A DNA stretch of 64,000 nucleotides. Origin: Octopus vulgaris (taxonomy: Eukaryota). The DNA lies in the NCBI GenBank assembly GCA_951406725.2, contig OX597823.1:112964001-113028000 (forward strand). The letters run 5' to 3'. Within the stretch, counting starts at the first letter, position 1. Each line of letters opens with the position of its first letter. Below, in pieces: positions 1 to 64,000 of the stretch. The position numbers were made by a program, and so were the translations under genes. The notes below the pieces were generated by a model. It was not told where the DNA came from. It saw only the letters and a program-made list of their open reading frames with translations, and did no database searches.

Positions 1-160
1 GTAGCCATTAGAAGACTGACGAGAGAGAAATTGTTGAATCTGAGTTTGAATATCACCGCGTTAATGTCTGCCAAGGATAACCGTAGACAGCAAATGAATT
101 TCGGAGTGCTGATCTCCCAGTGGCACTAAATAATTTGGACATAGTATTTTTTAATGTGAT

Positions 161-420
161 GAAGGCGCGTGGCGTAGTGTTTACGATGTGGCACTGACGA
201 TCGGTAGATCGTGGGTTCGACTCCATGATTGAACCCGTTGTGTTCTTGAGCAAACCACTTCATTTCACATTGCTCAAGTCTACTTTCGATCAGGGGAGGA
301 TGTTGGCTTGCTCGCCTAGCGAGGTGACGTCCTTTGAAGGCTAAAACAATGCAAAAACACATTGTGATCAGCGATGTATAACAGCATCTACTAGCCTGGT
401 CGGTTAGGTGATCCCGTGAT
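161..420 (+). mobile_element. tRNA-derived SINE, chimeric (family C-like head, family D-like 3' tail)
   Basis: Starts GAAGGCGCGTGGCGTAGTG (A box) and has GGTTCGACTCC (B box). The middle TGTGTTCTTGAGCAAACCACTTCATTTCAC matches the element at 12328-12585. The 3' part TTTGAAGGCTAAAACAATGC...AGCCTGGTCGGT matches 14966-15271. Confidence 0.75.
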
Positions 421-443
421 TTGATAGTATGATTAAAGATTTT

Positions 444-625
444 TAATAGTATATTGTTCAAAACTGTTTAATAGTATATTGTTCAATAATAGTATATTGT
501 TTAATAGTATATTGTTCAATAATAGTATATTGTTTAATAGTATATTGTTCAATAATAGTATATTGTTTAATAGTATATTGTTCAATAATAGTATATTGTT
601 TAATAGTATATTGTTCAGAACTGTT
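444..625 (+). repeat. minisatellite, 33-bp higher-order unit (18+15 bp)
   Basis: TAATAGTATATTGTTCAA and TAATAGTATATTGTT alternate four times over 469-600. TAATAGTATATTGTTCA(A/G)AACTGTT lies at 444-468 and 601-625. Confidence 0.95.
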
Positions 626-1223
626 GATGGTTACCATTTTGTTTCCTTAATATGTGCAGTGATTGTGACTGGGGCGCTACTGGAGGTGACAATATTATCA
701 AATCGCCATTGACGAATATGTTTGACTGTTGTTTCTTGAGAAAGTGATGAGTGAACAGTGGTCACGATTGGAACAATTTAATCCTACATGTACATTATCC
801 GGACTATCCTTAGATTAAGCTCAAAACATACATGGCTTAATCAGCTCCCCTGAATTGCCGGGTTTTCTCTAAGTAAGAGGTTGTTACACTCATTATTCTA
901 ATTAAACTGATGGCTATGTGGTATGTCTGTATCTTGTCTCTGTAATTTAAAATTTCATGTCAGATCGCATTATTGAAGCGAGCACTGGTAAGACCCCCTT
1001 TGAACAAAGTTTTTATGGAGATGTTTTTACTCAATATTCTTTTATGCTGCACACACTCTCATAATTCCATACCTGAACTTCCTGACGAGTCGTTAATGCG
1101 ACATATCGAGGAGACATATTTGAAGACTTGATTTAGAGTGAAGATTTGTATAATCTGCATTGGATCAAGTATTGACTGGCGATTCGTCAATATGCATACG
1201 TGAACGTGTATGTGTGTGTGAGT

Positions 1224-1254
<31 letters not shown>

Positions 1255-1483
1255 CGTGCGTGTATGTACATGTGTGTGTATGACTTGACAGAACCTTCGG
1301 TTATGCCAGAGATGACAGTGTCATTCAAAGTGTGCACCATTTTTGCCCACTGCTATATTGCGAAGTTTCAAATCGTAGAGACTACAATTGGAGGCTGATC
1401 ATAAGAAGGCAGTTTAGCCAGATGACTGAATGTCACAAATTCTAATATCGCTTCCCCTAAAATTCAATAGAGTTGATGATATA

Positions 1484-1718
1484 TCTATTTCTTTACTACC
1501 CACAAGGGGCTAAACACAGATGGGACAAACAAGGACAGACAAAGGGATTAAGTCGATTACATCGACCCCCAGTGCGTAACTGGTACTTAATTTATCGACC
1601 CCGAAAAGATGAAAGGCAAAGTCGACCTCGGCGGAATTTAAACTTGGAACATAATGACAGACGAAATACGGCTACGCATTTCACCCGGCGTGCTAGCGTT
1701 TCTGCCAGGTCGCCACCC
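1484..1718 (-). mobile_element. SINE family A (tRNA-like head, Nin/Deu-like central domain, type-1 tail)
   Basis: Reverse complement of the 36990 and 57585 copies. TSD TAGAGTTGAT(G/A)ATATA at 1468-1483 and 1719-1734. Confidence 0.9.
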
Positions 1719-2108
1719 TAGAGTTGATAATATATTGGTTGATTTTCTTTATTGTTAAACTCCAAATTAGTCCTAAGCAAGGAACCCGTTTACTCTGTTT
1801 CAGTATGTCCCACGTTGGGTTTTGTTAGGCCCCAGATTATCCCTTATCAAGAAGACATGATAAAGAACGTAAATGCCATGATCATCCAGGTCTATTTTAT
1901 ATCCAAGACTACAATGTTCAAGGTATCATTTTCTTTTGATGGCTCACTTGCATTTACAGTGTAGTTTAAATGGTATTTATAGCACGGCGAACCAAAACGT
2001 TGAGGTTTCATCGGTTGTTATTCCGCTGTTTACCTCATGATCAAAATATTGATTACACTAGAGCAGAATATCTATTATGTCAGGATAAGTATATGGTAAC
2101 ACTCTAAT

Positions 2109-2748
2109 AGGCATGACGTAATCAATAAAATACTGTGAAAGAGGTTGGGAGGTTAGTTGAGTTTTTTTCTGCCTCAGTTGCTACAATGTATCAATGACAA
2201 ACGCATTTGAAGCATATTTATGCACGGTAAAGAAAGGTAATATAAGGTGGGTATGAAAGCAATATGTCAGACTGTAAACTTGCTGGATGGTCTGTTGGTT
2301 AATAATTCAACTCTGTTTTGTACAATTAGTCAGAAGAAACCAGAGTTTGTCGTCGTCCCGGATCATCACGCTGTTAGTGCTGGATCGTGTTTCAAAATAA
2401 AAAAATAAAACTAGGGATTCAATACACAAATCACCCACAAGTACATGGGTCCTTCATTAACATCAATGCAGAGAAACGAAAAGAGAAGAGGTACGAAAAA
2501 CTAATCGAAGAGTGCAGAGAACAGGGATGGAATGTCGGGTATTACCACCTGGCAGTGTGGGCTAGGGCTTCATTGAAAGTAAAATAACGCTATTCAACAG
2601 AAGATTTGTTTTTTCTAGCTCGGAGTTGGGAAAACTAATAAGGAGAGTACAGGAGGCGGTCGAAAAAGCTAGCTTTTATATATGGCTGAAGCGGGAAGAC
2701 CAAAAATGGCTTGAAAGTCATAACATGCTGGCGGTTATCACTAGGTGA
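2109..2748 (+). mobile_element. decayed 3' end of a restriction-like-endonuclease non-LTR retrotransposon (Hero/NeSL-like)
   Basis: Translations across frameshifts: RHDVINKIL (2109), AEKRKEKRYEKLIEECREQGWNVGYYHLAV, then GFIESK...VQEAVEKASFYIWLKREDQKW (ends 2709, stop 2746-2748). These match the RHD, K..KY..L...C...GW, RGF and ASFWIWLKR..W motifs of Hero-type C-termini. Confidence 0.8.
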
Positions 2749-3244
2749 GACAAGCTGACACTGAATCAGCTTAGCTGATTGACAGATGATGGTATCGTTT
2801 AGAGAATGCATGGGCTAAGACTACGTACATTCATTGGTCAATTAAAGTTGAGACAGGGTCACGTGACAAAGTTGAGACAGGGGCTGCTTGCTGGAGTCTA
2901 GCAGCAGGTATTTAAAAGGAAACAATTTGACAAGACAGTCAGTCACCGGCTGATACTCGCTGACGATACATCGAAGAGGCCAGGGAACAGAAGAAAGAAG
3001 AAGAAAGAAGACATGCACCCAACACCAGAGCTGAAGACACCTCCGAAAGGCGGGGCCGCGTCACGTCAAAACGGTAGAGGAGTAGGGTCCGAAACCGGAC
3101 GTGGTTTCTCCTGACGATGTCTTGAGCTAAATGGATCCTATAAAGGAGCTGTTGTATTAGCAGACCACGAAACACGGTTGAAATTCCTGTTATTGCTACC
3201 AACATCAGTCTAACGATTTCAGCAACAGTATTTCAAATAATTAA

Positions 3245-3461
3245 GGTTGCGAGCTGGCAGAATCGTTAGTATGTCGCGCAAAATGCTTTGCTCTATTTCA
3301 TCTGCATTCATGTTCCAAGTTCAAATTCCGCCAAGGTCGACTTTGCTTTCCATTCTTTCGGGCGTCAATAACATAAGTACCAGTTTATCTCTGTGGTCGA
3401 TGTAATCGACTTAAAATCTCACCAACTCCAAATTGCTGGCCTTGTGCTAAAATCTCAAACC
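3245..3461 (+). mobile_element. SINE family A', diverged, short type-2 tail
   Basis: GCGAGCTGGCAGAATCGTTAG head, GTTCAAATTCC B box, GTCGACTTTGC..AAGTACCAG domain, tail AAATTGCTGGCCTTGTGCTAAAAT. Confidence 0.8.
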
Positions 3462-3968
3462 AATATGTCAAATACTTGAGTGTACTGACATCGATCCACA
3501 CCTTGAACAATGACAGTTTTGACAGACTATAATAAAAACGAGGCTGCATGATCGACAGTCACCCTCCATACTGCCTCGCCTGGTCAGTATTAGAGAAGGA
3601 ATATTCTAGGATATAATTCTATATCAGGACTTGGTGAGAGGAAAATAAGAAAATGCATGAAAATTGTGAATTCGTTCACGAGGGTGCGTGAGTGCGTGTA
3701 TGTACGTGCGAACGTGTGAGCGTGAGTGTGTGTGTGTGTGTGTGCATATCTATGTATGTAAAACGAAATAGATATCAGTCAGTGTCGACGAAGAGTATTC
3801 AATCGTTCCACCAACTTCACTAGTTACAAAGTACATTATACCTACAGGGTATTCGAGATATGTTTACATAAAAGGGAAAACAAAACAACGATAATCCATC
3901 CAAAAAATGAAAGTATTTAAAAAGATATCAAAGAAATATCAACTAGACTATGACTGGGAGATAACAGT

Positions 3969-4875
3969 TTATCCAAAGTAGCCACCCTCAATTTCCACCA
4001 CGGCATCAAGATGGTTCCGGAATCTGGCACATGCTTACCTCACTATGTTCCTGAGAAGATCTTCGAACATCTCCATGATCTTAGCCACCAGCTCGGACTT
4101 GGTGTTGCAGGGACAGCGACTGGTGCCTATCTAAACCACGCACGACACATAGTAATTTATTGGATTAGAATCGGGGTAAGTAGGAGGCTATTGGGGCTGA
4201 AGAAGTCTTAGAGATTTTCCGACAACTATTTCTGTCACTTTCCTGAGGAATGACAAAATGTCGAAACCTGTTGCTCTACATGTGGCCATCCAGCAGCAAC
4301 CCAGGGATTGATCACAATTTCTCAGGGATTGATCACATCTAGGGATTGATCACAATTTCCAGCAACATTACATAGGAAACTGAAATAAGCCTGGGTCTCT
4401 GTTCATCGATGTGAGGATGAATATCGGCATGCGGACGCAATCAGATCACCTGCTCTGTCCTTTACAGTTGGATATGGTTTGCAGCTCTCCATGCCACGCT
4501 TTACAGCCTTCGCAGTGTTCACAGGACATTGAGCAGCAGCAATCTTAATTTTAATACCTATTTCTTTACTACCCACAAGGGGCTAAACACAGAGGGGACA
4601 AACAAGGACAGACACACGGATTAAGTTTATTATATATATCGACCCCAGTACGTAACTGGTACTTATTTAATCGACCCCGAAAGGATGAAAGGCAAAGTCG
4701 ACCTCGGCGGAATTTGAACTCAGAACGTAGAGACGGGAGAAATACCGCTGAGCATATCACCAGGCGTGCTAACGATTCTGCCAGCTCGCCGCCTTTCATA
4801 ATTTTAATACATGGTGTGAATCATCAGGATACTGGCAACTCTTTCCTGCTATTCAGATTGCTTCCAGTCCTCCAT
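3969..4875 (-). mobile_element. decayed Tc1/mariner (DD37D/maT-like) transposase, interrupted by a SINE
   Basis: Minus strand from 4190 reads *PPTYPDSNPINYYVSCVV*IGTSRCPCNTKSELVAKIMEMFEDLLRNIVR*ACARFRNHLDAVVEIEGGYFG* (stop 3969-3971), similar to WPPNSPDxNPLDY..W. A probable start codon lies at 4875. Confidence 0.7.
4558..4798 (-). mobile_element. SINE family A inserted into the transposase remnant
   Basis: Full family A sequence. TSD TAATTTTAATAC at 4546-4557 and 4799-4810. Confidence 0.9.
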
Positions 4876-5442
4876 GCCAGCTTCCTATTTCTTAACTACA
4901 ACGTAAAACTTCATATTCTCCAACGCCGTTGACTATTTACCAATAAACCAAGATGCTTCTGAATAAGGGAGACATAAAAAATTCATCAGAGTTAGCACAG
5001 CCGTACTGTAAGTGGGTGAGTATTCTTCGATCTCAAACACCTTTGACGTAATGTTCCGTCAGCACAAATGTAGCAAGGTGTGTGACCAGGATAGACGTTT
5101 GAAGAACGGTTGTATCAATCTGACGAGCATGCGCACAGTTGCCGTCTGATTAACTTAGCTTGTGCTAAAGTCATTGGTTAAAGACATTTACCCAAAATAC
5201 TTGGCAATCGGATTGAACGTTTAACCCCTGTTTGTGAAGGATACTAAAACATGGCATCACGTATCGCATATTTTCGTAATTTGTCGCATAAAATCTAGGC
5301 CGCATGAATATGTGCTTCTATACATTTTTTCATTCTGTAACAGTGGAAACTAATTTCAAATGAAATAAAATATTTAAAAAATCGCTTCTTCAAGTATTTC
5401 TTACTTTCTTTCGAATCTGTTCATCTGTTCTTTGTTCATGGA

Positions 5443-5770
<328 letters not shown>

Positions 5771-6239
5771 TTCGCTGTACGTATATATAAATATACATAC
5801 ATATATACATACATACATAATACATACATATATAATAGATACATAAAGGCATATATATATATACATGTATGTATATTTCATGGGCATACATACATATTAA
5901 TTATAATGCAAAAACAGCCGATCCCAAAAGTACAAGGCACACATGCGCACACATATGTGCTTACTTCCGCCGCATTACATATTCATATATTTGCACGCAA
6001 ACAGCAGTGCAGCTACGTGACATTGAATAAACTATCAGGCGCCATTTCTTGCAAGCATATTATGATATGTATATTTCTCTATTGATGTAGACGCAGGACT
6101 TGCTTATCATATACACACCACTTATCATATGTACGCCACTGATAATATATACAATACTTAAATTGTTTATGCAACTGAATCCCTAAATACACAATTACTG
6201 CTAGAATAATATCGTACCCGATAGTAAACGTATATAGTT

Positions 6240-6870
<631 letters not shown>

Positions 6871-7141
6871 GAACACGCAGATATATTGTTTAAGGTAGGA
6901 TACAATTATATTTCCTAAAGTCTTCCAGGCAATGAAATGCAATAGGATGCCACAACCTTAATAAACTGTCTCTCATGCATATACAGGCAGAGGATCAAGT
7001 ACTCCATTTTCTATTTCAATTCTTGAAATCTCTCTCTATATATAATAGGTTCAATCAACTCTTTTGTTTGTTATTTCTTTCTACACAATCTTATCAAAAT
7101 CAATTTGGCTTCCATTTTTCTATATCATTGGTAGCATCACA

Positions 7142-7306
7142 GGCGCAGGATTGGCTGTGTGGTAAGTAGTTTGCTTATCAACCACATGGTTCCGTGTTCA
7201 TTCCCACTGGGTGTGACCTTGGACAAGTGTCTTCTACTATAGCCTCGGTCCGACCAAAGCCTTGTGAGTGGATTTGGTAGACGGAAACTGAAAGATGCCC
7301 GTCGTA

Positions 7307-7391
<85 letters not shown>

Positions 7392-7603
7392 ATATGTTTG
7401 TGTGTCTGCGCTTGTCCACCCAACATTGCTTGACAACCAATGCTGGCGTGTGTAAGCTTCACTTAGCGGTTCGGCTAAAGAGGCCGATAGAATAAGTACT
7501 AGGCTTACAAAGAATAAGCCCTGGGACCGATTTGCTCGACTAAAGGCGGTGCTCCAGCATGTCCGCAGTCAGATGACTGAAACATGTAAAAGAGGAAAGA
7601 GAG
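7142..7603 (+). mobile_element. SINE family B with internal (TA)n
   Basis: GGCGCAGGATTGGCTGTGTGGTAAG head, CORE-like GTGACCTTGGACAAGTGTCTT, internal (TA)n at about 7305-7380, tail GACTGAAACATGTAAAAGAG. Short TSD ATCACA at 7136 and 7604. Homologous to the 42349 and 57957 copies. Confidence 0.9.
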
Positions 7604-7809
7604 ATCACAAGTCATGCTTTTCATGATGTATATTTATTTTCTTTGTTTCATACCTGGTATTTTATTATACTATCCCAAAATCTGATAAGCTGAGAGATTT
7701 GTGCTAAACTTCTAAATAATTTTACAAGAAATACATTTATTTTACAGAAAAAAAATGGAATATTACGTCTACACTGCTATAAGAGAAATTGTCGGTTAAA
7801 GAATTATAT

Positions 7810-8678
7810 AAAGGGTATGCCATTTTATATTTTTAATTTAGCGCATGTGCATTGTTTGTTTCTGATGTTGTCGACTACACAGTACAGTAGGGTCAGTTGG
7901 GCACCGTCTGTAAGAAAAACAGCATTATGATGCAACTCACTCTGCCAGAAATTTGGAAACGACATGCTGTACTGCCTGGCATTCGGATAGGAACGAACAT
8001 TTCAGAGTGTCTGGGTGTCAATCTGAGTACAGTGCAATCTGAGGCCGTGTACAGAGATTACAGTTCTATATTTAAGAGAGTGATAAAAGTCAAACATCCA
8101 GTCAACATCATGGTGTTTGGAGTGATCATTAGTGATAGCAACGTTATGCCTCAATTTCTCTTCCCACAGGGCCTCAGACACAACACAGAGCCTACATCAA
8201 GTGTCTGGTAAAGAGGGTTGCTGCTGGAAGACTATCTGTCTGGAAACAGGACTCTGTGCAGCCATGCCACACAGTCAGGAGAATCTTGTCACGACTGTCA
8301 GACAATTTCTGCAAACACATCACCCCTAACATCTGACGACCTAACTCCTCAGATTGCAATCCCTTTGATTATTATATGTGGGGCGCAGTTGAGCGAGAGA
8401 CCAACAAAACTCCTTGTAACACCAAAGATGAACTGAAAGGAAGGATTATGGCAGCATTCACCATCTTAAATAAAAGAAACCGTCCAGAAGATTTGCAGAA
8501 GATTTCAATGTCGTCTGGATGCCATGGTTGAAGCCCATGGCAATTTTCTGAATAAATTTACTGTTCAGTATTTCAAGGTATTTTAATGTAATTTTGGTAA
8601 ATATATCTGTTAAAATAAGGTGTCAGTGTTATTTTAACTTTTGCGTAATTTAGACGACAGTTTATTTACTGGACCCTG
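7810..8678 (+). mobile_element. internally deleted Tc1/mariner element (DD37D/maT-like transposase remnant)
   Basis: KHPVNIMVFGVIISDSNVMPQFLFPQGL, then WKQDSVQPCHT...*RPNSSDCNPFDYYMWGAVERETNKTPCNTKDELK. The two Asp codons at 8250 and 8367 are separated by 38 residues. The right end reads ...GGACCCTG followed by TA; the left end is uncertain. Confidence 0.8.
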
Positions 8679-8732
8679 TATTTTCCCTAATATACATACG
8701 CAGTACCTTTGAACTTTTACTTATTTAAATCA

Positions 8733-9160
8733 CTAGACTGCGGCCATGCTGTGGTGCCAGTTTGAAGAATTTTTGTCAGATAAATCGGCACAAGTACTTA
8801 TTTTCCCTTTAAGTTTGGTACTTAGTATATTGTTACTTTTGCCCAACCACTAAGTTCTGAGGACGTAACGAGACCACCGCTACTTGTCAAGCGGTGTGTT
8901 TGGAGATAGAGACAAAGACACATACGCACACACACTCACACGCTCGCACATTCACTCACACAGACACATAGACACCAACACACGCATCACGGACACACAC
9001 ATATCTATAACACGGGATCCTTTTAGTTTCTGTCTACCAAATACATTCAAAAGGTTTTGGTCAGTCCGGTGATATAGTAGAAGTCTCTTCACCAAGGTGG
9101 CGCATAATGGAATTGAACCCAAAATCACTTGGCTGGGAAGCAAACTTCTTAACACAGAGT
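8733..9160 (-). mobile_element. diverged SINE family B
   Basis: GACTGCGGCCATGCTG, TTGTCAAGCGG, an internal (CA) tract and GTTTCTGTCTACCAAAT are reverse complements of family B blocks. Confidence 0.7.
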
Positions 9161-9492
9161 TAAATCTGCCCCTACAAGTCAGGCATGCCACTACGTCTGT
9201 GCCTACGGCAAAACCGGTCTCGCAACTATTTCTATACCTGCAGCTACGCCTTGCACCAATATATATATATATATATCCGCTCGTCATTTGGACACATAAG
9301 ACAGCTAAAAACAACCACGTGGATTCTGTTGAGACCAGTAAGAAACAATTATGAACGTTTGTATTACACTTAACTTTTTAAAATATTTTTGATAAGGTTC
9401 GTTTTTTCAAGAAGAACCGAAACATGTAAAATTTCTAAAAAAATTAAAATTCATTTTATATAGTGGCGTTTTCAAACTTCTTTTTTATAAAT

Positions 9493-9496
<4 letters not shown>

Positions 9497-9527
<31 letters not shown>

Positions 9528-9537
9528 CATATATATA

Positions 9538-9610
<73 letters not shown>
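9497..9610 (+). repeat. (TA)n microsatellite
   Basis: Direct reading of the sequence. Confidence 0.97.
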
Positions 9611-9612
<2 letters not shown>

Positions 9613-10342
9613 CTAACTCTCTCTCATCCTTCCTCCCACCTGATAGCTGTGTGGATAATTGCGCAGGTGTAGGCACGCGTATATACGGGTGTGTTTGATT
9701 GTCTGAGTCTGTTTGCCAAGTAGTAGTAGTAGTAGTAGTAGTAGTAGAGATACGTAGTTACGCCATGTTATTCGCTAAACGAAATGTCCCTGCAGCAATG
9801 GACAGATTTGGCACACTTACAAACAATGGAACTGTCAAAATAGGATTTGAGTGTATTTAGGCAAAAGTAGTAAGTATTTCCTTTCAATTCATCAAAGCCG
9901 CAGGATAAAAAGACATTTCTTCACTTTTCTCTGTAGTCGTATTACTAAAAATCCTCGGGATTTTCACCGCTTGAAGATCCAACAAAATTCGATCATGTAA
10001 AAGCTATAGGATCCCTCAGGCTTAGTACGTTTATATATTCAAGATTTCTTTATATATTTCTAGAGACAATGGAACTGCATCAGGGACATTTCCCTATTTA
10101 ATGCATGCTTGATGCTCCGCCATTCTTTTACATAATGCAAAACCTACAAGTCTTTTAAAAAAATGTCACCGCTCTCCACGCTAATGCCCTTATCTCCACT
10201 CTCTAAACAACAGTAGAGTCAGTACACTCTAGGAGCAGTGTCTTGCAGGTGTTGCTATCAGAATGCAAATATATGAATGCATCATGGCTGATACTATAAA
10301 AATTTCGCCAGTCTACCATCCTACTGGTATCTTGCTTATCGA

Positions 10343-10581
10343 AAGGTGGCGAGCTAGCAGAACCGTTAGCACGCTGGGTGAAGTGCCAAGCAGTATTTCG
10401 TCTGCCGTTACGTTCTGAGTTCAAATTCCACCGATGTCGACTTTGCCTTTCATCCTTTCGGGGTCGATTAAATAAGTACCAGTTACGCACTGGTGTCGAT
10501 ATAATTGACTTAATCCGCTTGTCTGTCCTTGTGTATCCTCTCTGTGTTCGGCCTCTTGTGGGTAGTAAAGAAATAGGGATG
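10343..10581 (+). mobile_element. SINE family A
   Basis: Full copy. TSD TTGCTTATCGA at 10332-10342 and 10582-10592. Confidence 0.9.
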
Positions 10582-11679
10582 TTGCTTATCGAGTCCAGGA
10601 CGAACAAAGCAAAGCTGACTTTGGTGAGATGCGAAACTCAGAGACTGGAGAGTCAATATATTCTATCCAACTGTCATTTGACCATCTTCACTTGCATATA
10701 CATCTAAATTCCCACACATGCATATACCCATATTTATAAGTATATATATGCTTATGGTGGTATAGTTTTCATGAAGATACAAATAAATGCTTTCAATTAT
10801 ATTTTTACAACCAAAAGAAAGCAAATTATTAACAAGTGATAATGCTGGTCGATGGTTTGTAGTTTTATCTGGTATTTAATCATTTCAGCGTTGAGACCTT
10901 TTTCGGGAAATCTACGGAAAGCGGTGCTGTTAGCGGATAGAGAAGTCAACTCACAACGTCTTTTCTCCGAAGATTTTGTGAAGCACGGACTCTAAACAGA
11001 AATATTGAAATATCAAATGAAATTATAACCCAAAGATCTGCATAATTAATTTCTGATAACTTGCATTGTTTTGTCTTTAAATTTGATAATTAAACCATTT
11101 ATGTATGCCACGGAACGAAAAGAATTAAGAGGAGCTACTTAAGAAAAGAAGGAGGATTTGCGCATTTATAAATCATATTGTTGTCAGCGCAATAAATGAC
11201 AGAAAAAATCCAATAACAATTTATACAATACTTAGTTGAAAGATTGATATATAGCTGCTTATTTTTTATTACGCAATATTTTATCATAATTACTTTATAT
11301 AAAAATAATGTACATAAAATGTTATGGGGAATATACACAATGTTTTTCTTTGCATGATTAGATTCAATTTCATAGTAAATTTAAAAAAAAAACATTCTTT
11401 CTTTTTGTTTTCCTAAAATATTTCATTTCCAGTCACAATGAAATATTAAATGATTTTAAAATTTCTCTCCTGTAAATACTTTATATTTCTCTCTCTCTCT
11501 CCCTCCCCCTCTCTCTCCCTATATCCCTCCTTATTTCTCCCTCCCCCTCTCTCTCCTTCTTTCCCTCCTTCTTTTTCCCCTCTCCTCTCTCTCTCTCTCT
11601 TTCATTACCTCTTACTTCAACAAGCTTCTTACCCATGTGATTCCCTCTTGACTTCGTTAACTTTTCTCTGTCTCACTTC

Positions 11680-11880
11680 CACTAACCACGTGACAACGTA
11701 ATTAGTGGGAGAGGCTATCTGCTATCTCACTCCTCCTCCTCTCTCTCTCACTCTCACACTCCATTTCCCTTTCTCTCTCCCTCTCCTGCCTTTTCTCTCA
11801 CTCTCAGTCCACTTCTCATTCACTCCGAAATCACTCTCCAACAAACTAAAGCGTTGAGTGTGAACGAACGAACAAGCAAA
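11680..11880 (+). promoter_or_regulatory. candidate Pol II core promoter
   Basis: CT-rich tract at 11487-11600, E-box CACGTG at 11687-11692, Inr-like TCAGT at 11804-11808, followed by non-repetitive sequence. Confidence 0.25.
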
Positions 11881-12192
11881 ATTATAATTTAGATCTTTAT
11901 ATATGAAAATATAAATAATTTTTTCGCAAAATTACATTTTTGTTCGTCTATGGTTTTGTGAATTCTTTATTTTAAGCAGACAGTCAAGACTTCTTTAAAC
12001 TCGTTACCTCTTGGAATATATGGACATATACGTACACACATATACACACACATATATACTGAATCCAGGACAGACTGAATTCAATGGCGGTACGTTGCGA
12101 CTGTTTCGAATCTATTATTTACCTGTATTGAAGAAAAGAAGAGTTACAATACAAGAAGAATTAATGTACCAAATGTGCAATTTCAACGATCT

Positions 12193-12244
12193 ATGTCTGT
12201 TATGGTTTACTTTTGCATTATTTTTGCCTTAACCCTCGTGTGTA
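12193..12244 (+). CDS. candidate first coding exon encoding a signal peptide
   Basis: ATG at 12193 gives MSVMVYFCIIFALTLVC, followed by A|GTATGT, a phase-1 donor-like site at 12245. Confidence 0.3.
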
Positions 12245-12275
12245 GTATGTATGTATATATACATGTCTCTCTCTA

Positions 12276-12318
<43 letters not shown>

Positions 12319-12327
12319 GTATATATA

Positions 12328-12585
12328 TAAATAAATAAATGTGCCCTGTTAAAGCCTAGCCAGGCTCATGGGCCCGTTTTCCCGGTTTCAATGGCATATG
12401 TGGTCCCCAACTAGACGGGACGCCAGTCCATCGCAGCGTTACTCAGTTTTGCCAGCTGAGTGGACTGAAGCAACGTGAAATGAAGTGCTTTGCTCAAGAA
12501 CACAACGCGTCGCCCGATCTAGGAATCGAAACCACAATCTTACGACCATGATGCTCACACCCTAATCACTAAGCCACGCGCCTCC
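12328..12585 (-). mobile_element. SINE family C (tRNA head, CORE-like domain)
   Basis: Minus strand reads GGAGGCGCGTGGCTTAGTG...GTTTCGATTCC...TGTGTTCTTGAGCAAAGCACTTCATTTCAC...CCACTCAGCTGGC and ends in a (TTTA)n tail. Confidence 0.85.
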
Positions 12586-12964
12586 ACACACACACACACA
12601 CATATATACATATACACAAGTGAGTAGGTATGTATATGCTTGTAAGTGTGTAGCGGATATTTAATTAAGTGCACAAATGTGCGGAAAAAGGATACCGTAT
12701 TTGTTGGAACGATTGCCAGTTACCCAATACAATTTAGTTGTTCAATTCCGAATGTTAAAAGGGCCAAGCTAACCTTGGGTGGATTTGATCTGTGTAAATT
12801 AATCAATGTTCTCTGAAATTATTACTTTGTCTAAAACCTTTATTGTCATATTACTAAATATTTCTAATTGTGGAATTAGGCCAGTCATGTAGAAGAATTT
12901 AATGAATTTCTAACTCGTGTAATTAGTTGGTTTTTTTTTCTTTTATATTTTCTACACGTGATCA

Positions 12965-13160
12965 AGGCAATGAGCTGGCGGGATTGTTAGTATGCCGCAG
13001 AAAATGCTTAGCGTTCCGAGTTTAAATTCCGCCGAAGTCGGCTTTATCTTTCATACTTTCGGAGTCGATAAAGTAAGTTACCTGTTGCGCACTGAGGTTG
13101 ATATAATTGGCTTACCCTTCTCTGAACTTGCTGGCCTTGTGCTAAAATTTGATCTAATAT
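12965..13160 (+). mobile_element. diverged, internally deleted SINE family A'
   Basis: GAGCTGGCGG head, TTTAAATTCCGCCGAAGTCGGC, tail TTGCTGGCCTTGTGCTAAAATTTG. Confidence 0.7.
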
Positions 13161-13512
13161 TTTCTACACGAGATAGATGAATAAACAAGAAAACACCAAG
13201 TGTTGAAATCTGTGCATAAAGTACGAGTAAATACTGCAATGTATCTTCCCCGGCTTTCTGCAACTTATATTTTCCTCACTGCCTTGTAATTTTAACAACC
13301 GAACTGCATTCAAAATAACAATTATAAAACATAGAAGAAAACAGAGGGAAAATCACAAGAATTAACTGCTATATTATATTTATATTGATAGAACTCTAAA
13401 CTGAATAAAAAGAACGCTTATTTACAAAAAAATGGAATCTCACGAAATGTTTCTCTTAATTAGTATCGAACCCTAATGGCATTTTCTTTTTAAGGTATGA
13501 TTACATGCATAA

Positions 13513-13930
13513 GGCGGCGAGCTGACAGAATCATTTAGCACGCTGGGCGAAATGCGTAGCCGTATTACGTCTGCCGCTACGTTCTGAGTTCAAATTACAC
13601 CCAGGTCGACTTTACCTTTCATCCTTTCGGGGTCGATAAATTAAGTACCAGTTACGCACTGGTGTCGATGTAATCGACTTAATCCATTTGTCTGTCCTTG
13701 TTTGTCCTCTCTGTGTTTAGCCCCTTGTGGGTAGTAAAGAAATAGGCATTTCGTCTGCCGTTACGTTCTGATTTCAAATTCCGCCGAGATAGACTTTGCC
13801 TTTCATCCTTTCGGGGTCGATAAATTAAGTACCAGTTACGCACTGGGGTCGATGTAATCAACTTAATCCGTTTGTCTGTCCTTGTTTGTCCTCTCTGTGT
13901 TTAGCCCCTTGTGCGTAGTAAAGAAATAGG
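13513..13930 (+). mobile_element. SINE family A head-to-tail dimer
   Basis: A full monomer is followed by a second unit restarting at GCATTTCGTCTGCC (13746; period 184). One TSD, AGGTATGATTACATGCATAA, at 13493-13512 and 13928-13947. Confidence 0.9.
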
Positions 13931-14369
13931 TATGATTACATGCATAAATACAAATGACATAAAATGTAATTGATAATGTAAATGTTAACAAAGATAACCA
14001 TAAATGCGTTGAAGCGAGGAATATAAAATTCTTGTGATGAATCTAACTTCCGAAACATGCGCACTTATAATAAACAGAATATCCACAGGTTTCTTTAACA
14101 CATTGAAGGCGTGTGGATTTGTAGTTAATAATATTGGGCACACGTTCTTAAGGCTGTGGGAGTGATTCCTGCACTGTGTTAAACTTGAGTCCCTGCGCAT
14201 GAGCGAAATGCTTCAGTTTATGTTGTAGAAATTCGCTTAGTGGAAAAAGAGGAAGGAGCCTTGCATAATTAATCGTCTAAATACCTTAGAAAAATGTATA
14301 CACTCGGGCCTCACTAGCCCCTATGTTTGATGGCATTAGTATTAATTAGATACAGAAAATTTTGGCTGA

Positions 14370-14416
<47 letters not shown>

Positions 14417-14516
14417 CAATAATAATAAATGGTAAAATTAATTAAATTAATTAATTAATAATTAATAATTTTAACAAGTAGTTCGGTATGTTAAAAGAAC
14501 CATTATCGTTAAACTT

Positions 14517-14744
14517 ATATAAAAATTCTATAATTATGAGTATAATTATAATTTGGGTTCAGCAAAATTTGCTTCACCACATACCGAAATTTTAGAAATA
14601 GCAGTTAAAAACTACTATTTCACTACCATAAGAAAATCTCCTAGAGATTTTGTTATGGTTGTGAAATAGTAGTTTTTAACTGCTATAAGCAAATTTTGCT
14701 GAACCCTAATTATAATTATAATCATAATTATAGAATTTTTATAT
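14517..14744. repeat. long fold-back palindrome with a 23-nt bulge
   Basis: Outer arms 14517-14574 and 14687-14744, inner arms 14598-14640 and 14644-14686, 3-nt loop CTA. Lies near a (TA)n tract. Confidence 0.9.
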
Positions 14745-14965
14745 GTTATATATGTAGATGCATACACGTTACCACTCAATGACCATATATTGCATTGCAA
14801 TGTCGCTTACACAGATTATATTCCCCCCATCTATTCTTCATTCACTTCTAATGCTGACATTGGAATATATAGGCTGAAAGTCTACTTTTCTATGACTGGC
14901 AGTCAAATCTCACTCAAATCACAATTTAAACTTTAAGAAAAAAAACAGAAATATATTGGAAATGT

Positions 14966-15271
14966 GGAGGCGCAATGGCCTAGTGGTTAGGGCAGCGGGC
15001 TCGCGGTCGTAGGATCGCAGTTTCGATTCCTAGACCGGGCGTTGTGAGTGTTTATTGAGCAAAAACACCTAAAAGCTCCACGAAGCTCCAGCAGGGGGTG
15101 GTGACCCCTGCTGTACTCTTTCACCACAACTTTCTCTCACTCTTTCTTCTGTTGGCCTGTTCGCTTAGCCAGCGGGGTGGCGTCATTTGAAGGCTAAAAC
15201 AATGCAAGCGCATTGTGAGCAACGATGTGTAACTACATCTGATAGCCTGGTCGGTCACGGTGATCACGGTG
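14966..15271 (+). mobile_element. SINE family D
   Basis: GGAGGCGCAATGGCCTAGTGGTTAGG (A box), GTTTCGATTCC (B box), tail GGTCACGGTGATCACGGTG. TSD ATATTGGAAAT at 14953-14963 and 15272-15282. Confidence 0.9.
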
Positions 15272-15327
15272 ATATTGGAAATACTTTAGAGAAAAATTAT
15301 GACGGTAATCTGTACGATTCAGTTAGA

Positions 15328-15561
15328 GGCGGCGAGATGGCAGAAGCGTTAGCACGCCGGGCGATATGCTCAACGGTATTTCTCCCGTCTCTACGTTCTG
15401 AGTTCAAATTCCGCCGAGGTAGACTTTGCCTTTCATCCTTTCGGGGTCGATTAAATAAGTACCAGTTACGCACTGAGGTCGATATAATCGACTTAATCCG
15501 TTTGTCTGTCCTTGTTTGTCCTTTCTGTGTTTAGCCCCTTGTGGTTAGTAAAGAAATAGGC
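15328..15561 (+). mobile_element. SINE family A
   Basis: Full copy from GGCGGCGAG to AAAGAAATAGG. No clear TSD. Confidence 0.88.
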
Positions 15562-15759
15562 ATGCTCGTACAGTGTAATCCTGGGGCAAGATACCACACC
15601 CAGTAAGCAGAAGAAGAACAACAACAGCAACGTAATTCATTTATATTTTCTTTCTCGCATATTCTGTTTTCGCTTGAATTGCTTTATTTTATATTATTAT
15701 GTTTGTTCTCATAAACACCCCAAAACAAACAAACACATATTCTCCCTACCTCTCCCTAC

Positions 15760-15793
<34 letters not shown>

Positions 15794-16169
15794 GCCTTCA
15801 TTCAAATCCACATATATATTCCCTGTTCTTCTTGCTTTATATTACCGACCGATAACGAACGCGCTTCTACTTTCACTTTCAGCATTGTTATTCAAGGGGA
15901 ATAATATTATTTGGCTGCTATGTCCAGATAACTACTTAAGAAGGGCGGCGAATAACAAAATAAAACAGAAGTTGATAACTTCCACTTGCCTATTCTCACT
16001 GCTATATCAAATTATTTATGCAGGTATCGCTCTTAAGCTGACGTGCTGCTTTAAAGTAAAAAATCAAAAGATGTGATTAACTTAGATCTTCGGGCAAACC
16101 TAAGCTTAACAGATTCACTGAGGAGGCATTTTCTTATGCATAACAGAATTGCAATAGATGCAGAGAAGT

Positions 16170-17690
<1,521 letters not shown>

Positions 17691-18396
17691 CTTATATAAT
17701 CTTTACATAAATGGCAATTTCTGTCTCTCGATCTGTCTGATACCATCTTGCTACCTACATCAGTGAACCAGTGTTGACGAATCTTTGCATATATTTTAAG
17801 CTAATATCCAGTTCAATTATAGGCTAATTGGATTTCACTGAAATCTATAATGTGAGCGTATCAAATAATAGCCCACCCCTATTGGGGTTGGCTATTATTT
17901 TTTAAAATGGGAAGGGTGCAAAAGTGTTAGTATGATGGGAATGTGGTGTGGCATAGTGCGTGTGACTGATATCAGGGAAATGGAGAACAATATTCTGTAA
18001 GTGAAAAATATGGAGTGGCACAGTGGGATGATAACATTAATAGAGCTGCCATTCAGGGATATATACGCGATGCTGCATACATACTTTCGTAACTACATAG
18101 ATACATGCAGACACACACACTGCAACCACAAACACACACATGCACATAGACATAAGTAACTTTTAAAACACCAAGGGAGGGAAAGAAAGGTGGATGTGAG
18201 GAATAATACGTAGCTTTAAAGAGAGAGGGGTAGGCAGCTTTTCAGCTGTCCATCGCAAACACTCACAGGTAGACACACACATATCTATATATATATTTAC
18301 ATACATACGTACCCACATACATACATGCATACGTACATATGTCAACCATACGCTATTTTAAACTCGTGATTACCAGTTTGTATGTTTGCAGATGTA

Positions 18397-18534
<138 letters not shown>

Positions 18535-19049
18535 TCATATAACTGTCTGTCTGTCTACTTTTGTAGGGTCTTCGCTGTTGCTGTCTCATATTGTAAAATT
18601 TTAAAATTGCGTCAAACTTTTCAAATTTGCTGCATTGAAATAATTTCCCGCGTCAAATCGGAATTTGTCATTTATTTGTTTCAGAAAAGTTGCAGAAACA
18701 TGTTACTGAGGTTAAAATTTAATCAATCTTACCTATCACAAAATGAAAGCGAAATCATTACAAGGAAGTTTTATTAAACAAACGAAAGCAAAGAATTACG
18801 ACGATCAAAGTTGTAAGAACGTCTGAAGTTTTAATAAGTTTTAATGAATAAAGTCACGTGAAAGTGCTGAACTGACATGTAAATAATTTAAAGGGGAAAA
18901 AATCCTTGAGGTAAATATTTTGTGAAAAAAATCAGGACACAAATCTGTCCTGATCAAGACGAAGGCACAGTCTGACACGGAATAAACAAAAATTTGTAGA
19001 AGTCGGTCGATTGTAAAAACTTCCCGGCAACGAAGGGCTATTCAGCTAG
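18535..19049 (+). mobile_element. Helitron-like non-autonomous element (diverged)
   Basis: 3' end CCCGGCAACGAAGGGCTATTCAGCTAG (hairpin remnant, CTAG at 19046-19049). The 5' TCATATAACTGTCTGTCTGTC resembles the starts of the other Helitrons here, but the 5' boundary is uncertain. Confidence 0.5.
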
Positions 19050-19064
19050 CATATATATATATAT

Positions 19065-19570
19065 ATAGCAGTATCGCCCGGCGTTGCTCGGGTTTGTATA
19101 ACTATATAAGCATTTTTAGAGAGTTACTTCCCTTATAGATGCCAATTCGGGCTTTCTTAGCCATTTCTGTTTTGGTGTCTTCAAGCCATGAAGTCGTTGT
19201 TCTAAAAGAACGCTGGTCTCCTTGACAACGCATTACGACGTTGATTTCCTTACACTCCCTTCCCCACAGCTTCACGAGGGAGGGAAGAAATGGGAGAAGC
19301 AAACAGGTGCAGGTGTGACCATGGACGCCAACTCAGCCGCCATCGACACATGAAAATTTATGCATTAAAATGGAATAAAAAATGATGTTAAATTATTTTT
19401 AAAATTGTAGACTCATCGTAGACGCGCGCTAATAGCCAGACGGGCTCGATATTAATCACGACTATAAGATACCCGAATTTGGTTAAACTGCACCGCAAAA
19501 TGTGGGAGGAGTTAGGAATCTAAATCGTAGGAGACAGACACTCACACAACTACAGTTTTATATATATAGA
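19065..19570 (-). mobile_element. non-autonomous Helitron, near-identical to 26958-27474
   Basis: Reverse complement of 26958-27474; the same spurious ORF ...TTTSWLEDTKTEMAKKARIGIYKGSNSLKMLI appears in both. Confidence 0.85.
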
Positions 19571-19787
19571 TATAACTTCATATATATTCATACACGAATT
19601 AATAATCTGTCTACAAATCCCTTTTTCTCCCTCCCTCTTTCTTCTCTCTCTTTATCTCTCGCTCTCTCTAACATCCATCCATACATACATACATACATAT
19701 AAATAAACACATTCATGGCGGTATGTTGGAAGAAGTTTCAGTGTCGCATAAATTACTGTGCGCTAATTGTTCCGAATAATGCATATA

Positions 19788-20224
19788 CGTGGTCGACCAA
19801 AATGATGTGACACATTTGGAGGCATAATAAAAGCACAAAATAAGAAATAATAAAAAGAAAAATTTATTTTCTGAATGCATATATGGTGAAATGTGGAATG
19901 GTGAAATATGATTTCTTCTTGAGGGGATATTCAAAGTATTCAGTCATCGCCCTCGATCTATTGAAGAATTAAAATGTGCAATTTGTGTAGAAATAGCAAG
20001 CATTCCAGAAGAAATTATCCAAAGAGTTATCGATAACTTTGATGAACGTCTCCAATAGTGTGTTGACAATGATGGGAAGCATTTAGCTGATTTAATTTTT
20101 AAAACTTAATGAAATAAAATGGCAATATATGTACATTCAGAAAATAAATTTTTTCTTTTCATTATTTCTTATTTTGTGCTTTTATTAAGCCTCCAAATGT
20201 GTCAGATCATTTTGGTCCTCCCTG
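19788..20224 (+). mobile_element. Tc1/mariner deletion derivative (DD41D/rosa-like) with about 95-bp TIRs
   Basis: TIRs at 19788-19884 and 20126-20224, flanked by TA. The interior reads DFFLRGY/KVFSHRPRSIEELKCAICVEIASIPEEIIQRVIDNFDERLQ*CVDNDGKHLADLIFKT* (19910-20109). Confidence 0.85.
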
Positions 20225-20789
20225 TATAAGCCATGAATATAACTTATAGATTTCTAAATTATGCATTGGCTCTCATCTCAAGCCGCAGCAAGATCAAGCT
20301 GTTTGCAGATTGTACAATATGCTTAACTTGAAACAAGATATAACCTGGCGAGAAAAATGATCTGCTTTATGGTGGTTTAGTGTATGTTTTGTTCAAATTG
20401 AAACAACCACGCAAAACATGATGTATAGAAGGTTTCATATACACACAAATTATGTTTTTGAGATATTTACGATATGAGAAATAACTGTTTTCTGTTACTT
20501 GAAGTTAGTTCCATGTGAACGACTAAATATTCATTTTGTTCCATCTAATTAAGAAAATATAGAACTAGAAATGTGTAATTATGTGCAATTATATAATCAT
20601 AATTATTATTTCATAAACAGAGGAATTTAAAAGTCTCTTAATTATCCAACATATTCTCGGATTTTGGTAATCAGCAGCAAATATTGTGCATATGTGGAGA
20701 AAGCTATTTCATAGTAGTTAATTTCAGTATTATTGCGTCACAGAATACAAGGTTTGTTTTAGATTCATTTATTATCCATTCCTAATAAT

Positions 20790-20994
20790 GGTTTCAAATT
20801 CTGGCACAAGGTCAGCAATTTTGGGAGGGAGTTAAGTCGATTACATCATCCCCAGTGCTCAACTGGTACTTATTATATGGGCCTCGAAAGGATGAAAGGC
20901 TAAGTCGACCTCGGTGGAATTTGAACTTAGAAGCTAAAAAATGGACGAAATGCCGTTAAGCGGCGTGCCAAAGATTCTGGCAGCCCGTTCCCAA
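20790..20994 (-). mobile_element. SINE family A' (type-2 tail)
   Basis: TSD ATCCATTCCTAATAAT at 20774-20789 and 20995-21010. Confidence 0.85.
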
Positions 20995-21703
20995 ATCCAT
21001 TCCTAATAATCTCTGTCCAAGCTCTTCTCTTATCTGTTGCTAAGCTTTGTTGTGTATCCACCCATATAAAGGAGATATTGTGAGTGAGAATTATCAACAA
21101 TAACAACTAGTCGAATACAAGTGAGACAGTGGATTGACGAAGTCGTTAGAATGTTAAATTGAATGCCCCGTGGTGCTTGTTGTAGCCCCCTCTGATGGGC
21201 TCATATCCTGTCGCGATCAACTTTGCATGTATGCTTTCGGGATCGATAAACAGAAACAATCAAAGGAACAGTATGAATCTGGGACTAAATAATTTGTGGC
21301 ATTTGTTTTTGATCTTTAGAATATGAGTTCAAATCCTATCATTCAAGTGGTAGACTTGAAATGTGACCCGGTTTAACACCACCATTTGATATCTTGAATA
21401 ACTTCAATGGCTTGTACTCTGTTTCAAGGATTAGGATTAGGTTTCTCATTTGAGGATTCTGTACTCTCTCACTCCCACTAATCCAGGAGGCCTGGTAAGG
21501 AGTCATATACAATATCTTCTCTCCTCATTAAAAGTTTAAATGCGTTAACTTCCCATAATCTTAATCATTATTTTCTTTAAAATTCATTAATTTTATAACT
21601 GGCAATTGTCACCCATAACCAGGTTAGAGCGTTCTCTATTGGGCTGATGAAAACATTTTGAACTGTTTAGTTCTGTTTAGTACAAGATACAAAAAAATTA
21701 AGG

Positions 21704-21895
21704 GATTTGATAGAGAAAGAGCTGTTGTATAATTTCCACATTTACCAGGTCTGAGGCCACTAAACTTTTTTATAGTGATACTTCAGAGATAAATGCCAAG
21801 ATATAAAACGAGCAACAGTCGACGAATGAAGAACAGTTATGGAATGTGAACGTGTACGAATATCAGACGAAATGATTTTTTACCATTGTTTTTAC
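21704..21895 (+). repeat. diverged direct repeat of 23838-24019
   Basis: Shared blocks GATTTGAT, TGTTGTATAA, GTGATACTT.AGAGATAAATGC, GCAACAGTCGACGAA and CGAAATG.TTTTT. Confidence 0.75.
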
Positions 21896-22312
21896 GATTC
21901 CATTACTGGACCAGAACGGAAATTTATTAGAATGTGTAAAAGGCTTTTCACTGTAGTTTGTTATGGACACAAGACTGTCAAAACATCACTTACATTCCAG
22001 AGGCTGATGAAAGCATTTCGAACTTTTTAGTTCTCTTTAGCACGAGATACCAAAGAATGGCAACTCTGACTTGATTATGAAGCTCGACTTCCTTCATAAG
22101 AAATTAGTCAATATTGTTAATTAACAGAGTATATCGGCGAATAGGGTGGAACAAACACGTGAGAAGTTGTGTGAGGCAATAAGTGAAAGCAAACAACATT
22201 GAAACCAGTCCAAATATGCTTGAGAGATATATGAACCAGCAAAAGAGCGTTGAGAAAGTGTTCTCCATCAGACACTCATTTACCTTCAATAGATGCCTCT
22301 TCATATTTCAAG

Positions 22313-22320
22313 GTATGTAC

Positions 22321-22351
<31 letters not shown>

Positions 22352-22477
22352 CGTATGTACGTATGTATGCTTGTATGTATGTTTGTATGCATGTATGTAC
22401 ATATGTATGTATGTATGTTTGAATGTATGTATGTACATATGTATTTATGTATGTATGTATGTATGTATGTATCTATC

Positions 22478-22544
<67 letters not shown>

Positions 22545-22570
22545 ATATCTGTCTGTCTGTGTGTGTTTGT
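22313..22570 (+). repeat. (TATG)n/(TATC)n microsatellite
   Basis: Direct reading of the sequence. Confidence 0.96.
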
Positions 22571-22602
22571 GTATTGTATAAAGGATCGTGGGTGATGCCA
22601 AA

Positions 22603-22792
22603 ACAATGCGAAGTAAATACGAGGTAAATCACAAGAAAACAAATATGTGAATTAATGTAGACTTAATTTGTATTCAATATTTAGGGGTTATGACCCCATT
22701 TTCAAACACCGAAATATTGAATACAAGGTAAGTCTACGTTAATTAACATATTTTGTTTTCTTGTGATTTACCTCGTATTTACTTCGCATTGT
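22603..22792. repeat. about 190-bp imperfect palindrome
   Basis: ACAATGCGAAGTAAATACGAGGTAAATCACAAGAAAACAAA... pairs with ...TTTGTTTTCTTGTGATTTACCTCGTATTTACTTCGCATTGT, with a short central spacer. Confidence 0.92.
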
Positions 22793-22878
22793 AAATACCT
22801 ATTTTGCAGGAAAAACTGTTGGCGGCCGGCATACATACATACATATGTATTTATATATATATATTTATATATAACATA

Positions 22879-23265
22879 ATCAGCCATCTGAATGTGGCTA
22901 GGGACAGGGCAGGGCGGTGGGGGTGTTACTGATGCATTTAGCCCCAGGCGATCATCAACGTCACCAGGAGGGCTGACACCATCTCGGTGTCCTCTAGCCT
23001 GCAAAGGGAGATCATTCCCCGAAGAAGCGGATGCTACATACGGACCAGGTTTCAAGGTATTTGCCTATTATCAACGCATGGTAAGGACCGCTCTCCGACG
23101 AATAACTCTCTGTCCGCTTCTTCGGGGAATGATCTCCCTTTGCAGGCTAGAGGACACCGAGATGGTGTCAGCCCTCCTGGTGACGTTGATGATCGCCTGG
23201 GGCTAAATGCATCAGTAACACCCCCACCGCCCTGCCCTGTCCCTAGCCACATTCAGATGGCTGAT
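22879..23265. mobile_element. GC-rich fold-back element with 153-bp inverted arms and an 81-nt spacer, inserted in (TA)n
   Basis: Arms at 22879-23031 and 23113-23265 read as exact reverse complements; the ORF track shows identical peptides on opposite strands. Confidence 0.9.
23037..23080 (-). ncRNA. degenerate type-I hammerhead ribozyme motif
   Basis: Minus strand: CATGCG-TTGATAA-TAGG CAAATA CCTT-GAAAC-CTG-GTC-CGTATG. Stem I has 6 bp; the core differs from CUGAUGA at two positions. Confidence 0.5.
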
Positions 23266-23318
23266 GCCCCTTATGTTATAGAGCAGTTACTGTTTATATC
23301 TCGTTTAGAGATTTATTA

Positions 23319-23356
<38 letters not shown>

Positions 23357-23450
23357 TATGTTTGTATATATATTATATATATGCATATATATATGTATAT
23401 ATATATACATATATACATATATATATATGTATATATACATATATACATTA

Positions 23451-23510
<60 letters not shown>

Positions 23511-23837
23511 GAGGGTGTTCTAGAGCAAAATGTATATGCAATTTAAGAGATGACGACTTCATTGTCATTTCGTTTTAGATTTAACCCATTAAGAACAATG
23601 AAAAGAGAAAGACGAAGCTTTGAGAAGACGAATTTTAACCCAAAGAGCTACCGGAAGTTCCAAAATTCAGATGAAGTACGAATAAAATTAAAGAGGGTGT
23701 TTCAAACGGGTACATCTACGCAATTTACCATCATTTGAATGAGAGAATTATGAAGCAGACAGCACTATTCAGAATGTCTACACAAGATGTTCCTGAAGAC
23801 CGCGGATATCGATGAGCCCCAGAAGCGATAGACAAGT

Positions 23838-24019
23838 GATTTGATCGAAAAAGCTATGTTGTATAACTTCCTCGTTTACCAGACCGGGGACCACAAAGCC
23901 CTTTTATGGTGATACTTAAGAGATAAATGCTACGATACAAAACAAGCAACAGTCGACGAACGAAGGGCAGCTATGGAATAAGAATATCACACGAAATGTT
24001 TTTTAAACATTATTTTTAC
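23838..24019 (+). repeat. diverged direct repeat of 21704-21895
   Basis: See the 21704-21895 entry. Confidence 0.75.
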
Positions 24020-25913
24020 CTTTCCAGAACGGGCATTAATTTGAAACCAGGCGTTCATAAGAAGATAATTAAATTTCGTGTGTAGATTCGATTCGATTAT
24101 GAAAATTCAATCTATTGCAGTAAACACTGACTTTATAATGATTCAATGTATGTATACCTTATTTGGTGTCTCCCTGCACAAACACACACACACACACACT
24201 AATATTATCTGGCACTTATATATACATATATACAAGCACAAACACACACACACACACAAACATTATCTGGTACTTTCATTGGGAAGCTATTAGTAATGGT
24301 ATTTTACATTAATGACGAAAGATTGCAATAGTTGTTGGTTCAATAAAGGTTAACTATTCTTCTTGACCTTCTAGGTCTACCAAAATGCCGAAACTCAACA
24401 GTATGTGGTATAATCCTTAGCAGAAATTTTGGTAATGGAATCACAATATTATTTATTTAGAGTCTAATAGTATTCAATCGTAAATTGGATTTTGTTTTGG
24501 TTTGGTTAGGTTAATATTGTGTCATCCCATCGGATTTCTGTTGTCATTAACGTTAAAACAAATATTGGCTGATTCTGACACCGGTTCCCCTAAAGAATAT
24601 TGCGTTTGAATAAATGAGAATAGCTTGTTCGTACAGGGTAATAGTAAATGTGAGAGAATGCCAAATATGGCATAAGATATTTTGCACTGATTATCATAGA
24701 ATGCGTGCAACTATATTAACGGGGCTCAGACGTTCGCTTTGCAATTATATTATTTCGCTGGCGATGGCAGAGCATCGCTTAGTGAGCGAGTGTCGTGTCT
24801 TGAATGTTGCTAACCTTCGGTCAACCAAGGTTTACTGAGAAAAATTTGGTACGGGGACACTGTACTACCTCAATGCAGTGGAATGAAATTGAACTACAAG
24901 GTTAATGAAATTACATAGAAACAAATACAACAAATACAAAACGAATGTTGATTCCGTGAAATTTCTTTAAAAGAGAAGGTAAAATAGGAGATAAAAGAAA
25001 CGTTTAGTGGCAATTGTATCCGACTCCAGATGATAAGGTGATAATTTCAGTGATCAAGAATTTCCCGGAAATGACATGCCATTAAGAGAAAAGAGTAGTT
25101 GTTTTTTTTTTTGTCATGGAAATAAGAGGACGAAAAGAGACCCTCGATTTTGATAAATTATGTTTCATTTGCACGGTAGTTGTTTTACTATTGGTCAAAT
25201 TTAATTTACACAAATTAAACAAAAAATCTACTAAGCGAAAAATCATTAAGTGTCACTCACCTATACATATATGCCACCTATACATACATACATACATACA
25301 TACATACATACATACATACATACATGCACTCGCATGCAAACACATACGCACACATATACACAGGCACCACATATAATGATGTCTGTTCACACCTAACCGA
25401 GGAAAGGCATCATTGACCATTGCCTATGCAAAACGCTAGTAGTGCTCATACATGAGGTTATTGCACCAGCATTCGGCTTCCCTTGCATTCGCATCTGCGT
25501 CTTCTATGCTGGCCCCGCCGCCCTCTTACTCAACCGAATATCGGTCAGTCATCTCACACAGTCTAGAATTTTAGGTCCAATAATGCTTTCATAGAACCTC
25601 ACATACCCTCTCCATTCTAGTGACATGATACACAATGAAAGATACCCAGTGTCAATGTGGGTTGCAAGCTCAGTAATGTGGGTCACAATGATCGGAAGCG
25701 CAAACAAAAATCCCCAAAATGTCCAGTACCGTTCCTTGGATTTATATGAGAAACATGTTCTCCTAGAAACATGTTTAACAAGGACTAAGGGGTGCCTTAC
25801 TCACAGTGGTCTTCCAGCACGGCATAAGCCAACTCGGAATTTCTGAGGGCCCGTGCTAGATAATCATTGGACCTGTACTAAGTTCATCTGTTCTTTTGAC
25901 AGGTTTTGTATTT

Positions 25914-26134
25914 GGCGGCGAGCTGCCAGAAACGTTAGCACGCCGGGCGAAATGCGTAGCTGTATTTCGTCTGCCGTTACGTTCTGAGTTCAAAACCCGC
26001 CGAGGTTGACTTTGTCATCCTTTCGGGGTCGGTAAATTAAGTACCAGTTACGCACTGGGGTCGATGTAATCGACTTAGTCCGTTTGTCTGTCCTTGTTTG
26101 TCTTATCTGTGTTTAGCCTCTTGTGGGTAGTAAT
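25914..26134 (+). mobile_element. SINE family A
   Basis: TSD AGGTTTTGTATTTGG at 25901-25915 and 26135-26149. Confidence 0.9.
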
Positions 26135-26957
26135 AGGTTTTGTATTTGGTCCTGCTAGGTCCCTAGCAACTCTCCTCACTAGGCAAGCCTATTAAGGGTA
26201 CCTTTTCAGTCACTGATGACTCAGCTATGCAATAAGTTGTACTGGATTCCATGTTACCCTTAGCACGCATGAGACACCTCACAAGCGATGTAACAAGCAG
26301 ATATAAAAACACACACACACACACATGTACGTGTATCTTTCTCTGTTTTAGAGAATTGCGGCTGAATTGATGCGTCAGACTAAAATATCCGAAGTGACTT
26401 GTTTTCGAAACCCTGTAAAAATATTCAAAAGTAATGGGCCATATGACTAACAAAAATGTCTGAAACCATTAAAAGAATCTTGTTAACGGCTTTTGTAACC
26501 TAATACTTTTGTTGGTTGTACGGCGTCTTGTGTACAACGTTGATGTGGGCGAAGATTTTTCCAGAATAAAGACGAAAAATGAAACGATCATAATCACAGT
26601 CCCTCAGTATAAATAATTAAACAAAATTTTCTGGCCAATAGGCCAGAAAATCTGTGATACGGCTTGTGTGTGTGATACGCATGAATCTTTGATTTAAGTG
26701 CGTCGTAAGCAAACAAGCAATAACAAGCAATAAACAAGGCAATGACTCTTGATGAATCATTTGAAATTATATTGCTTATGTTATTGTCAATGAGGCTGAA
26801 TCAACATTATTCTATTTACCATGATGTTTATAGGTTATAAGATCCTTAGTGCTTTGGCAATTTACAGAACAATGGCATTAATAATTTCAGGCAACGTACA
26901 GAGCTACAACATATTAAATTCGCTAAAATTTTCGGAGTTATGGCATCGCTATAGTTA

Positions 26958-27474
26958 TCTATATATATAAAACTGTAGTTGTGTGAGTGTCTGTCTCCTA
27001 CGATTTAGATTCCTAACTCCTCCCACATTTTGCGGTGCAGTTTAACCAAATTCGGGTATCTTATAGTCGTGATTAATATCGAGCCCGTATGGCTATTAGC
27101 GCGCGTCTACGATGAGTCTACGATTTTAAAAATAATTTAACATCATTTTTTATTCCATTTTAATGCATAATTTTTCGTGTGTCGATGGCGGCGGAGTTGG
27201 CGTCCACGCTCAAACACCTGCACCTGTGTTTGCTTCTCCCCCTTCTTCCCTCCCTCGTGAAGCTGTGGGGAAGGGAGTTTAAGGAAATCAACGTCGTAAT
27301 GCGTTGTCAAGGAGACCAGCGTTCTTTTAGAACAACGACTTCATGGCTTGAAGACACCAAAACAGAAATGGCTAAGAAAGCCCGAATTGGCATCTATAAA
27401 GGAAGTAACTCTCTAAAAATGCTTATATAGTTATTTCCCTTACAAACCCGAGCAACGCCGGGCGATACTGCTAG
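26958..27474 (+). mobile_element. non-autonomous Helitron
   Basis: 5' end A|TCTATATATATAAAA, 3' hairpin CCCGAGCAACGCCGGG (27447-27462), then CTAG|T. No TSD; inserted between A and T. Confidence 0.88.
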
Positions 27475-28129
27475 TTAAAATATAAAGCGTTAACCATACG
27501 ACAGACTAATATTTTTGTTACATAACTAATACGATAATTTTTGCTAAAGACGTGTAATGAAGAAGGACTCTTTACAAAGAGGTATTAAGTTTGATGATTA
27601 ATCGAATAATATGTAATTTGAAATATGAATGAATCAATATACAATTAAACGTAAATAATGTTGGATTTATAAATATGGGTATGTAATTACACATGGTAAT
27701 ATACTGTATAGTTAGAACTATAAAATGTAATTAAATTATACGTAATTAACAGTACTTAATCACAACTAGGAAATACATTATATGATGTACACGCTATTAG
27801 AGTCTGGTAATTACAGATATATTTGGTTCAGGATTTTGTTGAGTGTGGGTTTTTGTTACCATAAATTATATTGTAGCGAGGCTGAAAGTATTTGATACTG
27901 TGGGGAGGTAAAAGTAATGGTTAACGATATGTTATTGACTTTACATTTCACAGCGACAAACTCTAGGCGATAATTGTGATTTAATGAAATCAATATAGTG
28001 AAATATTTCTTTCCTTCGACTTCGTTTTAAAAAATCAATATTTAATTGTTTTGAATAACAATTTATCATTAGGGTTTCAAGTCACATGTAACGAAAGGCA
28101 ATAGCAGAACCTCGTGACCCTTCTATGGA

Positions 28130-28280
28130 TGGCGAAGTAGCCAAGTCATTCACGCACCCGTTTAAATATGGTCTTTTGATATCTGTTTCCAGTTTTAAAT
28201 TCAAATCCAAACGAGGTTAACTTTGCCGATCATCCTTTCAAGGTCGATAAACAAAGTACCAGATTTGCGAATCTACTGGA
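28130..28280 (+). mobile_element. highly diverged SINE family A-related remnant
   Basis: TTCAAATCCAAACGAGGTTAACTTTGCC..ATCCTTTCAAGGTCGATAAACAAAGTACCAG. Confidence 0.55.
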
Positions 28281-28385
28281 GCGATATACGGGGAAGCCTT
28301 GTGGTTTGTATGCTGGCCCTGTATGCTGTGGGTTCAAAATCGTACCAAGACCGCCATTATGGTGCATTGGCCTTATCCAGATGAA

Positions 28386-29056
<671 letters not shown>

Positions 29057-29506
29057 AATAATAATAACAATAATAATAGTAATAATAATAATAATACTAA
29101 TACTACTACTACTAATAATAATAATAACAACAACAATAATAATAACAACAGCAACAATATATTAAACAATGATATCCGAACTCAAGGAGAATTTTTGTCC
29201 TTATTGAGTAGGGTCAAAAACATGTAAATTTTACCCGACTACGTCCGCTTTGTTTTCGCGTAACCTGTTAGAACTACCGAATGCGATCATATGACCAGTT
29301 AGAAAGAGCAGCTATTTTTTCTCTGATATTGCACTAACCATCTTATAAAAGGAAAAACATGTTGGACACATATTGCTTAATATATAACGATGATGACGAT
29401 GACGACTATGACGACAACGACGACGACGACAAGGTCATCCCAGAATGCTGGAAAAAGTGAGAGAGAAACCTCAGACTTTGGCCATATACTTGTAACTATA
29501 ACATAA

Positions 29507-30201
29507 TCTTCTCTCTATATATAAACGGCAGTTTGTCTGTCTGTGTGTCTGTGTGTCTGTCAGGTTGTACCCTCACCTTGACCACGGCTTTCAACCGATT
29601 CTGATGAAACTTGACACACACGTAGCCCAATGTCATAATTCAAAACTAACGCTGCGAAAATTTTGAAAAGTTCCCCCAGTTCTGAAAAAAATTTTATAAA
29701 TTCGACATGGGTCGAGAATCTAAGCTTTTTATATGCAACACATTTTCTACAGACTGTCTAGGGGACGCAACTCGATCAAACTGAACAAACGAATGGAAAA
29801 GGTTTTTTGATGCACACGACAAAAGCGGTTTATAATAAACCAAGAGTTTGCAAATAGCATCCGAGGACCCTTAGGGTACGTCAAAAATTTAAGGTAAAAC
29901 GTTTGGGGTGGTAGTTATAAAGAAAGTGTAAGCAAAAAAATTATTCGAATAACTTGCGTCTGCAGCAGCTATTAGCAGAAGTGGCGGTGTTGGGGGTAAA
30001 GTCTCGAATGTAATTTCTTCCAGGTAGGAATTGGTTGGGTTGAACTATCGATAGCTGTTTGATAGTTATTTGGGAGTGAAGAGAAGACATTGCAACCTAC
30101 ACATGTGCCTTCGTTCCCTAGAGGGAAAGGGCTAGATTGGGATTAGTCGTTGCCTACTAGGGGCTCTTACATACCCGGGCAACGCCGGGCTATGCTGCTA
30201 G
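29507..30201 (+). mobile_element. non-autonomous Helitron (second family)
   Basis: 5' end A|TCTTCTCTCTATATATAAA..TGTCTGTCTG, 3' hairpin CCCGGGCAACGCCGGG, then CTAG (30198-30201) followed by T. Confidence 0.85.
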
Positions 30202-32213
30202 TATAGAATAACTGAGGACCAGGTAGTTGTATTAAAACCAGTTGACAGATTAATTCTACCAGTCAAAAGTATCTGCAATCCATTGGATAGCCTCCATATT
30301 AATTTTGAATACTCAATCAATATTATTGTGCATGATTTAGCAGCTAAATTCCTCCGATATCACATACCACCATCCTAAAAAGTGAAGGGCACATTGGAGG
30401 TTTCGACACTCGAAATGTTATATAAATTGCATTGACTCAAGTACTTCCCTGGTTCTTTATTCATAGACTACATTTAGGATAAATGGCGGGAACAAAACTG
30501 GTGGTGATTTTAATTTAGACTGTGAAGTGGTATACTTAATTCTCCCATCCATTTTACAGAAAGTATTTGAATGGGAAGGGGCATTCAGTGTCGGATCTAT
30601 GGTTGAGTGATGCAGTTGGAGAGAAGTAACATGAATGTTGCTTCCGCTGTTGTTTATATTATCGTTCAGTCCTCATCCAGCTTTTGTCTAGTATATCTAT
30701 GACCAAACAAGTTCCAACCGGGACCGCATCGTTCCTTTAGAAGCTACGATGGCTCAATGACTACATTATAAGATGTCTTTCATTTAAGATAATGATGTTT
30801 GTTCCGAGGACAGTTTATTTACTAATTTCTAGCTAATATGAAAACAATCCCTTGGTGATTCGTGAATTATCATGTCGTTTTACAATGATAGTATGGATAG
30901 GTTAAACATTTCTGAAGAGCAGACTCAATTTGTTCTATTTTACACGAGCAGCGGATACAGTAGTAGCAGTATAGGATACAGGAGTATGACATAAAATTTA
31001 TTCTATGGGCGTGATAAAATCGAGAATAAATTTAAGTTTAACACGTGGGCATCGGGGTTACGTCACTTGTATAGTTCTTTTTAAATGGAAATATACATGA
31101 ATTTATAGCTAAAAAAAGGAGAAACAATTATGAAGGCAAGGGAACAATTATACCAAGGTTATGAGCACCATAGAATACAGCTAAACTTCAACAAGAACTA
31201 AATATCAATAAAAGAAGCCAATGAGGGGAAACTCTGTGTAGCCGTGCTAGCAGGAGTGGTTTTGGCTAAATGAAGTGCGAGATATATTGTGTCTAGAAAA
31301 GAAAAGAAAACGAAAACAAACGTAATGATCGTGGTTGCGAAGCGTTTGATGATTGATGTACTCCATTAACACTAATCAGTCGCTAATCAACATCAGCAAC
31401 AACCAAAGCAACAACTTAAATTGGATTCCTTTCGTTACATATCTAATCCCTTTGGCAATAAGATGAACATCACAAAATCTAATTTTATATTCCTTCTAAG
31501 TATGAACCCATGTGATTATGTATTAAATCAACAATTTTTTTTCCTGATCTCTTGGAAATATATTATTCTAACTGAAAGTTCGGTAGAACTTATCTAAATC
31601 AGCAGCTAGGCTGTGCAGTCTTTGTATTTAGAGATTTGCAGTCTTTTAATTCAAATCGAAGACGTTAACGCAAGATGCCAACAATAGATGTATAACGACA
31701 TAACACACCTTCTCTTTGAAGACTGCAAGCCAATAACATAGAATTGGTGAAAGTCTCCCAGTCTCAAAGGCCAATCATCAAATTTAATCTCATTCATTCC
31801 GATTTTATGAGTTTTCTGAATTGTCCGATTGCTTTGATGCTTCATGCATACACAGCACGCACACACATATACACACACGTACACAAACACACACACACAC
31901 AATACATACGCTCATACACACACTCACGAATACACAGCCACACACACACACTGGCACAAACATACATATAGAAACACACAAACACAAACACTCACATAAA
32001 TATAACATACGCATAGAGACATTCGAACAAAACACACGCAGATGCATGCACACACTCACATACAGACACACAAATACACACACATGTATGTGTGTGCGTG
32101 TGCACGTGTGTGTATGTTTTTGGTTTGAGTGTGTGTATATATATATTTAAACGGTTATATAGCAAGTGTATATATGAATATATAACTTATATATATATAT
32201 ATATACATAGGTG

Positions 32214-32248
<35 letters not shown>

Positions 32249-32626
32249 ATGTGTGTGTCAGTGTGTGTACATATACTTGCACACACACACACACACATGC
32301 CTATATACATACGTAAGTGGGTGTGCATTTGTGTATGTGCGTGTGCACGTATGTTTAAGTGAGTGTGTCAGTGTGTGTGTGTGTGTGTTCTCTGGTCATG
32401 GTTATTTATGTATGTGTATGTCTGTGCATGTATGACGGATTTCTTTTTCAGCTTGAAGTTTCAACTGTAGGTCAAAGTGAATATTATTTGACTGCAATTT
32501 CGCAGCCATTGCCATCACGGTTAAAGGAAATTAAATCGTAAATATTCTACATCCATTCAGTCGATAGATTGTTGGAACTGTCAAAACTGTTATATCATTA
32601 CTTCCATTAGTATGTGCCTTTTACTT

Positions 32627-32708
<82 letters not shown>

Positions 32709-33531
32709 GAGTAAGAAAGAGGAGAATTGCTTAGAGGGCACGCACTTCTATTTGTGCATGTCTTTTCGTTTCATACAAAAAATGTCACAAATTCAAGAGG
32801 TTTGTCTCATGCACAGTTAATTATATCTATATTTTATCGTTGAAAACGTGTTACCAAAAAAGGAGTTATTTAACGAACACTTACTTGTACTCGAACCTAT
32901 GTCGTATCGAAGTGTGAGTCAATAAAAAATAAGAAGTTATTTACTGATGACAAATCTCTAATTTAGCCGTCTGTTACGGTATATACAAATGGAAGTTGCA
33001 ATAAGAATTCATTTGTTTAACGTCATAAATCTGCGTTTTTTAAATTTTTTTCTATGTCCTTGGCTGTGTCATTTTCTTGTTCGCAAAAGGTGTCACCATG
33101 AAGCAACTCATTACCAAACGCGCAACTCTCCTTGTATGTGTCTTTTATGTTGGATGTAAATGTATGCTTTAAAAAGAAGTGATTAATATATCAAAGACAC
33201 CTGTCTATTTGTATATGCCTCTTACTTGCATACAAATGTGTGTTATGAAAAAATGGAATTGTTTAACTCTTACACACATACTGGTGGTCGGTAAAGTTCT
33301 TTGAAAAATCATCTACAAATTATTCAAATCATTCACTGCCGTTTCAAAATGAGGGTGTGCATATTAGATAAAGCATGTTTAGACATACACTTTTTAAAGC
33401 AAAACCACAAAGCTTTATCACATAATTACCATGTTTCTCTAATGATCAAGTTTCACAACGAATATATAATGTAAGATAACAAGCTGGCGGAGTCGTGGGA
33501 GCGTCTGAAAAAATTGCTGGCTTTGTGCCAT

Positions 33532-33610
33532 TCTTCTTCTTCTTCTTCTTCTTCTTCTTCTTCTTCTTCTTCTTCTTCTTCTTCTTCTTCTTCTTCTTCT
33601 TCTTCTTCTT

Positions 33611-33640
<30 letters not shown>
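33532..33640 (+). repeat. (TTC)n microsatellite
   Basis: Direct reading of the sequence. Confidence 0.98.
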
Positions 33641-33641
<1 letters not shown>

Positions 33642-33642
33642 G

Positions 33643-35025
33643 CATCCAGTCGTTAGTTATTTGAAGATATTTATTTGGCAGGTCCAAATGTGGTGGTTTT
33701 GTAAAAGATCTCAAACTGGATCAAACTCTGACCTCCTGGGGCTAAAAAAGGGTAAAAATGGATCCATGTCTGCCTTTGGGAGGTGCGTCTTCTTAAAAAT
33801 CAGCAACTTGCGTATTTTTCTGTTCATGTTCTATACTTCAATCATATTTCATTTCAACACATTGAAGCTCGTAATAATAACTGGAATTGCTAAGGAGTTT
33901 ATAGCTAACACATTGTTACGTGTATTTAGTTCAAATTTCTGAACTGCTTCAAGTCTCCTGTAATATTCCTCTCCCATTTCTCTCTTTCATGATCGTATGC
34001 TGAATGCCACAGCTTTCATTTAAATCTGGGTATTTGTAGGTTAGTTTCTATTCAAGTACTTTTATAACTCTGTTGACATCTAACACGACTGAATTTTGAA
34101 GTCTTCAATTTCTCTTTCTAGAAAGTGGCCATGGTACGCTTATCGAGACCAAACTCTATCTTGATATCATTACTGAATGCTTTCACTGTACCTAATAGGC
34201 ATTTAAGCTCATCATTGTCTTTGCTGCTGAGTTTTAAGGCATCCTTTTAAAACAGATGGCTTATTTTCTGTTTCCCAATTTTATGCCCATATTCTGTTCA
34301 ATTAAATTTGCCCGTAGTGGGTATTAGAGCTATGGCAAAGATTAGAAGTGAATATGGGTGGTAAATGCCATATTTGAAGTTAATGTTGTTTGAAGTTAGC
34401 ATTTCATTAGGATGATGCAATTGGAGATTCTTATTCCACAATAACATATCATGCTTCAGGAAATTTGAAATTACGGGAGAAATTTCGAAGATGTCTTGCG
34501 ATTTCATGATCCATGAATGTGGTATGTTTCTGAAAGCCATTTTTTAATCAATCCATGCGGAACTGAGATTTCTGTGCTTGTGACAGTTTTCAGGGATCAT
34601 GCAATTAATTACGAGTTCATCTTTGCATCTTTGTCGGCACATTTTTTCTTCATTGGGAAAGATATTCGTCTGTTCCTAAAATGCATGTTTTCCCCCCAAA
34701 CAATAGACGCGACCGGTAAGCTTTTGAACTTTGGTTTCATTATCCTTTAGGACTAGGTAAATAAGACCATTTTCTAATCAGTCAGGTATTTTCTTAGGAT
34801 CTCTCATAATTTCATTGAACATCTAAACTAACTTTTCCTGTGCGCACGATAGCAACAAAATTGGGATTTCCATTTATGAGCCTTCGTGAGTTTCATCTTT
34901 AGGTTTGTTTTGGGGATATTTTCACACGCTTGTTCTTGGCATGATTCTTCTGTGTGTCTAATGCAATTTGCATATTCATTGTACGCCTTCTCATCACTCC
35001 ATATCTTTTCCACAAATTCCCCTAC
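33643..35025 (-). mobile_element. decayed Dong/R4-clade reverse transcriptase region
   Basis: Minus-strand fragments in order: EFVEKIWSDEKAYNEYA..LTKAHKWKS; AFRNIPHSWIMKS..FLKHDMLLW..INFKYGIY; LLIFAIALIP; ISHLF*KDALKL (decayed YMDDLKL); FSNDIKIEFGLDK; HLPKADMD; KYLQITNDWML. Confidence 0.85.
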
Positions 35026-36412
<1,387 letters not shown>

Positions 36413-36989
36413 TACAAAATAAAATTTGTCAGCCAGTGTGACTGAAAACAAACTTCCTCGCATTTCGGCTATAACACAATTTCTGATGTAAGATGAAGCA
36501 ACAACATTCACACTTGCCGTGTAAAGTGAATCAGTGTACATCACTGAATTACAGGTATTTAGGGATCTCTACACCACATGAACGCAGTAAATATTTGATA
36601 TAATTTCCACACAGGTATAAATTTAAAAAGAAGATTTAATATTGATGAAACTACTACAATATGTTTCATCGACTGAGAAGCATGGAAATGCCGAGGTAGA
36701 CATCATAGAATATATAGAAAAAGAGTAAACCATTACGGAGATGTACTTGCATAGCAAGTGACTTGATCTGAGATCGTGTGCTGAAACAAAAATGAATTCA
36801 AGCGTAGAAGATGTTTATAAGCATCACGAATTTTTGTCAGTGAACAGGTCGCGGTTTCAAACCGACGAAAATAATTTGGCACAAATTAATGAAATGTTGA
36901 AATGAATCTAACGGGGTTTTTTTTGTGTGTTTTAAATGGTTTATAAACATCTTCCACAATAGAAGGGTAAACCATATATAGAAAAAAAT

Positions 36990-37221
36990 AGGCGGCGAGC
37001 TGGCAGAAACGTTGGCACGCCGGCCGAAATGCGTAGCCGTATTTCGTCTGCCGTTACGTTCTGAGTTCAAATTCCGCCGAGATCGACTTTGCCTTTCATC
37101 CTTTCGGGGTCGATAAATTAAGTACCAGTTACGCACCGGGGTCGATAGAATCGACTTAATCCGTTTGTCTGTCCTTGTTTGTCCCCTCTGTGTTTAGCCC
37201 CTTGTGGTTAGTAAAGAAATA
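36990..37221 (+). mobile_element. SINE family A (young copy)
   Basis: TSD CATATATAGAAAAAAA at 36973-36988 and 37222-37237. Confidence 0.92.
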
Positions 37222-37894
37222 CATATATAGAAAAAAAATTATATCGGTGCTCTAATCCTTTTGTTAACTCTTGTCATTCTATGAATACAAACTATAGTAG
37301 TAGAAACTTGCAGATTTAGGTTTGTATGAAAAAACTCAAGGCATATTAACATTATATCAACTCCATTTTCATTTTCATTAATTTCAATTTAGACTCAAGA
37401 AAATTTTAATTCACAGCGACTAAATTGATATTCATTGTTGTTTTAATGTATTTTACTTTCGACTCATTAGAACCGAGATCTTTTAATGAGTGAAGTTATT
37501 GGAGATTTTCACTGTTTTTCATTTTTCTTTTTTTTTTTTTTGTCATTTACATTCAATCTCAATTATATTGTCTAATTAATCGTAGTTTCAGATTGAGAAT
37601 TATTTAAATTCAGAATCTTTTGGAACCTTTTAGCTTAAGTACAGTTGATATTACTTTCTTATTCAGTCACATTGTCGTTTGAAATAACTAACAAACTATT
37701 CATTGCGTTTTTTCTTCTCTATATATTATTATAATTCTAACCATGTCTCTGTTCGGGTGTCAAAGAGAGATATAACGCACACTATTTGTACAAGTATGGT
37801 AAGGTGAATCTGAAGTATAAGACGTCGGTAATATTGTGAAGTTGAAGATTAGAGGGTAACGTTACTTATCTATAGTTGCATCACTACAGAATGC

Positions 37895-38334
37895 GGACCT
37901 TTTCGGTTTGAACGACAGTTTTTAACATAATTTCTAGGTAACTAAAAATTTTAAACTTCGTATACTGGTGGAATGTGTTTATAAAACATCTTTTTCTCTT
38001 GCCTTTATTGAGAAAATTCTATAGTTAGTAAGATATTTGCTGTTTTTTTCTTCAATTTCTGCAATTTCAACCAATCAATGACGTCCATTGAGTTAAAAAT
38101 CATTCTGTGCCGTATGAATATGTCCCTCGTTTAAGAAACAGGTTGGGTTTATTTACATTTGTGAAGAAAAAAAGATACCCTTCCCCACCCCACCCCTAAC
38201 CCTAACTAACCCTAACTCTGACCCTAACCCTAAAACAGATTGAAATGCAATAGATCGAAACTAGGGTCATAATTATGGGTGACAATTTCATATGACACCG
38301 CTAGAAAAAACTGCCGTTCAAACCGAAAAGATCC
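37895..38334. mobile_element. MITE with GG...CC termini and 8-bp TSD (Merlin-like)
   Basis: TIRs GGACCTTTTCGGTTTGAACGACAGTTTTT and AAAAACTGCCGTTCAAACCGAAAAGATCC. TSD CAGAATGC at 37887-37894 and 38335-38342. Internal (CCCTAA)-like repeats. Confidence 0.85.
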
Positions 38335-40604
38335 CAGAATGCACTTTATGTGGCGGCAAATGAAGTGTCCTGAATGACATTACTCAATGTAAGAATGGAG
38401 AGACTTGTGAGAGATTTTGTGTCATTTCTATCAGACGAAGCGATACCGAAGATGCCTGTAACTCAGCTAATTTTACAACGGTCCTTCTCTCAACTAAGAA
38501 AGCCGTCACCAAATCCTATTCATTTACCTCTTCCGTTCTTGTCATATTTAACCCGTTCATCTACTTCATCTACTCCCATATATTGCAACAAAGTGATGAT
38601 GTGTTAAAAAACAAAAAACTAAGTGGTAATGTTACACTAAGTGTAGGAGTCCATGACACAAAAGAAAACTGAATTTGTGTTGTCATGATGTTTTGTAAGG
38701 CTTGCAAGCTAAATTTCACAGGTTTAATTATCTGCGATAAGAGAGAAAGAGTATATTCAGGATTATAAAATAAAATAATGCAAGTTTTGAACATTTATCA
38801 CATAAAATTAATTTGCAAAGGTATAGCTAAGAAGCCACCCTAAAAAAACTATAAAACCCTCAAGGCCCTTCATATTTCTTTTAGAATCAGGAAACATATT
38901 TCACCTTTTTTTTAACTCATAAAATGGCGCTGATTGAACAAACCAAGGACCAAATAAATTCTAATCGTTACAATCTCTTATTCGTTTTCTTCTGGGCATA
39001 ATGAAGACCAAGGTACATTTCCAAACGTGTTCTTGAAATTTTAAAACAGATTAGCGCATTATTTGAGGAAGTTTTCCCCGTTAATTTTAGCAGCATCAGT
39101 AACCACATAGAATATTTCTCTCTGGATTATTGGTAACTGATATTTAGTTAGACATACTAAACTAACCAGAAGTGTGTATTTTGCATCGATTACTACAATT
39201 ATTCGAATTATTTATGACATCATTTATAATTAAAATTGTATTTCTAATTTACTGCAATTTAAATTTGCTTCAAACACTAATGTATTTCATTCAATTTTAT
39301 TCCATTTCCTTACAAATTTTCTCCGTTTTAAAAATTATTGCTTTGTTTTTTATATTCCATTCTTGTCTGTTGTAATGACGTTGAATTTTAAAATATTTTA
39401 TCAGATTGAATGGAATTCGTTTCAGATTCAATATAATATCATTTAAATATATTACACTTTATCATTAGATATATTTTAATTTCTTTTCATTCTTAATTTC
39501 TATTTGATGCAGTAACGAATTACCATCTGAATAGAACAGCTTAAATGTCAATTAATGGTAGTTATTTAGGTGGAAGGCCACAAATGTATCACCGAAACAA
39601 AGGTGTTACAACATTAGATTTTTTTTGAAGTGGTGAGAAAAAAACCTACTGAAAGTAGATTTATGCTTCAAACAATATTAGAAACGGCAAAACCCGCAAT
39701 AGAAATTAAGATATATATATACACCTGAAACGTCTTGGGTGTGAAAGAATTATTGACCTCAGCTGCCTTTATACCTAATGGTACCAATATTACACTGCTA
39801 AAACATCTAGAAGCTGAGGTACCAAGTCATTACTCCATGCTAATCATTGTCATCGCTACCACACATGCCACCCGTCTTGCTGCATGTATATTACCCACTA
39901 CATTAAACCATCAGTTTTCTCAAAAGACTGACACAAAATACTTGATGGCGTCAACAATAAAAAAAGAAAGAAACACCGTAGTACATATTATCTTAGTAAT
40001 GCCAATGTCAGAAAAGCTTGTGACTCCAATACCCGTTCTATACCCATATCAATAAATTCTCAACTCTACCTAAAGAATGAAACAGAAGAACGCAAAGTAC
40101 TAACAAGCAAGGTACTGCAAGGATTCCGAGATTTTTTAAGTGCATTTACAATGCATCCACAACTTGTAATTCTCAGAGTGGTGTACCGTCCACCCTGCTA
40201 TCCATACTTTTTATGTTAAAGCTACACAACTTTCACACAACAACAAAATACATACACTAATCATATTATTATAAGTTTATACGCCAGGATTCCTTTAATT
40301 TGCGATAAATTCTTTCTTTGTTTTTCTACAAATTTCAGTCGCAGAAAAAGTAGGGCATATTACACTCTACAAAAATGTGGTACGGAAGGAGCAGGGTGTT
40401 TGCAGACTAGAGTCCTGGCCTTCATGCCTGCAAGAGGTCTGCTGAACGTAACTTCTGAACTTAAGTTAAATCAGGTTATAAATGAAATCTAACATCCTAG
40501 TATTCCGTGGTGGGATTTGAAATCAGAGCGCAAAGAGCTGTAACAAGTACTGTAACTGTCTGGTCGAATCTCTTAGAATAACGCAGTCGTCCGCATGGTA
40601 TAAA

Positions 40605-40740
40605 CATGTTGTTTTATCGACCCCAGAAAAATGAAAGGTGAAGTTGATCTTGAGAGGATTTGAACTCAGAGCACTTAAACTTTAGATAAATACCGTACGA
40701 CATTCTGTCCAACACTCTTAGGAATCTCAATTCGCCGATG
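40605..40740 (-). mobile_element. highly diverged SINE family A-related remnant
   Basis: TTTTATCGACCCCAGAAAAATGAAAGGTGAAGTTGATC..ATTTGAACTCAGA. Confidence 0.55.
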
Positions 40741-41038
40741 CTGTAGGTTGAATTGTATTAAATTTTATCAAAAAATAGGAATACATTTTAGATTAGGACT
40801 TTATGATTTCTAAATATTGTTAACAGTCTGAATTTTATGAAGTTTATTTTTATAATTTTGGATGTTATCAGTGTATAGAATGATGAATGTACGCACACAC
40901 ATACACGGACAAATATATATGTGTGTGAGTGTGTATTTCATATGTATATACATTTATATATAATATATATCACATATGTATATATATATATATGAAACAT
41001 AATTTAGAAATTTAAAAATATAAAATATTGTACAAAAT

Positions 41039-41075
<37 letters not shown>

Positions 41076-41728
41076 TACATACATACACACACATATGTGT
41101 ATATATATATATTCACACACATATGTATATATACATAAGTGCATGTATACATATATATATATCTTTGTGCCTGTGTGTGTATTAACATGCACGCAAATTC
41201 TCTACAGATTTTACTCTCTACCGACCACCTCCAATGATATAATACATAATACATAATTGAATTACAATTGCTATACATTGGCGTATAATATAATTAGAAT
41301 CTTCACAGATTGTTATATGATATACTCAACTAAACAAGAAATAATTCTTTCTAGATAAGATATTAGTTGACAATCTGTTGTATTCTTTATATTTAGACAC
41401 AATTCTCTTCCTCGACTTCCGCCCCCACACACACATACATGTTTAATCCAAACAAGAACACGGTCTGATGTAGGTTTTAATTAAATAATGTCTCACTTAT
41501 TTCATTACTATTGTTTCGAATTGCAATTGTTATAAACCAACGTAGTTCGTGTATTTTTTTTTTATATTTCGTTTATAAATTTTGTATTTTTCATGCCAAA
41601 ATTTGACATTTTTGATATTGCCATTGTTTCTCCTCGCTCAGTCACTCACTCACTCACTATCGCTATCTGTCTGTTTGCTTCGTGGCGCCATCCCTTTCAC
41701 ACATTATCTCTCGTATATACATTCACGT

Positions 41729-41984
41729 GAAGGCGCCATGGCCCAGTGGTTAGGGCAGCGGACTCGCGGTTTCGATTCCCAGACCGGGCGTTGTGAGTGT
41801 TTATTGAGCGAAAACACCTAAAGCTCCACGAGTCTCCAGCAGGGGTTGGTGGCGATCCCTGCTGTACTCTTTCACCACAACTTTCTCTCACTCTTCTGTT
41901 GGCCTGCTCGCTTAGCCAGCTGGGTGGCAAAGCGCATTGTGACCAGCGATGTGTAGCAACATCTGATAGCCTGGTCGGTCACGG
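41729..41984 (+). mobile_element. SINE family D with internal deletions
   Basis: Collinear with 14966-15271 but lacks two short internal segments. Confidence 0.85.
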
Positions 41985-42348
41985 GAATATGCACACACAC
42001 ACACTTACACACACGTACACACACGCACGCATATATATGCATTTGTTATACATCTTTTTCCCAATGCTCTTCACATATTTATATATTCTTAGGTTTCATT
42101 TGTTAATTGTAGTTGTAATGCAGCTGATGCCATCGAGGAAGATGTACCAGTTATTAAAATAGTGGTGATGGTGGTATTTTCAAATAAGTATTTTGCTAGC
42201 TATATTTCATTCTGTTACCATTATACTCATATTCTCCGGGTATGTATTTCGTTTGTCAATTATCTTTCGTGTCTCAGTTCACCACCCTGTGTTTGTTGTT
42301 GCTGTTACGACCTGCTTCAAGCCTGATTAAACGAAAATCTGATTAAAT

Positions 42349-42511
42349 GCGCAGGAGTAGCTGTGTGGTAAGTAGCTTGATTACCAACCACATGGTTCCG
42401 GGTTAAATTCCCACTGCGTGGCACCTTGGGAAAGTGTCTTCTACTATACTCCCGGGCCGACCAAAGCCTTGTGAGTGGATTTGTTAGACGGAAATTGAAA
42501 GAAGCCCGTCG

Positions 42512-42584
<73 letters not shown>

Positions 42585-42800
42585 ATGCATTTCCGTGTAT
42601 GTGTTTGTGCCCCCAACATCGCTTGACAACAGATGGTGGTGTGTTTACGTCCCCGTAACTTAGCGGCTCAGCAATAGAGACCGATAGAATAAGAACTACG
42701 CTTCCAAAGAATAAGTCCTGGGGTCGATTTGCTCGACTAAAGGCGGTGCTCCAGCATGGCCGCAGTCAAATGACTGAAGCAAGTAAAAGATAAAAGATAA
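42349..42800 (+). mobile_element. SINE family B with internal (CA)n(TA)n(TG)n
   Basis: Collinear with 7142-7603 and 57957-58380. Confidence 0.9.
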
Positions 42801-43569
42801 ATGACATTCAAACTGTGCCTAACCCATTTTTCTAGGTATAACTTACTTGCATTATATAACTCTGGTTTACTTATTACCAGGTGTCTTAGGTAGAGAGTGA
42901 TTTAAGAGAGTCTTGACGTGTTTAAATAAATATATACGCATATATTATGCATTACTATGCATCTGTATACGTCTGATGTTGAAATACCTGAAGCACCTAA
43001 TGACCTAAGGAAATATCTCTGATGATGTGTTTAGGTGCATTTCAGGATGATGTATGGAAAATATGAATTATGGATTTTTAAGTTAGTTCAAATATGTTTG
43101 CAATATATTTTAACTTCTAAAATAAATTTTCACTGCAGTTTACCGGGTAGGAAAAATTATCACTTATAGTAAAATGTGTAAAAACACACCATCTAACTCA
43201 TAGAGGCATTTCTGTCTCTCCAGACTTCCTCCGTGAGAGACACTGAAGAAAGATAAACCAAAGGTGATTCCAAAGTTATAGCTACACCTACTGTATTTGT
43301 TCTGACCAGGCGGTCCTGTATCGGTATTATTGACTGTTTAATTATAAGGCTATGAATTTCTAATTTGCTCAGGTTTTATCTCACTTCGGTATCTCGTACT
43401 AAGGAAAGATAGGAATCCAGGAATGCGTCTAAGAGTACAAGAGAGCGCGGCACAGAGCCGATAAGGTGTTTTTAAATAGTATATACGTATATGTGTATAT
43501 CTGTTTGCATATATAATTTATCTATCTACAATTCACAAACACGCGTGTATATATGTGTACACACACACT

Positions 43570-43655
<86 letters not shown>

Positions 43656-44030
43656 CAGATATATGCATATTTACATAGAAAACATCTGGTCATTGGCAAA
43701 GATGTGTAATTTCGAGCTTCACAAACGGCTGTGAAATAAGTATATATGTAATATTTTCTTCGCGGCAATGTGCAGTGAAATTGGTTTGGAAGACAAAATA
43801 TTTCCTTAATATCTTTCTAGAAGCTTCATGTTTCTGTCTTTCACAACTCTGTCTTGTATCACTACTGCTATATGTATCATATATGTGTATGTCTGAACAT
43901 ATACTTACATTTGTTTATATTATAACCATATGTGTGTTTGTATACTCTCACACACATGTATATATATATATATATACACGCCCACAGAACTTTATATATA
44001 TATTAAATATTTAACATGATAAATTAAATA

Positions 44031-44061
<31 letters not shown>

Positions 44062-44062
44062 C

Positions 44063-44236
44063 TTAAATATTCAACATGATAATTGTATTGTAGGCAACTG
44101 GTCCTAATGTTTTAAGTTTAAAATTCAGTTAATGAGTTTCTTCTATAAGAAAGATAATGATTTTATACCTTTAAGAAATATTGCTTAATTCTATTTGCTT
44201 ATTTATTTAACTATTATTGTTAACCTGAAGAGTGAC
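44063..44236 (+). repeat. partial direct copy of 45171-45353, ending inside the hammerhead core
   Basis: Both copies contain TTAAATATT.AACATGATAA...GTAGGCAACTGGTCCTAATGTTTTAAGTTTAAAATT...CTGAAGAGTGAC. Confidence 0.85.
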
Positions 44237-44261
44237 TATACATACATACATACATACATAT

Positions 44262-44330
<69 letters not shown>

Positions 44331-44331
<1 letters not shown>

Positions 44332-44489
44332 TGAAGGATTAAAATTAATCAAAAGACATATTACGTATGTTAACCTGCTGGAAATAATAGTAAAAATTCT
44401 TATTAAAATCGGCAAGATAAGAGTTGTGACTGTTATTTCCAGCAGGTAGACATACTTAGTATGTCCTTTGATTCATTTTAATCCTTCAG
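44331..44489. repeat. about 160-bp imperfect palindrome abutting (TA)n
   Basis: CTGAAGGATTAAAAT..ACCTGCTGGAAATAA pairs with TTATTTCCAGCAGGT..ATTTTAATCCTTCAG. Confidence 0.88.
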
Positions 44490-44933
44490 CTATTTAATAT
44501 TTTTGTGGGGTTTGCAATCGCCTATATTACTGATTTTGTTATCATTTTTAAATTGTTACACTAGATAATAACAGAGTCAGTCGTATCTTCGCATATTATT
44601 TTTTCTCGTGAATGATTTGCTCTGAAGTGATAGGCTCAAATAATTTCCTTTTTATTCTCTAAAAATGTTTTCTTTGTATTAGTTCAGTAAACGCACCTCA
44701 GTTTTCCATTTGTGATTTTCATATCGAATTTACTATTGATTTACAATGATGTGTAATTTCGAGCCGCCCAAACGCCTGTGAAATAAGTTTAATAAGTTCT
44801 ATTCTCTTTGGGGTTTATTTAGTTTAAACATACATGTATACATGCAAGATTATACAGATACATGCATGCATCAACATAAATACATTCCGCGAGATATATA
44901 TTCGTACAAATATGTATGTATCTATGTCTGTCC

Positions 44934-45010
<77 letters not shown>

Positions 45011-45012
<2 letters not shown>

Positions 45013-45683
45013 AGAGAAAAACCGCTATTATGCAATTCAAACAATGATATACATAAATCAAATCATAAATAAAAGCATATTCTATAGGTTATTAATGTTT
45101 TTTTTTAATTAAAGCTAAATTATATCTTTACACCTAAATACATTTTCTATTTACTCTATTTTTTTTAACTTTAAATATTTAACATGATAAATGTTTTGTA
45201 GGCAACTGGTCCTAATGTTTTAAGTTTAAAATTTAGGCAATGAGTTTCTTCTATAAGAAAAATCCTGATTTTATTTCTTTAAGAAATATTGTTTAATTCT
45301 ATTTGCATACTTATTTAACTATTATTGTTGTTTTTGTTAAGCTGAAGAGTGACAATAATTTTAAATTAAAGTTTTTCGATACAATTTAAATTTAATTGTA
45401 ATTCAAATTTAAATTATAGCCATGAAACGTTCGTAGCTTTTTTATTTATTACATATTGTTTATTCATTTTTGTACTTTTTATAATCTAATTATTTGTTTT
45501 AAAATATATTTTTAAAATATATTTTATTTTTTATTTATTATTTAGTTTATGTCCTTCATTGTTTGAATTGCATAATAGCGGTTTTTCTCTAATTTATATA
45601 TTATATATTTATATTGTGAAAGTTAATTTAATATTAAATTGAAATTTTCCTTGCAAGTTTGGAGTTATGCTCCCTAAAATTGT
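45011..45683 (+). mobile_element. hammerhead-containing fold-back element X1 (PLE-like, non-coding)
   Basis: Inverted arms at about 45011-45074 and 45528-45591 enclose a hammerhead motif. The end ...AAGTTTGGAGTTATGCTCCCTAAAATTG runs into (AAT)n. Confidence 0.65.
45338..45439 (+). ncRNA. type-I hammerhead ribozyme motif (stem I damaged)
   Basis: CTGAAGA (45342-45348), long AT-rich stem II (GTGACAATAAT...ATTATAGCCAT), GAAAC (45424-45428), GTTC, GTA. Shares GCCATGAAACG(T/A)TCGTAG with the 46.0-kb motif. Confidence 0.6.
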
Positions 45684-45705
45684 AATAATAATAATAATAA
45701 TAATG

Positions 45706-45741
<36 letters not shown>

Positions 45742-45743
45742 GT

Positions 45744-45780
<37 letters not shown>

Positions 45781-46195
45781 ATAATAAATATTAGGGAATA
45801 AATCCAAACTTACAGAGAAAAATCAGATTTAGGATTGAATCCAATTTTATAGTAAAATATTATATTATATTAAATTAGAGACAAAACCACTATTAGGCAA
45901 ATCAAACAATGAAAAACTTAAGCCAATACATAAGATTATTTAATTTATATTATTTAAGTATATAGCAAAATTATTAACAAAATATAATTAATATCACACT
46001 ACGATCGTTTCATGGCTGCTAACTTCTTCAAATTTTCAAGTCACAGTCATTCATCAGGTGGTTTAAATATTTATTTTTTTAATAATTTTGTTATATATTT
46101 AAATAATATAAATTAAATAATCTTATGTATTGGCTTAAGTTTTTCATTGTTTGATTTGCCTAATAGTGGTTTTGTCTCTAATTTAATATAATATA
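45781..46195 (-). mobile_element. hammerhead-containing fold-back element X2 (PLE-like, non-coding)
   Basis: Inverted arms of about 123 bp at 45861-45983 and 46073-46195 enclose a hammerhead. Arms and terminal segment are homologous to X1. Flanked by microsatellites. Confidence 0.75.
45997..46060 (-). ncRNA. minimal type-I hammerhead ribozyme
   Basis: Minus strand: CAC-CTGATGA-ATGACTGTGAC...GTTAGCAGCCAT-GAAAC-GATC-GTA-GTG. The core is intact, and the palindromic ACGATCGT stem III is typical of PLE hammerheads. Confidence 0.8.
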
Positions 46196-49100
46196 TATAT
46201 ACACACACATATATATACACATATGTGTATATACATATGGTAGAATAATTGTAAATTCGTGTTCAACAGTACTGTCATGGGACGAAAAAGCAAAGAAGAG
46301 GTCATTAGTTCAGAGGGACCCAAGTCTTCTGTTCTGTGTAGATGAAGAACAGAGAGATAAAGTAATGGATATCTGAGACCAACTTTGGAGGTAAGTAAAT
46401 GCTTTATAGTCATTTTATAGCAAGATACTCATTTACATAAGGTAGAGACAGAACAAACGAGAAATAAATCGACGTAAACAGTGTAAGGATTTCTGCCGAA
46501 CAAAATGTAAAATGAATATGTATGGTTATTGGTAGTAATTCTTTAACAGATTGGTTGCCACAGAAAATACATAAAAGTGGAAGATGTAGAAACCACTATA
46601 AGCTGAAACGTATTAAGTTTTGTCCTTCAGTTACCGCGGTGGACATAACCAATGCCTATGGATTTATTTTTCTGGTTCCCCACTTCCTTCTCTCCTACTT
46701 CTTTCTATCATTCTTATCCTCTCTCTTCTCCGTCTTCTCCATCTCATTTACCGCTTGTTTTTTTCTCTTCCTTCTACTCTCCTACTTTTCTGTATTAGCT
46801 TTGTATCAAACATCTAGTAAATAGTTTTATATTATTGTCTCGTTTTCGATATTTCTTGTCAGCGTCACTAATCCGGCCACTGCAATCGTGTACGTAGCCT
46901 CAGTTTAATTGAGTATTCTCATTATGAACCTACATCGTTTGCCAGTCTGATATGATGGGTATTTGATAGAGGAGTGCGAATGCAGCAGGAATGGAAGATA
47001 ATAGAAAATAGAACAGAATGGACTAAGCGGATCAGGAGCATACACGAGGACGAAAAGTGTCGCGGAAGAGGTCACAAATGTGTGACGAGAGATTTCTGGA
47101 CAATTGACATCAGTTAAAATAAGAACAATAATAAACGAGTAAGGGACGAATATATTGTGTGTGTGTTTATTTCATAGGAAAACTAAGATCAGCTTGGAAT
47201 ATAAAAATATCTGTTTCAACACACGGTTTCACATTGGAAATCTTGCAACACAAATTCAAAATCATAATAGAAACTATTATTTAAAAATAGTTAATTATTG
47301 TAATTATCATGCGATAAAATTAATTAAGATGGTGTGCACAATATAGGAGGAGGTTTGACAAATTCATTTTTTAATGGCCTTTGTCTGGAATGGTTTGAGT
47401 CCTCGACTCTCCATTCGCTCTTAGTCCGATGAGATCGACGTGTTTGAAGGTTCTTTTGAAGAAACAGAGAGGGAATTGCGAAAGGAAGTCGTTCAGAAGA
47501 AGACATTGGCGTAGTATTTAAATTGGGATGTGGGATGGGATTTAGTAGACACAATATCAATAAAGAAAGGAGTAATGACTAAATTCACAGAGCTTGAATT
47601 GAAACGAGCCATACCCGTGTTTTTCGAAGAGAAAAGCGCACTGTAGTAGCAGTAGAAAAGGCAAAGACAGATAACAGTACTTGCATTTTCGAATTAAGAG
47701 CTGATGGTGTGTTGCAGGGGCGAAACCATATTGAGCAAGATGCTACTTCAAGAAAACCTTCTTCATTTACGCTTCTAATTTCATTAATGAAAATGTGAAT
47801 GTTAAATAATGTCATGGTCACCATCTTTTAGCACTCACAATGTGTTGCTTTGGGCCCTAATATGATATAACTATAATAATGACGAATAATACGGTTCGAT
47901 TATCATTTCACTGGGCAAGATTTCCTATGGCATCTAATACTGTAGAATTTGACATTAACTTTAATCCCCTCTCCAAATCGATAAACAGGAAATAAACTGT
48001 AGACGACCTAAGTGACTACAAAAGTTTCATTCTTATGGAAGAAGCTTTGTGTCGAACAAATTCGATATTAATTTGATAACTTTACTTTCTTGCCACATAT
48101 TTCCACGGAGGAAGCTTAAAGTCGATTGAATTCATACTATTCCTGTACTGGTGCAAATTTTATCGTCCACAGGGGGATGGAAATTAATAATTAAATCTGT
48201 AAAATTCCAATCCTGAATTTAGTAGGCCATAACTAAATATTGCATGTTATTTAATCTAGCTATCTACCATTTCTACCAACGCAACGCCTTCCGGAAATAC
48301 AACACTATCGAATATAAAATTATCAACCAAACCTGACTCACTTGTCGGATAAACTCATAAAAAATTTTTCTGCGGACGTTTGGACAGTGGACATTATTGA
48401 ATCAATCAAAACAGTGTTTACTGCTGAACACCTGCGTTTATTTGATGCAGACTGACTTTTAATTAAATTGCCAGACAAGAAATCGATATGAACTTGCATG
48501 TCGTATGTAGACAGATATTTTCATTCTCAGGAAACAACCATTTGCAAAACATTGAAATTAGACTGCGAAAGCATGTCTGCCTTTGTTACCAAAGTACATC
48601 GTTTCTCGTGTACGATATGTTGCAGTTCGATTGAGACAACAACGTTCGTTATTAATCTTATCCCATAAAACAAAAAAAGAGGGAGAATAGTGGTCGACAG
48701 CGGGGTAGGTGGAGCAACATACAAAAGGCCTGTGGTATTTAGTTTCGTTCTTTCATGTGCTGAGTTTTAAATAACCCCCATCCACCTTAACCTGATTTGT
48801 GACGTTCCCTCTAAAACAGAAATCACAATCTGTGGTTTTCTGCCAATAGTGGAAATCGTATTATTAGAAATAAATATGGTGGTGAATGTCAGAAAAATCA
48901 ATGTGCTACACGAAAGAATTAAAGTATGTAATTCAGCGAATTTATGTTCTCAGTTATTTGATCTCGGATTAAACTTGATTTGGCAAGGCTATGATCAAAA
49001 TCTTTTCGGCCATTGCAATCATGTGTTTAGTGGTATCGTGAATTAAATTATGTAGTTTATCTTCCTTGTTTAAAAGATAGGATTTCATTTGAGAGAGATT

Positions 49101-49356
49101 TGTTACTATTTCATGCTGGCAGAACCATCAAGTTGAAAGCCCCTTGCTGGTTTGTGGGATTTTCGTGTTCTAATATATCGGAACGACTTTGATAGCAATG
49201 AAATTAATATAGGGGTAAATTTAATCTACCATTCTTCCTTTCCAAACTGTTGAGTTGTTAGAAGTGGAGAAATCTATTTTAATAGAATATAGAGAAAAGA
49301 TGACTGAAATAGCGGAACACTGGATTAGATATCTAGCAATATTTTGCCTCATCTAA

Positions 49357-49998
49357 GACGGCGAGCTGGCAGAAACTTTAGCACGCCGGGTGAAATGCTT
49401 AGCGGTATTGCGTCTGCTGCTACGTTCTGAGTTCAAATTCCGTCGAGGTCGACTTTACCTTTCATTCTTTCCGGGTCGATAAATTAAGTACCAGTTACGC
49501 ACTAAGCTCGATGTAATCGACTTAATCTCTTTGTCTGTCCTTGTTTGCCCACTCTGTGTTTAGCTCCTTATGTGCAATAAAGAAAGAAGAAACGTTAGCA
49601 CACCGGGCAAAATGCTTAGCGGCATTTCGTCTGCCGTTACGTTCTGAGTTCAAATTCCGCCGAGGTCGACTTTGCCTTTCATCCTTTCGGGGTCGATAAA
49701 TTAAGTACCAGTCACGCACTAGGGTCGATGTAATCGACTTAATCCCTTTGTCTGTCCTTGTTTGTCCCCTCTGTGTTTAGCCCCTTGTGGGCAATAAAGA
49801 ATTAAGAAACGTTAGCACGCTGGGCGAATTGCTTAACATTATTCCGTCTGTTTTTACGTTCTAAGTTCAAATTCGGCCGAGGTCGACTTTGCCTTTTATC
49901 CTTTCAGGCCGATAATTACGAGTTGCGTACTGGAATCTATTTAATCGACTGGCGTACTCCCCCTAATTTTCGGGCCTTGTGCCTAGAGTAGAAAAGAA
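49357..49998 (+). mobile_element. SINE family A head-to-tail trimer (last unit has a different, type-3 tail)
   Basis: AGAAAC(G/T)TTAGCAC at 49371, 49588 and 49805 (period 217). One TSD, AATA(T/A)TTT(G/A)CCTCATCTA, at 49338-49355 and 49997-50014. Confidence 0.88.
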
Positions 49999-50111
49999 TA
50001 ATTTACCTCATCTATAGAACTGCTGAATTCGCATCTCACCAATGTCGACCTTTGTTTCCTCTGCACAAATTTAAAACCTCTAGTAACTAATAGTATACTA
50101 AAATCCAGTAT

Positions 50112-50330
50112 GGTTGCGAACTGGCATTCTGCCATCTCGCCTGCCGGACAAAAAGCTTGACTGCATTTCGTCCATCTTTACGTTCTGACTTCAAATTCCC
50201 GAGGTCGACTTTGCCTTTCACCTTTTTGGGGTTGATAAAATAAGTACCAGTTGAGCATTGGGGGCGATGTGATCGGCTTAGCCCCCTACCCCGAAGTTGC
50301 TGGCTTTGTGCCAAAATTTGAAGTTGATAT
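50112..50330 (+). mobile_element. SINE family A' (type-2 tail)
   Basis: TSD TAAAATCCAGT at 50099-50109 and 50333-50343. Confidence 0.8.
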
Positions 50331-50914
50331 GGTAAAATCCAGTTGAAACTTTCAAAAGTATTGAACTTAATGTCTTTTAGGAGGTGTTTTTATGAAGGGA
50401 ATAAAATAGGAATTTTAATAACTGTTACATCTTAATTTATATTCCTTTGAGACGAATTCATACATTCAGGTGTAATTTCATCTAGAATCTATATCATCAC
50501 ACATTATAAAAAAATTTTGGAGAACCGGCTTATGTTTTACAATGTAGTCACACCCATACTTATGTCAGTGAACCATTAAAAACATTTGATGTCTGCATTG
50601 AAGTTCACACACTAAAGAGCTAAACAGTCTTAAAAGGAAACGAAATACATTACGAGATAGAAATAAAATATATTTATTAAATTATTTGATAATTTCATGA
50701 ATATGAATTACATTTTTAACGATGTTATATTTTTATTTTGTGTCTGCGAGAACAATAGGAATGGCTCTAAGTGTACTCTCAGTTTCCTAGAAATAGCTGC
50801 CTAAATTCATTCGCATTACAACAAACTTTCATCGAATGAAATTAACTATCTGATCGTGTCTATAGGATTAGGATTCAGATGGGAGATAAGGAACATGAAC
50901 AGTGCAAGTATAAC

Positions 50915-51110
50915 AGGGTGGTTGAGAAGCTCTTCTTGTAACCACGTAGTTCCAGGTTCAGTCCCACTGCATGGCAACTTAAGTAACTGTCTTCAGTTAC
51001 ATCTACGGGCTGATCAGACTTAATATTAAGTACTGTGGTTGATTTTTTTTTCATTAAACCCTTCAACGCGTACCCTAGCATGGCTGTAGTCCAATGACTG
51101 AAACAAATAA
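50915..51110 (+). mobile_element. diverged, internally deleted SINE family B
   Basis: GGTTCAGTCCCACTGCATGGCAAC...AGCATGGCTGTAGTCCAATGACTGAAACAAATAAAA. Confidence 0.6.
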
Positions 51111-52024
51111 AACATTTTTAAAAATGAAAAGCACATGTTTTAAAAATATAATGTCAATTCGAGATGTTATATTTTAATAAATTTAATACATTAAACGTAA
51201 AATAATTTGAATCATAAATCGGAAGTGAATTTCAAATCCTTGGTATCAAAAATCAGATGTATTGATAGAAATAATGCGAAAGTCTTTATGTGTCATACTA
51301 CATACTAGAAATTACAAGAAAGCTAATCTCAAACGACAGTCGAATGTCCTAAACATAGACGTCTGAAGTATATAGACAAGCCTTGGACATTGTCTTCGTA
51401 TATCAGACAAGCAGTTATGATGGTCATGAGTTGATTGAAGGTAAAATGACGAAAGTTTGACCTAGTTGTTATGGTTCAATTTCAATTTGTTTTCACCGTT
51501 TCTCAATAGATCCGATGTAGAAGAGAAGTTGTTACGTATGCACTAAAGGTCCTAAAAGATTTAGCTTACACAAGTGGTGTAATGGGTTTTCGCTTTAACC
51601 TAACGCCTAATCAGCTGAACGAATACTTTCGGTGTTGTCATATAATAGTTGACGGACATCGATATATTCCATAATGAGCACACAAAATGCTTGAATTTAA
51701 ATCATCAACATACTAAAGGCAACGTCTCAAACACTGATTTTATTCTTCAGAAGCAAAAAAGTACGTCAGCCACCAATGATTTCTAACTCTCTACAAATTA
51801 CACGTGAGAGTCTTTTTTGTAGACTACTCACATGTTTGAGGCAATGCTTCTGCTACACCGAACGATATTCTGACGATCTCTCAAAATATCCATTTGACTA
51901 TTCCATCGATCACCAACATAATGCAAACTTTGGCCCACAATTATGTTGTTTCATCTCTCTACACTTTCTACCGATACTAATATTGCTTCTGCTTCTTTGT
52001 GATCACAATACTTGTACCACTATT

Positions 52025-52139
52025 GCCTTTCATCCTTTCGGGGTCGATAAATTAAGTACCAGTTGCGTACCGGGGTCGACCTAATCGACTGGCCCCCGAC
52101 CCCAAAATTTTGGGCTTTGTGTCTAGAATAGAAAAGAAT
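52025..52139 (+). mobile_element. 5'-truncated SINE family A with type-3 tail
   Basis: Begins inside the central domain (GCCTTTCATCCTTTCGGGG). TSD AATA(C/T)TTGTACCAC(T/C)ATT at 52007-52024 and 52137-52154. Confidence 0.8.
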
Positions 52140-52865
52140 ATTTGTACCACCATTCAGAGACTAGAAACACGCCAACCAGTGCTTTCTTCACTTCATATAT
52201 TGTATTCATCTTCTCAAGACTATATTGAACTTCACGAAGAGCATTGAAAACATAACCCTCATTGGACACGACAGAGGTGTTTTGAAGGACATGGAGAGAG
52301 CCTCTTCATCACAAGACCTTCCTCTTCGTTGTATAGCCACATGGTTACTAGATTTTGCTTAGAATCTTGCATCAAAATAACCTGTTCTATTGCAAGTAAT
52401 TTTAAGCAAGATTATTTTACTGCTAAATCTAGCTGACCAATAATGTGGAAATGGAATTTAGTTAACGGAAAATTGCACCGCAGTCAAATACACATAAGCA
52501 CACACATGCACGTCAATGAACACGTACGCGTACATATACGTCAAACTGTATGCATCATGCACATACACACATACACATATGGGCGCTCGTATTAATCTTA
52601 ATGTAACATATAGATATATTGTTAATGTTGTCTACTTTTTATCTGATGGAATTTTTGCCCCTCCCCTGAAGCTTCATTTCCACCATCCTCGGTGATGAAT
52701 TCTCTAACTTTTGTATAATTAAGAACCATTCAAAGTAATGATGCCATCATTTACAGGAATGAAAATTACTTTAGAATAATTCCTATCAATGAATTATTAA
52801 ATCCATTCAGTTCATTAAAAAATAAAACTGAAAACACTAAATGATTTTTAATTGGAATGAGCATA

Positions 52866-52929
<64 letters not shown>

Positions 52930-52999
52930 GGTACTACTATTCATAGATACCAACACGCTAACTACTGATAATTTCTTTTAAAGATTTTATCCTCAATTG

Positions 53000-53034
<35 letters not shown>

Positions 53035-53115
53035 GTATGTATTTGTATATATATATATACTTATATATATGTATATATAGATATGTATGTATATATATAT
53101 ATATATGCATATATA

Positions 53116-53190
<75 letters not shown>

Positions 53191-53229
53191 ATCTGTGTGT
53201 GTGCGTATGTGTGTGTGTAAATGGATGGA

Positions 53230-54150
53230 TGAATTATCCTTTGTTTACAGTTAACACGGAAAATTCAATAAACAGTTACCAGGGTAGCAAAATTCACGCA
53301 AGTAACAAGGATGTAGCGACCTATTCAAAGGTAGAAACTCCGGGTTAATGTGCAGTAATTTGTATAGTATAAGTAAATAAATGGAGTTGAACGCAGGTGT
53401 TATTCAAATTCTTTTACTTTCGACATATGTTTCGAAGACAACATTGGTTTTATTCCAAAGGAATAAACGGTGTTAAATAATGTAATATTCTCATCAGGAA
53501 AGAAAGAAAACCTATCTCAACAACAAGACATTACAACAATTTTGATGACTGCATAAATGTTAAACATATCGCTATTAAGTATTTAAAAAAACCGTTTGTA
53601 GATCTGACGTCAAAGACAGACCATAGGAAGAGAAGGGGTAAATAAATAATACGTAGAGAATAAATAAAGAGGGATATATTGGTTGAAAATATGTTCAAAG
53701 GCTTGGAAGTAGATTTCTCTATTGAAGTAAAGTGCAAGGTGAACTAAATGTTCAAACTATACAGACCGGTATAAATCACTTATATGAGCTAAAGGTATGT
53801 TTCTGCCCGTGCTTACATTTGTAAGATCGCTCTATAAGTGTGATAACAAGGTGATTCTTAGAGAAGATAATATGGAAGAGTTCAGAGTTGCATATGTTAC
53901 AAAATTCTTTGCCCTGGTCATAAGGGAACGAGATGGACAGGATGAAACAATCTAACTTAAAATCCTTATTGTTCTCTTTAAGATACCAAACCAATTTACT
54001 CAGCCCTGTGCTATTACGTTTACTGATATCCCTAAATGAAGAATAATGATTAGAAATTCCCTTAGGTAACTGGGAAGAGGAAGCGCCAATATAGAAATAG
54101 ACATCGGTACCTTAAGTCTTTGTGCTGTTTAGTTACAATACTACTGTTTA
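53230..54150 (-). mobile_element. 3' fragment of a Penelope-like element (GIY-YIG C-terminus, UTR, hammerhead)
   Basis: Minus strand: DVYFYIGASSSQLPKGISNHYSSFRDISKRNSTGLSKLVWYLKENNKDFKLDCFILSISFPYDQGKEFCNICNSELFHIIFS...YKCKHGQKHTFSSYK* (YIG at 54093-54085, stop at 53776). This fits the YIG..NH..SF..ST.LS..W.LK..C..C..C.H pattern of PLE endonucleases. Confidence 0.85.
53417..53502 (-). ncRNA. type-I hammerhead ribozyme in the PLE 3' region
   Basis: Minus strand: CTTTC-CTGATGA-GAATATTACATT...AATGTTGTCTTC-GAAAC-ATAT-GTC-GAAAG. Perfect 5-bp stem I, intact core, palindromic ACATATGT stem III. Confidence 0.88.
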
Positions 54151-55104
54151 GGTACAATATAAGTGTACTAAGGTCAAGAACTAAAATACCAGTAATATTG
54201 ATTCAATCCACTGTATCTTTTTCCTATGAATTTTAGTTTCTGTTATTTTTTCATGAGAAATATGCTGTAGTATTCATGTTGTTCCGTTACAGAGAAAATT
54301 ATAGTATCATGCTTTTGCTGGGGGTGAATAACATTTCTGGCTCTGTTCATACCGGTGGACGCACCGTTTTGCGGGACACTGTGTGGATCAATAAACTTGC
54401 TTGAAATAGCAGCAAAATATGCCCGAAAGAACACTGTACTGATAGAAGAATGGTAAAACACACATAACATGAGATCACGTAGTTCTAGATGGATGCACAC
54501 CTCAACAAGAAATTATTCTAAAGGCTTGAATGCCATTAGTCACACACCTCCCTGGTACCGATCTGCTGGTTCACTAACATCTTTTAGTTGATCGCTACTC
54601 CTTTCAACGACCGGGATTTCTTTTGAGCAGTGCTGATCACTTCCATTGGCTACTATCCGATACCACGACTGAGACGTTGTCCGTGGATGCTGACACAGTT
54701 TTTCCTCGTTCTAGTTCGAGCGGAATGCACTTCAAGGTCTCTAGCTTTCGCGTTAGTATTTCATGAATCAACGGATACAAGCGAGAGGAGAGGGGACATC
54801 ATTTACGGACCAAGTCCATATTAATGAATAATTACAATGGGTGGCCATTCACTCTAATCTCAAATACATGTCGCCGTATATTACCACAATCCAACCACGG
54901 AAGTCGGGACCGAGATCGATTGCTGTGAGAGCAACCGCCTAGTATTAAATGAAGGCTTTTCATTTATCTAAATTCAAAAGGCCAAAATTAATGGTAAATT
55001 TTTTAACCATATTTTCTAGGATCCATAACATGAGTTAGAGGGTATCATAGACAGGTCTGTGCCAAACGCTGCATATTTTTGCACTATTATTTAGACAACC
55101 GGTC

Positions 55105-55330
55105 GCGGCGCATGAATTACTAGTTGGGGGTTGCACTCATGACTGTACTATTGAGGTTTCGATTCCCGCACCGTGCAAGGGATTGTGATCTTGAGCAGAA
55201 GTATTTCATTTCACGGTGCTTTAGCCCACTCAGCTGCCAACAATGAGTAATCCCTGCGATGGTTTGCCATCCCATCCAGGTGGGGATTTACATACGTCGC
55301 AGTATCCGGGAAACCGGCCAGAGGAGCCTA
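55105..55330 (+). mobile_element. diverged SINE family C
   Basis: GGTTTCGATTCC B box, TTGTGATCTTGAGCAGAAGTATTTCATTTCAC..CCACTCAGCTG..CCGGGAAACCGGCC, collinear with 12328-12585. Confidence 0.7.
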
Positions 55331-55807
55331 TCACTCAGGAAAGAACATTGATAGCATTTTGTCAATTTGACCCCATTTTCGGTTGGCAGGGAGAACCTTT
55401 TTAACAGCGCTATCGCTCTTGAACTCACAGAACTGGGAATTCTCCCGTTCTGCTGCCAGTTGCGCTAGATATCTGCCAACTCTCCAAAGAATCTGCCCTA
55501 TAAAAGTAAAGTACGTAAACGTATTACTAATATTATTTCAAATTTGCTGATAAGGAGTATTGAAAAAGGCAACATACCGATGGAAAACAAGAGAAGAAAC
55601 AACATAATTCCGAAGCGGTCGATGTTCCTGTCTTGCGATTATCCCAACATTTTTTTAATGTTTTATTCGGCGTTCTCCTTTCTGTCTTCCTTTTTTGTAA
55701 GAGTTAAATGTTATCTGAGGAAGACTTGACTGCCTTTGTATTCTTAGATTTAGATTTTCTCTGCTTTTCATTGCTTAATTTCTTAGACAATACATTGCAT
55801 ATATAAC

Positions 55808-56228
55808 GCGGCGAGCTGGCTGAATCGTTAGCGCGCTGGGTGAAGTGCTACGCGGTATTCCGCCCGTCGTTACGTTCTTCGTTCAAATTCCGCCGAGGTC
55901 GACTTTGCCTTTCATCCTTTCGGGGTCGAGTAAAAAAAGTACCAGTTACTCACTGGGATCGATATAATCGACTTAATTCGTTTGCCTGTCCTTGTTTGTC
56001 CTCTCTGTGTTTAGCCCTTTGTGGGTAGTAAAGAAATAGGTATTTCGTCTGCCGCTACGTTCTGAGTTCAAATTCCGCCGAGGTCGACTTTGCTTTTCAT
56101 TCTCTCGGGGTCGATTATATAAGTACCAGTTACGCACTGGGATCGATGTAATCGACTTAATCCCTTTGTCTGTTCTTGTTTGCCCCCGCCCCCATGCTTA
56201 GCCCCCTTATTTATCAATAAAGAAATAA
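55808..56228 (+). mobile_element. SINE family A head-to-tail dimer
   Basis: The second unit restarts at GTATTTCGTCTGCC (56040; period 185), the same junction as the 13513 dimer. Imperfect TSD AATA..TTGCATATATA at 55789-55805 and 56228-56244. Confidence 0.88.
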
Positions 56229-56499
56229 ATATTTTGCATATATATAAATTTCCAACGCTTACATCGTTTCAAGGCAGACACACTCCAAACCACCGACGCA
56301 AAGGAACATATTGTTCAGTGTCTAAGTGAAGGAAAGGTAGCAGTCATGATATTTTTCAGCTTTCCATCACTGGTAGGAAGAAGAAGAGCAACCGAGGTAC
56401 ATGTCAAGGATACCATGAACTAGTAGGGAAAGGGAAGTAACTATGACACGCTTGAGGGATTCTAGGATTGAAAGGCCGAAGGGAAGTAGCTATGATTTG

Positions 56500-57110
56500 A
56501 GGGCCTTTAAGATCCTGGGATGAAGGAAAGCAGATTGACATTCTTAAGAGGTCTCATGTTGATGAGAATAAGTGCTGTAGTCATGATAATATTTAAAGCT
56601 TCAATGACTGGTAGATAGCTTAGGAAGCCTTTCATGAAGAAGGCAGTACGAAAATCTTCAGAGCCTCCAAGATTAATGGGCGAAATGACAATACCTATGA
56701 AACACTCCAGCTCTGAAATGGTCGGTAGGATAAAGGATAGCAGTAATAAAACTCTTCGCGGCTCTGGTGACATATGAGAAATAATTTAGCAGCCGGAGCT
56801 ATCTTCAGTTGTTCATAGACTGATGTCACACCCTCGACATTCCACAAAAATTCCACGTATGGCACTATTCTCAGTCTAGTTACCTGGCTCAAATACGTAA
56901 AATAAAGAGGTCGCAGCTACATGTAGCTAAAGGTTAATGTTGATATTAAACCGGGAGACTCCTGTACGTGACTGTTTTGTTCCGAATTAATCCCAATTAT
57001 AACGATTTTTGACAGAAGACCTTCAACATTTGAGCAGGCTATATTTTGTGCATAAATTACTACATTCTCCATTGTATTTCGTTTGGTTTTATGGCTGCCG
57101 AACATGAGTT
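56500..57110 (-). mobile_element. possible very decayed CR1/Jockey-type LINE 3' region
   Basis: Scattered minus-strand motifs (LYFTYLSQV, LSYR, GVFHRYCH, SFIPG) resemble LYKAQVRP, L.HRR, VFYRY and SFFPR in the expected order. Confidence 0.3.
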
Positions 57111-57378
57111 CAGTAAGATTTAGCTGAAAAGTCCGCGTTGTAGTTGAGGAAACTCGTCAAGTATTTGAGAGGAGGTAAAACTACAAAATTTGAGGTTTAT
57201 CAGTGGATTATTCGACAGATCAGATTATTACCTTAAACCTGGTTATAAAATGTAGGATAATATGTGTGTAACTCAGTGAGTTATGTACGTGTGCATGTGA
57301 CTGCTTTTCCAACATTCAAAAGTTATATCGACAGCAAAGTTTTATAACTATCAATAACAACATCATTCCGACAAAAAT

Positions 57379-57504
<126 letters not shown>

Positions 57505-57584
57505 CAATATCACCGCTACTGTCGTTCTAATTAACTAAATACAATGGTGAAACAAATGACAGAACTGTATCCAGACTGAAGATG

Positions 57585-57821
57585 AGGCGGCGAGCTGGCA
57601 GAATCGTTATCACGCCGGGCGAAATGCGTAGCCGTATTTCGTCTGTCGTTACGTTGTGAGTTCAAATTCCGCCGAGGTCGACTTTGCCTTTCATCCTTTG
57701 GGGGGTCGATAAATTAAGTACCAGTTACGCACTGGGGTCGATGTAATCGACTTAATCCGTTTGTCTGTCCTTGTTTGTCCTCTCTGTGTTTAGCCCCTTG
57801 TGTGTAATAAAGAAATAGGTA
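57585..57821 (+). mobile_element. SINE family A
   Basis: TSD CCAGACTGAAGAT at 57571-57583 and 57822-57834. Confidence 0.92.
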
Positions 57822-57956
57822 CCAGACTGAAGATAACACATCTAGATTTTCATGTTTTACCGACTTAATTCACGGCTTTAATGACTTAATCCTCTGGGTC
57901 AGGATTTACAGAATTAATCGAAGCAACTTAAAGTATCGAAACAGAATCCAATGATA

Positions 57957-58380
57957 GGCGCAGGAGTGGCTGTGTGGTAAGTAGCTTGCTAACCAACCAC
58001 ATGGTTCCGGGTTCAGTCCCACTGCGTGGCATCTTGGGCAAGTGTCTTCTGCTATAACCCCGGGCCGACCAATGCCTTGTGAGTGGATTTGGTAGACGGA
58101 AACTGAAAGAAGCCTGTCGTATATATGTATATATATGTATATGTGTATGTGTGTGTGTTTGTGTGTCTGTGCTTGTCCCCCTAGCATTGCTTGACAACCG
58201 ATGCTGGTGTGTTTACGTCCCCGTCACTTAGCGGTTCGGCAAAAGAGACTGATAGAATAAGTACTGGGCTTACAAAAGAATAAGTCCCGGGGTCGAGTTG
58301 CTCGACTAAAGGCGGTGCTCCAGCATGGCCGCAGTCAAATGACTGAAACAAGTAAAAAAGAGTAAAAAAAGAGTAAAAAG
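57957..58380 (+). mobile_element. SINE family B (short internal microsatellite)
   Basis: Full head and (GAGTAAAAA)n-like tail; collinear with the 7142 and 42349 copies. Confidence 0.92.
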
Positions 58381-58669
58381 AGATAACATTGGATTCTTAG
58401 AGTTCGAAAGCATATCGTCGACATTTCCCCCCTTCGTGGTTAGGGCACCAGATAACTATTCCTCACCGTTGCTATCGTGACTCCTTGACTCCTTTCTTTC
58501 TCGCCCAGGCTCTTTTTCTGTCCCTTCCTGTATTTATCTTTGTAAATACACACGCACACACAAACACACAAGAAGAGATATTTTCGTACCTACGTTAATA
58601 TATTCGGACAGATAATAGAGTGTAAAAACAAAAAATGAAGATAAACTCACGTACTTATAAATTAAGTTA

Positions 58670-58732
58670 ATGACATACATACCAATACACACACGTATAC
58701 ATATATGTGCATACATACATACATACATACAT

Positions 58733-58772
<40 letters not shown>

Positions 58773-58812
58773 AGATATATTTATGGATATGTAAGTATAT
58801 ATATAATATATA

Positions 58813-58853
<41 letters not shown>

Positions 58854-59306
58854 GTATATATGTATCTATATACACACACACGCACGCACATACACATACG
58901 CACATACACGGATATGTTTTACATATTCCCACACACACCCATAGACAATAAGACAGTTATTTTGCGATATTATAATTTGTGATTTTCCTCTGGAGGCGAG
59001 ATGTTTTTTTACGCTAGAGACTTTAGATAAAGTCTTGAAGTTAGTGACACTATCGGTGATAAACTTGTGAATTTGAGCGGAAGTCTGATATGATCGCTTA
59101 GTTTAGTCTTTGAATAGTCATTTATTTAGCTTTTGCTTTTTGTATTTTTAACTAGATTTTTCTTATCTCGATTTGTTGCTGTCCGCGTTGGCTGTTATTG
59201 GCAGTGACTGTGTTGATGAAATTGTTTATTTTCTTTTCTAAATTTGTCTTTGAATGACTAAGTGTATTGATATGTTGAGACCTCCAGAAGAAATAAATAT
59301 CATATT

Positions 59307-59387
<81 letters not shown>

Positions 59388-59408
59388 GTATGTATGTATG
59401 TATGTGCA

Positions 59409-59470
<62 letters not shown>

Positions 59471-59494
59471 TTTATGTATGTATGTATGTATGTG

Positions 59495-59540
<46 letters not shown>

Positions 59541-60128
59541 GTTATATATATATATATACATACATGCATATATATATATATGTAGGTGTGTGTTCGTTTG
59601 TGTGTATGCGCGCTAGTCTGTGTATACATACATATATGTACACTCATGCAGACATAAGCATACGCACGTATATATGTGAACATACATGGAAATATATATA
59701 TATATATACATACTTGTGTGTATGTGTGTGATAGGGCATCAACAACCAACAAGCAGAAATTACAGAGTTCACCTAGAATTGTCTGGAACACTTCGTAACA
59801 GCTCTATAACTGCTTAGTAAAAATCCATATTCTCTCATACGATATGGATAACAGGTACACACACACTTCACATAATCACATAAGTGATCGCGTCCATGAA
59901 TAACACCTCAACTCTCATACACGCATATGTATATATAAGTGTGTGTGTGTGTGTGTAAAAAAGAATCTTTGTAAACATTTCACAACAACTATAAAAATTA
60001 TATAAATAGCTGTTTTTTTAAATATATATATACAGAACAAAGACACACTACAAAATGGATGTATGTAACTATTAAACTGTTTAGCATGCGTCAACAGTTT
60101 TGTACACCTGTTTAGTTATATAACACAT

Positions 60129-60173
<45 letters not shown>

Positions 60174-60176
60174 TAC

Positions 60177-60215
<39 letters not shown>

Positions 60216-60220
60216 CATAT

Positions 60221-60312
<92 letters not shown>

Positions 60313-60330
60313 ACACACACACATATGTAT
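58670..60330 (+). repeat. microsatellite-rich region, (TA)n/(TACA)n/(TG)n
   Basis: Direct reading of the sequence. Confidence 0.9.
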
Positions 60331-61765
60331 ATAGTAGAATAACACGAACACTGTATGGTATCTAGTTATGCTATTTGTCTTCTCATAATGACCACTAACA
60401 CACCTTTTCACAGAGTATTCGCTTATGTATACTCTTAATTATTCTATTCTTACCGAGATAAGTTTCCAAAGGTTTTCGACTGTTGGATACATAATGTCAG
60501 GTTTAGTTTTCTGCATTACCATTAGCCTATATGTTCTGCTTACTTTTTTTTATTAATCTGAAGGTATGTATGTGTGTGAGTGCGTGTGCTTGTGTCTTTA
60601 TAGATGTGTTCGTGAGAGCGTGGCTGTGTACGAGTGAGCATGTGATTGTATACGTATGTAAATATATGTGTATATTTATGTGAATGTATGTGTATATGCT
60701 TCGGAGATGCAATGATTCTGAGTTGATTGTACAGAATCTTTGCGTCCCCAGCACCATGCTGCGGATAATAATACCTGTTACACCGAAGCACGTATCTAAC
60801 TAGAGACGTACGAATAGTTTTGTCATTTACATATCGTCGCTGAATAGCGTTCCAGCAGATATTCAAATAATGCACAAACTTACCATATAAACTGTTGTTT
60901 TATCTCTCTTTATATGGGATATGATAACGTATTTTAGGAAATAAGAATAGAGAACAGAGCCACATTGAAAACCAAAGGAAAAATAAACCATACAAGGCAT
61001 TTCGTGTCTCGGGGCCAACTTTTCTGTTTCGTGTCTACGACTACATTATTGTGTGTGCTTTTTTTTGGTTTATCTTGTTTTGTTCTGGTTTGAAAATAGT
61101 GTGTTTTTATTTGATGGAGATTTCGCTGCTTATTTTAGCTGGTTGAACTGTTACTTTAAGCAGAATTATTCCGAAATCTTCACCACATGCTGAATCAAGA
61201 CCCTCAGGATCTATCTCCATTTCCAACGCAACACAACCCAGATGGATAAGATGTATTTATCTCATCCACATACTTATTGCATATACGCACAATGAAATCT
61301 CAGCGTGCCCATTACTACATGCTTTAGTCGTAAACCACCGAACGCGTGGATACTTTTGGCACATGAACAGACTGCATTCCACATTACCCGCACACATGCA
61401 AAGCCCACCAGATGTATTGGACATAAACTCAACTACCCGCATCAATCAATTTGGCTATACCATACAGTATGTTTTTCACAAATCTGTAATAACAGGCGCA
61501 ATCACTCGACAAAACCAAACCGAAAGATCTGCACACATACACCACTACACACACACACACACACACAAACACGCAAAAATACACACACACACGCAAATAC
61601 AGTCAGCAAGCCTTGCATTCACACCCAAAGATACATACAAACAAACATATACACCGTGGTAGCCACGTATGCACAGAACTCTCTGGAGGGCACACCCAAT
61701 TTAGCATGAAATCACCACTTAAACTCATGTGTACAATATACGCAAAAAGCGAATGCTTTCACATC

Positions 61766-61823
<58 letters not shown>

Positions 61824-61837
61824 AGTTAATATTGAAC

Positions 61838-62032
61838 TTAAATTTTGGCGCAAGGACAACAATTTTGTTAAGCGGCGAAATCGATTACAACACCCGAGTT
61901 CTTATTTTGTCGATTTCGAAAGGATGAAAAGCAAATTCGATTTCGACAGTATTTGAACTCAGAAAATAAAGACGGACGAAATGCCGCTAAGCATTTTGCC
62001 CGGCGTGCTAACAATTCTGCCAGCTCGCCACC
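61838..62032 (-). mobile_element. diverged SINE family A'
   Basis: TTTGAACTCAGA..GACGAAATGCCGCTAAGCATTTTGCCCGGCGTGCTAAC..CTGCCAGCTCGCCACC. Confidence 0.78.
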
Positions 62033-63149
62033 TTATATCAATTAATATTACGAACTCCATATTGCACAGATGGTTGCTGGGACTAACCTACGCATACAAT
62101 ATGGACTATTACGTGTACTCTTTATGTGGACATATACACATAATACAGCTGCTCTGTGAACACACAAAAACCTGATCAATGACTGTACTGATGCTCACAT
62201 ATCCACACAAACACTCATACCCATGTATCAATCGGTTGTCCTATATTTTTTTAACACGTACGCATATTCACTCACCAACCTGGTAATAAACTGACTGAAG
62301 CTGACTGAAGGCATCAACAATAGAGAGCAACAGAAGCTACACTCCTCGAAACGTACAAACACATGCTAGAACTCACAATGGCCAAAATAATCACTGACTA
62401 CAAACCCTACTTTATTGCCCCGCCAGCAGAATTGCAAGCAATCTGACCTGATACAGGTTTAGTGCATGCACACAAAGATATGTGCACAACAGATGGCACA
62501 CTCACTCTTACTAGCCTTCCCATACTATCTTACCACCAGTCTGTAATATATACATGTACACAAACACAAAAATGATATGACAAATTAAAGCTTACAATAT
62601 TAGACAGTAAATGTGCGATACACTTTTATAAAAATATATTTTTGTCCCTCATTCAGTATTTTCATTTAGCATATCTTTTTATTGCTTCTCGTACACAGGT
62701 GCGCGCGCACACACACACACGTGCATAAACCAAACATAGACCAAAGTACTTCTATTAGTTGAAACCATACCATACTGTCAGGCACAGTACTAATATTCTA
62801 TTGTAGCTGATATGAGTGTGCTTTTCGTGGAAATATTATATTATGTTGATAGGGAGATGAAGCATCTCTTGCCTAGGTTCAAGAATGCTTGTGAGTACTG
62901 ATTAAACCTAGTGGATAAATTGGAGTGGGATAAACAAAATTATAGCACAAAGAGAAAACACTGAAAATGGGACGAGTTAGAAAAGTGCAAGAATGATTCA
63001 TGTGATTTAAAATGAGAGGAAAGATGTCCAAGAAAGATATCTGTCGTTAAGAAAACATGTAAAAAAGAATGTAGGAACGAAAATGTGAATATATATATAT
63101 AGACAGAGATTTTAATACTGTTTTTGTTTATCTCTGTATATTTTTAATA

Positions 63150-64000
63150 CTAGCTGACGTACCTGGTACTTCCTGGGAAAGCGGGACTTATCCCTTGGTT
63201 TCGTTCTCATAACTGTTTTGCTAATCCAATAACAACAATACGAAGTATGTAACTCTTAAAACGGTTTTTGTGCATTTACAGAGAATACCAAACTGTCTTA
63301 CATATGATCTTGTTTTTAGGAATTCCCAGTAAGTTAAGAATATTCAAATTGTAAAGAAGTCAGTTATGTAATAACATGAAATTAGTTACCCGATACTAAG
63401 AATTCAAATAAAGTAGCCCCGAAAAGAGTTTTATTGCGTTCCCAGAGAATATAGAACCTAGGAAGAAATACTAATAAGGTATGTATACTAAAATCATGAA
63501 GCATGCTACGTAATAACACGCTAATCAGATATGAGATATTATCTCATTCAAAGTAAATAACTCTGAAAAGAGCTTTTGTGCGTTCCCAGAGAATATTACC
63601 CTCAGTGGCACTAATGTTGGTATATTCGTGAATAAGTCACTAACCGAAATAATTGGATCTATTGTTTCGGAAGATACTATTTATTGTTTAAGGGCTGTAC
63701 TGGATAAATTGCGAAATTAACTCTAACAGTTCAAATACTAAGAAAAAAACATACTCAATTTGATTTATACCAAATGATTTAGGAAAATGAATGGGTTATT
63801 TCCCTTGGCTGTTAAAATGAAAAATATTAAATATATAAGGGTCCCTTCCAGGGGCCCTATTATAGATTTTTGCAACAAATCTGAGTATGCCATGAGACTT
63901 CCAAACATGAGTTCTACTCACGTGTCAAGGTTCGATAAAACGATGTAGGAGGAGTTAGCTAACAACTCCACAAACACACCCACAGGCAGAATTCCCCACA
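63150..64000 (-). mobile_element. Helitron-like element running off the window end
   Basis: A|CTAGCTGACGTACCTGGTACTTCCTGGG is a reverse-oriented CTAG plus hairpin remnant. The far end GTAGGAGGAGTTAG..ACAGGCAGA resembles the GTGGGAGGAGTTAGG..AGACAGACA block of the 19065-19570 Helitron. Confidence 0.55.

Follow-up and report, generated by a model that had tools for sequence, protein, structure and literature searches.

The locus at 22860-23330 of the 64,000-nt stretch of Octopus vulgaris DNA analysed here (the window) raises the question of what kind of element carries a hammerhead ribozyme motif in the loop of a long, GC-rich inverted repeat, and of how such an arrangement could have arisen. 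A preliminary description, made from the sequence of the window, had proposed a young, non-coding element of the design seen in Penelope-like retroelements (PLEs).

An inverted repeat with unequal ends

The two arms (22879-23031 and 23113-23265) are 153 nt each, 100% complementary and separated by 81 nt; their GC content is 57.5%, against 35.7% for the window, and TA-rich tracts border the repeat on both sides. GC-rich arms of 153 bp, an 81-nt spacer and (TA)n flanks had all been described, and we measured them as stated. The further claim that the arms are free of mismatches holds for these 153 nt but not for the full repeat, since the complementarity continues for another 9 nt (22870-22878 with 23272-23280) across a 6-nt indel; the 6-nt stretch responsible, 23266-23271, is exclusive to the right arm. 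The outer ends are also unequal, in that a 36-nt tail leads from the right arm into a (TA)n run and the left end has no tail (Table 1). The copy as a whole comprises 447 nt, has no reading frame for a protein, and has no second copy within the window.

The element had been described as lacking a target-site duplication (TSD), which we could not establish, since an identical 14-mer adjoins both of its ends (22860-22873 and 23317-23330). This pair possibly represents a TSD of 10-14 nt; it is a candidate only, because the sequence is of low complexity, and the same 14-mer stands at the edge of five of the 164 (TA)5+ tracts in the window, the element's own included. With no differences in 153 nt, the divergence between the arms is at most 1.9% (95% bound). 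Given this bound and the octopus calibration quoted in PMC13282606, in which a distance of 0.09 corresponds to 25 My (published work is cited throughout from excerpts of the sources), the insertion would be less than ~3 My old, provided that no conversion has taken place between the arms. The insertion looks young, as had been supposed.

Table 1 Features of the inverted repeat and its borders, in window coordinates
Feature	Position	Strand	Remark
Candidate TSD, left copy	22860..22873	+	Last 4 nt overlap the element end; low complexity
Left arm; part of the main copy that follows the hammerhead; tail-less short 3′ end	22870..23031	-	Without the 6 nt of 23266-23271
Type I minimal hammerhead motif	23037..23080	-	Core without variants at ≥4% in four of four runs
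5′ end of the main copy; predicted stem I extension, ~20-bp rod	23086..23112	-	Score reached by 44/5000 shuffles
Right arm; second copy, inverted and 5′-truncated, joined to the main copy head to head	23113..23280	+	
One-sided tail, 36 nt	23281..23316	+	Absent on the left; family contigs align through 23317-23318
Candidate TSD, right copy, entering the (TA)n tract	23317..23330	+	Same 14-mer as on the left

A type I minimal hammerhead motif in the loop

On the minus strand, the loop has the hammerhead topology, the 6-bp stem I and the UUGAUAA core that the preliminary description had read from it. Stem I pairs 23080-23075 with 23042-23037 and includes one G-U pair among its 6 bp. The core (U3-A9) lies at 23074-23068 and is followed by a weak stem II (23067-23054) of 3-4 bp, with a U-U at its base and a computed energy of −1.1 kcal/mol; by G12-A14 at 23053-23051, where GAAA is read on the minus strand; by a self-complementary helix III segment, ACCUGGU, at 23050-23044; and by C17 at 23043, the predicted cut falling between 23043 and 23042. 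The features of a type I minimal hammerhead are present, namely the 3-8 pair (here U3-A8), G12-A14, A15.1-U16.1 and H17. The G10.1-C11.1 pair that closes helix II, termed highly conserved in PMC4209133, is absent and replaced by U-U; a U-U base of helix II is also found in the hammerhead of the axolotl retrozyme HHR_Amex2 (PMC7229834).

We compared the motif with shuffled sequence using two descriptors, both of which were composed after the motif had already been seen. A general minimal-hammerhead descriptor, allowing either C3-G8 or U3-A8, matched none of 20,000 dinucleotide-shuffled loops and matched the window once, at this site; a descriptor demanding a self-complementary helix III had three matches in the window, compared with 0.01 on average over 100 shuffled windows. 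An Rfam search returned no hammerhead match at E≤10. By these sequence comparisons the motif is beyond chance, contrary to the coincidental match that had been named as the alternative. The ribozyme is predicted to be a poor cutter as a monomer, and would need a partner molecule or the element's own protein.

The core differs from CUGAUGA by C3U and G8A, with the 3-8 pair retained. In the light of the literature this change is no surprise: C3U/G8A covariation was reported in 2014 for the PLE hammerheads of Schistosoma Cercyon elements, with ~1,300 hits (PMC4209133), and U3-A8 has been found in nature and is reported to be active in vitro (PMC3088659). We conclude that the UUGAUAA core is ordinary, the compensatory U3-A8 change being already in print.

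An abundant family with two 3′ ends

The stretch, or part of it, is present in 20 of the 24 public runs listed, which span 11 studies and four organism labels (A-D); none of the listed runs that hold the family has RNA on record. The run that matches best is possibly the one from which the window itself derives. Contigs from runs X1, X3, X11 and X16 (labels A, B, B and D, respectively) were aligned at 80% likeness to the right half of the element, 23032-23318, giving 920 contigs from X1, 1068 from X3, 80 from X11 and 304 from X16. The element belongs to a very abundant, high-copy repeat family. Summed contig depth, which is not equal to copy number, is 13 to 24 times as high over the distal arm as over the ribozyme, and at 23102-23111 it amounts to 3-7% of the ribozyme depth in all four runs, indicating that most family copies lack this inversion junction.

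Some of the contigs leave the reference at 23280 and others reach 23317-23318, so that two 3′ ends, with a spacing of 36 nt, occur in the family: among the loose ends listed, 12 X1 and 14 X3 contigs enter (TA)n beyond 23280, as the left arm does, and other family contigs align through to 23317-23318. At the opposite side, a form in X16 (at least six contigs, with a loose end before 23113) continues from the 3′ half of the hammerhead directly into the arm; the arm is therefore the sequence that lies downstream of the ribozyme. At 23176, 23229 and 23266 the window copy has a state other than that of the depth majority, and because the minority states at 23176 and 23229 are common to both arms, we conclude that both arms stem from one minor lineage. 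None of the pieces listed (32 of 2388) bridges 23112/23113, and the inversion junction is accordingly known from the assembly. The clustering of 5′ ends at the edge of the ribozyme, in the same four runs, is indistinguishable from alignment clipping.

Scanning metagenomes for the stem I-core motif yielded 119 loci in 33 of the 64 collection parts, none of them with the arm or the full motif. The core forms among these loci numbered 42, 42, 24 and 11, as chance predicts, and we rejected the loci as relatives. The arm motif had no match in prokaryote and viral contigs.

An invariant core and a changing helix III

No variant reaches 4% at 23032-23081 in any of the four runs, and the only loop variant that does, T>C at 23082, lies outside stem I. 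Since the core is free of such variants in four of four runs, UUGAUAA is family-wide; read from these alignments, the family state is U3-A8 for copies within 80% likeness, and the consensus core is TTGATAA, not CTGATGA, in every run. This agrees with the earlier suggestion that the variant core is a property of the family rather than decay.

The helix III segment, by contrast with the core, changes. It reads ACCUGGGU in X1 (at least two contigs) and X16 (at least six), and ACUAUAGU in X3 (at least six) and X11 (at least two), these forms being taken from a few short contigs among the loose ends listed. The computed energies of the self-duplexes are −5.5 kcal/mol for ACCUGGU, −9.8 kcal/mol for ACCUGGGU and −7.2 kcal/mol for ACUAUAGU. 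If helix III forms between two molecules, covariation of a self-complementary segment is what one would expect. In stem I we saw no paired change in the four runs; one variant of its 3′ strand (X16, three contigs) has a partner that was not read. Stem II is closed by U-A in the X16 form, compared with U-U in the window copy. Covariation, which had been proposed as a check on stem I, was thus not seen there, but helix III changes and yet self-pairs in all three forms. The combination of an invariant U3-A8 core with a helix III that is always self-complementary suggests that the ribozyme fold is under selection.

A predicted built-in hairpin at the ribozyme

The 5′ end of the main copy, that is its first ~25-27 nt (23112-23086), is imperfectly complementary to the beginning of the arm, with a local alignment score that 44 of 5000 shuffles reached. 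Pairing between the two is predicted to extend stem I by ~20 bp on the ribozyme strand. The sense strand has a fold energy of −35.1 kcal/mol when constrained to the hammerhead and of −38.0 kcal/mol in the free minimum free energy (MFE) fold, compared with −25.5 kcal/mol on the opposite strand. The unconstrained sense-strand fold, 2.9 kcal/mol lower than the constrained one, keeps the rod and does not form the hammerhead junction.

Three X1 contigs have a loose end behind 23102 that provides an alternative upstream sequence. Together with 23088-23102, this loose end matches the arm start in 25 of 33 columns, and four of six mismatches are G-U pairs on the ribozyme strand (both counts by eye). 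As far as can be judged by eye, copies with different upstream sequence would therefore retain the complementarity to the arm start. The start of the inverted arm coincides with the foot of the rod and lies 11 nt downstream of the predicted ribozyme cut. An inverted arm starting at the cut site itself was considered, and rejected on this ground.

Proposed origin of the inverted copy

We consider it likely that the element is a pLTR (terminal-repeat) insertion of an endonuclease-positive PLE, placed in (TA)n by target-primed reverse transcription. The PLE-like design seen in the preliminary description is borne out by the head-to-head inverted end, the one-sided 36-nt tail, the (TA)n target and the hammerhead. 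PLE insertions are described as having a head-to-head inverted pLTR, an optional one-sided 31-nt tail, TSDs of 8-10 bp and junction palindromes (PMC3846280), and an inverted, 5′-truncated copy with a 30-40-nt tail is given as typical of them, together with a bias towards (TA)n (PMC8557442). In vitro, the purified protein of an anole PLE cleaves AT-rich DNA on both strands and extends both, using two start sites whose spacing equals the tail; the hammerhead of this PLE cleaved only in the presence of the protein, and is dispensable for insertion in vitro (PMC11167929).

If the octopus element was inserted in this way, the RNA template would be the minus strand. The element's protein would nick both target strands and prime two cDNAs at two start sites, which would define the tail. 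The right cDNA would start at the far site, so as to include the tail, and would stop 11 nt short of the cut, at the foot of the hairpin; the left cDNA would start at the near site, pass through the ribozyme and stop ~30 nt upstream. Because of the built-in hairpin, the 3′ ends of the two cDNAs would be partly complementary, and they could join through this complementarity. The mirror arm would then have been made at insertion from one template lineage, which would account for the perfect arms. Fold-back of the left cDNA fits worse, since the right arm has 42 extra nt and contains the hairpin foot a second time. A single template does not explain why the arm ends differ by 6 nt.

The nature of the template

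The template itself could have been the end of a protein-coding PLE, or else a non-coding derivative mobilised in trans; we lean modestly towards the former. No match to an RT or GIY-YIG Pfam family was found in the 118 frames of the window, and the copy, at 447 nt and with no single ORF combining RT and GIY-YIG, is not an autonomous EN+ PLE. An open frame of 68 codons runs through the arm and the tail, for which no protein relative was found; its sole match, P0001, is a proline-rich tandem repeat with 28% identity, and was rejected as a relative. We likewise rejected as coding an ATG at 23257 that follows CAG, as PLE ORF starts do, since it has no protein support and the variants are mostly non-synonymous.

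These observations bear on the non-coding template in the form favoured by the preliminary description, to which we give a clearly smaller chance: a dedicated short RNA, made up of the hammerhead and a 3′ module of ~240-275 nt, that has no coding parent of the same sequence and is moved by a PLE in trans. Such a template would fit with the open frame lacking a protein relative and with the nine variant rows in 23263-23285, most of which alter the amino acid of the open frame when read by eye. It would also fit with three X1 contigs in which the sequence turns AT-rich ~16 nt further upstream of the ribozyme, and with the existence of non-autonomous PLE derivatives (PMC8557442; bioRxiv 2026.07.22.740005). 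However, PLE insertions are usually heavily 5′-truncated (PMC8557442), such that stubs outnumber full copies, and a 5′-truncated stub would fit equally well; moreover, the contigs are too short to reveal the upstream sequence, and a pLTR does not have to be coding.

A more far-reaching reading, which we consider rather unlikely, combines a very abundant non-coding PLE satellite with a rod of 20-30 bp, a dimer-dependent U3-A8 hammerhead at the tip of the rod, and a rod foot that fixes the join of the mirror arm. Were it true, the family would let two things be tested on abundant natural copies: the two-primer model of head-to-head Penelope insertions, and selection on ribozyme dimerisation by way of compensatory helix III palindromes.

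Explanations other than a pLTR insertion

Three explanations compete with a pLTR insertion as such. We judge it improbable that the element is a monomer of a non-LTR retrozyme, that is, of a tandem 170-400-nt hammerhead repeat with circular RNA, caught in an inverted insertion. Retrozymes share with the element a type I hammerhead, the lack of coding sequence and a similar size, and the U-U base of helix II recurs in the axolotl retrozyme (PMC7229834); the family is also found in contigs of run X11, which was guessed to be RNA and may be DNA. Nonetheless, there is no tandem copy in the window, where the element is single, and the defined 3′ ends leading into (TA)n and the one-sided tail are PLE features. 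The arm GC content of 57.5% contrasts with the <45% quoted for tandem units in PMC7229834. No 'go back' joint is listed either, in a joint table insensitive enough to miss even the common sense junction.

There is very little to recommend a DNA transposon of the MITE or foldback kind, bounded by long terminal inverted repeats, in which the hammerhead would be a chance match or a passenger: long perfect inverted arms beside TA, and a proximal-arm depth that is about twice that of the loop in runs X1 and X16, are set against asymmetric ends with a 36-nt tail at one side, a ~7-fold range of depth along the arm with the junction stretch at 3-7% of ribozyme depth, and a motif that is beyond chance and whose helix III covaries. 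We give equally little credence to the perfect second arm being an assembly artefact, a fold-back read on an ordinary truncated copy, since the absence of mismatches in 153 nt and of a listed contig crossing the junction is offset by arm ends that differ in a 6-nt indel and a tail, by unique flanks that differ between the sides, and by the presence in the window of an unrelated palindrome, 98% complementary, that shares this design.

Relation to known systems

Neither the core variant nor the inverted architecture is new to the literature, and the pLTR insertion proposed here finds its closest counterparts among described PLEs. It resembles Pen2/Pen2a of Adineta vaga (PMC3846280; scheme in PMC8557442) in the head-to-head, inverted, 5′-truncated copy with a one-sided tail of 30-40 nt, in the junction palindrome, in the AT-rich or (TA)n target and, if the candidate duplication is genuine, in the optional TSD of ~10 bp. 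In contrast to Pen2/Pen2a as described in these sources, the octopus copy is an end module only, with no reading frame; its junction palindrome is imperfect and forms part of the extended stem I.

With the Cercyon hammerheads of Schistosoma, as reported in the excerpted text of PMC4209133, the motif shares the U3-A8 pair, a palindromic 15-16 segment and the lack of a stable helix III in the monomer. It differs from them in that stem II has 3-4 bp and no G10.1-C11.1, in that the 6-bp stem I is predicted to extend, and in that U3-A8 is the sole form seen in the octopus family. Hydra-1_Obim of Octopus bimaculoides, from the supplement of PMC8557442, has the same (TA)n preference, a 3′ hammerhead and a helix III palindrome around one base, but has a C3-G8 core. 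In the text of that supplement, where matches may be broken across lines, none of three motifs from the window element turned up. Metazoan non-LTR retrozymes (PMC7229834; bioRxiv 2026.07.22.740005) are likewise non-coding, have a type I hammerhead and are proposed to depend on PLEs, but they are described as tandem arrays that yield circular RNA, whereas the octopus copy is single and inverted.

PLEs make up 6.83% of the O. vulgaris genome, in 190 families, according to the supplement of PMC13282606. In the cephalopod and octopus hammerhead literature that we searched, as represented by the excerpts available, PMC8557442 was the only relevant source; the family may well be recorded in Repbase or Dfam. 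Our analysis adds to the octopus genome a high-copy hammerhead family that has apparently been mobile recently, and is in that respect of modest importance. The self-complementarity of helix III, together with the invariant core, bears on the open question of what role the hammerhead plays in PLEs. Most worth keeping, in our view, are the covariation of helix III and the fact that the junction falls at the base of the built-in hairpin.

Other elements in the window

The window holds a second, unrelated element of the same design at 45861-46195, with 124-nt arms that are 98% complementary and a loop of 87 nt, in which lies a C3-G8 hammerhead (minus strand, at 46057) with a palindromic helix III. 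Fragments related to this element occur at 44990-45068 and 45504-45612. A second U3-A8 minimal hammerhead, of unrelated sequence, lies at 9381-9437 on the plus strand (site 9389); it has G10.1-C11.1, a palindromic helix III and a 4-bp stem I, and stands ~75 nt before a long (TA)n tract, without inverted arms. The hammerheads at 46057 and 9389 show that the design and the core variant each occur more than once in the window and are not rare there.

Immediately to the left of the element, 22603-22792 is an AT-rich, MITE-like palindrome with outer arms of 41 nt that are 100% complementary and inner arms that are 85% complementary. The element is further flanked by diverged direct repeats, at 21642-22058 and 23834-24026, which match over 57 nt at 86% and over ~200 nt at 77%. 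Inverted copies of a young repeat with TA-rich ends, 95.8% identical over ~510 nt, are found at 19066-19572 and 26956-27473. An element of ~450 nt at 19781-20231 has inverted ends of 105 nt that are 90% complementary; it resembles a deleted element of the Tc1/mariner type. At 14517-14744 there is an imperfect AT-rich palindrome of ~230 nt.

Two repeats of other kinds were also seen. The fragment at 34945-35502 (plus strand) is a decayed non-LTR retrotransposon, 57-66% identical to proteins with RVT_1 and zf-RVT. An interspersed repeat of 235 bp is present at 36990-37226 and in ~15 other places, its copies being 75-95% identical; it resembles an octopus SINE, and is sometimes arranged in tandem (13500-13955, 49337-49950 and 55788-56249).

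What the first reader, a model, noticed from the sequence alone, without database searches (positions are those of the whole stretch)
45011..46195. Pair of non-coding fold-back elements with hammerhead ribozymes in their loops, tail-to-tail at a microsatellite
Seen: X1 (plus) and X2 (minus) are diverged homologues sharing the arm TAGAGA.AAACC.CTATTA.GCAA.TCAAACAATGA, the motif GCCATGAAACG.TCGTAG and a terminal TTAGGGA...TCCAAACTT block. Each has inverted arms enclosing a type-I hammerhead, and their 3' ends face the same (AAT)n(TA)n tract. No ORF or TSD is present. Known: minimal hammerheads with palindromic stem III mark Penelope-like elements, and retrozymes are non-autonomous hammerhead retroelements. 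Inference: a microsatellite-targeted, ribozyme-processed, hairpin-forming family mobilised by PLE RT/GIY-YIG. This is the best candidate for an undescribed system in the window, though the elements could also be extreme 5'-truncated and inverted PLE ends.
Basis: partly seen in the sequence, partly recalled or inferred. Interest (0 to 1): 0.8.

Follow-up and report, generated by a model that had tools for sequence, protein, structure and literature searches.

The report
Penelope transposon ends, one intron-spliced
The two hairpins are short, flipped end-pieces of a known type of protein-coding jumping gene, not a new system; the one twist is that one of them likely belongs to hundreds of copies that lack the element's intron exactly, which would mean this intron-keeping class also copies its spliced RNA into DNA.

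Summary
The anatomy is real, but it is not an undescribed system. X1 and X2 are the terminal repeats (pLTRs) of two sub-lineages of an abundant coding Penelope-like element (PLE) with all the Hydra-clade protein motifs. The same end follows the RT/GIY-YIG ORF in 34 of 40 coding loci fetched. The inversion point varies (arms 35-249 nt), and one arm usually carries a ~70-nt tail that the other lacks, a known PLE signature. Tail-to-tail pairs are rare (20 against 6,221 or more tails). X1's hammerhead has two private lesions; X2's is intact but untested.

The twist: the pLTR holds an 851-nt GT-AG intron-like segment. The genome has 250 exact matches to the precisely spliced junction against 13 to the unspliced donor. 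All 30 sampled spliced hits start 13-32 nt upstream, near an initiator-like site; none reaches the ORF, and they arose in several lineages. X2 likely is such a copy. This points to reverse transcription of spliced sense RNA primed in the 5' leader, which bears on the open question of PLE intron retention. No RNA evidence was obtained. The scan noted the same spliced copies earlier in another genome (e1-9581210).

The parts
44935..45008 (.). (TC)n(TA)n microsatellite, left flank of X1
45002..45074 (-). X1 inverted 5' arm: reverse copy of the element end that starts at the tail-less site (about 67-70 nt short of the 3' end)
   Evidence: maps to -152..-67 of reference L076
45071..45681 (+). X1 sense part: last ~600 nt of an older Hydra-type PLE sub-lineage (unspliced 3' UTR/pLTR)
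   Evidence: 82% to L076, which carries ORF remnants upstream
45339..45439 (+). X1 type I hammerhead with very long stem II; C3 at 45342, predicted cut 45435/45436; two private lesions, so likely dead
45602..45681 (+). X1 'tail', present only on the sense arm
45683..45787 (.). (AAT)n(TA)n tract between the two independent insertions
45787..45860 (-). X2 'tail' (~70 nt), present only on the sense arm
45787..46070 (-). X2 sense part: exon 2 of the pLTR, starting exactly at the inferred splice acceptor
45996..46060 (-). X2 type I hammerhead: 3-bp stem I, long stem II, palindromic stem III; C3 at 46057, predicted cut 46000/45999
46071..46074 (-). ATAA, matching the last four bases of exon 1 (three shared with the inverted arm as microhomology); marks X2 as a likely spliced copy
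46072..46195 (+). X2 inverted arm starting at the tail-less site (-70), 98% complementary to the sense arm
46193..46239 (.). (TA)/(CA) microsatellite, outer flank of X2

Best explanation
X1 and X2 are short, end-inverted copies of the terminal repeat of a coding Hydra-type Penelope-like retrotransposon, likely inserted separately into one microsatellite, and X2 likely was reverse-transcribed from the spliced 5' leader of the element's mRNA. Shown: the link to the ORF, variable inversion points, two fixed ends 70 nt apart, TA/TTA flanks, and exact removal of a GT-AG segment in hundreds of copies. Inferred mechanism: the RT/GIY-YIG protein cuts a (TA)n tract and primes cDNA from both DNA ends, one at the tail site and one 70 nt upstream. 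The two cDNAs meet head-to-head, often through microhomology, which gives the fold-back with one tailed and one tail-less arm. The transcript would start at an initiator-like site about 24 nt before the donor and carry the pLTR twice. Priming in the downstream copy gives 5'-truncated or full-length copies that keep the intron (X1). Priming in the upstream, spliced copy gives ~240-310-nt copies that stop at the RNA's 5' end (X2). The hammerhead is the element's ordinary pLTR ribozyme and was uncut in the copied RNA.
For: ORF linkage: X2-like ends follow the endonuclease region on the same strand in 34 of 40 coding loci fetched, with pLTR-ORF-UTR-pLTR layouts such as L112, L122, L134, L141; X1-like ends are linked to ORF remnants in L076 and L077. 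Clade: KWK, DKT, YRDD, CxCX5C, YIG without the two-cysteine CCHH part, CxxC and CxH in the 838-aa ORF, as defined in PMC8557442 section 11. Inversion: 22 of 40 position-ordered copies carry an inverted piece from the fixed site (17 by self-alignment; 5 more by reference mapping), with arms of 35-249 nt. Two ends: of 17 two-armed insertions among 30 spliced hits, 15 have exactly one tailed and one tail-less arm and 2 fit approximately (my count). Splicing: donor TAA|GTATGT and acceptor TTTTAG|ATATTT are 851 nt apart in L122; 250 exact spliced junctions against 13 unspliced donors and 88 unspliced acceptors; a second donor is joined to the same acceptor in 6 of 40 coding loci. 30 of 30 sampled spliced hits start 13-32 nt above the junction and 0 of 30 run into the ORF. 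Spliced rows are not one clade (12 changes, at least 8 forced, 0% of 200 bootstrap trees), and X2 sits in a 96/83 clade with three spliced rows. Internal priming at two sites and cutting of both strands are shown in vitro for an anole PLE (PMC11167929).
Against: No RNA read shows the start site, the splice or the cleavage. X2's own spliced status rests on four bases, three of them shared with the arm, plus tree position on 200 columns. L116 has a similar junction that lacks 4 nt and is better read as a microhomology deletion, so not every short form is a splice product. The three junction patterns differ in length and the two arms of one insertion count twice, so 250:13 is not an exact ratio. 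The spliced-junction pattern itself fixes 13 nt of exon 1. Pfam gives no RT or GIY-YIG hit for the ORFs, so the protein call rests on motifs and homologues. No tree with named Hydra proteins was built. The order and independence of the X1 and X2 insertions is inferred from divergence (89% against 98% arm identity), not from empty sites.
Confidence: 0.85

Rival explanations
1. The spliced ~310-nt form became a self-propagating non-autonomous mini-element (SINE- or retrozyme-like) with its own initiator, transcribed from solo copies and moved in trans by the Hydra protein; X2 is one of its copies.
For: Defined 5' end, no coding capacity and high abundance; spliced rows are more clustered than shuffled labels (12 changes against a mean of 19); 0 of 40 position-ordered copies have ORF sequence on the same strand within 4 kb upstream. 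Non-autonomous PLE derivatives are described (PMC8557442; bioRxiv 2026.07.22.740005).
Against: Spliced copies carry the diagnostic letters of at least three autonomous sub-lineages and interleave with unspliced copies in the tree. No head-to-tail array of the spliced unit was seen among the 30 hits.
Confidence: 0.1
2. X2 is plain 3' debris from the downstream pLTR, and the short junction is a DNA-level deletion in a master copy, unrelated to splicing.
For: L116 shows a microhomology-type deletion at nearly the same place; the region is very AT-rich.
Against: The common junction removes exactly GT...AG, also in the lineage ending GTTAA where no microhomology exists; two different donors join the same acceptor; the copies stop at one upstream position instead of running on into the 3' UTR.
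Confidence: 0.04
3. One reading: a dedicated ribozyme-processed fold-back family whose hairpin and tail-to-tail pairing are functional.
For: Tail-to-tail pairs (20; control 1) exceed random placement (0.9-5.4); stem III stays palindromic through three different sequences.
Against: Arm length and hammerhead position vary freely; pairs involve under 1% of 6,221 or more tails, which shared microsatellite targeting can explain; copies do not start at the cleavage site; the palindrome is a known pLTR hammerhead trait (PMC4209133).
Confidence: 0.01

Closest known systems
Hydra clade of EN+ Penelope-like elements (Craig et al. 2021, PMC8557442), including Hydra-1_Obim and Penelope-13_HM
   Same: C-terminal GIY-YIG, DKT, CxCX5C, no CCHH, CxxC and CxH, (TA)n targeting, canonical hammerhead near the 3' end; Penelope-13_HM is listed with a 5'-truncated inverted copy.
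   Different: Longer (about 5-7 kb against under 3 kb as typical) because of a 2.5-4 kb 3' UTR; tail about 70 nt against 30-40; RWK reads KWK; the hammerhead differs from the one listed for Hydra-1_oBim; stem II ranges from 16 to 77 nt; pLTR intron with abundant spliced retrocopies, which I did not see described in the passages read.
Penelope of Drosophila virilis (Schostak et al. 2008, PMC2377424; Cervera and de la Pena 2014, PMC4209133)
   Same: Start site in the pLTR, a 5'-UTR intron shortly after it (46 bp there, about 24 nt here) that ends just before hammerhead stem I.
   Different: Intron of 75 bp there and 851 nt here; Penelope is noted for keeping its intron in genomic copies, whereas here spliced leader copies outnumber unspliced donors.
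Poseidon_Ac of the green anole (Frangieh et al. 2024, PMC11167929)
   Same: Two internal RT start sites that define the tail, cutting of AT-rich DNA on both strands, hammerhead cleavage not needed for insertion.
   Different: Different clade; there the ORF starts inside the hammerhead, here the ATG lies about 270-350 nt downstream of it.
Metazoan non-LTR retrozymes (PMC7229834, search listing only; bioRxiv 10.64898/2026.07.22.740005, part 1 of 5 read)
   Same: Short, non-coding, type I hammerhead, PLE-related.
   Different: Retrozymes are head-to-tail tandem units; these copies are dispersed, inverted, of variable length and collinear with a coding element.

Membership tests
EN+ Penelope-like element | Single ORF with RT followed by GIY-YIG endonuclease linked to this end | tested here: met
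   838-aa ORF (L134) between two pLTRs; YRDD and YIG motifs. Pfam gave no supporting hit.
EN+ Penelope-like element | pLTRs in partial tandem and inverted 5'-truncated copies | tested here: met
EN+ Penelope-like element | Tail extension on one end only | tested here: met
   Ends at 0 or -70; (70 nt rather than 30-40)
EN+ Penelope-like element | Type I hammerhead in the pLTR | tested here: met
   Motif and covariation; not detected by Rfam
EN+ Penelope-like element | Target-site duplication | tested here: inconclusive
   Flanks are (TA)n, so a duplication cannot be read
Hydra clade | DKT, CxCX5C linker, no CCHH, CxxC and CxH near the C-terminus | tested here: met
   against the definition
Hydra clade | N-terminal RWK motif | tested here: inconclusive
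   KWK in L134; RW in all 11 homologues aligned at that column, RWK in 3 of them
Hydra clade | (TA)n insertion preference | tested here: met
   38 of 40 against 160 of 2000; part of the (TTA)n may be element-derived
Hydra clade | Placement in the Hydra branch of an RT tree with named members | not tested
Non-LTR retrozyme | Head-to-tail tandem units each with a hammerhead | tested here: not met
   X1 and X2 are single inverted copies; no tandem of the unit among 30 spliced hits
Non-LTR retrozyme | Self-cleavage and circular RNA | not testable with these tools
   Needs a bench assay or stranded raw RNA reads
Dedicated fold-back or MITE-like family | Constant inverted repeats and constant length | tested here: not met
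   Arms 35-249 nt; 18 of 40 without an arm at the fixed site

The most novel reading that the evidence does not exclude
Most short copies of this Hydra PLE are cDNAs of the spliced, sense 5' leader, primed inside the upstream pLTR from both ends of a cut (TA)n site. PLE intron retention then needs no antisense template: it follows from which of the two pLTR copies in the RNA is primed, and the spliced leader copies may seed SINE-like or retrozyme-like offspring.
Probability: 0.55. Interest if true: 0.6.

Novelty: new variant of a known kind. Interest (0 to 1): 0.42.

Why it matters
As first proposed it does not matter: inverted pLTR ends with hammerheads are standard PLE anatomy. The spliced-leader copies do matter. 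PMC8557442 says the significance of PLE intron retention is unknown, and PMC3846280 proposes an antisense template to explain it. Hundreds of exactly spliced genomic copies that stop at a likely transcription start argue that sense, spliced RNA is a routine template. They also give in vivo support to the internal two-site priming seen in vitro for the anole element. The genome holds ORFs of about 840 codons without a stop, so the model can be tested directly.

Tried and rejected
Rfam found nothing in the window at the gathering threshold and no hammerhead family at E<=10. A genome search with RF00163 scored only 73 candidates and returned 6 matches elsewhere, so it was uninformative. Pfam had no RT or GIY-YIG hit for five ORF pieces, and the PDB sequence search gave one chance hit. 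Monomer and dimer folding did not return the active hammerhead fold (X2 z -2.06, X1 z 0.05), so folding neither supports nor rejects activity. Sequencing runs: no RNA holder listed. Contigs laid on the X2 half were swamped by other copies and did not bridge the microsatellites, and no read data were obtained for X1, so presence or absence of X1 and X2 in other individuals stays open. The first X2 query selects look-alike copies, so structure counts use the tail-selected set and the first 40 places on contig C1. One search was swamped by microsatellite hits and was redone with masking. 'Loop 0' values come from BLAST running through the hairpin and were not used. Core conservation is built into the search pattern, so only stem covariation counts; those rows include relatives, both arms of some insertions and a few non-family hits. 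The tree left out 10 rows of unclassified junction, one being X2's own locus. Rejected: MITE or DNA fold-back element (unequal ends, variable arms); Naiad (endonuclease is C-terminal); Neptune/Nematis (no CX2-5CxxC); retrozyme (no tandem). Searches for an earlier description of spliced PLE copies found none, but Arkhipova 2003 and Evgen'ev and Arkhipova 2005 were seen only as reference-list entries and may mention intronless copies.

Full report
Observation. The window lies in a 2.8-Gb animal assembly; protein homologues named from Argonauta and Octopus suggest an octopod, which is an inference. The fold-backs, the shared motif and the facing 3' ends are real. X2's hammerhead is complete by sequence: a 3-bp stem I, CUGAUGA, a long stem II, GAAA, the palindrome ACGATCGT and a predicted cut at 46000/45999. 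X1's has G.G at the base of stem I and a broken palindrome. Rfam does not detect either.

Both elements are repeats. X2 gave 89 matches from 40 scored of 1,033 candidates and X1 gave 86 from 40 of 2,540. A 20-nt tail motif has 6,221 exact matches and none for the reversed control. X1-like copies extend far upstream of X1's inversion point. Walking upstream in 20 long stretches reached RT and endonuclease remnants in L070 (X2 type) and in L076 and L077 (X1 type). A search with that protein piece returned 153 matches, with open frames up to 862 codons. Of 40 of these loci fetched, chosen by rank or by ORF length, 34 have the X2-like end downstream on the same strand, and many show pLTR-ORF-UTR-pLTR.

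Clade. The 838-aa ORF has KWK, DKT, YRDD, CTCRDKSNC (CxCX5C), a YIG with one cysteine before it, CYLC and CRH. These are the features that PMC8557442 gives for Hydra PLEs, along with (TA)n targeting and canonical hammerheads (abstract, passages and section 11 read). Its supplement (part 2 of 59 read) lists Hydra-1_Obim, whose hammerhead differs from this one, so this is a different family. Pfam gave no supporting hit and no tree with named members was built.

Inversion and tail. In 30 tail-selected loci, 19 (one is X2 itself) have an inverted piece starting at -70 or -74 with variable inner ends. In the first 40 places on contig C1, 22 have such a piece, self-aligned arms run from 35 to 249 nt, and none has ORF sequence on the same strand within 4 kb upstream. 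The hammerhead may lie in the loop, in both arms or be absent. Copies end either at the full 3' end or 70 nt short of it, and two-armed insertions nearly always have one end of each kind. This is the pLTR, inversion and tail layout of PMC3846280 (passages), and the tail is explained by two internal RT start sites in PMC11167929 (parts 1-2 of 4 read). Microsatellite flanks follow 38 of 40 copies against 160 of 2000 control windows. Convergent pairs number 20 in the genome, above random placement (0.9-5.4) but under 1% of tails. X1 and X2 are 77% alike and differ in arm identity (89% against 98%), so separate insertions into a shared target is the simplest reading.

Hammerhead. Among 112 distinct rows with an intact core, stem III is palindromic in 101, in three forms (70, 17 and 14 rows), and the third stem I pair varies as C-G, A-T and G-C. 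This fits selection on master lineages for a dimer-type hammerhead as in PMC4209133 (passages and discussion read), which found low activity in vitro. Activity here is untested. The copies begin upstream of the ribozyme, so the copied RNA was uncut there.

Spliced copies. Many X2 relatives join a short upstream block directly to the base before the hammerhead. In coding elements these lie 851 nt apart, bounded by TAA|GTATGT and TTTTAG|ATATTT. The joined form has 250 exact matches, the unspliced donor 13 and the unspliced acceptor 88; pattern lengths differ and arms count twice. All 30 sampled joined hits stop 13-32 nt above the junction, around the A of TTCATTG at 24 nt, and none continues into the ORF. 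A second donor about 230 nt after the stop codon joins the same acceptor in 6 of 40 coding loci and in 5 exact matches for one pattern. Of 13 upstream pLTRs that lead into the ATG, 11 are unspliced, one looks near-spliced (L112) and one far-spliced (L143). In a 73-row tree the spliced label needs 12 changes, at least 8 of them forced, so spliced copies arose repeatedly. L116 has a near-identical junction lacking 4 nt, probably a DNA deletion. X2's sense part begins exactly at the acceptor, preceded by ATAA, and it groups with three spliced rows, so it is probably (about 0.85) such a copy. X1 keeps sequence upstream of the hammerhead, and nearly all X1-type rows show no AG at the matching place.

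Mechanism and known context. The inferred cycle is given under the best explanation. D. virilis Penelope has the same order of start site, early intron and hammerhead (PMC2377424 passages), and PLEs are noted for keeping introns, with an antisense template proposed as the cause. Four searches found no report of abundant spliced PLE retrocopies; two key older papers could not be read. I reached this reading; a later look-up showed an AI note with the same reading in another genome (e1-9581210), which is not independent evidence.

Verdict. Not a new system: these are Hydra PLE ends, with a variant behaviour (spliced-leader retrocopies) that makes an open mechanistic question testable. Interest 0.42.

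Noticed in passing
window 44063-44241 and 44002-44031: A third X1-type fragment (83% to L076, 91% to X1 over 159 nt) with only the 5' half of the hammerhead, ending in (ATAC)n; a 30-nt piece of it is duplicated just upstream.
   Followed up: partly
window 44331-44489: MITE-like hairpin with 73-nt arms (86% complementary, 13-nt loop) next to a (TA)n run.
   Followed up: no
hammerheads across stored loci: Stem II plus loop runs from 16 nt to 77 nt across sub-lineages while the closing pairs are kept; X1's lineage has the longest form.
   Followed up: partly
L128, oriented positions 6770-7520: Five or six tandem ~110-nt repeats of the tail-less end (-177..-70) follow the element, suggesting repeated re-priming at the -70 site.
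   Followed up: no
L127 and L148: Inverted pairs of other, unrelated hammerhead motifs lie beside the Hydra copies.
   Followed up: no
ORFs of L076, L134, L143: Asparagine-rich insert between the RT thumb and the linker, variable in length, like the N-rich inserts described for Adineta PLEs.
   Followed up: no
window 45669-45677 and 45788-45800: The 3' end carries a single CCCTAA, the reverse complement of the animal telomeric unit (recalled), kept across sub-lineages; one hexamer only.
   Followed up: no
ORF start, e.g. L122 oriented 2028-2050: A donor-like ACAG|GTAAG sits five codons into the ORF in all full-length copies seen.
   Followed up: no
P0014: A homologue from Argonauta hians is annotated as a GATA zinc finger protein but aligns as a Hydra-type PLE RT.
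   Followed up: partly
L079: Fragments of other PLE-like proteins lie within a few kb of an X1-type copy.
   Followed up: no
window 13564-13930 and 49371-49905: Short tandem arrays of a 184-217-nt SINE-like unit (the SINE label is recalled).
   Followed up: no
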